NCBI GenBank assembly: GCA_964016885.1
Contig: OZ024743.1
Coordinates: forward strand, 214,768,001-214,832,000
DNA: 64,000 nt
Source of the DNA: Eledone cirrhosa
Taxonomy: Eukaryota
Reading direction: 5' to 3'
In this document: positions 1 to 64,000 of the stretch, in pieces
Layout: every line of letters starts with the position of its first letter
Position numbering within the stretch: position 1 is the stretch's first letter
Program-made: the position numbers and the translations under genes
Notes under the pieces: generated by a model
Told to the model about the DNA's origin: nothing
Databases searched by the model: none
What the model saw: only the letters and a program-made list of their open reading frames with translations

Positions 1-341
1 GAAAATATTCTGTATGTTTATAATAAACATTTTGAAGACCTAATCGCTATAGAATAGAATACGTCACGTATTACAATTAGATTCTCGATAAAAGCAAGGG
101 AAGTAACCTACGCGTTTCATTCTCATTAGAAATCTTCAGGATTACATATCCAGTGCTTTTATCGAGAATGACACAGCTAGAGACTTATAGAATACTTAGC
201 TGTGTACAGGAACTGGTTTGAAAGAGCGGTTGCCGGTCCGGCAGAAATTAGAAATTGGATTAAATGCTCTGAAATAGCGATATATATGTGATTAGCGATT
301 AGGTCTTCAAAATGTTTATTATAAACATACAGAATATTTTC
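1..341 (-). mobile_element. Short non-coding HHR-bearing (retrozyme-like / non-autonomous PLE-type) element with terminal inversion; runs off the window start
   Basis: 1-49 is the reverse complement of 293-341. It shares blocks (CATTTTGAAGACC; GAGCGGTTG..GGCAGAAATTA; GCTCTGAAATAGC.ATATATAT) with 17933-18485, contains a hammerhead and is followed by (TA)n. Confidence 0.65.
103..145 (-). ncRNA. Minimal type I hammerhead ribozyme
   Basis: Minus strand reads GTAATC-CTGAAGA-TTTCTAATGAGAAT-GAAAC-GC-GTA-GGTTAC. The core is intact, stem I is GTAATC/GGTTAC, stem III is the palindrome ACGCGT and the triplet is GUA. It is enclosed by a 15-bp stem (82-96/154-168). Confidence 0.75.
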
Positions 342-376
342 GAATATTCTATGTCTATCTTTTATATATATACATT

Positions 377-413
<37 letters not shown>

Positions 414-416
414 TTA

Positions 417-521
<105 letters not shown>

Positions 522-1090
522 GGAGAAGAAGTTTATGAAATGGAAATGCGGGCATACAGAATTTATTAGATAACAATTGTTTCTATAGTGTATGGGTTAC
601 CTATACCTCGCTATTTGAATAATATAACAATATTATCATAAACTGAAGGTACACTGTAAGCAAACACACCATGTCGTCAGACCTTTGTATTGGAATGACA
701 TGAAAATATTTTATACACTAGATAAAAGAGAAAGAAGAAGGTAGGAAGAGAAGGGGAAGAGGGAAGTGAGTAAGGTGGAGGGAGTCCTAGCATTTAAGAC
801 TGTCAGACTAGTAGAGATTGTAAGGAGAGAATGTTTTGGCAGCAGTTAGCTTAATGAGGCGTGTTTGGTTTGGCGGGGGAGGTAAATTCTTCTAGTGGTG
901 TTGTTCGGACAAAATTCAGTGAATGGGGTCAAAGTGGTACAAGTTACAGACAAGTTATTAGGGCTATTATAGTAGGTCATTTCTAAAGGGGTCCAGAAAA
1001 CAGTGTTTAGTACTATTATTATAGAAAGCCATATCTTGTGTATAAACATATAAAACAGAAATTTGCAAACGGTGGTGTAAAATGGTAACA

Positions 1091-3310
1091 TTATATGCAT
1101 TTAAAAAAAGAAAAATTCGTTTTCAAACGATGGTTCCAGTACAGTGAACGTTCAATTTTGCTGTTCAAAAGTTTGTTTACCGACGTTAAAATGCAGTATA
1201 TCTCCAAATTGCATAATTTGCAGAATCGCTGATTCTGCTTATATGCAGGCGCAGCTGCAATAATTTGCCAATGAAGGGAGAATGCTTGATTGTTCCTCTG
1301 GAGCTGCCAGGCTTTATCGGCGAGGGTTGTTACGGAGCGCATTTTCTCGTGCCTGATCGAAGATCGATGTTGGTATAGGCGAGCTTTGAAAGAAGTTGCG
1401 GTACATCCGACGTAATACCATTTGTTGGTTCCGGAATTTATTGTACATCGGTAGACAATATTGCGTGCTAGGCATTGGTTATTCAGTGGGCACGTACCTG
1501 GTTTGGTGCAGTTACAATTATTGTTATGTTTTGCAGTAGAATCCTGGATAGTTTGGTGGGGTTGTAGTTGCGTGTTAGTGCGTTGTATTTTGTTATGCTG
1601 GGGCGCTGAGTCATTAGGGATGTACTTATTTAGTATTGCTGAGTTGAGTTTTTTAATTAGTTGTTCTATGTTAGGTGCAGTGGAGTATGAGAGTCTAATG
1701 GTGCGCGAGTTAAAGTTTTTATAGTATTTATGTGAAGTTGTAAAATGTTTATTGATTAGTGTATAGAATTGTGAGATAATCTTAGTGCTAATAGAAGTAT
1801 TGTACACGGGGTTATACCATATGTACTCTCTACGTCTGACTCTATTTGCTGGTTTGAACCTATTAGTATGCCTATTGATGTGTGTGTGTGGTGCAATACT
1901 AGTTCGACTTAGATGTGTTTTATTCATAGTACTTATGTGGTTATCGTCTAGATATTCTATTTTCTCTCAGTAACCAGCTTTTCTAAGTGCTTCATTATAA
2001 TATTCAGCATGCTCGTTTAAGGTCTGCAAATTAGACGACAGTCGGGAGATCCTTATGGATATATTTTTAGGGATAGATTTAATAATGGAATGGGGATGGT
2101 TCGATTTTACATTAACGTACTTGAGATTTTCATTAAGTTTGTGAAATGGCTCTATATTACCGTTATTAAGGTTGAAGGTGACATCCAAGAAGTTGACCAC
2201 CTTAAGATTGTGTTCGAAGGTAATATTAAGCCCTAGTTCTAAGAGAAGTTTCCTAATATTTTTACGTCGCCATTCTATGTTTTCTTTGTTCATATTCTTG
2301 ACTAATAGAAGTGTATCGTCGCGGTATATTCCACCGTGGAGATCCGTAAATTCGCTCTGGAGTCTGTGGGCTATATAGATCCCAACCAGATCCGTGACCT
2401 CCGCCGAATCATTAGAACCCATCGTAATGTCGAATTCCGAGGGTCTATCTCTGCGGACCCAATAACTATTTTCAAAGTGCACTACTGTGCGTCTAGCTTC
2501 AAGTATAATATTAATTTCCTCGTTTGTGAGATCCGAGTTAGTCTTAGCGAAAGAGAGGGCCTTATGCAGGGTTTCGTGTGAAATAGAGGAATAGTATTCA
2601 TCTATATCGAATTGAATAAAAGAAGATTTGTTTTTGTCCCTAATGTTATTGAACCATCTTATTGCCTGTTGAGTATTACCCCATAATTTAATATCTACCT
2701 TAGCCTTAACTTGGGGGATAATACGATCTAATATGTACTTACTGATTCTACCTATATCGGACTTTGAAGGACATATTATTCTAATTTTAGGGTTAGTATC
2801 GAAGTTATCCTTATGGCCCTTCAGATTAAAAGTCGGTGTAGCTGGAGATAGGGGTACCGTTCTGTCGTAAATTTTCAGTTTCTTAACAATATCACATGCT
2901 GCGTTATTAATGTTGGTTAGTGTAGTTGCGTTTGTTTTTTGTACTTCCTATGTAATTCCTTACGTATAAAATTATTATATGTTTCTACATCCAGGGTGTA
3001 TAGATTCGATGTTTTGTCTGCCTTTATGATAATTCCTTTGGTATTCCTTAGGTTGTCGAGTAGAGTTTTAATATCTCGTTGCAGTTCATTTTTCCTTCCG
3101 TTCGTAAATTTGATTCAGGTTATCATTTTCATTAATTATCATATCCTGTTCGAAATAATCCAAAAGAGGGTTAGAGGGTGGGTTTTTGTAGGATTTGAAA
3201 CCAAACTTATCGTTGTTGGTGTCGGAAGTTTGTGTAATCCTTTTCCTATCGAAGTGGAAGGCCTTCCATCTAATCCGCCGAATAAATTCGTTGGTCCTTT
3301 GTATCATCTG
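1091..3310 (-). pseudogene. PLE reverse transcriptase + GIY-YIG endonuclease (frameshifted, with stops)
   Basis: RT motifs FDITMGSNDSAEVTDLVG, IYRDD and NFLDVTF; linker CNCTKPGTCPLNNQC (CxCx5C); EN motifs IVY..YVG.T..FKAR...H and CKLC..LLN. Split across ORFs 3086-3307, 1967-2482 and 1091-1927. Confidence 0.9.
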
Positions 3311-3598
3311 CTACTATAATAGCCCCAATAACTTGTCTGTAACTTGTACCACTTTGACCCCTTTCACTAAATTTTGTCCGAACAACACCACTAGAAGAAT
3401 TTACCTCCCCCACCAACCCTAACACGCCTCATTAAGCTAACTGCTGCCAAAACATTCTCTCCTTACAATCTCTACTAGTCTGACAGTCTTAAATCCTAGG
3501 ACACCCTCCACCTTACTCACTTCCCTGTTCCCCTTCTCTTCCTACCTTCTTCTTTCTCTTTTATCTAGTGTATAACATATTTTCATATCATTCCAATA

Positions 3599-3723
3599 CG
3601 AAGGTCTGACGACATGGTGTGTTTGCTTACAGTGTACCTTCGGTTTATGATAATATTTTTATATTATTCAAATAGCGAGGTATAGGTAACCCATACACTA
3701 TAGAAACAATTGTTACCTAATAC
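3599..3723 (+). ncRNA. Hammerhead-like motif with ~70-nt insertion in stem II (second copy on the minus strand at ~564-687)
   Basis: AGGT-CTGACGA-CATGGTGTGT...ATACACTATA-GAAAC-AATT-GTT-ACCT, present in both pLTR copies. Confidence 0.55.
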
Positions 3724-3872
3724 ATTCTTTATACCCGCATTTCCATTTCATAAACTTCTTCTCCATATTTTCTCCGGATTTTAAAACACACTTTATTATA
3801 CGTTGAGCAATCTACGACATCGGTTGACTCCATCCAATGCAACTACTTAGTAACATTGGAATACAAATTTAC

Positions 3873-3937
<65 letters not shown>

Positions 3938-3987
3938 ATTTATATTTATATATATATATTTATATTTATATATATATATATATATTT

Positions 3988-4024
<37 letters not shown>

Positions 4025-5639
4025 CATCTAATGCCGTGAGGATGATGAAGTGGAAAAAGTAAAGGAAAGAAGAAAGAGAATAGGAAACACGCAATGGCTA
4101 GGAAAGTAGTGAATATATCAACTGGTTGAAAGAGTGAAGGCTAATAGATTAATAGGCCATGTATTTGTATTGAAAAACAGATACACATACTGATTGATCT
4201 GATAAAACCTACGGGAGAGAACGATTGAAGCATATCTCCAAATGTGATTAAATCTGCTGGCATTAATAATGAATCAATATCCGACCAAAGTAAAAAGGTA
4301 TGTTTTGTTGCTGTCGGCACATTAATATGTTCGTACTACTGCTATACGTTTCTCCATGCTTTTCAGTTTGGATTAACTAAAATCAATGCTTTTGAACATT
4401 TCGATCTCAAATTATTTAGCTTCGTAGATAACGTCTTTTACTTGTTTATCTAATTATGTTTACTTTTTACTTTTTTCACTAGATTTTTTTTTTCGCAAAG
4501 AAAAGAAACATTCTTTTCCTTTATTGATGCTACGAGTTTAAAGTAGGTTCTGAATTCGTTAAATTCACTTTTAAATGTTTTTTTGGTCGAGAGCTGTATG
4601 GCATATAAACATCTTGATTTCGTCTCTAATCATGGCTATTTGATGGTTAACTTGTTATTATTTGATAGTTTGTGACGACAATGTCAATAACTATCAAGAG
4701 GTTATACATAATTTGTTTCAAAATTACGAGAAATCTGACAACATTTAACTCGTGATTGTCTAAATATCGACGTTTTAGAGAGTTTCTGAATGTCAATATT
4801 AATTTAAAAAAAAACGATTATCTTGTGTATGAATCTTTATATTACCTAACCAATGAATTTGAAGTGTATATATCTATAGGGGGTGAGGGATACAATGTTT
4901 AAATAAACCATAACTATTGCCCAGGGTAATATTTTAAAAATAGATTACTATAAGTAAAATAGATTATGCATAATAAAATCATTTAAGTACTGGATTTAAT
5001 GTCATATTTCAGTTAGAGCATCGACACAGTTCTATTTACTGATAATGTTATTAATTTTATATTCTTATTCAATTTATTTCCTTATAGCAATATTCGGAGA
5101 ATACCTTAATATCATAGCATGTTCTTTGGCACAAATCAATGATAATAAATCATACTATCAGTATAGTTTGTTTGGATAGTAGCGATGGTTCAATTAGCTG
5201 TTAGAACAAAAATTAATTACCATATAGGTGAAGAAAGAATCCGGATGCTTTAGGGACCATGTGGATATTAGTTTCTACCCTTGCTAATAGACACTGAGAA
5301 ATATCACATGTCCGAAAAGTAAGTTCATTCAAGTGAGTTTTGAGTAGATCGGAAAACAAATTGAATCACACTTAAAATCTAATTTCAATATTTAATAACA
5401 AATGTGTTTAGATATTTGTTTTCTATTATTTCATAATTTCTGAATATTTGCTGAGAATATTGCCATTTAATAAACATGGATATCTATAACATTCAGACTT
5501 CCCCCTGATACTGCTCTGGTACTTTTAGAACTATTACACAAAGAATAGATTTTGCGACTAGTAATAGATAAAAATATATAACATACAATGTGGTTGTCTT
5601 GAACAATTTCAAAAGCAACTATTGACTCCTTATGAAATC

Positions 5640-6215
5640 TACTCTTACTCTAATTACATTCCACCGCTAAAAGTAAAGGCTTTCCTAGAAAGTTTACCAC
5701 ACGCCTAAAGAAATCCGGTCATCTGCCCAAAGCGCGCCCTGGACGTGCCACTTTCGTTATTGCTCCCATCAAGGACCAGTAACAGAGCGTTCGTGTTGAA
5801 GAAGATCGAGGCGTTTCCTAAACAGCAGGGCACACTAGCTCTCATTCCTGGCCGACTAAGAGATGTCGATAATATGGGCTAGTGCGCGTGTCGGAAACTC
5901 AGGACTCACTGATAGCAGGCAAGCCAATATCTAGTAACCTCAGTTTCGTTTTTGTTGTTTTAGTCGTTGTCTGTGTGGCTACTGTTGCTGTTGCAGTTGC
6001 TACGGCTGGCTTAATTTCCACTATTGTTGTAGGTGTTGGTTCTCTTACTGTCGTTCTTGATGCTGTCGCTATTCCTAATCTTGCTGGTGACGGTGGTGTT
6101 GTTGGCGACGTCTTTAGTGTTGATGACAGAGGTGGCCACATTGTTCTTGATTCTCCCCAGCGCGTCGGCCGAATCAATTTCGTGACGCACGCTTTTTTCG
6201 AGATCTTTCCCGCTT
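5640..6215 (-). mobile_element. Decayed L1/Tx1-type LINE fragment (ORF1 tail / APE endonuclease start)
   Basis: Frameshifted minus-strand translation gives DI..AISES, SRPG..(V)ALLFRKRLD and PDFFRRVVNFLGKPLLLAVECN. The last aligns with PEFFKRSESFLGTSRSLLLMGDWN of the Tx1 element at ~35950-36025. Confidence 0.6.
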
Positions 6216-6887
6216 TGGCAAAATTGGAGGGAGGGGGGGGGGGGGGGGGGGTAATATCCATTTTCTAAAAACGAAAGTTTTACAGCATAATTATGCCCCT
6301 TTTGTAACACACGTTTTAGACAAAAAAAAATATAAATAGATGTACACGAAAACAAGTTACAGAACGTAAACAGGCGTGGCATATCTTTCAGAGACAAAAA
6401 TAATAGTCATACAAATAATAATAATAACGAAGTGCCACCTTCGTTTTAAAATGAACTTTGTTAACTAAGGCGTTCTTTACAACATTGAATTCATAATTCG
6501 ATGTAATTTCATGGGATTAATTTACTATATGCATTAAAATACACTTATATGTTCCATAAATTCGGATTTAATAACGTACAGCTTCATATATATATACATG
6601 GAATATACTATGTTCTCTGATTTTATTAATACAATCAAGTATTCTTCAGAGATTGTGTAATATTGATCTTCATTAATATTTCACAAAAAATAACACAAAG
6701 GTTTTGTTTTTTTAAATATATTCGTTGCTGTATCTGCATATTTATGCATGTTAGTATTTGAACATTCTTTCTGAAAAATTCGCCATTAAGACGAAATGGG
6801 TTTTTCTCGGTGTTCGATACGTATATATTTTCATATATACAGATACCTACCTTCATAGCTACCCCCCCCCCCCACACACACAACCAG

Positions 6888-6933
<46 letters not shown>

Positions 6934-6941
6934 CATGAATT

Positions 6942-6985
<44 letters not shown>

Positions 6986-8059
6986 GGAACATTATGTACG
7001 TATGCATAATGTAAGGAGTCTGCTTCAAGCAAATATACGTTATATAATTAGTTTATTCATTATTTATAATGTATGATATGCTTTTATATTTATTATATCA
7101 AACACGAATCATGAATAATTTATCTAGGAAGGAACCTTTATCAGATTATAATTCATATTATACTTAATTAGGTCTACTGGGTAAAACGTGTTTATTTTAT
7201 CTTCATCTATTTGTAATGAATTATCGTCTTTCATCTTTCTTTTAGTATTGTATGTTGAGAGAATGTGTTTTATGCTGATATATTACGGAATACCTACTTT
7301 CGTACACGATGTCACTTGGATAGCAGCGTTCGATACCACTGGTATATGTACTTAGATGATAATATCTTTCACATATTCACAATGAAATATTAAAAACCTG
7401 ACCTTGTTATGTCGACTAATATATTATTTGCATATAAAATGTTTTGTTGTTGCAGAAAAGAAGACGTAACTGTAATTGCAAGACTTATTTTATATAAACA
7501 CAAGACACCCACGTAAACAAGCTCCCACCCCCCATATACACACAAAAACACACATTCACACATACATGCACACGTAAAATACACACAAACATATACATAT
7601 ATGTGTATGTAATACGTATTTCTGCAATACCAGATTTTTAAATATTTTAATCCCAATAAATACATTCGATTTAACTGGTTACAGTAAAGCAGTGACCTCC
7701 AACAATAGTCATAACTCATGTTGGTTACAACTACACAATGTATCTTAAAGACAATTCATAAAAGATAATCGAATTTATGATGTTAATTGCTAAACTGTAA
7801 TGAAAGGTATCTCGTCTTGTTAAAGCGTTTGTGTCTCATTTATAATTGTTTAATAGTTTAACAAATACATGTACTCACACTTTGATTGGAGAGTGAATAT
7901 ATACAAACATAGCTTATTTTAATATAATCGCAGAATAGAAACTGATAGCGTCTGTATTTATATATTAGTAAATTATTTTTTATAAAACAAAAACAAAAAA
8001 AAACATTTAATTATTTTGACTGAGAATAAAACATTAGTGGAGAGAATACTTTTTGCTCG

Positions 8060-8990
8060 GTTTCTAAACATGACCACAACAGTGTTCTCTGATGTACAAG
8101 AGGTGCATCTTGGGCAGAGTACTAACTCGTCGAAGTCCGACGTCACAAGAGCAATTACAGACTTCAAAAGTAGCAAGGTCATTGTGGAGGATAAAGTTCT
8201 CCATGAGGATGTTAAAAGGCTCAAATAATGAAGGCATACTTTGCTGAATCATGTAGTTCACATTAACCCGATATGCAGTGGCAGGAATAAAACTCTGTTC
8301 TGCGAAGATGGAGACACTCGTAATTGAAAGGAAGAATGTGTAGTGCACTCTATATGTGAATGTCTACTGAATGTGGTGAAGAAGTTCAAATATCTCGGGG
8401 TTGTTTTCCCGAGTGATTGAAGGGTGGGGCTCAACTAATTGGATGAATTCCTGGAGCTTGTACAGTAATGCGGAAGCTTCAGGATTAAATAATTGGAAAA
8501 GTGTAGTAAGCCACACTCGCTATCTTCAATTCGGTATTCGTGTTAAGCCTTGCCTATGCTCATGAATGCCGTGTAATGGCCGAAGGAATTCGATCGCGAA
8601 TACAATCAGCCTAAATAGAGTTTCTTCACAGGGTCTTTGGAGTAACGTTACCCGATAGAGTGCGTAGCTTTGAGATCATGAAATCACTAGAGGTAGATAT
8701 GTCATTTCTTCAAATTAAGAGAGTACAGCTCTCATACTACAGCTATATGGTTATGATGTTTCAGGTATGAATCATTGCAAAGATTTTATAGAATAAACAT
8801 CTGACAGGAGACCCGATGATAGTCCTTGAGCAAGAAAGTTGCATACCATTCATTAACGCAGGTGTTTTCATTTTGGGATCCAGTCGGATCAATTGCCGAC
8901 GGTTGCTTCTGACTGGAAGCGCTGGAAAGCGGGATTTGATACTATGCCTTCATGGCATGCCCAGGTGTAAGTGGGCGAAGAAGAAGGGGA
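8060..8990 (+). mobile_element. Old, internally deleted RTE-clade LINE remnant
   Basis: DVTRAITDFKSSK...EDKV resembles EV..AI..LKSGKA.GED; VVKKFKYLGVVF; 3' end AAGTGGGCGAAGAAGAAG shared with the remnant at 49520-49915. Confidence 0.6.
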
Positions 8991-10194
8991 GAACATATTT
9001 ATTTCTATGATTTTTTGTATTTTCAATGCGAATATTTATTTAAAAAAAATTTAAAATGCAATTTCTAAGAGTTTAATATAATATAACATCTTTGATTAGC
9101 CCAAACGTCTGGTTCATTTATGAACCTAAGCTTCTACTTTCAACACTTTGTTTGGAGCTTTTGTAGAGTCTCTACAATTTCATAGCTTTAGAATATTGTA
9201 CATAAATATAGAACATATCTAAGCATAATTACATTTCACTGTAAATTTGAAGTGTTGAAACGCATGCCAAACATAATATTTCAATTACAAAAAATTATTT
9301 TAAATTATAATGGTATCTGCAATAATGTTACGGAATAATATCTCTTTGCATGACCATGTAGTAATACATCTGTTGGGTATTACAAAGAATTTCCGCTTTC
9401 TGTTAATATGAAGATCAAAGGCAACGCTGTATCCAAATTGTCAGATCACGTAACAAACCTATTGCATATTTTTAATTAGTTCTAAATGAACAGACACTAT
9501 CCTCAGCAGTTTACCAGTAGTGACAAACCGTCGAAGTTTATGACAAACATGTCATTCTCCGGAGAATGTTGTCGGCTATATCCTGCAAGATCCTTGTACA
9601 GAATCCCCAGTCAATATAAGAGCGTTCTGCTGCACGTATATCTAAACAGTTTCCATAATTCGCTTATATTTGAGAGACGAATAGCTTAATTAGTACAAAT
9701 TCGGAGAAGGTATAATATCTCAATTTATCGCTATATTCGTATGTCACTTGCGCTATGTAATTCTCTCAGCTTCCCTATAACTTTCCTTGGTATATTTCTT
9801 ACACTCCCCACAAAAAAAGGTTTATATATGCAATAAGTATTTAGTTTACATTTTTCCGCAGCGTACTAAGCATATATATGTATATATATACATTTAAAAT
9901 GTAGATGATCGCTGGTATTAAGTTCTCCGACATATGATTATATATATATATACAAGTAAAAATTAGCGAGAATCGAATTTCAGCCCATGAATTAACGAGA
10001 AACACTTTTGAGTTGTGAGGCAAGCGCTCTATAATTCAAATGAATTAGAGCTTACAACTTACGTTAAAGGCCAAACACACTGAGTTGGTGGTTAAACTAA
10101 TCATCCACACAGCGAAAATTCGATCTCCTATTTCGGGTCAAACAGATATACAGATATAAAAATATATGAAAATATAAATGTTTGAGGCTTACCC

Positions 10195-10226
<32 letters not shown>

Positions 10227-10324
10227 CTGTTTGAGGCTTACCCATATATATATATATGCTTAGTGCTGTATGCAGCGAGAAAATTAAAACTAATTTCAAT
10301 TTACAGAAAACTTTTTTATGGGGA

Positions 10325-10392
<68 letters not shown>

Positions 10393-10634
10393 TTGCGAGG
10401 TTTTTTTATATGAAATCGTGTGTTGAAACAAATATTGTTATACTTGGGGAGAGTCATATTTGTGTAATATTGCCAGAATTAATAACAGAACACACTCACT
10501 GTTTGGTTGGTTTTCGCTTCTCGCTGTCTTTTATATCGGTAATCTAACTTACTCGGTCCTCAATGTTGCCATTGACTGACCGACGGTCAAAAATAATACA
10601 CATACAATATAGACACAAACACATATATATAGTT

Positions 10635-10678
10635 TATCATAAATCTTTCGTTGCACATCTGCAACATCGTCAGTGGTG
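10635..10678 (-). ncRNA. Minimal type I hammerhead in PLE 3' pLTR (slightly mutated)
   Basis: CTGACGA-T-GTTGCA-gatg-TGCAAC-GAAAGATTTA. Stem II is a perfect 6 bp; stems I and III are imperfect. Confidence 0.65.
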
Positions 10679-10915
10679 TTATATTTTCCTCCTGTTGTGT
10701 TGTATGTCTACGCCATTTTTATTCAGTCAGTCTATATATTTATTTATTTATTTGCTTGTTTGTTTATTTTATTTCGTCTTCTTTGCGCATGCGTTTGCGT
10801 GTGTGTATAGTTTATGTTTGCTGTGTGATGGGTGACTATTGTGTGTTTATGTGCTTGTTGTTATTGTGCTTGTGTATGTATTTATTTATTTATTTATCTT
10901 ATTTTATTTACTTAT

Positions 10916-13900
10916 TTATACTTCGCTTCGGTCAGTGTTGTTTGTTTGGGTGTTGTGGTTATTCCATTCATTCTTTCTGTTTAGCTTTGGTCTTCTAATT
11001 TCTATTTCACTGGCCTCTCTGATTTGCCTATCTGCTGGGTCATTTCTATGTTTAGATATTATTCTAATTTCTATGTTGTCTATGTTACCGTCATGTTGTT
11101 GTCTAGCATGTTCGTATAGTACTGACACGTGTTTTCGTCCTTTTAGTTCCCCCCAGTGTTGGTCTATCCTTTCACCTATGCTACGAGCTGTCTCACCTAT
11201 GTATGTTGTTGTCATGTTTCTGCAAGTACCCTCTGTACATCTTATGCTATAGACTACGTTTCTAGTTTTACAGTGTATCCGGGGGTTCACCTTACATATG
11301 ATACATTTCCTATTGGTACACTGGGTGTTCTTAAAAGGCTATGTTTTGCTGATCAAGGATTTTATGGTGGTTCCTGGCTTTTCTACCACCTTTATTTTTA
11401 AGTGGGTCTTTCTCAGGGCCTTTCTACACTGGTTAGCTAATTTCCCTCCAGGGGTGGCGTCCACAAACATGACACTCTGGTATCTCTGGTTGTCGTACCA
11501 TGAGGTGGCTTTCCCTATCTTATGTCTAGCCCTATCTAAGCTATTCCATGATTTGCTCCTGTATAATGGGCAAATTCCTTTCATGTCCAGTTCTATGGGA
11601 GTCTTATACATTTCCATGGCTCCTTCGTATACTCTGACTCTGTCTCTTTGGTTGTAGCCAGAGAACTGCATGCGGTTGATGAAGTGTTGGATGTGTCTTT
11701 CCATTTCTGTTGGGTCGCACATGCGGGACACATTCTTCATCACTCGTACCAAATCTGCGATCAGAATATTAAACTTAGCACTACTGGACATTGCTGAGTT
11801 TTTGAGTATCAGGTATTTCGAGGCCATGGGTTTAGCATAGTGTGAGTGGAGAATTTGGGCGCTCTCGTCTATAGTGTTAATCCAGAGTTCTGTGTCTAAT
11901 ACGGGTAGTCTATTGTTAGGGTGTTTGGAAGGGAGGTCGATAGTTACAGTTATACTCTGGTGTATGGAATTAGCTATCTGCTTGATGCTTTCCATCGTGC
12001 TACGTTCTAAATCAAACTTGTTAGTGCTCTCTAGTGGGGGTGTTCTTATAACTATATTGATATCGTCTACATAACGAGAGTACATGATGAGGTCTATGGA
12101 TCTTTCATTAAGGAGATCTTTAAGTCTCCTTTCCCAACATACCATGAAAAGGTTGGCAACATCACCAGCTATGCTGACGCCGATGGCTGATCCCTCATTT
12201 TGGGTGTAGATTTTCTCGTTGAACTTAAATATGTGGCCCTTTATGGTAGTTTTGATACTAGCCCATATTGCATGTGCGACCATTTTTCTTACCTGATCAT
12301 TGTTTTGGGGTGTCCGTATAGCTTTGGGCCACCCAAATCCACCTTCCCATGAGAGTCGTTTTTGCCATTGAGGTTATGGTGGGGGTCTACCTCTTATAGG
12401 TCTACTAGGGCAGAAACATCTAAGGTCATGGCTGTCTAGGTAGTCAGTGTCGTAGGTAAGTCTAAGTAGGAGGCCCAGTTCGTCTGTGTCGACGTCGCAG
12501 AACTCCACTTCACTCTCAATGATCATCTCCACACATCTTTTCACAGCAAAATCAATGTTAATGGATGGGTACAGTGACACCACATCCAAGCTGCCTATTA
12601 CGCAGTTGGATAGGCTCCTGTTTTTGTTGTTGCACTCACTGATTCTGCTGAGGAGATCCTCTGTACTGTCACATACATCTGGGGACATCTTGATTATGGG
12701 GCGTATAACCATTGAGAGGAAGTAGGAGATCCTGTAGTTGCTAGCTATATTAGCTCCGCATACGGGTCTTGTTGGTGGTCCTGTTGTCGGGTCGTGAACT
12801 GTCTTGTGGTCTTTACGGAGCCCATACAAGGGTGGTATGCCATTGTTAGACGCATGGAAGTTATTGGCAGTGCGTCTGCTTGGCTTTAGGATGTCAGTCC
12901 ACATCATCATGTGAGCGTTGAGGATTTTTTCTCTCCCAACTTGTGTTTGTTGCGCAATTTCGCTCGTGTTGGTGATATGGTGTTGCATAGTCTCGATGTA
13001 GTTCGGCATGCTATCTATTGACGTCCTACCAGACTTATCCGTGGGTAGACACACTACCTCACCATCCCTTGTGCGCTGCTTGAGGCTAACCAAGCCTTCT
13101 ACAGGTTTCCTCCCAAGTTGTTGGGCCTCTGGTCTGCTCTGTCTCTTAGTATACCTGTCTACTATTTGTCTAATCGTATTTCTAGCTATGGTGAACTGTG
13201 CCTCTGTCTCGTCATCTATTTGTTGTGGTATGCAAACTCTTTTATTAAAGGGTAACCTCGTAGGATAGATATTACCCATCTTATATGTTTTGTCAGCTGG
13301 GTTGAAAAATTGTTTCTCTAAGGGGTTGTCATTATATCTATCGTCATAGTTGTGTGTGTTGCTATTATTGTTATCAGGGTGGTTGTTGTTGTTTCTATCA
13401 TTAGCATTATTATTATTATTATGTTTGCTAGATGTATTGTTGTTTACTTCACCGTTATTGTTGTTGTTGTTACTGTTATTTCTACCATTGTGGTTGTTAC
13501 TTTTATGATGTTTCTTATTTTTGTTGTGTCTCTCATTGATGTTGCTACATGTACTATTTCCATTATTACCACTGTGGTTATTGTTGTTGTTCGTATTGTT
13601 ACCGTTATTACTACTGTGGTCGTTGTTTCTGTGGTTAATGTTTCTATTATTATTATTATTGTGGTTGTTGTTGTTCTGTCTATCGCTAGTATTATTACCA
13701 TTATCACTATTTCTCACTTTCCTGCTATTGTTATAGTTATGGCTGTTATTTCTATACTCAGAGTTATTGTTTATATTACTACTACCGTTATTATTGTTGT
13801 TGTTTACCTTTGCATTCCAACGTATTTTTGTGAAACACTTTTCCAGCTCCGTTTTGCACTCCATAGGGTTAATCTTTTTGTAGATGGCAAATTTTGGTGG

Positions 13901-14257
13901 TAGCCGCAGAATTTGTTGTTCTTGCTCACTGATTAAAGTGTTCCCATAGATATTTACTGTGTGGTCATTGGTAAATTCTTCCGGTAGTTTTACATCAGTC
14001 ATACGGATATTGTTGATGTTATCTGGGTATTTTTGAGAATATTCGATTTTCCTTTCTTGTAGTTTTTTTTTATTCATCCATTCTAATTTCTTATTGAAAT
14101 GCCTATTGCATTCGTTTCGAGCGTATTTCGTTTCACGTCGGATGACGCTCATGAAGTTATCTCTCTCGTTTGCTGTGATGAGATTTCGGATTTCCTTACC
14201 GTTAATGCGTTTTTGTCTGTAGAGTGCGTTGACTTTTGTGTATGTTGTTCTTTTCAT
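10916..14257 (-). pseudogene. PLE RT + GIY-YIG ORF, broken into three frames, with Asn-rich insertion
   Basis: TDKSG, GLRKDHK, RPVCGA, SLDVVSLYPSI, GSAIGVSIAGDVANLFM, RYVDD, PVLDTELW, Cx4Cx2C linker, NVVYSIRC..C..YIGETAR..ERI..H and RQIREA..I..PKLN. Confidence 0.9.
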
Positions 14258-14541
14258 ATTAACTGTTATTGTGTTTTAGTCGTTCGGCTTGTGTGTTGTT
14301 CAATAATAAATTATTTACTTGTTTTGATATGTTTGTCGTCTATGTTTTGGAGGAAACACAGTGTTTTAAGAAGCGGATTTGTTCTGTTGTTATTGTAGTT
14401 TTTATATAACAGAAAACAGTGTCTTTCAATAACCTTTCAGCTTGGCATAAAAGACAGCGAGAAGCGAAAACCAACCAAACAGTGAGTGTGTTCTGTTATT
14501 AATTCTGGCAATATTACACAAATATAACCCTCCCCAAGTAT

Positions 14542-14583
<42 letters not shown>

Positions 14584-14899
14584 CAAATTGAGGAGGGCGT
14601 GCAAAAGACTCGCTAACCTACTCAGACGGTTCCAAATGTGACAGGTACCGAGATGATATGTGCTAATGGTGACGTGACTACCACCAGCTCGGAATTATTA
14701 TTAACGTATGGATTGATGTAGAACGCCGCTAAATTATAGCCAATAAAAATAAAATATGAATAAATTCCTATTAAAAAACAATCGTCGACAAACAACATAC
14801 ATATATGCTTGTATGTGTGTGCTTGTTTGTATGCGTGTGTGTGGGTGTATGTGTGTATGTGTTTGATGTTATTATTAAACGTCTAGATTTATAAGTATG

Positions 14900-15530
14900 A
14901 TGAAAACAATTTTATACTTACATATGAACTTGCATATATGCTGCTTGTTAAAGACTGTCTCGATTTAAAGTAGCGTAAATGCATCAATAAACAAGTAATG
15001 TAAATGATAAGCATTTGAATGTCTATTTGGCATAAAGTAGCAGTAATACACTGGAATAAATGTAGAAAAATAGAAATGTAGAAAAATGTAGAAAAATAGA
15101 AAAAAAGTAGAAAAAATTATATTTAATTACTTTCAAACATCTGCATCTTTTAATACTAAATACATACACTGTAAATCAATTTACAACAAAGTATTAATCC
15201 AATCCAAAATAAATATCTGTCTGCTACTCCAGACTATAATTAATTATTATATCTCCAATAACATGTATAACTTCTAAGTTTGATAGCGCATTAAGAACTC
15301 AATATAAAGTATTATATGACTTGAACAGAGTGAATGGTTATGAAATTGGCAGATAAACGTCAGATGAAAGAGAAAATGGTCAGCATCTTTTAAAATAAAA
15401 TAGTTATACATTGCTGAAGTGAATACAATTGCATTCAGATTGATGTGGTGTCTGCAGCGATGACGAAAAGAAATGGGTTAAAAATATGAGTAAAAAAGAA
15501 AACAAATGACATTTCCATGGTAATATATTC

Positions 15531-15591
<61 letters not shown>

Positions 15592-16258
15592 AAACTTGGA
15601 GAGGAACAACAACAGAGAGGCAGTACAAATAAAAGTTTATTAGGGTCACACTCTTGAGAGTGGGGCGTAGTATATTATATATATAAATAAATAAATAAGT
15701 AAATAAATAAATATATATATATCACGATCAACATATTGTATTTTAAAGAGCTCAGGATTCCTTTTCCTTTGAGCCCATAATTGCAGGGAATAACGAGAGT
15801 CTATGGCTCCGTTAATTTATCGTGATATTTCGCTCTTTATCACAGTCTTTCCTCTCTCTCTCTGTTTGGTTGAGCACATCTCTTTGAGTGGTTTTCGAGC
15901 AACCCTTTCTAGCAGACTGTCCCTCAGATACAACTGGTTCACTTCCCTACGCACTCTGTCACATCTCTCTGCCACGTGTTGCTGGACGGTCGTCTTAGAT
16001 TTTCTAGGGAGTTATCTGGAATGTATTTGTCTTGCACGCGCTGATGACCCATAGGCGATTCCATTTCAGTCAACAATTTCTCGGCGAAACATATCTCTTT
16101 GGATTTGTACGCGTATATGCATTTTAATTTATACTTTTAATTAGTGTGTGTATACCCCGCCTCCCATAGGTTATAGATTCCATACACTGGTGGCTTCCCT
16201 GTTTTATTGATGGCACACGCACACTCTCTCTCTAGTGTTTTACTCTTTCTTTCAACAT

Positions 16259-16300
<42 letters not shown>

Positions 16301-17650
16301 ACTCTCTTTTATTCATGTATTTTCATGCAAAACAGTCTATAACTCTCCAGTTATGATCAAAAGTTGTTCTGGGTCGCAATTTATCCTTTTTGTGGATGCA
16401 GAACAGCATATTCTAATGTTTCTATTATTTTAAGATTGTACAGCCTAGTCCACAGATGTGGATGGCATAATGTGCACGAGGCATTATATAGCAGAGATTC
16501 CACCGTTTTACTGTTTTGATGGTAAGTTCGTTTGCCGTGTAGTAATTATCCCAAATTACGACAAAGATTTGAGAGGGGCATAAAGAGTTACGATGAAAAA
16601 TATTAAGGGAAACGTTTAAGAATTTGAAAAATGTAACAGGTTATTATCAGAAATAAATTAATTCATTGCAGGTTTACTCTCTCTTAATACACGTTTGCCT
16701 GGAAATCGTTAGCTGGTGATTCCATTGCATTTATTTTAATCTACTTGCTATATGTTTTGGTATGATTTAGATTTCACCGTAACAGCCATTATACCTTCCT
16801 AGCTAAGATTTAAAACGCTGAAATGTTATCATAATTGCATATTCATTTCCTAGTAAAAACAAACACGCAGACACCAGCGCGCACATACATACACAAACAC
16901 ACATATACATGTAAGATGAACAGGCAAACACACATAAATACACATATATGCAGATGCACGTATCTTATGGTTAATATCTAGTTATTCATCTGATTATACG
17001 CATACAGATTCATAATTATGTATTTATATGCATAATGAGAACACTCATCTAGACGACAGATGATTATTCGCTTTAAGTATACACAAGCGTGTTTGGATAT
17101 ATATGCATAAATGGAAGGAAGACAATATACATGAGATAAAAGAGGGATAGGTTCTGATAAAGTACTGAGTGAGCGTGTGAATATTAGTTCGAAAATATAT
17201 TCATATACTTCGTTGCTATGTAATGTTTAATATTTTCAGGTTTATGGAAATTCTGAGTATGGATGAATACGTTCATCTCAGTGAAATAATGAATACAAAT
17301 TACTTCGTGAATGGTCTACCAGCATTTTCTTTATCTAATATGATGAAATATGGAAAATAGTTTTCATTTTCTTTTAACATATTAAGAAGTTATAAGTATT
17401 TGTGGAAGTATATGTAACTTAATTAGAAGAATATTGAAGAATCTGAGGAAATATTGTCAGATATTTTTTCTGTTATATTCAAATGTGTTATGGTACGTAT
17501 GAAGCAGAGAATGTATGTATGCATGATATGTATTAAGGTAGTTGTGAAGTTATTGAATAATTAAAATCATATTGGGCATAATGATTTTCGGAAACACAAA
17601 TTATAATGTATGGTACATGTTTGCTTGAACGACTAATTATTCATTTCTAC
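14900..17650 (+). pseudogene. Highly decayed Toll-like receptor-like pseudogene (LRR - TM - TIR), interrupted by repeats
   Basis: LRR-like GLLSLNTRLPGNR*LVIPLHLF (~16671-16740); juxtamembrane VYGNSEYG* (~17240); TIR-like YDEIW (~17339-17353), NIEESEEIL (~17430) and W-TYEAE (~17491-17510). Many stops and frameshifts. Confidence 0.5.
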
Positions 17651-17792
17651 CGATACATTTTCCCTCTCCCACACACAAACACATTCTCAGACATACACGC
17701 ACACACACACACGAACAAACGCGCATATATATATAAATATATATATATATATATTATATATTATATATATATTATATATTAATATTATATAT

Positions 17793-17823
<31 letters not shown>

Positions 17824-17836
17824 TATATATTAATAT

Positions 17837-17904
<68 letters not shown>

Positions 17905-17932
17905 TAATATTATATATTATATATATATATAT

Positions 17933-18485
17933 ATAATGTATTTTGCAATACACTTTATGCTTAATTAAAAGCATTTTGAAGACCGTAAGCTATTGTTTTA
18001 AAGTAGTGACGAATTCACTCACTTCGATCTCAGCAAACAGGGGAGATAAGCCGACATGACATATTTCGCTTTTGTTGAAGCTTATCAAGGCCAACTACCC
18101 CGCCTGTCTACTGAGATCAATGATGTTATATTCTTATAGAAATCTAGTAAATAATCAGGAGCTGATTATGCAGAGCGGTTGTTGGTCAGGCAGAAATTAA
18201 AAATAAGAATTGGAGCTCTGAAATAGCAATATATATATGGATGTATATATAATGTATTTTGCAATACACTTTATGCTTAGATCGAAGTGAGTGAATTTGT
18301 CACTACTTTAAAACAATAGCTTACGGTCTTCAAAATGCTTTTAATTAAGCATAAAGTGTATTGCAAAATACATTATATATACATCCATATATATATTGCT
18401 ATTTCAGAGCTCCAATTCTAATTTTTAATTTCTGCCTGACCAACAACCGCTCTGCATAATCAGCTCCTGATTATTTACTAGATTT
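17933..18485. mobile_element. ~316-bp retrozyme-like unit plus circularly permuted inverted copy, in (TA)n
   Basis: The unit start AATGTATTTTGCAATACACTTTATGCTT recurs at 17935 and 18251. 18279-18485 is the reverse complement of unit end joined to unit start. A degenerate HHR lies on the minus strand at ~18052-18092. Confidence 0.7.
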
Positions 18486-18520
18486 ATATATATATATTAT
18501 ATATTAATATTATATATTAC

Positions 18521-18556
<36 letters not shown>

Positions 18557-18591
18557 CATATATATATATATATGTATATATATATTTATAT

Positions 18592-18720
18592 TGCGAAGCT
18601 GCGTGGTTAAAAAATTTGATTCACAATCAAGAGGCTGGTTGTTCAATTCCCGGATCTGGCGATGCGTTATGTCTTTGAGCAGTACATTTTATTTCACGTT
18701 GCTCCATCTGCCTATATTTG
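18592..18720 (+). mobile_element. tRNA-derived SINE head and core (related copy at ~31675-31785)
   Basis: A-box-like GTGGTTAA and B-box-like GTTCAATTCC, followed by a TGTC(C/T)TTGAGCA core. Confidence 0.55.
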
Positions 18721-19003
18721 CGAGTCTAGATTGCCTAGATTGTATTAGCAATTGGAAAGACCAATGCAAACATTATTGGTGGGTCCGATTGGACGAGCTC
18801 TAACCCACTGTTAAGCGAATGAGGTCTGGGATCTTGTCGATTGGCTGTTATATATAGGAGAGGAATAAATTGGGTATAATATCAGTTTCTTAACAAGGAC
18901 CAATAAGTTCGATATATTAACCAATTATGGAAGAATACAGGGCGTAACATTTTAAAATCACTTTATTAATGTTTACACGCGTTTCAACTTCAATATTAAA
19001 GCA

Positions 19004-19057
<54 letters not shown>

Positions 19058-19058
19058 G

Positions 19059-19179
<121 letters not shown>

Positions 19180-19683
19180 ATGCATATTTAGTATAGAAAG
19201 TCTTCTACAGGATTTGAACTGTTTCATTCGGGAGAAATCATCAGGAAGGCGGCTGTCAAAGTAATATGGTGGTATTTATATCTCTTCTGGTGGGAGGAGA
19301 GTGTGGTATTTGGTTGATGAGTTTAAAGAAAAGGGAATTCTTTAAAAACTATATTTAGAATAACAAAGGCATAAAGAATTCTATAGAAAGGTTCACTCTT
19401 GGGGAGCCACTCCTGAATTTAAGGTTCAATTAAGCTAACAATGCCTTTCGGCAGGTGTCTATAAGCTCATTCACACACGCACACATATAGAGTCCCCACT
19501 CCTTCACACTCGCAAAAACACACACCCTTAAACCTCTCTATATATATATATATATAATTACATATATACATATATATGCTTGTGTGTGTGTATATATACA
19601 CACACACATATTTTTATATATACACATATATACATATATACACATACACATATATACATATATATACATATATACATATATAC

Positions 19684-19730
<47 letters not shown>

Positions 19731-19784
19731 TATATATATATACGCACATGATGTTATTATTAATATATATATATGTATGTATAT

Positions 19785-22511
19785 TAGGGTGTTCCAGAAT
19801 CCCACATTTTACACAACAGTGTTTTTTTCTTAGCTCCATATGAATTTTCTCATGCTATCTTGTATATTATCAATTTATAAAATGAAATTTTGATTATTTC
19901 AGACCAATTTAAGCTTTGCCTGATAGTTGCAAATTGTCAGAATAATGGCGGAAACCAGTGGGCCTAGTTTTAGCTACTCGCTCCGTTGTGATGATCGAGA
20001 AACATGGCTCCTGGGCAATATGTTACATCCTTTTCTCCAAACAAATTACCAACAAAGGGTGATGTTCAAAGTTATTTCTTCTACCAGAAAGATGGTCCTA
20101 TGAAACATGAAAAGCATGTGAACTTCAATGGTGCTATTGCGGATAGGCTTGTGAGGGAAGTAGTTAGTCAGTGGGAAAATGCTGGTGTGGCGACTAATCG
20201 AAAAGACAAAGTGAAACTGAAAATTATGAACATATAACAAACAAAGGTTCTAAGTCAAACCCCCCAAAAAGTAAGCACTATTTATTTCTGAATTGGATTC
20301 GTATTTCTACATTGCACATACTGAGGCTGAAAAGAACATTTTGAAAGACCGTCTTCGTGATAACGAACAGAAAATGGAAGATACTACATTTCTCGAAGCC
20401 CTGCGTTGCCAGAAAAACGTATCTCCTGGTGCTAAAGACAAGGGCTACCAGAAAAAGGTATTTTCAAAGTTTAAGCGTGATCAGGTTTCTGTGGCTTGTC
20501 GAGAGTCAGAGAAACATAGAAAGCGTTTGTCAGGATCTGTAGCCGCACAACTTCCACGTAATGAACTGAGTGATTCTCTTTCAACCAATGATGAAACTGA
20601 AGACGAACAGGATCCTGAATTTAAGGCCTCATACCCACCCAGAGACAGCTCAAAATCAGACAAGGAACGTAAAATCCAGCTGGAACTCCCAAAGAATCCA
20701 TTTCAAAGTCCAAAAATTTCTCTAATGGCTGATCGTTTAAACCTGACACTGGGCCAGAGAACAGTATATATGGCATCGATTATTTCTGAAGGTGAGACTG
20801 ACATAGACGCCACAACTCTCTCCAAGAATAGTAGCAGACATGCGGCTAAGAAGATCAGAACTCTGGGGGCTGAACACATAAAGGAACAATTTACTGTACC
20901 AGACTTTGTGACCTTGCATTGGGATGGCAAAATAATTCTTGGCGACTACGAGAGGCTAGTTGTGCTAGTTGCTGGAACCCCGGACTTCAGAGAAGGTAAA
21001 CTCATCGGTGTTCCCATAATTCCTAATGGCACTGGAACCAGCCAAGCCAAATCATCATTTGATCTTGTTAAAGATACGAATGTTCATGGGTCTGTGGTGG
21101 GCTTGGTCTTCGACACAACTGCTTCGAATCCTGGATGGAAAATGATGCCTAGAAGAGATGCTCAACAAAAAGAGCTGTTTTATTTTGCTTGTCGGCACCA
21201 TGGAGCGTATCTTGTGTGCAGTGTGGCAACAATTATTCGGAACAATGTCCAGTCCAGATACCCCAGAGTTCAAGGAGATAAAAAAAGATTGGGTGTCACT
21301 CACGGACAAGGAACCTTGTCGACCGGAGACTCAAGCGTCTGTGTTCTGAGAACATCAAGTTCCCCCAAGATTTGCTGACATCTGACGATGGGAAAATAAG
21401 TTCTCTTCCAAGGGACGACTAACGAGAATGTGCAGAGTTGATGTTGATCTTACTTGGTGTCACCCTCCCTCGTGGAATTCATTGGATGCTGCCTGGTGCA
21501 CATCATAACGCTCGGTGGTTATCCACAATCATCTAGAGTGCAAAGATGTATGCATTTGGTGAGCGACTCAATTACGATCAAGCTAAAATGGAAAAGTCTC
21601 GCCGGATCTGTATGTTCAAAGCTCTGCTCTACGTACGATACTGGCTGACAGCAGTCAAGTGTGCTGATGCACCATCTAATGACCTTCAATTCTACGTGGA
21701 GTTGACACAGTACAGTAAGGTTGACAGAGATCTCTCGCAGGCAGCCACTACTGCTCTTTGGTACCTGACGGAGGAAGCCATTCCGCTAGCGCTATTTTCA
21801 AGTCGGGTCCACGAGTCTGAGAAGAAACAAATAGCCCAACGCCTATGTCAAAACGAAAAAGTCTGGGCCTCTCGACCGTGGTGTTCCAGTATTTCCCGAG
21901 TTGAAGTCGTCCACGAAACTGCCACAGCTAGTTGGGAAGAAATCAAGGCTTCTGTTCGATCTCCTTGATCTCGACGATACTTGGTTTGAGCTGTCACCTG
22001 CAACTTGGTCATCACAAGCGTCATATCAAAACGCCTGTGCTGTTGTTCACAATATCAAGGTAGTCAACGATCTGGTGGAGAGAGCAGTCAAGTTGATAAC
22101 TGATTTTGTTGCCATCACCAAGAATGAGGAGAAGCAGTGTGTTCATCAAGTAGTAGAAGCTCATCGTTCAAAGGTACCGGATGTCAAAAAGGAAACTCTG
22201 AAAAAAATATGACTAGAGTTAACTTAACTGAACTTGTTTCTTTCTTGTACACCTTAATATTCAAAGCTGGTTTAATAATATATAATGTATTAATAAAATA
22301 AACAATTATTGTATGGTCATATTTGGTTTCAGATTTTCATGATTTCATGCAACATAATCACACTTTCCACTATAATCACCATGATATAGGCAACACTCAA
22401 AATAATTTATTTTAAACAAAATATGTTTTATTTTACCAATTGGGGCATTTATAATGGGAACGTACTCAGGTTGCGTTCGTATTGTGACCTTGCTTTTTAT
22501 GGCACACTCTA
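19785..22511 (+). mobile_element. hAT-superfamily (hATm-like) DNA transposon, full length, transposase decayed
   Basis: TIRs TAGGGTGTTCCA / TGGCACACTCTA. Flanks ATGTATAT / ATATATAT (7/8 match to an 8-bp TSD). Transposase motifs LHWDGK, FDTTASN, CRHH, PGAHHNARW, LWYLTEE and VVND.VERAVK. Confidence 0.85.
19946..22212 (+). pseudogene. Frameshifted DDE transposase
   Basis: ORFs 20004-20237, 20293-21378, 21546-21968 and 21901-22212 carry collinear hAT-like D/D/E, CxxH and RW motifs. Confidence 0.85.
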
Positions 22512-22520
22512 ATATATATA

Positions 22521-23706
22521 TACTAGCAGCAGTACTCAGCGTTGCCTGTGTAGGTGAAATAATATCTGCTTTGATGAAAAGGTGTTGATCTTAGCGACTG
22601 CTTCTCAATGACTCATCCTATCGCCACACACAGGCCATGCGGGGGAGGGTGGTGATGACCTCTATCACTGAGTGACGAGGGTGACTAACGAAGGGGAATG
22701 CTGGGTGAGGGAGGTAATGACCTCTAACACTAAGCCACATTTCCTCACGCTACTTGATTGGAAACCGATGAATTCTCAAATACACAACTAAAAGCTCAGA
22801 CGACGTCAGTGGCCATCGTTTTGCCTTTGACTAAGAGTCGGTTAGAAATTCATGAGCCGACGAGTTTCTTGAAAATCGGTCGTAAGGTGTAGCAAATGGC
22901 GAAATGTTGAGTTAAATCGTATGGAATATGTGAGAGGTGGAATAAATCGTATTTTGAAGAGTTAAACGGCTGCCACGCCGTCCATGAACAAAAATATGCA
23001 AAGTGTAAAGCTACTATAAGATGAACAATGATAGGTTCTATCGTAGTATAAAAGTTGAAGCAAATAAATTGATTTAAGTGTGAGATGGAGCCGAAGTTTC
23101 GAATTTGAACGAAATCGGTTGAAAAATGTTGGAACTAGAGCCGAAAAGGCGGGAATTTGAGCGAAAAGGTGGTACTTTCGAATATATAAGCGGCTGCCGC
23201 GCCGTCCCTGAACAGAAAATCCAAAATGTAAGGCAAATTTGAAACGTGTTATAATCAGATCTAGTGTAGTGTAAAATTTGAACAAAGTAGGTTGATTAAT
23301 GAGGGAGCTAGAGCCGAAATAGTCGAAATTTGAGACTAAAAGTGATATTTTTGAATATTTAAGCAGCTGCCACGCCGTCCGTGAACAAGAAATCCAAAAT
23401 ATGAAACCAGGACCGGATGTGCAATGATATATTCTATTTTGCTTTAAAAGTTGAATGAAATATGTTGCAAACGTGGGAGCTAGAGACCAACATCTTATTT
23501 TTCGAAAACTATAAAAAGGTGACCCTCCTATCGATTCTTATCTGCAGAATGACCCCGGAATAAAAAAAAATCGATACGCTGATATATAGAAAACATCCCC
23601 GATGAGTAATCTATGAGCCTGCAAAGTTTCATGAAAATCGGTCGTAAGATGTAGGCCCCTATAGGTAATGCACAGATACGCACACACACACATACTTAAT
23701 TTTATA
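22521..23706 (+). mobile_element. Non-autonomous Helentron/DINE-1-like (HINE) element
   Basis: Starts TACTAGCAGCAGTACTCAGCGTTGCC. Internal imperfect repeats of GGCTGCCACGCCGTCC and AAAGTTTCATGAAAATCGG. Ends with a CA microsatellite and TTTTATATAT. Confidence 0.6.
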
Positions 23707-23737
23707 TATTTACATATATACATATATATATATATAT

Positions 23738-24949
23738 ATGAGAATAAACGTGCTGCGTGGTTGCTAATGGGTTACATATGAATAAAGTTAGTCCTTCTTC
23801 AGTGATCTTCCAACCATCATTGGTATTTCATCGCTTTAAAGACCATATACCTCCGGTTGGTGCAAGCAACGGCTAAAAAAAGTCGTTGGGACACGTAAAT
23901 AAAGGGGACACGAGTGTAAACAAACAAAAATGCTGAAGCAACGAAAAATGAGGAAGAAGTAGTGAAGTCCCAAATTTCTATGAATTTATATTCGGTGAAA
24001 TCGTGAACGAGAGAGAATAAAGACCATCAAACCTGGTTGAAATGTGAGCAAGGAAGGAATTTCGCACAGGTCTAACGGGAGGAAGAAGGGGTCTTGTCTG
24101 TGAATTCGGTAAACATAAGTTCTGTGAAATCGTAGACGAGAGAGAGAAAAAATGCCGACCGGCCAGGCCAAGCGTGTGAAAGAAAAGAATTACGCACAGG
24201 TCAACGGGAAGAAGGAGGAGGAAGAGAGGTAGTAACAGAGAATGAGTGAGTGAAGGGTGAGGAAGAGGCTAACAGAGAGAGTGACTGCTAGAGAGAGTAA
24301 AGATACAGAGAAAGAGGAAGCAACCCCGCAGCACGTTTATTCTCATATTTACACATATTTTTCCCCCGCTGTTACCCGTCTATTTCGTTCAAACAACTTC
24401 CTCTTTCTCTGTATCTTTACCCTCTCTAGCAGTCACTGACTCTGTTAGCCCCTTCCTCACCCTTAACTCACGCATTCTCTGTTACTACCTCTCCTCCTCC
24501 TCCTTCTTCCCGTTTGACCTGTGCGTAATTCTTTTCTTTCGCACGCTTGGCCAGGTAGGCATTTTTTCTCTCTCTCGTCTACGATTTCACAGAACTTATG
24601 TTTACCGAATTCACAGACTAGACCCCTTATTCCCCCCGTTAGACCTGTGCGAAATCCCTTCCTTCCTCACATTTCAACCAGGTTTGATGGTCTTTATTCT
24701 CTCTCGTTCACGATTTCACCGAATATAAATTCATAGAAATTTGGGACTTGACTCCTTCTTCCTCACTTTTCGTTGCTTCAACATTTTTGTTTGTTTACAC
24801 TCGTGTCCCCTTTATTTACGTGTCCCCTTTATTTACGTGTCCCAACGATTTTTTTTAGCCGTTGCTCGCACCAACCGGAGGTATATGGTCTTTAAAGCGA
24901 TGAAATACCAATGATGGTTGGAAGATCACTGATGAAGGACTAACTTTAT
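23738..24949. repeat. ~540-bp-arm fold-back non-coding element in TA repeats
   Basis: 23782-24320 is inverted relative to 24396-24949. 23738-23757 is inverted at ~24327-24353. The arm ends carry CTGA(T/A)GAAGGACTAA, a truncated hammerhead 5' half. Confidence 0.85.
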
Positions 24950-25025
24950 ATATATATATATACATATACATATACATATACACACATACATATATCCACA
25001 CATATATTCCCAGCTACATACATAT

Positions 25026-25147
<122 letters not shown>

Positions 25148-25516
25148 TCATTAGTTAAGCAAAACAAGACCACAAATTTCACAAGGAAGACATTATTAAA
25201 AGATTGTCACAATATTTTAGTTTGATGTAAGGAATGTAGAGAATAATAATAATAATATTAATAATAATAATGTCCGTTTACAATTGTTTCGCTACTCCAT
25301 ATAATATTTCTGGATCAGATGACTATATATCATAATTGATCTGGTTCAGTTGAAAATAAATAACATATTTAAAAGATAGAGTGGCTCATCGGAACTTCAA
25401 AGAAATATAAATTAAAATAATGAGAGAATGTTACATAATATAATGTTCCATATTTTGGTTTTTACTATGGTGTCTTGGTTGCATCAGTTGCCAGCCATAA
25501 TCAAGCAGTATTCGTC

Positions 25517-25563
<47 letters not shown>

Positions 25564-25939
25564 ATAAATAATATACACGGGTGTGTATGATTGTGTATAT
25601 AAGATTATATTAATAAAATGAATTCCAACTTTGTCTAATTTACTCGTTTTATTTACAATCCTTTTAAATTATAATGATATTATAATGAAATGGTATGGTA
25701 GAATATTGAATGTTATGTGTTAATTGAACAAGTACTTTCATGCTTTCGCAATCTTCAGGTTCAAATTCAGTGGTGACAGTCAAGTTTGCAATTTTCAACT
25801 GTAATGAGATGGGTAAATTGTGTGCCTTATATACAGTAAAACGGATCTACATAATGCTATGTTTTGCAAACTGTATTTCGACCAATCGGTGTGTAGTTTC
25901 ACTAGATTACTAAAGCTGATTGGTTTAGGCGCCACGGTC

Positions 25940-26095
25940 GGTTGAGCATGTCTAACGACTTCTAGTATCCAAAGCATCAAATGTTTTGTTATTTTTAGAA
26001 ATGATGAAAATAGCATTTTCTAGGGTTTTAGCAAAATAGCAAAACAATTGATGCTTTGGATAGGGTCAAATAGAAGTCGTTAGACATGCTCAACC
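25940..26095. repeat. Short fold-back (~55-bp arms) next to a Tigger-like TA-CAGTAAAAC end at ~25832
   Basis: GGTTGAGCATGTCTAACGACTTCTA...TAGAAGTCGTTAGACATGCTCAACC. Confidence 0.7.
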
Positions 26096-27659
26096 AAACG
26101 TTAATACATATATGTGTGCATATATATATACACACACACACATATATATATACATACACATACACATATGTGTGTGTGTTTGGGTGTGGTGGTGACTTGT
26201 TTCTATATGTACGTACTGATAAGCGTATGCTTTTGTCCCATACTTGAAGAATCCGTTTGAGCCTTCAATTGTGTCTAACGATGTTTCGAATTATATATTT
26301 TAGTTTATCTGTCCGTAATAATTACAAAATCTAAATGAGATTTCCTAAACAATAGGTGAAGTTTGAAGAGAAGAAAATATTGGGAATTTACTTTGGTACT
26401 TGTAGAGAATTTAAAATTTGAATATGTTAGACAATTGAAAATATTCAATATAAAACAAATTAAATATTTCTCGATCCACTCAGATTATTAGATTTATTAT
26501 TGAATGCCATGACATTAATTTTAATCCAGGAAATGGGGATACTTTCAGAGATGAAGTGTCTATCTAATATTACACATGCATTGTCAAAATTTACGTTAAA
26601 TTTCATAACAAGCGGAAAAAATCTATTGTTTGAGATATGGACGTAGGTTGCATTATGTTGCTGTGGTAGGCATAACTAATATAAGGACCAACAGTAACTA
26701 TTTCCTGTCATTGGTCTCTACGGAGATTAAAAAACCTATGCGATTACCAACAATAACAAAGTAGAAGATAGCTGCACATTTGCGATAATGAGCATTCGTC
26801 GCTTGAATTGCTACAAATAACAGTTGGATCTTCTTCAAATCAATTTCTTGAATACAAATAGAAGCTGAGCAAAAGAAATATCATGGCGATTGCAAATATT
26901 GAAATAATAATGTTTTATAACAACATAAAGTTGATTAAGGCAATATTTCGATTCCAATTTAATTAATCATAAACATCGGTCAAAAAGTTATTTTTACTGG
27001 AAAATGTTCATTTCGACAGCGAGGGATTTAACTGGTTCTTTTTACTTTTTTGAATTATCTATCACATACCCTATTCGACCGTCCCTGTGATTTTGACCCG
27101 GGTTTAACTCTATCTTTTCCCAATTTAGTAATCTTATCGGTGACGACCGCGGCTCCTTCCTCCATTGTACAGTAGTTTAGTGTACCAAATGTCCATTTTA
27201 CCGAGACCAGTTCATAACTGGTATAAAAACCAAAACAAATCTCAAGGGAATTTGAACTGAGTACTTAAAACGACGGAAGAAATACTGCAAAGCATTTATC
27301 CGACACTCTAATGAATATATTAATCCATTTTATAACAACAAAAATATGTGACTGCTCCTTTCTAAGCCATGTATGTTGTTACTCTAAATTTATGTAACAA
27401 TATGAAACTAATTTTATATAACAAAAAATGCAGTATTGCAAGAAGAAGGCAGAGAAGTGGAGTGAAAGAATACCATGAATGAACTTATTGAAAGGTATCC
27501 TCATGGATAAGACGGCTAGCATTCTCTGTTCAGTTATTTCAAATATTCCCCTTTCCTTCTATTGTCTGTGAATTCTTTTGTATTCATCATTAACATACAT
27601 AACGGTATAGCTAATCGGCCATACCTACAAAAAAAAACAAAAAAAAACTGAATATTAGA

Positions 27660-27810
27660 TGATACGAAACTGATCTAGAATGTGGTAGGAGATATCGGCA
27701 AACCATAGTGATATTGCTTCATTAGAATGTTGAGACTGACTGCGTATAGACATGCCTAAAGACTTATGAAATTAGATAATGCAAAATATAAAGATGGAAA
27801 ACTAGAGATT
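27660..27810 (+). pseudogene. Decayed TIR-domain C-terminal segment
   Basis: RRYRQTIVILLH*NVE..DMPKDL..L...KY resembles TIR R..IIVILLE.V...MP..L...TY. LRR-like remnants lie upstream at ~26330-26900. Confidence 0.4.
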
Positions 27811-28593
27811 AATTAAATAGGATGCAATAAGTTTGAGTCAATATTTAGATAGACAATGTGTGTAGTACACATCAAAGTTCTACAGTGTTGTGATATACGG
27901 AATCTAAGAAATGGTAAAGGAATGTTTATATTTGTGTGCTTTTAAATGGTAGGCATTATCCTTTCATAATGTTTTTGTTTTCCATCCACCTTTGTTTATA
28001 TGTTCATCTATATATGCACACGAGTGTGTGTCTGTGAGTGTATTTGTATGTGCGTATGTGTGAGTGCGTATGTAAGTGGGTGTGAATTGGAGTGTGAATT
28101 GGAGGGTAAGCGCAGGTATATTTATATGTGCATATACATTTTTGCTAACATTCAACAATTACTTTTCAGAAGTACAATTATATCTGCGGAATTTCGTGCA
28201 AAAATATTGCAGCTCATTCTTAAGGATTAAGTCTTAACCTTTGGGTTAATGACTGACAAGGCTTTGCGCTGCCTTCCGCTTATGTGTGGTTACAGGGATT
28301 TACTATTCAAAGTATATTTCACTCCATTTGCACATAAGCACACCCGCAACCAATCACACAAAAGCACAAACCACATCATATTTCTATTGTTGCTACTTGT
28401 TACATATAATCTCATGTATCCACTTACATAACAGGATTGAATGCAATTAGATTCACACCGCCATTAGATGTCAAATACGGTGTGTTTCGTAAGCTATGCA
28501 GGACAAAAAGAAGACCCATTAAATTATAGTTGGTTCAATGATGAGATGATCCTTTTCTCAGCAAGAGTACGCAGCAGCAGCAGCCGCAGCAGT

Positions 28594-28696
<103 letters not shown>

Positions 28697-30497
28697 CTAT
28701 ATATGTATATACACACTAACACACGCACACACATATATATAAATATAAAGGTAGTAAAGACTCCTCCGGTCAGGAACGTCCATGAGATTTTCACTAGGAA
28801 GTTCCCCTCCGAGGTACAAGTCGAGGCAATTTGTTTTGGGAAGTCCAGCAGTCACCCATGCATACTAGTCTCTCTTCTCCTCGCCACCGTTGTTGTCCAA
28901 TGGAAACGAAATGGCTGATACAGCATGACATCCGTGACGCCGCAACACATATCTACAGTAGAATAAACTGGAACTACGTGAAATAAAGAATAATAGAGAT
29001 CTTGGTGTAGTGAATAAAAAAACAATACATATACAATGTGACTGAAATTCGATAAGAAAAAAGAATAATTAGAGATTCTTTGATTAAATAATTTGGGGTT
29101 TAGAAATACATTCCTTCGATTTTGACATTCTTCAATATGTTATGAATTGAAGATATATATATGAAGCATGCATGGTAAAATAGAATGTATGCTGTATAGT
29201 TATGGTAAATTCCGCATTTAGTTAATTATTAAAAAAACTGAGAACTTTTGCATCAGAATAGAGATTTTATAGAACATTATTGTAAGATTTTATTCGCAAT
29301 TTACCAATTCAAAACCTAATCACGAATAAATATATGTGAATTGAATAAGTAAACGTGTATATTGTCGATTTAAATAATATATACTAACCATAAATGATAA
29401 TTTTACACGTTACCGCGTGCCTATGCGTTGGACTTTGGGTGTGGCCATTCTTATTTCGTAGCCATAGGTCTTTTTTCATTTCGTGCATATACTTAAAACC
29501 ATATATACCACAGATGAAGGGCATGTAACAATGTTCTAACTTTGGTAATATATATGTGGTCTGTTCCTTTATTTGCTAAATATATTAGTAAATCTCTAAT
29601 TCTATAACGGGGAAGAAGTGCATGCGAGTGGAGTTTTAGGAGAATCCTTATAATTTTTTCATGAATACTTTTTCAAAGCCAAAGGATATATTTCAGTGCA
29701 TTATCGCTTGGACTAGATATACAAAAGGAACCATCGAACACGAATAACCATGTGATGTACGCTTAGAGGCACGGTTGTTTGTAAATGAACAACAGTTGCC
29801 CATGCATACTTGTCTCTCCTTTCCATGCCCTCGATGTTGTCCAAAGGAAAGGTAATGGCTGATACAGTTCTCACCTGAGTAACCTGGAGCTCCGTGAAAT
29901 AAAGTGTCTTAGTTGAGGTCACATAACATCACATGATCCAGTAATCGAACACAAAGCCTGCCAACGCTCTAATAGCTAAGCCATGTATATTCACACACAC
30001 ACACACAGAAACACACACATACCCATACATACACACACACACGCACATATATACACACACACACATAGTCACAGACAGACACACACACATATATATATAT
30101 ATGTTTAAATGAGGAATTATACAGACTAGGACTTTTTCATTCATGTAAAATCCAAAGGAAAGAAACATTTCTAGTCCTATAGAAATCAATTATATATAAA
30201 TATAGATCTTTATACTCTACGAACGCATTGAGTACATGTTTTAACTGCGTTCACCTCCTGATCAAATTCGGCAATATATATATATGTGTGTGCAGGTGGG
30301 CTGGTGGTGGTGTTCGTGTGTATATATATATATAATAATAATACTATTTATAGTTATGTATATACTACAAACAACTATAAACAGGAAAGGTCAGTAATTT
30401 CCTACTACCTTATTACCAGTAAAAGAAATAGCTCAATGTAAGAACATCAGTTGATTTACAGAGCAGGAAAATAAATAAATTAGACAATTATCAAAGT

Positions 30498-30576
<79 letters not shown>

Positions 30577-31249
30577 ATATATATATATATAGGAAAAGAT
30601 TCAGGAACCTGACGGCTGAGCTCAGACCGTTTCGACAGCTACATCCGAAATGTTGTTATATTTATATATATATATATATATATACATATATAATATCAAG
30701 AATGAATTTAATAACCGCAGCTTTCAAAACAGGTACAGCATATGCTACACCGAGATTACAGATTTAGCAGCTATTTATTTCTCTTTAATTATTAATTAAA
30801 TCAATATGATCACAATGCAATTATCTTTCTATGCATCTATTTATTCAAAATTGTTATTAGTTTTATTGCAGTTATCATTATTCGTAGTTTTACTTTTTGT
30901 TTTCTTTTTTTACTGTTTTTTTACTAGATTATTTTATGTTCATATTTAGAAAAAAACAAAACAAAATAATCTTTCGTTCTTTAACGACTCCATGTTAATG
31001 CATCCTTCTTTTTGAAACATGTGTGAAAAATCAATATATTTTGCAACTATGTGAAATGATAATTTCTTAAATGGACAGTTTCACAATGAAATTAACTAAA
31101 ATCTTCCTTTTATCGTTTTACAAATGAATTTGTATTCCTATTTTTTTTAAATATTTTTAAAATTCCTATCCTGATAATGATACTCTTTCATCAGAAAGTA
31201 ACAAAATTAAGAGATAAAAATGGAAATATTTGCTACTTTTTAAATATCA

Positions 31250-31600
31250 CTTTTCGCATATGATGCATTTTTATTTATTTCCCTATAAAAGCTTAAGAAG
31301 ATAAAAATCCGTTGAATAGTTTATGAATTAGTTGATGATAACGTGTGTCGAGACAGGTTTATCATGATTTACTTTTATCTGAAAAATGTTTCAAATGCAT
31401 CGGATCGCTGACAGCCGGTCTTCAGTGCTATCATTGCCAATAAATTCTGGCAGCGTGTTAACTGTTTGCCTTACTTTTATTTGAGTATGCATAGCTTTAT
31501 ATTGGCGAAACAGTTCCTAATAACTGCAGCAATGAATAAATAAATAAATTTCTCAAATATGTGCCTCTATGACGCAGAGTAAATTTTAGCAGAATAAAAT
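31250..31600 (+). pseudogene. Decayed TIR-domain start
   Basis: AYDAFLFIS at ~31256-31283 resembles TIR box 1 (YDAFISY). LRR-like remnants lie at ~29070-29700. Confidence 0.35.
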
Positions 31601-32027
31601 TACTTTTGTTGAAAATTAATGTTCCTTCGCAGAATTATATATTATTCAAGAATTACATCCTCTGTTTTGAAGGTATGTGGCTTAGTTCTTAGAAACCTTG
31701 ATTCATAATCGTGAAGTTGTGTGCTCGAATTCCTGACCAGGAGCTTCGTTGTATTTGAGCAAGGCACAATATTTCATGATCCACCTTATGTCAGGTGTTC
31801 AGACTTGTATAATGTTTCAGAAATTGGAAGAAACATTTTCCCTTCATTCGATCTGAAGAGTTTCCCACCCCTAATATGTAACTGAATGAAGTCTTGGATG
31901 TTGTCGGTTTTTGCGTCTTCATATATCTGCGACAACATTATTTTTTTCTGACTTACAATAGCACGATTAAAAGTCATAACAAAAGATTCCACATGCACTA
32001 TAGCGTATGATATTGTTAGCTTATATA

Positions 32028-32106
<79 letters not shown>

Positions 32107-32112
32107 TATATA

Positions 32113-33645
32113 TCACCTTGATCACCTTGACCGACCAGTCAGTCGGGCGTCCATTCGGCGCGGCATGCCGTCCATTCCTCTCTGGATCGTGCTTTCCTCA
32201 TCCATGTAGTCCCAATCATATTCCTATGATCGTAACTCCACCTTCGTGGAGGCCTTCTGGGTGGTTGTTTCCGCTCGCGCGGGTACCACTCGGCAACTGC
32301 GCGGGTCCACCGACTATCGGTGAACCGGGCGACGTGTCCAGCCCATCTGAACTTGCTGCGCATATACTCCGTGATGACGTTCGTCTCGCCGGACTTCTGT
32401 CTGATGACTTCGCTCCTGATGTGCTCTCTCAACGAGATTCCTAACATTGATATCTCCATGGCTCTTTGAGCCGGTACCAGCCTCTGCTCTTCTCTCTTCG
32501 TTGTAGCCCAAGTTTAATTGCCATATAACTTTGCAGGTAAAACTGTGCTATTGAAGAGGTTGGCGCGGGTGGTCTTGTCTAACCTCCCATTGAGCACCTC
32601 CCCTTATGCCGTTGAACGCCTTCCACCCGGCCCTTACTCTTTCGCAAGATCGCCCTCTCAATGTCTCGGCGCATGTTCACTTCTTGTCCTAGAAAGACGT
32701 ATTCCTCCACCACCTTTATTTCATCACCGCCAATCACTATTCGACCTGTTGGTACGTTGTCGGACCACATGAACTTCGTTGTCACGGGGTTCATCTTGAG
32801 GCCTACTGCAGAGCTTTTGATGTCGAGCTCCGTCACCATAGTCTCAAGGTGATCCGTGGTTTCATTGATGAGTACGATGTCATCAGCGAAACGGAGGTGG
32901 GTAAGTATCTCGCCGTTGATGTTGACACCGCCTTGCCAGACAATGGCTCTGATGATCTGCTCGAGACATGCGGTGAAAAGTTTTGGAGAGATCGTGTTTC
33001 CTTGCTTCACTCCCTTCTCGACCGGCACTCGTACGGGTGATAACAGCAGAGCTATGTCGGTGGTGCATCCGGAATTCGCCTCCCTGAGCAGTTGAACGTA
33101 TTGCGCCTCAACTCCTTGCCTCTGCAGCGAGTTCAGCACTGCGTTGATTTCGACGCTGTCGAAGGCCTTCTCGTAGTCTACGAACGCGACGCAAAGAGGC
33201 ATCTTGTACTCTTTCGCTCGCTCAAACAGTTGCGTCAGAGTAAATATGTGGTCCATCGTGCTGTAGTTCTTCCGGAAGCCGGCTTGCTCTCTCGGTTGCT
33301 GTTCTTCCACATGACGTGATAACCTGTTCAGGATTATCTTCGTGAACAGCTTGTACACGTGAGACAGCAGGAATATGGGCCGGTAGTACTTCATATCTTC
33401 TCTATCGCCCTTCTTGTATAGCAGGAGGGTATTCGACTCTTTCCATTGCGAGGGTATTCTTCCCTCGTCCAGATAGTGTGAATCGCTCGGCGAGGATTTT
33501 CTGAACTGCTCTCCGCCTGACTTCAACACCTCTGCTGTTATGCCGACTTTCCCTGGCGCCTTTCCGCTTTTCATCAAGCCGACGGCTCTTTCAGCCTCAC
33601 TGTCAAGGATGGGTGGCACATTTTCTTCTTGTTAGAGTGACGGCG
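32113..33645 (-). mobile_element. 5'-truncated RTE-clade LINE (RT domain), young, GC-rich
   Basis: KSGKAPG, YRPI.LLSHVYKLF, EQAGFRK..STMDHI, FVDYEKAFDS, GVKQG..ISP, LRFADD and WAGHVAR. 3' tail is (TCAAGGTGA)2 abutting (TA)n. Confidence 0.92.
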
Positions 33646-33792
33646 GTGCTGAACTCGCTGCAGAGGCAAGAAGTTGAGGCGCAATACGTTCAACTGCTCA
33701 GGGAGGCGAATTCCGGATGCACCACCGACATAGCTCTGCTGTCATCACCCGTACGAGTGCTGGTCGAGAAGGGAGTGAAGCAAGGAAATACG
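33643..33792 (+). repeat. Inverted duplication of internal RTE segment 32993-33142 at the RTE 5' junction
   Basis: ~150 bp matching the reverse complement with about five substitutions; translates AVLNSLQRQ.VEAQYVQLLREANSGCTT. Confidence 0.85.
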
Positions 33793-33811
33793 AATGCGCC
33801 TTCTCTCTATA

Positions 33812-34059
33812 TCAGCCAGTAGGTTGAGGAAAAGGGGCAGGATAGGAAAGGAGTACAAACTCTTCGTACTCCTGGAGAGGAGGGTTTTACATTTTTGGGG
33901 GGGTATGAGTTACCCATATAAACTGTCACCCCCCTATTGGGAAACATCGACTAATTTTTTAAATTGCATTTGTGATAACATTTTACACGTTTTTATTTTA
34001 TGTAAACTTACCCCTTTGTATTTGTCCCCTTCTTTTGTGTCCCTGTGGCTAATAAAGAA
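33812..34059 (+). mobile_element. 3'-UTR fragment of an L1/Tx1 element ending at (TATC)n
   Basis: GTAGGTTGA..GA and CCCTGTGGCTAATAAAGAAA match the 3' end of the downstream element (38956-39194). Confidence 0.7.
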
Positions 34060-34062
34060 ACA

Positions 34063-34113
<51 letters not shown>

Positions 34114-34150
34114 ATATCTATCTATCTCTCTATCTATCTATCTATCTATC

Positions 34151-37100
34151 GTAGATGGTAAACGTGCGCCAGTCTTGCTGTTAAGTTTTTGTCTTTTTGC
34201 TTATAAAAAACAAAAAAAGTTTGTTTAAAGAAATATACCATTGTATTGATTGATCTACAGTCTGAATTGTCAGCGGGTGGATCATTGAATGTGCCCCCCC
34301 CCTCCCCCAGGGCGAAGGAAATTTTAATTTTAATTTAAAAAATAGCAATATTTTATTTGCAAGATCAGACAGCATAAGTGAAAGGAAAACGCCGGTAGAG
34401 ACGCTTCTAGCGACTACTAATGCAAGTAGTGAAGGGAGAATAGACTCCAATGTAACCAAGTCGTTTGACTATGAACTTGTTGCCATAGATACAAATACAA
34501 ACAACTTTCGTAAACAGATGAACACAGAATATACACAAACAACGACTGAAGACAAAATCACACCTGAACTAACAAATGTTACTACCATAAATAAAACAAA
34601 TGACGATGACAACAACAACAACAACAACAACAACTACAACAATAACAACAACAACACCATCACCACCAACAAAAAGTTATCTTTCGGTGAAACAACAGAC
34701 AAAAAACAACAATTTACAGACCTAGACATCTCCAATGCCAACAAGAAGCTAAGTCAAGCAAAATCCACACCCCGAAATTCATAATGAAACTCTCCGAAAG
34801 ACAATCACTTTCAAGAATGTCTCAAATACATCCAGAAATCCGGCATTCCTCAGTTAAAGAGGAATAGAGACACTATTGAAGGAGGCGTTGCCGGGTATCG
34901 ATTTTATGCAGACGGCCAGACAATATGGAAGCATGTTGGTGCTTCTCAAAGGCGAGGTCGTCGCACAAAAATATTCGGTGACTCCGGTCACTTCTGCAAA
35001 TTACAACTTTCCCCTACATACCTGGGAAAAAGGACACAAGAAATAAAAATTTCCAATATACCACCAAATATCAATATTTGGTGGATTTTGGCAGGATCTT
35101 TAGAGGAGGGAGAGGACGCCATCCTCTCCACTAGGAAATCAAAGAGACACACGTGGGCTGGTACCAGTTTGGAAGTTTCGGTACAGATGATACCAGAGAG
35201 AAAATCAAGATTCCGGAGATTTACCAGTAGACAATAATCACCACATGAACATTTCCACTGAATATTTAAAGGCCTCCTGTCCTTTACAGACAAACTTCAA
35301 CAAAAACAAAACAAGTATTCTTACCAACACCAAAACCGTATAAACAACAACAACACACAAAAACAAACAACTACTCAACAATAAACAACCGAAAAAACAC
35401 AGACAATTCCCCCCAAAACACAGTCCCACCTCATCTCACTCCATCCAACACCACCACACCCCCCACACACAGGCACCATCTCCACACAGCATACCCCTCC
35501 CAAACGCCCCTGATGACGATTCACCATCAGACGAGGCTACTTCTCCATCACCAATCGAGGATAAAGGAGAGCCTCGAAAATAAAAAGAAAACAAAAAAAA
35601 AGACACCAAAAGCCACAAAAACACCAATCACCAACAGAAACAACCACCAACACAAACAACAACACAGGCACCACCGCAATCTACCCCCTCCTCCTACCAG
35701 TAAAACAAACACCAACACCACCCCAAACACAAACACCCACCATATAAAGAAAATGACAATATGAAAAACAAACAAAAACAACACAACAAAAATATAAACA
35801 ACAGTACACATACATTAACACCAATAACAAAAATCTGATGGAGTTCATCTCCAATTACCCCCAAAGTAGAAATTAAGGGGAAAACGTTTGTTGAAGCAGA
35901 CACGGCACCACATCTAAAACTGATAAGAATTTCAATGGAAAGGTTTCACGCCCAGAATTCTTTAAGCGTTCAGAATCTTTTTCTGGGAACGTCTCGTTCC
36001 TTGCTTTTAATGGGGGACTGGAATGGTATCCTAGACGCACGTTGGGACTATTTAGGAACATGTCTCAGTAGAGGGGGGGGGGAAACATCCACACAAATTG
36101 AATCGGGCCATTCCAATTGCCCGATAGCTATCGACTAGATTACCCGACTGCACCACAGTGGGCGTGCACAAATCGCAGTGGGACATCTAGATCGTATTTA
36201 GATAGATTAATTATTAGAGAGAGAGACAGGAAAATGTTAAGCTGTCCACAAATGTACATGGTTGCCTATTCAGACCACAAACTAGTTACCTGCATAGTCA
36301 ACCATGATAGAACGCATAGTCAAGATCCGGATACTGGAAGCTGAACATGTCGTTACCGACGCGTAAAGCCTACAGTAGACGGATAAGTAGTTTAGTTAAG
36401 CACCAGTTGACGGGAGTTATAGTCAACAATAGGTGGTGGTGCTCTCTCAAGAGAGCAATTAGAGTAGAGTCCATAGCTTTTAGCAAAGAACTAGCCTTAG
36501 AGAAAGACAAAACAGAAAGGGAACAATTAGCCAAGGTAGAGGAGGCGCTTAGGAGTGGCAACGTAGCTAGAGTGCTAGAAACGAGAACGTCACTAGACTA
36601 GTTCTTCGATGCGAAACACGAAGGCTGCGTGGTCAGGAGTATATTACGTGTTCTAGGAAACGAAGGAATAAAAGCTGTCAGCTGGGCCGAGTGGCAGAAG
36701 CGAAAAGTTGCAGCAAGTCCACGATTCGGTCTTTGAAAGACGAAAACGGACGCGTGCTACTTCATTCCAAGCAGATGTGCATGGCCTTTCAGCAGCACTT
36801 TGCGCAACTGTTCTTGCAGAGCGGTGCGCCGAACGGGGTAACGAACTTCCGTTCATACCTTGACGGCCTACCGCGTCTCTCGAACATGGACGTCAAGTTC
36901 TGCGAAAGATCGATCACAGCCACTGAGATACGAAACGCTCTAGGCTGGTGCGGGAAGCGCAAATCACCCGGTCTTGATGGTCTACACTATGAATTTTACA
37001 TAGCCATGCCGGACCTGTTCTCTGCCATCCTCGAAGCCGCCTACTGCAACTGGAAGCAGAACGGGAGAATTCCCAGTTCTGTAGGCAGGGGCGTAGTAAC

Positions 37101-39194
37101 GCTAATCAGGAAAGACGAGAACAAGGGGGCCGAGATAAGTAACTTCAGGCCCATAGCTCTTCTAAACACAGAGTTAAAGATTTTGGCCAGGGTATTAGCA
37201 ACGAGGCTGGCGCTTGTCGTCAAGAACCTGGTGGGAAAAGCTCAAACGTGTGCAATTCAAACCAGGTCCATACACGACAACGTCCGCCTCATGCGATACA
37301 TCATAGAGAGAGTGGGGTGTAAACTCGGCTTCGGTGAGGCTCTGATAAATTTAAATCAGTCTAAAGCGTTTCGTAGGGTCGACCATCAATACTTGGAAGC
37401 AGTTTTCAAGTCGGCGAGATTCGGACCCGTCTTCAGAGGCTGGATCACAGCCATGCATACAAACATCTACTCGACAGTCAACGTGAACGGCTACCTATCC
37501 GAGCCGTTCCCAATCACGCCTTCCATCCGACAGGGATGCCCTCCCTCCTCCATTTTGTACGTATTGACTATTGACCTACTACTGCGGAAGTTGGAGCTTG
37601 TGCCGACGACGTGACAGTAATTGTGTCGAAAACATCGGAAATCGGGCGATCCGCAACTTACTGCAGGAAATACGAAAGACTTAGAGGAGCAAAACTCAAC
37701 CCGGACAAATCTGTCGGTTTGCAGCTCGGAACGTGGAGAGGCAAACCGATGCCGTCTTAGAACGTCGTCGGACGCTGGATGGAATGACGGGAGAAATTGC
37801 TCGAGGTCTGGTTCGGTCCGGACCTCCAGGTGGAAAAAAAACTGGAACGAGGTCACGGCCAATATATTTGCGCTCAGCGAGAAGTGGGCAGAGTGCAAAC
37901 TGTCCTTGAAAAGTCTAGCGGAGGTGGTGAACACTTTCCTAGCGTCCGTCATCTACTACCGCTTGACCTTCGTGCATTGTCCTAGTGAATACCTCACCAA
38001 GATGGAACACATACTCTTCCAATTACTTTGAAAGGAGCAGACTCCACTGCTGAGGAGATCCGTCTGCTGCCAGCACCCCTTCCAACGGAGGGCTGGGAAT
38101 GCCGTGGGTGATGATGCGCAAAAACGCTCTGAGGATACCCCATCTCCAGGTATTCCTCACCGACAAACCGGTGTGGGCCCCGTAACTTGTCTTGCTGACG
38201 GAGCTGCAGTCGTGGGTCAAGCAGAGACCTGGAGAAAATGGGCACCTGGCACATTGAATGCGCTCAGGCGCTCACAGTCCTGTCATGCGGGAACAGAAAT
38301 CAGTGAAGACTCCACTTCAACATTCTATAGAGGGATAGTACGACACAAGTGCGACGACGTGCTTGGAGAGACTCTGTCGTCGAAGACAACGAGCTCACCA
38401 GTCTGTTCGTTAGGACTTTCCACCCGGGACCTATGGAGAGCTTCCAAAGCTCCCTTTCCTGGTAGTGCTATTGAGGAGCTCTACCAGTACGCAATAAGAT
38501 CTACAGGCACGGGCGTCCCGGCAGGGAACCTTCAAAGATGACATTCCAAGATGCGAGCGGGACATTGAATCCGTCCTGCACGCAACTGTACACTGCCCCG
38601 GCGTAACCGAACTGTGGAACTACGCAGAGCAATTGCTGTCGCGTGTGGGGCATATCCAATTGACTGCCGTCACCATAGTAACGATCAAACCGCCATCTTC
38701 ATTTAAACACGAATGAGACGTGGTTTTCCTCTGTATAGTGGCTATGGTTAAACAGGTTATATGGTGGACAAGGGTGATAGGACTGAGGACAGATGCCTTT
38801 CTCTTTGGACAACAACTCATTCCCTTCTTTAGGTACGACTTTAGAAAGAGAATCAGAGTCGAGAGAGAAGTACTGCATCCTAGTAAATTTACTGAAAGGT
38901 GGGTGAATGTGGCAAAAATGGCCTGAATGATTGGGCCTTCTCTGTATATAAAACTGTAGGTTGAAGAAGAGAGCAAAAAGAAGAAAGGAGAACTTGCACA
39001 ACATGCTCCTGAAATTGAGGGTTGTTCTATCTACGGGATATAAAAAAAAAACATTTGTAACGCCTCCCCCTTAGTGGGGATTTCGATTGTTGAATTTATA
39101 TGTTAAAATTTGTTACACCATTGTATGTAAAATCCCCGCCATATGTATTTGTAGTGTTCCCTCTTTATTTGCTCCCTTGTGGCAAATAAAGAAA
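34151..39194 (+). mobile_element. Near full-length decayed L1/Tx1-clade LINE (ORF1; ORF2 APE-RT-CCHC)
   Basis: APE motifs LLMGDWN, SYLDR and YSDHKLV. RT motifs KSPGLDG, NFRPIALLN, KAF.RVDH, IRQGCP and CADD. C-terminal RC...ESVLH..VHC..LW. Ends AATAAAGAAA. Flanked by (TATC)n and TCTCTCTATC. Confidence 0.88.
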
Positions 39195-40984
39195 TCTCTC
39201 TATCTCTCTCTCTATATATATATATAAATTCATACACATATGCGTGTGTGTTCCTGGATTTATATGATAAAATCATTATATCGATATATAACAAAACACT
39301 GACAGCTGTGCTCTTTGCAGCAATCTCCAGTATAATTGAATTTGATGAATACATTTTTATTTCAGTTTAATACTTAAGTAGGTCAAGAAATATATTCATC
39401 TTGCTTACAAGAACATTTTTTTTTTAAATCTTAAAATAAGCTCAATTAGATTCCCATGCGGAAAATTCTAGATGCGTGGATGAAAGACTTTTACACTTTC
39501 ATACAACTTTAGTGAAAATAAAAAAAAAATACATTGAAGAATTATATGAACAGTAAAGAAAGATTAACAAATTTGGAAATTAATTAGTGACATTGAAAGA
39601 ATGAAAGAAAAATATGTAATTGATATTCTACAAAATTAAAATACTATTTCAAAATTAATTTTTCTATATTCTATTTTGAAACATACTTGAACACTATAGT
39701 AATGGCCATTTCAGTAGAAATAATTGCTAAATATTGGTTTCAGTTTTAAGCACAGGACAACAATCTTGGTGAGAGGAACGTCCATAAAACTGAACCAGGT
39801 GCATTACTGTTACGTTACTACCCCGTATGGATGAACGGCAAAGATAACATCGGGAGGATTTGATCGTAAAAGGCCGTAGCCCTACATACAGAAGGATAGA
39901 TAATTAAAGTACTCACCTGAGGAGAGAATCAATCCAAAAAGTATCCAAAATTTTCCTACATGTCTCACTATAAAAATTCGACTCTGTAAATTAACTAGTT
40001 AATTTCCTAATTAAGTGTATCACATACAACCACCACATGGTTTTAAACTAAAAAGGCAGTCATTATAGGATAAGTGCTAAAATTAGCAATCAAAATGTTT
40101 CCCTCTATGGCAACTCTACAAATTTAAAATCTGGTGTAGCTATACTATGATTAGGCTAAATCTATACATATACAGTGTATATAGATTAAATTAATCAACA
40201 AATACAGCTCAAGCAACGTAATGTATACACAGTTAAACGATATACTAAAAAGACACTTTCTTTTATCTAGTTGATAAACAATTAGTATGATCGTCATAAG
40301 TATAGAATGACAAATAATAATGTACTCATTCATAGAAAAAAAATGAAGCCAAATTTGTCTAAAGTGCAAATATACAGCTGTTTCATGATACATTCTAGAA
40401 TACGATGCCTATAATTGTTCTAATGATTGGGTTTAATCACCATTGGCTTTGTCTGGTTTTTGTGTCTGAGTCTCTGTTAGCTTCAAATTGCCTATCCTAC
40501 ATTCTAAAGCTAACAGTCACAATCGTATGTTATTCACATTAATTATGTAATGTTTGAAGACATTATACAAGAGGCACCAGGATGTCATCAGTCAGTGTTA
40601 GTCCTTATATCTGTGTCAGGGCCTGATTGTTAGAAACCACGAGAAAATATATATTCCCCATTTGACATCTATTAAGCATATAATTTGATTTAAATATGTA
40701 TGGTTACGAAATATGTTTAAATATATATTGCTCAATAATTTGAAGATATACATCTAGTTGCAGTGGATGCGACTGATATCAACTCTGCCTGATACTACCT
40801 TTATCATACCTATTTCTGGTAACATTCCCAGATAATCTGGTACTTACTCCCCAACAGCGAAGTAAACTAAGACAATGTAGATTAAGGTAATCTGTTTAGA
40901 AACATAATAAAACAACTTAAGAAGATTTCAACTAAGAGCTTGTGAACTGGTAGACCAATATCTTATTCTCCTGATTATCTCTAT

Positions 40985-41200
40985 AATGGTTTCCGAATTA
41001 GGCACAGTCCCAACAATTTCTTTTTTATGGGGGGGGGGATGTCGATTAAATCGATGCCAGTGCATGACTGGTACTTTATTTTATCAACTTTGTAAGGATG
41101 GAAGGCAAAGCTAACCTCGGCGGGATTTGAAAGCAGAATGTAAATGACCATAACTATATGCCAGGAAGCAGGCTTGCCGGCGCTCTACTGATTCTACTAA
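40985..41200 (-). mobile_element. Nin-domain tRNA-SINE
   Basis: Reverse complement of GCCTT(T/C)CATCCTTAC..GATAAAATAAAGTACCAGT core and TTCAAATCCCGCCGAGG B-box region. Confidence 0.75.
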
Positions 41201-41354
41201 TCGAACTATAATGTCAAGTAATCCATTTACCAAAGACTGCCCTCATTTAGTGATTAAAAAGAAGAGACACTGAAGAAACGGCCGTCGATACATCCCTTTG
41301 CTTTTGCCGAGACCAAGTAAGTACATATATATATATATGTGTGTGTGTGTGTGA

Positions 41355-42507
41355 CCTGCGTGTGACCAGCTCGGAATGGGCAAGGGAGATAAATGCGTAA
41401 GTCCGAAAAGTTTTTAGTTGAAAAATAAAATTACAAAGAATCAGTCCGGAGACTTGTAGTTATTCAATAGGTGTTTGGCGACGGGTGGACAACGTGTGAA
41501 AAATTCATTTCTCGTGTTTAGGCAATCACTATTACGTAATCTCATTAGAATAGTTATTATTTCTTCAATACATAAGCCACACGTAGGATTTCTCTTTGCG
41601 TATGGCTTGGACTTAGTGATGGCTTTCCATTGAATAGAGTAGTCTATACATGAGTCCTTGAGGGACCATAAGTAGCTCGCGAGTTTCGTGGATGAACCAT
41701 CTGTCCAGGTAACTGAGGGTAGACTGGTGGTTCAGGAAACGTTCCTTAAATCGGCCCTCCGCCATGCCGACATAGGATTTGACCTTCTGAGGTTCGTTTG
41801 GTCGGTTGGAAGTGACCACAGCTTCGTAAATTACAGCTGGTGTCTTGCATTGCTGTTGAAGAGGGCAAGCTTCAGGCTTACGGCAAGAGCACCCTGGTGG
41901 GGTGTTGCTCCTAGGGCTACTGGTGATGTGGGCCTTCATGTTCTTAGCGCAGGATTATCCTAGTTTGTTCATCCACGAAACTCGCGAGCCACGTATGGTC
42001 CCTCAAGGACTCAAATATAGACTACTCCATTTAATGGAAGCCATCACTAAGTCCAAGCCGAAAACCGACGTGTGGCTTATGTATTGACGAACGAATAACT
42101 ATTCTAAAGAGATTACGCAATAGTGATTGCCTAAACACGAGAAATGAATTTTTCACACGTTGTCCACACGTCGCCAAACACCTATTAAATAACTATAAGG
42201 TTCCGGACTGATTCTTTGTAATTTTATTTTTCAACTAAAAACTTTTCGGACTTTCGCAGATATCTCCCTTAAATATCTCGCACGCATTGTAGAATTCCTT
42301 GTGTGAAATGACCGGGTTTCTGCGCATCTGCGTTCGTACGGCTGTCCTTCCTGTTCCTATAACCCTGCCCATTCCGAGCTTAGGATCCGCTAAGGTGAAA
42401 CAATTGTTCTCGGTATGGTGAACTAACTGTTGTGTAACCACTTCTACCTAACTCTTCCCATGGACTGAGTGCTCTACCATTACGGATATTACCTTCCGGT
42501 GTTCAAC

Positions 42508-42510
<3 letters not shown>
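41355..42510. mobile_element. Truncated Hydra-like PLE: GIY-YIG fragment with inverted pLTR
   Basis: Minus-strand CSCRKPEACPLQQQC..VIY..YVGMAEGRFKERF.NH. 41380-41698 is inverted relative to 41967-42270. A core-deleted HHR (GAAACAATTGTT) lies at ~42370-42420. Confidence 0.85.
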
Positions 42511-42545
<35 letters not shown>

Positions 42546-43527
42546 GCAAGCATGTGCATGACTGTGTTTCCCTGTTACTATGCGTGTGACCTTTGAGTGT
42601 AAGTGTAGGAAGGGGTTTGGAATATTTCAATTTATCAAGTAATATTATCCTTACTATCTAATAAATATTGTACATGGCCTATGATTTAAATCAATTGCAA
42701 ATACGTTTCTGTCTAATTACGACTATCTGCAGGATATGCTTTTATTAAGTGGTATCTGGAAATCAACATATTTCTGAAATTAATGCTGGTTGTACTATAT
42801 TCATGAGATTGATGACGCTAAATTGCTTTCTAAGAATATGAAATTTATTCACTTTGTAATGGCTGGTTACATTAAAATGTTGTTCCACCTTACTTCACGT
42901 TATACAACGGAACGCCAGTAGCATTGGCCAGATTGCTTTAGCCAGGAAGGAAAACAAGCAAGGAATGAATAAGACGAGAGGAGAGAAAAATATAGTGTGT
43001 CGAACTGAGATGACTGTAACTGCCTTAATTGACGTTCAGTTTAAATTCAGATGTTCTGCTCTCTGAGGAAGTAATCGTTATAAACCAAATTATTATTTCT
43101 AATAAATGTATATTCGTATTGAAACTATTTATTTAATACCTGCCGCATTAAATCACACACTTGACTATGAACGCATATATAATTAATTGCACCCAAGCTG
43201 AACATAACGAACACACAGTGCACGTTAGCCATGCGATAATAAATAGTTGCTTTGCCATGTAATTACCTTTAATATATGGCATTAACATTTGCTAGTATCA
43301 ATGTTCCGGGAATAATTACCTAATTTCTTAATATTCTATTGGTAGTAATCAATAATATCTATATGCAAATACTAAATATCTTAAATTTCAAATTATACAT
43401 TGTAAGACACATTATTTGCATAGCTCATCGACGTGCTGGAGTTGTATTACACTGCTGCAATTTCTTGCTTCTATAATTCATAAGCCGATTTCTGTTATAA
43501 TTACAAAGAAAATCTAACAAAATATAA

Positions 43528-43885
43528 TAATTGTTTCTAATTTTGGCACAAGGGCAGCAATTACCCAGTACATTGCTGGTACTTTATTTTATCGACCCCG
43601 TAAGGATGAAAGCCAAAGTTAACCTCGGCAGGATTTGAACTCAGATCGTAAAAAGACGTAACTACGCTGGAACGCATGTCTGACCCTCTACCAATACTAT
43701 TATTATAATAATTGTTTCTACTTTAGGCACAAGGCCAGCACTTACGCAGTGCATTACCGGTACTTTATTTTATCGACCCCATAAGGATGAAAGGCAAAGT
43801 CAACCTAAGCGGGATTTGAACTCAGATCGTAAAGGGACGTAACTATGCTGGAAAGATTGGCGTCCGACCCTCCCTGCTAATTATA
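43528..43885 (-). mobile_element. Two tandem Nin-domain tRNA-SINEs
   Basis: Two ~180-bp copies containing GTACTTTATTTTATCGACCCC.TAAGGATGAAAG.CAAAGT and GGATTTGAACTCAGA. Confidence 0.8.
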
Positions 43886-44162
43886 ATAATAATGTCCGAC
43901 TAGAAATCAGTTAAAACTGTCTCATTTAAACTTAAAGAATGGTAGACATATATCCTCATGCATAGACACACACATTAACACGAAGGAGAGATATTATTTT
44001 TATTCTTTATTCATTCACTTGTAGTAGATTACAACATTCTGGGGAACCTCCTGGGTTTACTCGTGCCTAAAGACACTAGTACTTATTTTTAAAGCCAGGT
44101 AACTGGTTTTTCAATCTTTTTACTTGTCGCAACGCTATGTTACTGGACATAATACACACACA

Positions 44163-44274
<112 letters not shown>

Positions 44275-44329
44275 CGCAAACACACACACACACACACATA
44301 CACACGCACACGCACACACACACACACAC

Positions 44330-44364
<35 letters not shown>

Positions 44365-44410
44365 TATATACACACACACATACACTGTGTATATATATAT
44401 ATATATATAT

Positions 44411-45637
44411 ATAATTGGAAATCAGTAAAATCGAATCTCTGGCGGTTTGCAAGTAAATTCGGCCTAATTATATGAAATGATGAGTTAGCAAAGCACTCGA
44501 TAAGATAGGACATCAGAGTAATAACATACCTTTAAATAGCTTGACACATCGAACATTGTGGTAGGCGAAACTAACACATAATACATACCAAAGCAACGAT
44601 AGAACTAATCAGGTTGAGAAAAGTACACCTGGACAAAGCAAACGGGCAATCGTTTAAAGTGTTTCTTTGAATCCGAAATCAAATATCAGACTTACGTGAA
44701 TGGCAAGCTCGTGGTATTGTTGATCGAACAGAGGATTCAGTTTATCAACAGGTTTTCGTTCTGCTTAGAACCGGAGTGATGAATTATATGTTGCAGCTCG
44801 GATGGCTGCTAATCGTATCTATAGTTATCACGTGTTAATTCCGGCAAGGGAAATAAGCCCCGGTTTTAGGCAGGTCATTCAAAATGCTAGCGAAAGGAAA
44901 TATTTTAATTTCCGCTAATCATCATCATAAGCTCTCGACTAGATGTTATAAAACAAACACAAATAATTAACCAATCAACAGAATTGCCTAATTAAATTAA
45001 TTATTTAATTATTAAATCTAGGAGATTAATATAATTGGAAATCAGTGAATTCGAATCTCTGGCGGTTTGCAAGTAAATTCGGCCTACTTATATGAAATGA
45101 TGAGTTAGCAAAATACTCGATAAGATAGGACCTCAGAGTAATAACATACGTTTAAGTAGCTTGACAAATCGAACGTTGTGGTAGGCGAAACTAACACACA
45201 ATACATACCAAAGCAACGATAGAACTAATCAGGTTGAGAAAAGAACACCTGGACAAAGCAAACGAGCAATCGTTTAAAGTGTTTCTTTGAATCCGAAATC
45301 AAATATCAGACTTACGTGAATGGCAAGCTCATGGTATTGGTTTTCGAACAGACGATTCAGTTTATCAACAGGTTTTCGTTCTGCTTAGAACCGGAGTGAT
45401 AAATTATATGTTGCAGCTCGGATGGCTGCTAATCGTATCTATATTTATCACGTGTTAATTCCGGCAAGGGAAATAAGCCCCGGTTTTAGGCGGGTCATTC
45501 AAAATGGTAGCGAAAGGAAATATTTTAATTTCCGCTAATCATCATGTTAAGCTCTCGACTAGATGTTATAAAACAAACACAAATAATTAACCAATCAACA
45601 GCATTGTCTAATTAAATTAATTAGTTAATTATTAAAT
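44411..45637 (+). repeat. Head-to-tail dimer of a ~620-bp non-coding TA-flanked element
   Basis: ATAATTGGAAATCAGT starts at 44411 and 45031; the two copies are near identical. A diverged third copy lies on the minus strand at 54122-54708. Confidence 0.9.
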
Positions 45638-45648
45638 ATATCTATATA

Positions 45649-45688
<40 letters not shown>

Positions 45689-45776
45689 TAAGTTATTCCG
45701 GGTTGAATCGGAGGTAACCAGAGTAAGTAAGGTACTCAATATATAGCAGTGTATAACAGAATCTCTTCTATATTGA

Positions 45777-45818
<42 letters not shown>

Positions 45819-45867
45819 TTATACATACATACATATATATATACATATATATATAACACCCATATAT

Positions 45868-45898
<31 letters not shown>

Positions 45899-46044
45899 CC
45901 TATAACGAAGGAGTTGTGGTAAGGAACCAGATGGACCATAACGCACCAGAGTACTCAATACTTTGGGTAGTAGAGTGGGTAATAGGAAATAGCCGTCGAA
46001 ACGGCTTGAGCTCTGCCGTCGGGGTCATACATTTTCCTGTTTCT

Positions 46045-46091
<47 letters not shown>

Positions 46092-46124
46092 CATATATAT
46101 ATATATATTCATATATATACATAT

Positions 46125-46227
<103 letters not shown>

Positions 46228-46419
46228 TCATTTTCCTTTTTTTTAGCCCCTGGTGAGTATTGTTTAAGAAACTCTATATGAATTGGACAGTAGAATTAAA
46301 TCTGTTTAGACTAGTAATGACGATGTAAATTGACCATGAAACAATTAGGAACGAATTCCTTTTTAAATTATGAAATAAAGTATATGTGAATTAGTCATGA
46401 AAGAATTAAGAAAATATTC

Positions 46420-46830
46420 TATAATGCCTCCATTAATACACATGCAAATTGAACTCAGGAATATTACTGTGACTTGGAGAGAATTTCAATAACAATTATA
46501 TGATGTAGAATATGCATTATTAATTCGCGTTATAAACGATGTTTTAGAAATAATTACTAGATTCGCTTCTGTTGCTTGCATTTTGATTCACTTCTTGTTT
46601 CTATCTTTTTTTCATTATTTCGTATTTAATGGATTGTATAATCAATATTAAGAGAGATACTATTATGTTGGTTTGAAGTATTATGGAATAATTTTGAAAA
46701 TTACATTTCCTCTTATAACCTCAAGAGATCAATTAGCTAATGGAATTCAATTTCAGATAGGGTATCTCAGAAAAGACGCACAAGAAATTGCCCTTCCAAT
46801 TCCTAAATCTTGTGTTGTAATGTTTTCATT
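46420..46830 (+). pseudogene. Decayed TLR-like transmembrane and juxtamembrane/TIR start
   Basis: Hydrophobic IITRFASVACILIHFLFLSFFHYFRI*W resembles a TLR TM followed by Y.FRW. LRR-like ISTLPDTTF lies at ~40777-40803 and ILSLLSNK at ~42643. Confidence 0.35.
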
Positions 46831-47082
46831 TACTTTGACTATAGAAGATAAACAGCAGAAACAAGAATAATAAAATAATTAGTGGGTTGTTAACATCATT
46901 TCCAACGAAATATGTATGTGTTTTCTGAATCTCATGATAATATACTAATATTTATAAGTCCTAGGCATCATATATATTCGAAATTGTGCATTAGTGCTTT
47001 CATATTCCTTGTTTTCACCATTGTAAATTCCAAACTACTTCGTGCACCGGCGATATATTGCAAATTGGTCGAAATTTCGAAA

Positions 47083-47520
47083 TACCGTATTTGTCGCCTT
47101 ATACGTCGCATAGGATTATGTGATACATCTCAATTTGGGCAGGCATTAACAAAAGTAGGTTTGTAATGAGTTTCAACTACGAACGTCATGTGAAGTGTAA
47201 ACAGTATGTTCATTTTATTCGTTTGTTATCCTTCTAGATCGTAATGCTAGTTGTAAAATGTCAGTACCGTTTTAAAACTATCATAACATTTATTAAAATT
47301 GTAGCTTTGTCTTTAGGAGAGATTTGCCATTTTTGGTTTAAAAGCGATCGCTAATTTGTTTACATTTGCAGAGATATTTGCAGTTTAATTTAAGGGTTCT
47401 TACATCATTAGGACACCACTAGCCAGTAAACCAAATTGACCCTTGAATATTAAGACGCAGGTTGATTTTTAGGATCATGTTTTTGGAAGAAGAAATTGCG
47501 TCTTATTTAGCCGTGAAATA
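47083..47520. mobile_element. Degenerate pogo/Tigger-type MITE
   Basis: TA-CCGTATTTGTCGCCTTATACGTCGCA ... TGCGTCTTATTTAGCCGTGAAATA, with internal subterminal TAAGACGCA. Confidence 0.6.
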
Positions 47521-47807
47521 TTTAACTAATTTCCCGGGAGCAGGTTATTTTAATTTAACATTTGCAACATATATTATAGAACGTTGAAGCTGCTTCTAAT
47601 TTTTACATGAAGCAGAGTATATATAGATTCAATGGCCATGACACCGTTTCAAAACGAATATTCAAGAGGCATTGTCTTGTATTAGATTGTTTTATAATTC
47701 CGAGAATGCTGTCGAACACGACATGCACATGTAAACGACCAGAAACTTGTGATCTGAACACCTAGGATGAAGACAATAATCAACATATATAAATAAATAT
47801 ATAAATA

Positions 47808-47920
47808 ACTGTTTCTACTTTTCGCACAAGGCCAGCAATTATCCTAGTGCATTACTGATACTTAATTATTATCAACCCCTTTAGGATGAAAGGCAAAGTT
47901 AACATCGGCGGCATTTGAAA
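47808..47920 (-). mobile_element. Nin-domain SINE 3' fragment
   Basis: TTATCAACCCCTTTAGGATGAAAGGCAAAGTTAAC core. Confidence 0.65.
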
Positions 47921-48860
47921 TATATAAATATATATATATAAATAATGATAATCATTTCTCAAATAAATTGAGAAAAAATGAATAGCTTTCAGATATAAAT
48001 AATTAAAACATAGCAACCATAAATAGTGAACATAATATATAGGCTCTGTATGCGTGAAGATTGCCATTCTTCTTACTAATTATTATGTTGGAATTAAGAA
48101 TATAGCATGTTCAATAAGGCGGTTCAGGCTAAACTGACCTTGAATGATAATCGAGCGAGTCACAACACACAAAACTCTGAGGTATACGTATGCTCCGTCA
48201 CTTCTCCACAAAAGAAACATTGTAGGAGAAATTGGGAATATGAAGCTAATAGAATAAACAAATAGATTAATAGGTGTCCTTTATAATATTACATATCTAT
48301 TTAATAACGTTAATAGGAATACATTTTTTCCGTCTTGAAACACGTGTAACACATGATATAGAATAGGATATACATAATTACTCACATTTTTAAGGGATTT
48401 ATATTATATATAAAGTTATAGAAAACAACTGAAATGTATGTAATCCATCTTATGTATAAACACACGAAATAGTTTTACGATGAAAGATGCTAGTGATATT
48501 GATATATACTTTTTTACAATTATAATCGGTTTTAATATATAAATTTATATATTTGAAATGAAATGAATTACAATTTCAATTGTTGTAATAGAGATGTATT
48601 GTGATGGAACATTAACCAATACATTCCTAACCTTTTCATCCAGACTGATATTATTTTGAGACATTAAACCGTCATAATTGCAATGTTATTCTGCCTCATA
48701 TTCGACAATATATTGATTTTGAAATAGCTTGTTGAACTCCATCACGATATAGGCATTGTGTTTTAGATACTATTGTTAGTTCTAAAATGTCAAACGGAGA
48801 CATATGCACATATAGACAGATAAAGTCACACAACGTATTATATATATATATATATATATA

Positions 48861-48916
<56 letters not shown>

Positions 48917-49107
48917 TGCGCGTGTGTGTGTACATACTTCCATATACACATATATAGAAACAACTTATGGTTAGAAAGCAGAGAGCGGAATTTGAAAATT
49001 GAATTCGACGATCTAATTATGACAAGGCATGTAAGTCCACTGTATGGAAAAGGTGGGCTACAGCACATGTGCTGATACCAATCATTTTTATTATTATGAT
49101 GATATTG

Positions 49108-49515
49108 AGGGTGGTGGATTGGCAGTATTGATAGAGAGTTGGACACCATGCTTTACGGCATAGGTTCAAATCCCGCCGATGTTAACTTTGCCTTTCATCC
49201 TTACGGGCTCGATAAAATAAAGCAACAGTAATGTACTGGTGTCGAGTTAATCGATCTTCCCCTCCCCCCAAATTACTGGCCTTGTGCCCATAATAGAACT
49301 CATTATTATTATGCTATGGTAGGTCGGTGGATTGGCAGTATCGGTAGACGGTCGGAAGCCATGCTTTCCAGCATAGTTACGTCCCTTTGCGGTCTGAGTT
49401 CAAATCCCGCCGAGGTTAACTTTGCCTTTCATCCTTACGTGATCGATAAAATAAAGTACCAGTAATGTACTGGGTTATTGCTGGCATTGTGCCTAAAGTA
49501 GAAACAATTATTATT
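49108..49515 (+). mobile_element. Two tandem Nin-domain tRNA-SINEs
   Basis: GGTGGATTGGCAGTAT A-box region, GTTCAAATCC B-box, GCCTTTCATCCTTACG..GATAAAATAAAG core and (TTA)n tails. Confidence 0.8.
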
Positions 49516-49519
49516 AGGC

Positions 49520-49915
49520 TATTGCATTTTCAATATGTTACTTAATCGACAGAAAGTGATCTGCGACTTGCACTTGATAAGTTTCATGCCAAGTGTTGCT
49601 TGGCTGTGAGTCACTCCAGATAGAGCTGCTACATCGCTGAAATGAGAGATCACAGCTCCTATACGAAAGATGAGAGGTTCGCATATCTCAAGAAAGCATT
49701 ACTGGACATATGTTATGGGCAAAACGGCAGTAATCCCAGGAGTACACTGCTATCAAGATGGTTGGATAACATCTATGAACTTGGTTGGACTCTCTTGGGG
49801 ATGGAGCCGAATCAGTTGGAGATGGTTTCTTCTGTTAGAACCCGCTGGAACTAATGTTTGCGGACACTGTCCAATGCACCATTTAAGGAATAAGTGGGCG
49901 GAGAAGTAGTAGCAG
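49520..49915 (+). mobile_element. Old RTE 3' remnant
   Basis: Similar to 8560-8990 (..L.YW.Y..V...Q; RWLD.I..LGW; AAGTGGGCGGAGAAG end). Confidence 0.45.
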
Positions 49916-50129
49916 AAGTTGCAGCAATCCCTCTCTCACATTCTCTCCTTCTCTCTCTCTGTATGCCTGTATGTCTCTCTGTCGCTCTCTATATATCTAT
50001 TTATATGTATATACATATGTAGGGGGTGTATACATATTGTATATATGTTTGTGTGTATGTGTTAGTGTATTTGTGGCGTCGTCGATTCAATCCGAGCAAA
50101 ACGAGATTCTTATCGAAGACAGCTGGTAT

Positions 50130-50520
50130 AAGAGTTTAGATTTTATCTCATACATAATCAAAGGTACCAGGCAGAGACCTTATACAGTACACAAAAACAA
50201 ACAAGCCAGACCCCGTGAAAAATCTGGTGATATGGTACAGGACAGATTTAAACAATTATTATTTATGCAATTCTCTTTATTTAGGCATTCCAATATGAAA
50301 TCCACCACAGCGCTGGCAAAATTGGTCTGGCAATTAACGAAAATGGAGTACCGTATAACATTACACGTGTCATACAAAAATAGAAGGAAGAGATGCCCTC
50401 TCTGCTTCAATAAGACATTTAGGATGTTGTAGGTTTTAATAATCAACGGAAACTTAACTTTAACTCCAAGTCGGAGATATGTAGAAATATCCTGTCACCG
50501 GGCATGTAAAATCCTTCATT
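50130..50520 (+). mobile_element. Decayed Hydra-like PLE GIY-YIG remnant
   Basis: RFKQ..SLFRHSNMKSTTALAKLVWQL..RCPLC..LNSKSE..CH, collinear with the EN of 1091-1927. Confidence 0.65.
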
Positions 50521-51364
50521 ACCCTATTCCTCCGTGTTGCTTTTCAACGAGCACATCACATCCAGTCTGAATAATACACTGCTGAGAAACGGTTTAGTAT
50601 TACAATATGACATTCCAACTTAACGATCACATATGCAATCCACATTTTACCTATTCAGAGGTCAGACATTGAAGAATTAGTAGAGGATGCTCAAATATTT
50701 TAAATAATTAAAATATTTTAACTTAATCATTATTTTAAATGTTTGCGATATAACTGACAAGTCAGATTGCAACTAATCAAGAAAGAACCCCCAAAGATTC
50801 CTCCCTTCGTTCCAAAAAGGTAACAATGCTGCCATCACCCTCGGTAGCAATCTCATTAAAGTTGGTTAAGGTGTTTTAGATAATTAACACGCATATAATA
50901 ACACACGCCTACTACACACAGGCAAACAAAGGCTGACATTTCAAACACTCCCTCGTTTCAAAAATGGAACCATACTCTGTTTAAAACCAAATATAATAGA
51001 CTGAATAAGTTTCCTTTCTCGTATTTCTATCCGACTGCCTGATGTGGGATCTATTTTGAAGAGCCTCCTTCAATATACAGGTGTGGCCTTAACTGTTCTA
51101 TATATAAAACATTTTATCACTTTCCTTAAATATGGCGACATGAATACACCTGGTATTTTTTATCTTTTTTTTGTTTCCGATACTGCCCATATCCTCACTC
51201 TTTGTATTACTTCTTCACTCTGTCATTCAATTTCCTGATGAAGAACTTACGTCCAAAACATTAAAAGACTTTCCCTACAATATCGAGAGTAAAACTAAAC
51301 ATACATTTCTTCATTGTACCGTATAGTCTGCTTTCTTTTTTTTCTGTTTGACTTTCGCATCTTT

Positions 51365-51449
<85 letters not shown>

Positions 51450-51635
51450 ATATTGATTTCTCTTGTTGTAAAACATGAAATATCGAAATATTGATTATCT
51501 TTCCATCATATGATATTCAATAATAGAATACTTCAATGGTATAAGAATCAATACAAATTGCAACAGAGTTTAGAAAATATGTTTACATGGAAAATCAATT
51601 AAATCGTACCATACACATTATATATGAAGAAGGAA

Positions 51636-51670
<35 letters not shown>

Positions 51671-51779
51671 GAGAGAGAGAGACAGATATGTAATCGATGG
51701 CTGTATACATACATAGATTCATATGTAAATGTATGCACACACATATAATTATATATGTATGTATATGTATTTATATATA

Positions 51780-51853
<74 letters not shown>

Positions 51854-51869
51854 TATATATATATTTGTG

Positions 51870-51902
<33 letters not shown>

Positions 51903-51906
51903 ATAA

Positions 51907-51949
<43 letters not shown>

Positions 51950-52412
51950 TACATACACATACACACACATATATATATATATTTATATATATATATATAT
52001 ATCCATCCATGCATACAACGGAAGTAAATGCGTGTATAATGTAGTGGCAATATATGTTTATATATTTGTTTCAGTGCTTGCACACTTTTGAAATGTTTCG
52101 ATTGTATTTTAATGAAGAAAATCATTTTTACAAGAAAATCTTATGCAGAAAACTAGCATCCGGAAATATCAACGATAATTCAATAGTCGAATGTCAATTA
52201 AAATAATATAATATATCCAATACAACAATAGTGTCACTGTTTCGGAATAGAGACACAAAGAAAAACCTGTTACGAGTACAAGAGTCAAATAAACATCAAA
52301 TCCTATTGAATTTCATAAAGTATTTCCTATAATATTGTTTAAACTTATAGAAATATCGATTTACAGATCAAATTTAACAGGGAAATTTACAAGCATACAG
52401 CGAGACAATATG

Positions 52413-52467
<55 letters not shown>

Positions 52468-53021
52468 ATATATATATATGAAAATATATATATATATATA
52501 TGCTTCATCAATTTAATAACTATTTTTATTCTCATGAGACAGCTCTTATACGGAGCCATTAGTGTGTAAAACATATTTGATCATATCCACCACTGTATAT
52601 AGTGTGGCTTTACATACATACATAAATACTTACACCCATACATGCATACACACCTTTATACATATCCACATACATATATATACGTAATACGTATATATTT
52701 CTCTGGTATATATTTAAATGGTTGTGTGCATGATTGTTTGTGCATGCACGTGTATAAACAAATGCATAATGTCTTTGAGCGCATACAAGCAATGTATGCA
52801 ACACAATCATCGGATTTATAAAGGAAGGCAAATACCAAATTTGATTTCAATGTAGATGTGAGCACCTAGTTGCTTTAAGCCACCCACACACACACATATA
52901 TAAGTATATATTATTCAATTGAGGAAGAGTTGGTTGATCAACTAATTCACCGTAGTAAAGCACTCAACCACTTGTATTTCAGAAAGTATTATCAAGTTAT
53001 CAACTGAAGTGTGAATATTAT

Positions 53022-53302
53022 AGAGAAGAAAGAGGGTTTTAAATGTTCATTCTTTGTTTATTAAATACTATTATACGTATTTCGAAGACTTAATTTTTGA
53101 CGTGTTCTCCTCAGAGAAGAGCAAGTAGTAGTGTTCTGTTTTTGATATGCTACTACAGTTACGAGCATGCCGGTACTAGTCAATATCTGAAGAGAACACG
53201 CCAAAGGGTTATTATGCAATCATTTTGACGTTTTTGAAATAATTGTAACATGATTATATAATAAACAGAGAACTTACATTTAAAACCGCCTCTCTTCTTT
53301 AT
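53022..53302. repeat. Fold-back element with two oppositely oriented hammerhead-like motifs
   Basis: Arms ~53022-53115 and 53187-53302. Plus strand: CTGAAGA-GAACACGCCAAAG..TTTTGACGTTTTT-GAAAT-AATT-GTA. Minus strand: CTGAGGA-GAACACG..TTC-GAAATACGTA. Confidence 0.6.
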
Positions 53303-53333
53303 GATATATATACAACATATATATATATATATA

Positions 53334-53387
<54 letters not shown>

Positions 53388-54042
53388 GAGAGAAAGAGAG
53401 GGAAAAAGGTGCGAAAGAAAGACGGAGAAGATGATAAATAGATACATAGATCAGCGTATCACTGGTTTATTTGTGAATGTGCTTATTTGCATGTAGATGC
53501 GATTCCCTCCACCACAGGTGATATATGTACACACACATGCACACAGACACACACATACAGACATACAGACACACACATACAGAACAGACATACAGAAATA
53601 CACATAGCCCCCTCCCCCCAATATATACGTATGTACATACATTTCTGCGTAGGTGTGTATATGTATAATTAGGCTCTGTTGTTATGAGTTTCGTGTTAGT
53701 CTTTTATCAGGTAGTAGAACTTTGAAATAAAACATTCTATATATACAGATGCTGGTGCTCACGTACAGCTGGGGACTTTAAACAATGCAGATCCAAATAT
53801 ATGAGAATATAGATAATATTAAATTCTAAATACATTGAAATATGCATAAATAAAGTAGAACCATAAAATATGAATTTAAATTGAATCATAATTGTGAGCA
53901 AAGGAGAATTTATAATTTTAATGAACATATATTGTAATAACCACATTCTTATTATAATATAAGATAACGAAAAGTTACATATTTGGTTTGATACATACAA
54001 ATCTGTCTCTCACTCCCCTTCTCTACATACATGAATACATAC

Positions 54043-54805
<763 letters not shown>

Positions 54806-54896
54806 GTGTGTGTGCGTGTGTGTGTGTGTGTGTGCGTGTGTGTGTTTGTGTGTGTGTGTGTGTGTGCGTACATATATATATATATATATATAAATA

Positions 54897-54935
54897 TGCC
54901 ATTGGACAACCTGACTGCATGGACCTGTCCACCAC

Positions 54936-54971
<36 letters not shown>

Positions 54972-55010
54972 GTGGTGGACAGGTCCATGCAGTCAGGTTG
55001 CCCAATGGCA
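54897..55010. repeat. Palindrome with 41-bp arms around (TA)n
   Basis: TGCCATTGGACAACC...CCACGG-(TA)n-CCGTGG...GGTTGCCCAATGGCA, one mismatch. Confidence 0.9.
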
Positions 55011-55324
55011 GGTGGGCCCCAGGAGGCCCACGGTAGGATTGCAAGTGCCCACAGTAGTTGTAGGGCCCACTGTAGTATTTTAGGGGCCAATGCTTTGCTT
55101 TCAAAAGATACCTGAAATCTAAGAGAAATAATAAAATAAAAAAAAATAAAACAATTAAGCAAAGCATTTGGTCAACCAATTCCCCAGGGAATTACTTGAT
55201 ACTAAAATATACGATAGTGCAAATAGTTGGAATCTGGTTGTACATTCAACTAAATCTAAAGCTTAGTGTATTCATTCATGTATGCAAACATTCATATTTA
55301 GACACAGACACACAAGCATATATA

Positions 55325-56490
55325 TATATCTACGTATGAAAAAGAGAGGTATGACTGTCTGTGTAAATTCCTAAAACCCGAGAAGTACCCGACCAATTTG
55401 TTTCATACTTTACACATGCATTAGTTATATTTCTTGAAGTGCAATTGGCTAAACAGTTTACTTTTTCTGCCCTAGGACCCGCATTAAGCGAAACACAGAC
55501 ACTTAAAGGCATTTTTAGGCTTTTTTGAGGCGTAACTTAAAGATAATCCAGCCGATTTCCTCGAAATTTGCAGAACACATTAGATAGACAACTCGCATCA
55601 CTGTGGACGAAATACAATTCTGATGCCATTAATGGTTTCTAGAAAATTCACGAATTAGCATTGGGCATTACATGCCATTTTCATTTTCAATATACACGCT
55701 ACTTAAACATCGTAAGTAGCGTATACTATTTCGTTACAAATTTGGTTTATTTAACAGAGGACACAACACTTACTTACTTTTAAGCAGGACCATTTTCGGG
55801 GGAATGAGGAAATGAGGATGACCTTAACATGTTTGTCGGTGCCCTGTTCACGCTTCGTGCTTCCATCACGCGCAAACCGGGCACTGTGTACATTGTCGTG
55901 TTATTGACTCCGCAAAACTCACGTCTGTGCTACTTCCACTAAGAAACCTTTTGTTGCACTGTGAAAGAACACTGAACATATATATATATTTGTGCAAATA
56001 CCGCGGTGAACCATTTTGTAGCACCTTTATTACTGTTGGACGCAGTGCAACCAGAGTCTCCCAGCGTTTGTGCTAATTGCACTCTGACCCGCTTCTGCTG
56101 CAGCTGCGTTGCAACGCTGATTTCATCATCTCAATATCCGTACTAAAACGTACATCCCTACTTGGTTTTCACACAATTGACAACGTTGCTCTTTCAGAGT
56201 ATGTCTGTCCCGATGACGGGTGCGAATCTGTAAAACTCGAAAAGTACCTAAGCGATTTTCTCCAAATGGTAGAAAAATCATTCTCTAAGATTTAACATAT
56301 GCATGCAGATGTTTCACGATTCGGGCCTCCTGGTGTTCTATATTTCCAGTAGATGAACAATCATTCCCTGAGGATGAGGGAATTCAAAAAGTGTGCAGCT
56401 ACATTTCTCAATCTTTGCATAGGCGTGTTGCCTACATCTTTGCAAAGGCGTGTTTCCTACTACGCCGTGCAACACCAGGTCCTGCTGCTA

Positions 56491-56492
<2 letters not shown>
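55325..56492 (-). mobile_element. Non-autonomous Helentron/DINE-1-like element
   Basis: The minus strand begins TACTAGCAGCAGGACCTGGTGTTGCACGG, the same terminus type as 22521. Internal CCGATTT..TCGAAATTTGCA motif. Confidence 0.55.
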
Positions 56493-56540
<48 letters not shown>

Positions 56541-56623
56541 ATACTTACACTCGAAGGACTGACAAAATAATATTTGGTAAGAATGGGTTAAAGACATCTG
56601 CCAAATCAATTAGTGGTGATGGT

Positions 56624-56691
<68 letters not shown>

Positions 56692-56712
56692 CACACACAC
56701 ATACACACACAT

Positions 56713-56834
<122 letters not shown>

Positions 56835-57052
56835 GGTCGAGTATCGAAAAATCGGCGCACAAGTTCACGATAAACGAAATTCGACATGAGCGGCAGAGGG
56901 CTCAATAATTCAGATGAATCAGAGCTATAACTATCGTTAAAATACCGTCACATATAGAACAAGTCTACAATCAACCATACGATTTAAAATCGATAGAGGA
57001 AGATTCGGGACAAACAGATAAAAAATATCAATAAAACAATACGTCAATAATT

Positions 57053-57361
57053 TAAATGAATGTAAAATCATACCCGGACCCACTAGACAGGTGTTAAATC
57101 TAGCTTCATGGGTTTCTGTAAATCCTTAGACTGTACTCTATCAGCTCACATATAAATATAAAAGCCTAAATGAATGTAAAATCATACCCGGGTTTCTGTA
57201 AATCCTTAGACTGTACTCTATCAGCTCACATATAAATATAAAAGCCTAAATGAATGTAAAATCATACCCGGACCCACTAGACAGGTGTTAAATCTAGCTT
57301 CATGGGTTTCTGTAAATCCTTAGACTGTACTCTATCAGCTCACATATAAATATAAAAGCCT
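57053..57361. repeat. Tandem repeat of 114/80/114 bp
   Basis: Three units starting TAAATGAATGTAAAATCATACCCGG; the middle unit lacks 34 bp. Confidence 0.9.
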
Positions 57362-57454
57362 ACTAGAGCAAGCGGAACGGAGGTTTACTTTCTCAACGAG
57401 TTTTTTCCTGGCGGCAGAGGAGCCAACTACCAGTGAAAAACGCACATGGCATAT

Positions 57455-57526
57455 GATTGTTATTCCGCACGTCACGTTCTGCATATATATATATATATGC
57501 AGAACGTGACGTGCGGAATAACAATC
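57455..57526. repeat. Perfect palindrome with 28-bp arms around (AT)8
   Basis: GATTGTTATTCCGCACGTCACGTTCTGC-(AT)n-GCAGAACGTGACGTGCGGAATAACAATC. Confidence 0.92.
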
Positions 57527-58345
57527 GCACCATCCCGCGTGCTGTGGGTTATAATTGTGCTAACGACAGCTGCGGTAGCGTAGGTAACAACGTAGGCAGC
57601 AACAATGATAGCCTTACCGTGGGAAATAGACGGAACCGCGACAGAAATTGCAACTGTCGCGACAGAGGACGCTGCCCCCTTAGAGGATACTGCTTGACTG
57701 ATAGGGTTATATATAGATGCACTATTACGAGCCACAATAGCGTTAAACATTATATAGGGGCCACCTCCGGCCCGTTCAAAATTAGGTTTCGAACACATCT
57801 CCACTCTTTCACAAATAGAAAACTAAGGCACTCCACTTCGCTCGCGGACTACATCACATCACTAAAGGACTTAAACATCAACTTCTCCACGCACTGGTAG
57901 ATTGTCGGCAGGGCTGCACCGTACAACTTCAAGAGGAAATGCGATCTTTGCCTCATGGAGCTCTACCACATCATATCTGCACCCCACGAGCTCATCAACA
58001 GCAGAGCTGAAACAGCGATAAGTTTAACACATCGCTTAAAAATATCCTTCTTTAGATGGGTTAAGAATGAAGAGTGAAATACTACACTGGATCTCCCTGC
58101 AACAAGTCATAACGCCGCGGCGGGCAGGCGCAGCAAAATAACACCCAGAAAACAATCCTTGCATACCAGACCCAGCCTCAGACAAACGGATGCGGCAAAA
58201 AAAAAAAAAAAAAAATTATCCGGGAAAGACTGCCCTAACACCAGCCAAAGTTACCTCCCTTGACCTGCTGCAAAATAAAAAACAAGATATTTTTGCGAGC
58301 AATGAATCTTGATGTAGATTTAACCCCCAAAACTCTTTCCGAACT
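57499..58345 (+). mobile_element. 5'-truncated Hydra-like PLE (GIY-YIG + 3' UTR)
   Basis: CNCRDRGRCPLRGYC..VIYRC..YIGATSGPFKIRFRTH..TSLA..W*I..AAPY..CDLC..ELINSRAE..HR. Confidence 0.85.
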
Positions 58346-58347
58346 AT

Positions 58348-59795
58348 ACAAGTAAACACCCCAACCATAGATTACCTGTACTAGACACAGAGCTCTGGTT
58401 AGATACCATTAACAACAAAAAACAAATCCTCCATTCCCATTATGCCAAACCCATGACTTCCAAACATCTGATCCACCGAAACTCGGCTGTTTCGGACCAT
58501 ACCAAAATCAACATACTGATTGCGGATTTGGTACGGGTGATGAGAAATGTGTCCCGCATGTGCAACCCCGAAGAACTAGAGAGACACATACAACACTTTA
58601 TCCACCGTATGCAGTTCTCTGGCTACAATCAGAGAGATAAAATCAGAGTGTATAGAGGAGCCAGAACCAAATGGGAAAAAATGGTAAATAATGAGATAAA
58701 TGGGACCTGCCCCTTGTATAGGAGCAAATTTTGGAATAGAATAGAAAGAACTAGGAACAAGGCTAATAGAATAAACTCATGGTATGATAGCAATAAATAC
58801 CAGAGTGTAGTGTTCATCAATACAACCCCTAGAGGTGAATTAGCTTACAAATTTAGAAGGGCCCTAAATAAACATAAACTCAACATTAAGATAGTAGAAC
58901 GACCAGGTACCTCCGTAAAAACACTTATTAGCAAGACATACCCTTATCAAAGACCCACATGTATAGATAAGAAATGTATAACCTGTAAAATAAGCCCCAG
59001 TATTAACTGTAAAACTAGAAATGTAGTGTATAGCATAAGATGTACTGAAGGACAATGTAGAGACAAAAATATAGTGTACATAGGTGAAACAGCTCGTAGT
59101 GTAGGGGAACGGATAAATGAACACTGGCGAGACCTTCAAGATAATAAAGAATCATCTGTACTCTACCAACATGCTAAGATAGAACACAAGGGTAAATTAG
59201 AGAACATAGAAATAAAAATAGAATCTACACACAGAAAAGACGCAATGTTTAGACAAATTACAGAGGCAATAAACATAAAAGAATTACAACCAAAATTAAA
59301 TAGAAAATATGAGTGGAACAGCAACATCACAACTTACAATTAATGAAAACACACACAGACATAGAACAAACAACCAACCAGTAACATGTAAATAAACAAA
59401 TAAATAAATGAACATAAACACACACAGACACCCGGATGTGGCGCATGCGCAGACTGAGCACACAACACACACACAGAAACAAAATGGCGTAGGACAGAAC
59501 AAAGGAGAGGCACAGAAACAAAGAAAGGAATCCCCAGTCACTGAAGAGGTCACAGAGTGTGTGACGAAAGAACTATGACTATATATAAACAACTATCTGG
59601 TTGTGGAACCAACCCACCAACCAGAAATTTATAAATTTGTAAATTTATGAATTTATAAATATATAATAAATTGAAGTGAAAGCAACTGGTGCGTGTGTTT
59701 CTTATTGGCAACATGACCCTCCCAAAGTATAACAATATCGGTTTCAACACACGATTTCAGATAAATAATCTTGCTAAACAAATTCAGAAACGAAA
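58348..59795 (+). mobile_element. 5'-truncated Nematis/Neptune-like PLE (RT thumb + GIY-YIG + pLTR)
   Basis: SKHPNHRLPVLDTELW onward, ORF 58453-59343. Shares long motifs (LIADLVRVM, HIQHFI, CKTRNVVYSIRCTEG) and the 3' end with 10389-14548. Confidence 0.9.
59536..59580 (+). ncRNA. Minimal type I hammerhead ribozyme in PLE pLTR
   Basis: AGTCA-CTGAAGA-G-GTCAC-agagtgt-GTGAC-GAAAG-AA-CTA-TGACT. Stems I and II are perfect; triplet CUA. Confidence 0.75.
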
Positions 59796-60227
59796 TATAT
59801 ATATATATATATATATGGAAAAGAATGAAACGAAATTTCATTTTTCACTATTAGTACGGCTGATACTTAAATGTAAGTATGTATGTATATGTACATACAT
59901 ATATGTATACAGACGTACAGTAGTATGTATATATATACATACATGCAGACATATATATATATATGTACGTATGGCTTTACCGAACATTTATTATAATGCT
60001 TGGTTTGTTTGTAAACAAACAAACAGCCCGAATTACGCCGTACAGTTTTCAGGCAACCATCGTCGCCTTTTTGTTCAACACTGACACACACACACACGCA
60101 CATATATATATATATATATATATATATGTTTTCCTGCTTGGTAAGGGCATGTTCTTTGTAGAAATATCCAGATGTTGTTTCTGCATGATGAATATAAGTC
60201 AATAGAGTGCTCAACCGAGGGAGCCAA

Positions 60228-61239
60228 ATAGTAATAATAATAAATTTGAAAACTAAAATCCAAAGAGGGCTCGATAAGGATATATATATATCAAATATAT
60301 AAGAACCGTAGAACAAATATTTATTAAAATAAACGATTAACTTTAAGCAAATAATCACTGCTTTCACCCTTAACGGGATCTTCTGAAACTAACAAAGTCA
60401 ATCTGTGAACTCAAAAGTAAATATTTCAAAAAACGTTACAACCAGAGGAAGACAGGAAGACGATACTTTGGTTCGGGGAAATGTTTCCTGGCAAAAGACG
60501 GGAAAAAACGAATATAATACGTCATTATTTGCAACGGTGAAAAACAATTACACGCAAAGACAAATTATTTTCGTAACCCTTTAAGAAGGAATATGACGTC
60601 ACTTTCAGCTTATATCTGGAGTCTAAAAGACAACCACACCCAATATAAGTTACACTGGGAGATCCTAGATTAGGCTAGATCGTATAACGGAAATAAAAGA
60701 CCATGTGACCTCTGCGCCCCTGAGGACCTGGAAATACTCTACGCCAAAGACCACATCTTAAACAAATAATCTGAGGCAATTTTGGCTTGTAAATATAAAT
60801 TGCACAAAACTTTCCTGTATTACAGCACCACATTATCCCCTAACTTTTAGTACGAACTATACGCGGATATTTTACGTCTTGATGTGGTAGCTAAGTATAT
60901 GTTATGTTTATACCATTACTTATTTGTATAGGTAGTATATATTACCTGTATGTTTTGTGAAGGTACATATAATTTCACGTACGTATATTTGATTGTATAT
61001 GTTATGGCGTAAATATTATATATTCTGGTACATATGCTTTTGGTTATGTGTATACGTGAGTTTTGTGTCTGTATGAGTATGTGGGTTCGTATGTAAGTAG
61101 GGTGTGTGTATATGTCTACTTTGTGTTTTGGTTGACGTAGTCTCCGAACATATGTGTATTTACATGTAGGTATGTGTGTGCGCTTGTTATATACGTATTT
61201 ATTTATTTATTTACGTTTATCTAATTATATGTATACACG

Positions 61240-61289
<50 letters not shown>

Positions 61290-62056
61290 TTTTATGTGTA
61301 TTTGGTGTATACTTTCGTATGCGTGAGGGTACAGGCGTTGCGTGGGTTCTGTATGTGCATGCGGGTTTTTATTTTCGTGTACGTGTGTGTATTTGTATAC
61401 CTATGGCGAGTGTTTTCGCGTATGCTTGTGTATGTACGTACATGGATGCGTATATGTATTTATTTAATTTCAATTACCTCTGTATTTTATTTACTTTATT
61501 CTTAACTCTGAAGCCGAGAAACATTCGGTTTCCTAGTTAGAAATTTAGTCTACGACTTCAGTTATACCTATTACGTGGTTTTATCTTTGCGTGCAATTGT
61601 TCTCCACGCTCCACATTTGACGTTTTATCTTCGTTTTTCCGTTCATTGCCAGACACTGTCTCTATAAACCACCTAAAAGAATATTAGTCTACGACTTCTT
61701 TTATACCATAAACGTGGATTTGTCTTTGCGTGTAATTGCTTTACACCGATCCAAATAATGACGTATAATATTCGTTTTCCCCCGTTCTTTGCCAGGGAAC
61801 GTTTCCACGAACCAAAGTATCGTCTCCCTCTCTTCCTCCGGTTGCAACGTTTTCTGAAATATTTATTTCTGCGTTCAGCTATTGACTGTGTTAGTTTCAG
61901 AAGATCCCGTTAAGGGTGAAAGCAGCGATTCTTTGCTTAAACTTTAATCTGTTATTTTAATAAATATTTGCTCTACGGTTCTAATATATTTGATATATAT
62001 TTATCCTTATCGAGCCCTCTTTGGATTTTAGTCTTCAAATTTATTATTATTACTAT
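60228..62056. repeat. Diverged long inverted repeat (~340-bp arms), each arm carrying a hammerhead variant
   Basis: 60228-60565 is inverted relative to 61718-62056. HHR-like motifs at 61893-61943 (+) and ~60340-60390 (-). A ~139-bp tandem duplication lies at ~61545-61820. Confidence 0.8.
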
Positions 62057-62101
62057 ATATTTATATATATATATATTTATGAAGAGATAAAGAGAGAGAG
62101 A

Positions 62102-62215
<114 letters not shown>

Positions 62216-62621
62216 AGCATTGATATATCATAAATCACTGTAAGATTTGTTGAGAGTTCATGTAACGTTGCGGGAATATTATATTTACACAAATCAATTC
62301 CTAAAAAAACTAGTTGTTAAACCAAAGATAAAATCATAGAGAAATTCTCACTTAATCGTTTGGTATGTCATGGAACGTAAACATAATTATCCCGAGGATT
62401 TACGAAAAATGCACATCTAAAATAACGTATGTTAGATTAACTCCTGCGTAGACATTGCAGTTGGCTGAATTGTTGATAATCAATGTCTTAATAAATACAA
62501 AACAAGACTCATTAAGAATGAAAAAACAAACAATAATAATTCCACACTTAGCAACAAGTCAAACAATTTGTGAGAGTGAAAATCCTGTACGTGACTGGCA
62601 TTGTCATATTAATAGCAAGTA

Positions 62622-62848
62622 GGGAGGTGGAATAGCAGTATCGGTAGAGTGTAGGACGCCATGCATTGCAACATAGAGTTACGGCCCTTTATGATCAGAG
62701 TTCAAATCCTGCCAACGTTAACTTTGCCTTTCATCCACACGTTGTCGATAAAATAAAGTAACAGTCACGCACTGGGGTCGATTTAATCGACTTCCATCTC
62801 CCCCAAAATTGCTGGCCTTTTGCCTATATAAGAAAACAATATATTACT
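62622..62848 (+). mobile_element. Nin-domain tRNA-SINE
   Basis: GAGTTCAAATCC B-box and GCCTTTCATCC..GTCGATAAAATAAAGTA core. Confidence 0.75.
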
Positions 62849-63417
62849 AGCAAGTGGATAAAGGCTAAGTTGCCCTTGGTAGGATTTGATCACATAACAT
62901 AAAGATCGTCAACTAAATGCTAAGATCTAATCAAAAGTATAAAGACTGAAATAGAAGTCATATAATAATGATATTAGTGATATGTAATATCGCCAAAAAA
63001 TATGTATATAAATAAATAAAACAAAGATGCTGTAAGGGTAAATATATCTGAAATGAAAAAAAATGTAACATTATGTATGCCAACAAAAATAATGTTGGAT
63101 TCAAAGGTCAAAGTCTTCCAGAAACATAATACTTTAAAGAAAATTAAAGATAAAGAAGGAGAAAAGAATTCCTAGCAAAAATATACGGGGAAGATAAAAA
63201 TAACCTCATAATCATTTAAATAAAGATATGTGAATGTTGAATATTATCTTAGAGATATAAGAAAATGTTAGATAAATAAATGGAAAAGAAGCAAATCAGA
63301 TAACTTAAAATCACCGGGCATAAGATATATAATGAATGTCATGAGAAGTACATTTTCTAAATGCAGGTGGACATTAATCCATTTATATTGCAAAATAAAT
63401 ATTCCTTGCAAACATTA

Positions 63418-63826
<409 letters not shown>

Positions 63827-64000
63827 CCTGTCGCATGGTCGGGTCGTTGGCGACTAAACTGGCAACCCCACCAAGGTTTCTTGGTGAGGAGGGTGACTTT
63901 GGACATCCTGCAGGACTAAAAACAAAACCTGTCAAAGGGCAAAGGAGCTCTTAAGAGTCCATGGCCATCCAAAATCACCGGGAGAGATGACCCCTTAGCC

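What the first reader, a model, noticed from the sequence alone, without database searches (positions are those of the whole stretch)
3599..3723. Split (bipartite) hammerhead with exchangeable stems in a Hydra-like PLE pseudo-LTR
Seen in both pLTR copies (stems best preserved in this one): CTGACGA plus one stem II strand sit in the loop of hairpin A (CGAAGGT 3599-3605 / ACCTTCG 3636-3642). The other stem II strand plus GAAAC-AATT-GTT sit in hairpin B (GTATAGGT 3680-3687 / ACCTAATAC 3715-3723). The loops are complementary (ATGGTGTGT/ATACACTAT) and both hairpins close with AGGT/ACCT. Inference: loop-loop pairing followed by strand exchange of the identical AGGT/ACCT segments would assemble an active HHR (GUU site). 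That would be a conformationally switched or multi-junction ribozyme that standard descriptors would miss because of the ~70-nt stem II insert.
Basis: partly seen in the sequence, partly recalled or inferred. Interest (0 to 1): 0.78.

Follow-up and report, generated by a model that had tools for sequence, protein, structure and literature searches.

The report
Long-armed hammerhead ribozyme in Penelope retroelements
This is the predicted self-cutting RNA of a common jumping gene, and one of its arms is about four times longer than in the published relatives I could read and likely folds as one long hairpin rather than the two-part switch first proposed; related jumping-gene families in the same genome carry similar long arms.

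Summary
The element is a Hydra-type Penelope-like retrotransposon. The 'bipartite switch' is not supported. The insert is predicted to fold as one continuous hairpin (z -3.7) that forms first as the chain grows. Hairpin A owes its length to a near-private base (G3600, 2 of 58 copies) and is not conserved. Hairpin B is a real competitor in this family, but it would hide the cut site. The feature is not local: 1,836 core-spacer-core matches with 50-80 nt spacers against 4 controls, in several families, five or more tied to Hydra-like genes. Their arms show compensatory changes (17 of 29 and 6 of 21 pairs), most share a G-R-N-U/N-A-G-C internal loop, and A(A/T)TAAA follows stem I in 120 of 152 copies. 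A weaker, post hoc signal suggests the element's 3' tail can pair with that loop. Cleavage is untested and no RNA run was available. Verdict: new variant of a known kind.

The parts
518..975 (-). 3' pseudo-LTR of the Hydra-type PLE, sense to the ORF; ends in (TA)n
   Evidence: 96% inverted repeat of 3311-3768
563..687 (-). Second copy of the long-armed hammerhead (core starts at 680; stem I has one G-U)
1091..3310 (-). 5'-truncated RT + GIY-YIG ORF with RWK, DKT and CxCX5C motifs; broken by frameshifts near the start and one in-frame stop
3311..3877 (+). Inverted pseudo-LTR (to 3768) plus the start of the next unit's 5' UTR, then (TA)n
3602..3605 (+). Stem I 5' strand AGGT
   Evidence: paired with 3715-3718 in 232 of 232 cells over 58 copies
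3606..3612 (+). Catalytic core CUGANGA (N7 = C here; C, T or A in subfamilies)
   Evidence: intact in 98 of 100 listed rows of a flank-anchored search
3613..3702 (+). Arm II, 90 nt: unpaired C3613 and A3702; proximal helix 3614-3622/3693-3701; TTAC/GTAA; middle helix 3633-3642/3676-3684; G-GTT/TAG-C internal loop; apical AT-rich hairpin
   Evidence: MFE -25.9, z -3.70, 0 of 200 shuffles as good; homologous arms covary
3703..3714 (+). GAAA core, palindromic stem III (AACAATTGTT 3705-3714) and GUU triplet; predicted cut between 3714 and 3715
   Evidence: same layout as Hydra hammerheads in File S2 of PMC8557442
3715..3718 (+). Stem I 3' strand ACCT
3719..3724 (+). Poly(A)-signal-like AATAAA of the family (AATACA in this copy)
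   Evidence: 48 of 58 copies; 120 of 152 copies across clusters, against 0-2 in control windows
3675..3738 (+). Alternative hairpin B, extended (3675-3690 with 3712-3719 and 3730-3738); would hide the cut site
   Evidence: insert-to-downstream duplex P = 0.007 in this family
3748..3755 (+). 3'-tail segment TCATAAAC, complementary to GTTTATGA 3643-3650 in arm II (tentative long-range helix)
   Evidence: not compensated in subfamilies of this family

Best explanation
It is a type I minimal hammerhead motif in the pseudo-LTR of a Hydra-type Penelope-like retrotransposon, whose arm II is extended to 90 nt and is predicted to fold as one continuous hairpin, and which likely cuts at GUU (3714/3715) as a dimer through its palindromic stem III. 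Shown: the element's structure, the conserved core, the long arm in hundreds of copies, compensatory changes in homologous arms of related families, and AATAAA directly behind stem I. Inferred: arm II folds first during transcription and brings the two core halves together with no strand exchange; two copies (tandem pseudo-LTRs about 3 kb apart on one transcript, or two transcripts) pair through AACAATTGTT, possibly helped by the element's own protein; cleavage just upstream of AATAAA would release a unit-length RNA without the poly(A) signal. The extra length likely carries a conserved internal loop used as a binding or docking site.
For: Core conserved with only N7 varying. H17 is never G in 147 sequences whose search pattern left it free (T 80, A 52, C 15). 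Rod is the MFE, z -3.7, and is complete at probability 0.99 by 3702. Majority sequences of 10 of 10 multi-copy clusters fold as a rod closing on the core. Covariation on plain MAFFT alignments: 57-62 nt arms, 17 of 29 pairs changed on both sides, 79.8% of cells paired against 27-41% for slid controls; 78-82 nt arms, 6 of 21 pairs, 88.4% against 30-40%. The endonuclease of this family groups with those of the 79-81 nt families at 100% support. Of 12 shared variants in arm II, 7 fall at unpaired or bulged places of the rod, 3 keep a pair and 2 break a marginal pair of the printed fold; one further change (G3679A, counted among these as a break against the majority partner) restores a U-A pair in the three aligned copies that carry it. 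U17, unpaired bases beside stem II and a short palindromic stem III are usual in published Hydra hammerheads (U17 in 10 of 26 rows).
Against: No cleavage or probing data. Covariation comes from sister families; within this young family there is almost none, and this family's arm aligns only loosely to its sisters. With long flanks the rod loses to hairpin B (family mean of the proximal helix 0.94 with short flanks, 0.17 with 200 nt upstream), and single old copies of several families do not favour the rod in full context. The core strand can also pair with the GUU side in the MFE. C3613/A3702 is a mismatch where canonical hammerheads have G-C. The searches fixed the core and stem III, so their invariance across families is partly by construction.
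Confidence: 0.66

Rival explanations
1. Timed off-switch or tail capture: the rod folds first and allows a cleavage window; the later-made 3' tail then invades arm II (hairpin B here, or pairing to the conserved internal loop), silencing the ribozyme or holding the cut 3' piece in place.
For: B rises to 0.68 at full pseudo-LTR length in a typical copy. Insert-to-downstream duplexes beat shuffles at P<0.05 in 5 of 13 clusters, against 1 of 13 for the upstream flank. The loop segment ranks first or second among all 9-nt windows for pairing to the tail in 7 of 17 clusters; own pairs beat permuted pairs in 1, 1, 6 and 16 of 120 permutations in four representative sets.
Against: Post hoc, on related families. 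B-type pairing over the cut site is significant in only 2 of 8 groups. Loop-to-tail pairing reaches P<0.05 in only 5 of 17 clusters, and in this family two subfamily changes break it uncompensated while two become G-U.
Confidence: 0.15
2. One reading: hairpins A and B form first, kiss through their loops and exchange AGGT/ACCT strands to build the active ribozyme.
For: A+B lies within 2.5 kcal/mol of the rod and dominates in this copy with 30-50 nt flanks; A forms transiently in this copy before 3690 is made.
Against: Depends on G3600 (2 of 58 copies); one subfamily change at 3640 breaks A but sits at the rod's bulge; A is absent from other families; the rod replaces A before B can form.
Confidence: 0.05
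3. The core is catalytically weak or silent in this family; the long arm is kept as a protein-binding or reverse-transcription signal.
For: C-A mismatch next to the core, U17 able to pair with A14 in the palindrome, strong competing hairpin B. PLE hammerheads show low activity in vitro (PMC4209133), and core mutants did not affect insertion in vitro for the anole element (PMC11167929).
Against: The core is kept across families that share only about 50-65% of letters over the motif, with N7 and H17 varying as the hammerhead rules allow.
Confidence: 0.11
4. The insert is a spliceosomal intron whose removal leaves an ordinary short hammerhead.
For: GT and AG words lie in the insert; an intron end meets the hammerhead in Drosophila virilis Penelope (PMC4209133).
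Against: Pairing and compensatory change run through the whole insert; in families with 57-62 nt inserts an intron would take nearly all of arm II (inference); no joint removing the insert in contigs of unrecorded kind, which is weak.
Confidence: 0.03

Closest known systems
Hammerheads of Hydra-clade PLEs (Craig et al. 2021, PMC8557442, File S2)
   Same: Type I, stem I mostly 4-7 bp, unpaired base beside stem II, short palindromic stem III, frequent U17, place in the 3' end or pseudo-LTR, (TA)n targets.
   Different: Loop 2 is at most 10 nt and arm II about 25 nt in the 26 Hydra rows; here 90 nt, and 57-82 nt in related families. The longest listed loops (29-34 nt) are in non-Hydra spike-moss elements marked as deviating. 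The stem III word of these families was not found in that supplement.
Minimal hammerheads of metazoan PLEs (Cervera and de la Pena 2014, PMC4209133)
   Same: Short helix I, larger helix II, extra base after position 9, dimer-type helix III, pseudo-LTR location.
   Different: Helix II is 6-8 bp there with a conserved G10.1-C11.1; here a multi-segment rod with internal loops and a C-A mismatch beside the core.
'HHR_half_core' Naiad cases (PMC8557442, Methods)
   Same: Core halves separated by more than the usual spacer (35-50 nt).
   Different: Reported without a structure and in another clade; here the spacer is a covarying hairpin and stems I and III are complete.
Discontinuous hammerhead of mammalian Clec2 mRNA (Martick et al. 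2008; not held, recalled)
   Same: A large insert between the ribozyme halves; near a 3' end and poly(A) signal (recalled).
   Different: Insert lies in another arm, in a host mRNA, not in a retroelement (recalled).
Pseudoknotted hammerheads (Perreault et al. 2011, PMC3088659)
   Same: A tail pairing with a loop of the other arm would match the tentative loop-tail helix.
   Different: There the pairing joins stems I and II near the core; here it would form 30 nt up the arm, compete with part of the rod, and is unproven.

Membership tests
Hammerhead ribozyme, type I | Core CUGANGA ... GAAA ... UH | tested here: met
   H17 never G in 147 sequences
Hammerhead ribozyme, type I | Stems I, II, III around the core, ends in stem I | tested here: met
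   stem I 232 of 232 cells, proximal stem II 515 of 522; covariation in related families
Hammerhead ribozyme, type I | G10.1-C11.1 pair closing stem II | tested here: not met
   C-A in 55 of 68 copies; unpaired bases there are also in published Hydra and PLE-X1 motifs, so it fits the PLE minimal type, not the canonical one
Hammerhead ribozyme, type I | Match to an Rfam hammerhead model | tested here: not met
   no hit at E<=10 in 1-12000; the short hammerhead at 103-145 was missed too, so the miss is not specific to the long arm
Hammerhead ribozyme, type I | Self-cleavage | not testable with these tools
   needs a bench assay
PLE minimal (dimer-type) hammerhead | Short palindromic stem III, location in pseudo-LTR, sense to the ORF | tested here: met
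   AACAATTGTT; direct repeats about 3.0 kb apart flank the ORF in L031 and L032
Hydra clade of PLEs | RWK, DKT and CxCX5C motifs, C-terminal GIY-YIG | tested here: met
   against the description
Hydra clade of PLEs | (TA)n insertion, short single-ORF unit | tested here: met
   unit about 3.0 kb, at the upper edge of the published size
Hydra clade of PLEs | Placement among published Hydra proteins in a tree | not tested
   tree held only session loci; Pfam gave no family
   A above shuffles in 0 of 8 groups, B in 2 of 8

The most novel reading that the evidence does not exclude
Several Hydra lineages in this genome have turned arm II of the hammerhead into a regulatory RNA domain: a rod with a conserved G-R-N-U/N-A-G-C internal loop that captures the element's own 3' tail about 15-18 nt before the element's end. 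The ribozyme would cut off the poly(A) signal while arm II keeps hold of the severed tail, positioning it for ligation or for the start of reverse transcription, and thousands of such ribozymes would be invisible to current descriptors.
Probability: 0.2. Interest if true: 0.75.

Novelty: new variant of a known kind. Interest (0 to 1): 0.52.

Why it matters
The role of hammerheads in Penelope-like elements is open. Families whose ribozyme carries a long, covarying arm with a shared internal loop, and AATAAA right behind the cut, give concrete things to mutate: whether cleavage removes the poly(A) signal, whether the element's protein binds the arm, whether the tail folds back. It also shows a blind spot: descriptors that cap loop 2 would miss at least 1,836 core matches plus several hundred of this family in one genome, so PLE families scored as lacking a hammerhead deserve a second look.

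Tried and rejected
Rfam scan: no hammerhead. Sequencing runs: no RNA holder listed; three runs of one sample, kept as contigs, were laid and gave only variant letters, so expression, cleavage ends and splicing were not tested. Pfam: no family for the protein. Metagenome scan: 4 loci, of which L236 has a 14-nt arm, L237 a short arm split over the contig ends, L235 none visible, L238 only an unlinked motif; no long arm outside this genome was found, on a very small sample. The first tree mislabelled L177, whose best hit belongs to a neighbouring element; redone with L085; deep nodes are unsupported, so no claim on single or repeated origin. Hairpin A as a family feature: rejected. Compensation of the loop-tail helix inside this family: looked for, not found. 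Before clustering, 16 of 30 clusters (singletons or pairs that looked like deletions, chance spacers or short-arm motifs) and copies with deleted inserts were dropped; searches used only the 58-59 copies with a 90-nt insert. Literature: searches found no description of long-armed PLE hammerheads or of AATAAA behind the cut; Lunse et al. 2017 (PLE hammerhead variants) and Martick et al. 2008 are not held, and repeat databases were not searchable, so prior description cannot be excluded.

Full report
Context. The finding lies in an inverted pseudo-LTR (3311-3768, 96% identical to 975-518) of a Penelope-like element inserted in (TA)n. The ORF runs on the minus strand from 3310 to 1091, is 5'-truncated and broken, and has the RWK, DKT and CxCX5C motifs that Craig et al. 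give for the Hydra clade (PMC8557442 section 11). Full-length copies carry the motif in direct repeats about 3.0 kb apart, sense to the ORF. The plus-strand motif here is therefore the inverted copy; its sense twin is at 687-563.

Observation. Every listed segment is present. Flank-anchored searches find 773 and 659 copies with 0 controls, and the catalytic letters are intact in 98 of 100 listed rows in each; N7 varies between C, T and A. The features that look odd for a canonical hammerhead are ordinary for Hydra: U17 in 10 of 26 rows, unpaired bases beside stem II, short palindromic stem III (File S2 of PMC8557442). What is unusual is arm II: 90 nt, against loops of at most 10 nt in those rows.

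The switch. Hairpin A is 7 bp only because of G3600, found in 1 of 32 copies, 2 of 58 and in none of the covering contig depth of three runs of one sample. C3723, which lengthens B, is in 2 of 58 and breaks the family's AATAAA. The insert folds by itself into one rod, -25.9 kcal/mol, z -3.70, in which ACCT 3636-3639 pairs with a second AGGT at 3678-3681. Over 3594-3730 the rod fold is -29.5 and A+B -27.0. Over 58-59 copies A never exceeds a mean probability of 0.06; as the chain grows the rod is at 0.99 by 3702. Against my reading: in this copy A+B reaches 0.64-0.79 with 30-50 nt flanks, and B alone reaches a family mean of 0.29-0.71 with long flanks. B covers the GUU triplet, so it would inhibit. 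Across eight family groups A-type pairing is never above shuffles and B-type pairing is in two.

A wider feature. Patterns joining the two core halves over long spacers give 223 matches against 0 controls (41-70 nt), 28 against 0 (71-86 nt), 1,836 against 4 (50-80 nt, looser flank) and 123 against 32 for other stem III loops. From 173 distinct sequences, 152 were kept and fell into 18 clusters at 80% identity; majority sequences of 10 of 10 multi-copy clusters fold as a rod closing on the core. On plain MAFFT alignments of natural copies, a rod drawn by hand from those folds has 17 of 29 pairs changed on both sides in 24 sequences with 57-62 nt arms (79.8% of cells paired; slid controls 27-41%) and 6 of 21 in 14 sequences with 78-82 nt arms (88.4%; 30-40%). 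Related sequences inflate the shuffle control and the pair-count measure was not extreme (52 and 41 of 500 shuffles as high), but an independent consensus fold recovered ten pairs, seven with double changes. Hydra-like genes lie upstream of the motif in the 79-81 nt families, the 61-62 nt families and a 63-nt family; for the 57-59 nt groups D and E the link is weak or unseen. The endonuclease of this family groups with those of the 79-81 nt families at 100% support; the 61-62 nt families lie apart, with deep nodes unresolved. A Hydra-like metagenome element has a 14-nt arm.

Shared details. Most long arms share an internal loop with G-R-N-U on the 5' strand and N-A-G-C on the 3' strand (here G3642-GTT and TAG-C3676); the 63-nt family lacks it by eye. 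H17 is never G in 147 sequences whose pattern left it free, and A(A/T)TAAA follows within 22 nt in 120 of 152 copies, against 2, 0 and 1 in three control windows. Noticed afterwards: the loop's 5' strand is complementary to a segment near the element's 3' end (3643-3650 with 3748-3755). It ranks first or second among all 9-nt windows in 7 of 17 clusters and reaches P<0.05 in 5 of 17; own pairs beat permuted ones in 1, 1, 6 and 16 of 120 permutations. In this family's subfamilies it is not compensated. I treat it as a lead.

Mechanism. Shown: structure of the element, conserved core, long arm, covariation in related families, adjacent AATAAA. Inferred: the rod folds first and closes the junction; two copies dimerise through AACAATTGTT, as reported for PLE hammerheads (PMC4209133; review PMC6765202), perhaps helped by the element's protein as for the anole element (PMC11167929); the cut at 3714/3715 separates the RNA body from the poly(A) signal; hairpin B may damp activity in this family. 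Confidence 0.66; no cleavage or RNA data exist here.

What I read. PMC8557442: passages, section 11, supplement parts 1-2 of 59 and one search in it. PMC4209133: parts 1-2 of 4. bioRxiv 10.64898/2026.07.22.740005: part 1 of 5, no supplements. PMC11167929, PMC6765202, PMC10085705, PMC3088659: passages. Lunse et al. 2017 and Martick et al. 2008: nothing; statements on the latter are recalled. Searches found no long-armed PLE hammerhead; the unread Lunse paper and its supplements may bear on this. Family labels A-F are mine.

Verdict. A real hammerhead motif of a known kind in a new form, common in this genome; the proposed bipartite switch is mostly an effect of two rare bases in this copy. New variant of a known kind; interest 0.52.

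Noticed in passing
window 103-145, minus strand: Short ordinary type I hammerhead (14-nt arm II, 6-bp stem I, GTA site) in an inverted-repeat piece at the window's left edge, likely another PLE end; missed by Rfam.
   Followed up: partly
window about 42370-42410, plus strand: Degenerate short hammerhead with the same stem III word, next to a Hydra-like endonuclease fragment (41546-41894) and the inverted repeat 41382-41592/42060-42270.
   Followed up: no
window 10916-14275, minus strand: A second, broken PLE with long RT ORF and C-terminal GIY-YIG of another type (Neptune-like by recall); its end matches 58354-58663 in inverted orientation.
   Followed up: no
window 50247-50405, 57664-58050, 60587-60823: Further Hydra-like endonuclease fragments, 33-38% identical to this element's.
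   Followed up: no
L085, L094, L099, L102, L108 (79-82 nt families): A second invariant internal loop, GUAU opposite UAGAC, resembling a bulged-G (loop E) motif by recall; stem I in these families often has a G-G mismatch at its second position.
   Followed up: partly
L210, L218, L221, L228, L233: Another long-armed group with up to 13-bp perfect proximal helices, different stem III loops and no AATAAA; L218 has a Hydra-like endonuclease upstream.
   Followed up: partly
genome-wide: The AATT-loop stem III palindrome is shared by many divergent families (1,836 matches against 123 for the alternative loops that pattern allowed), so cross-family dimers are possible in principle.
   Followed up: no
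L037, L043, L044, L047, L049: Short hammerheads lying head-to-head with their own inverted copy a few bases apart.
   Followed up: no
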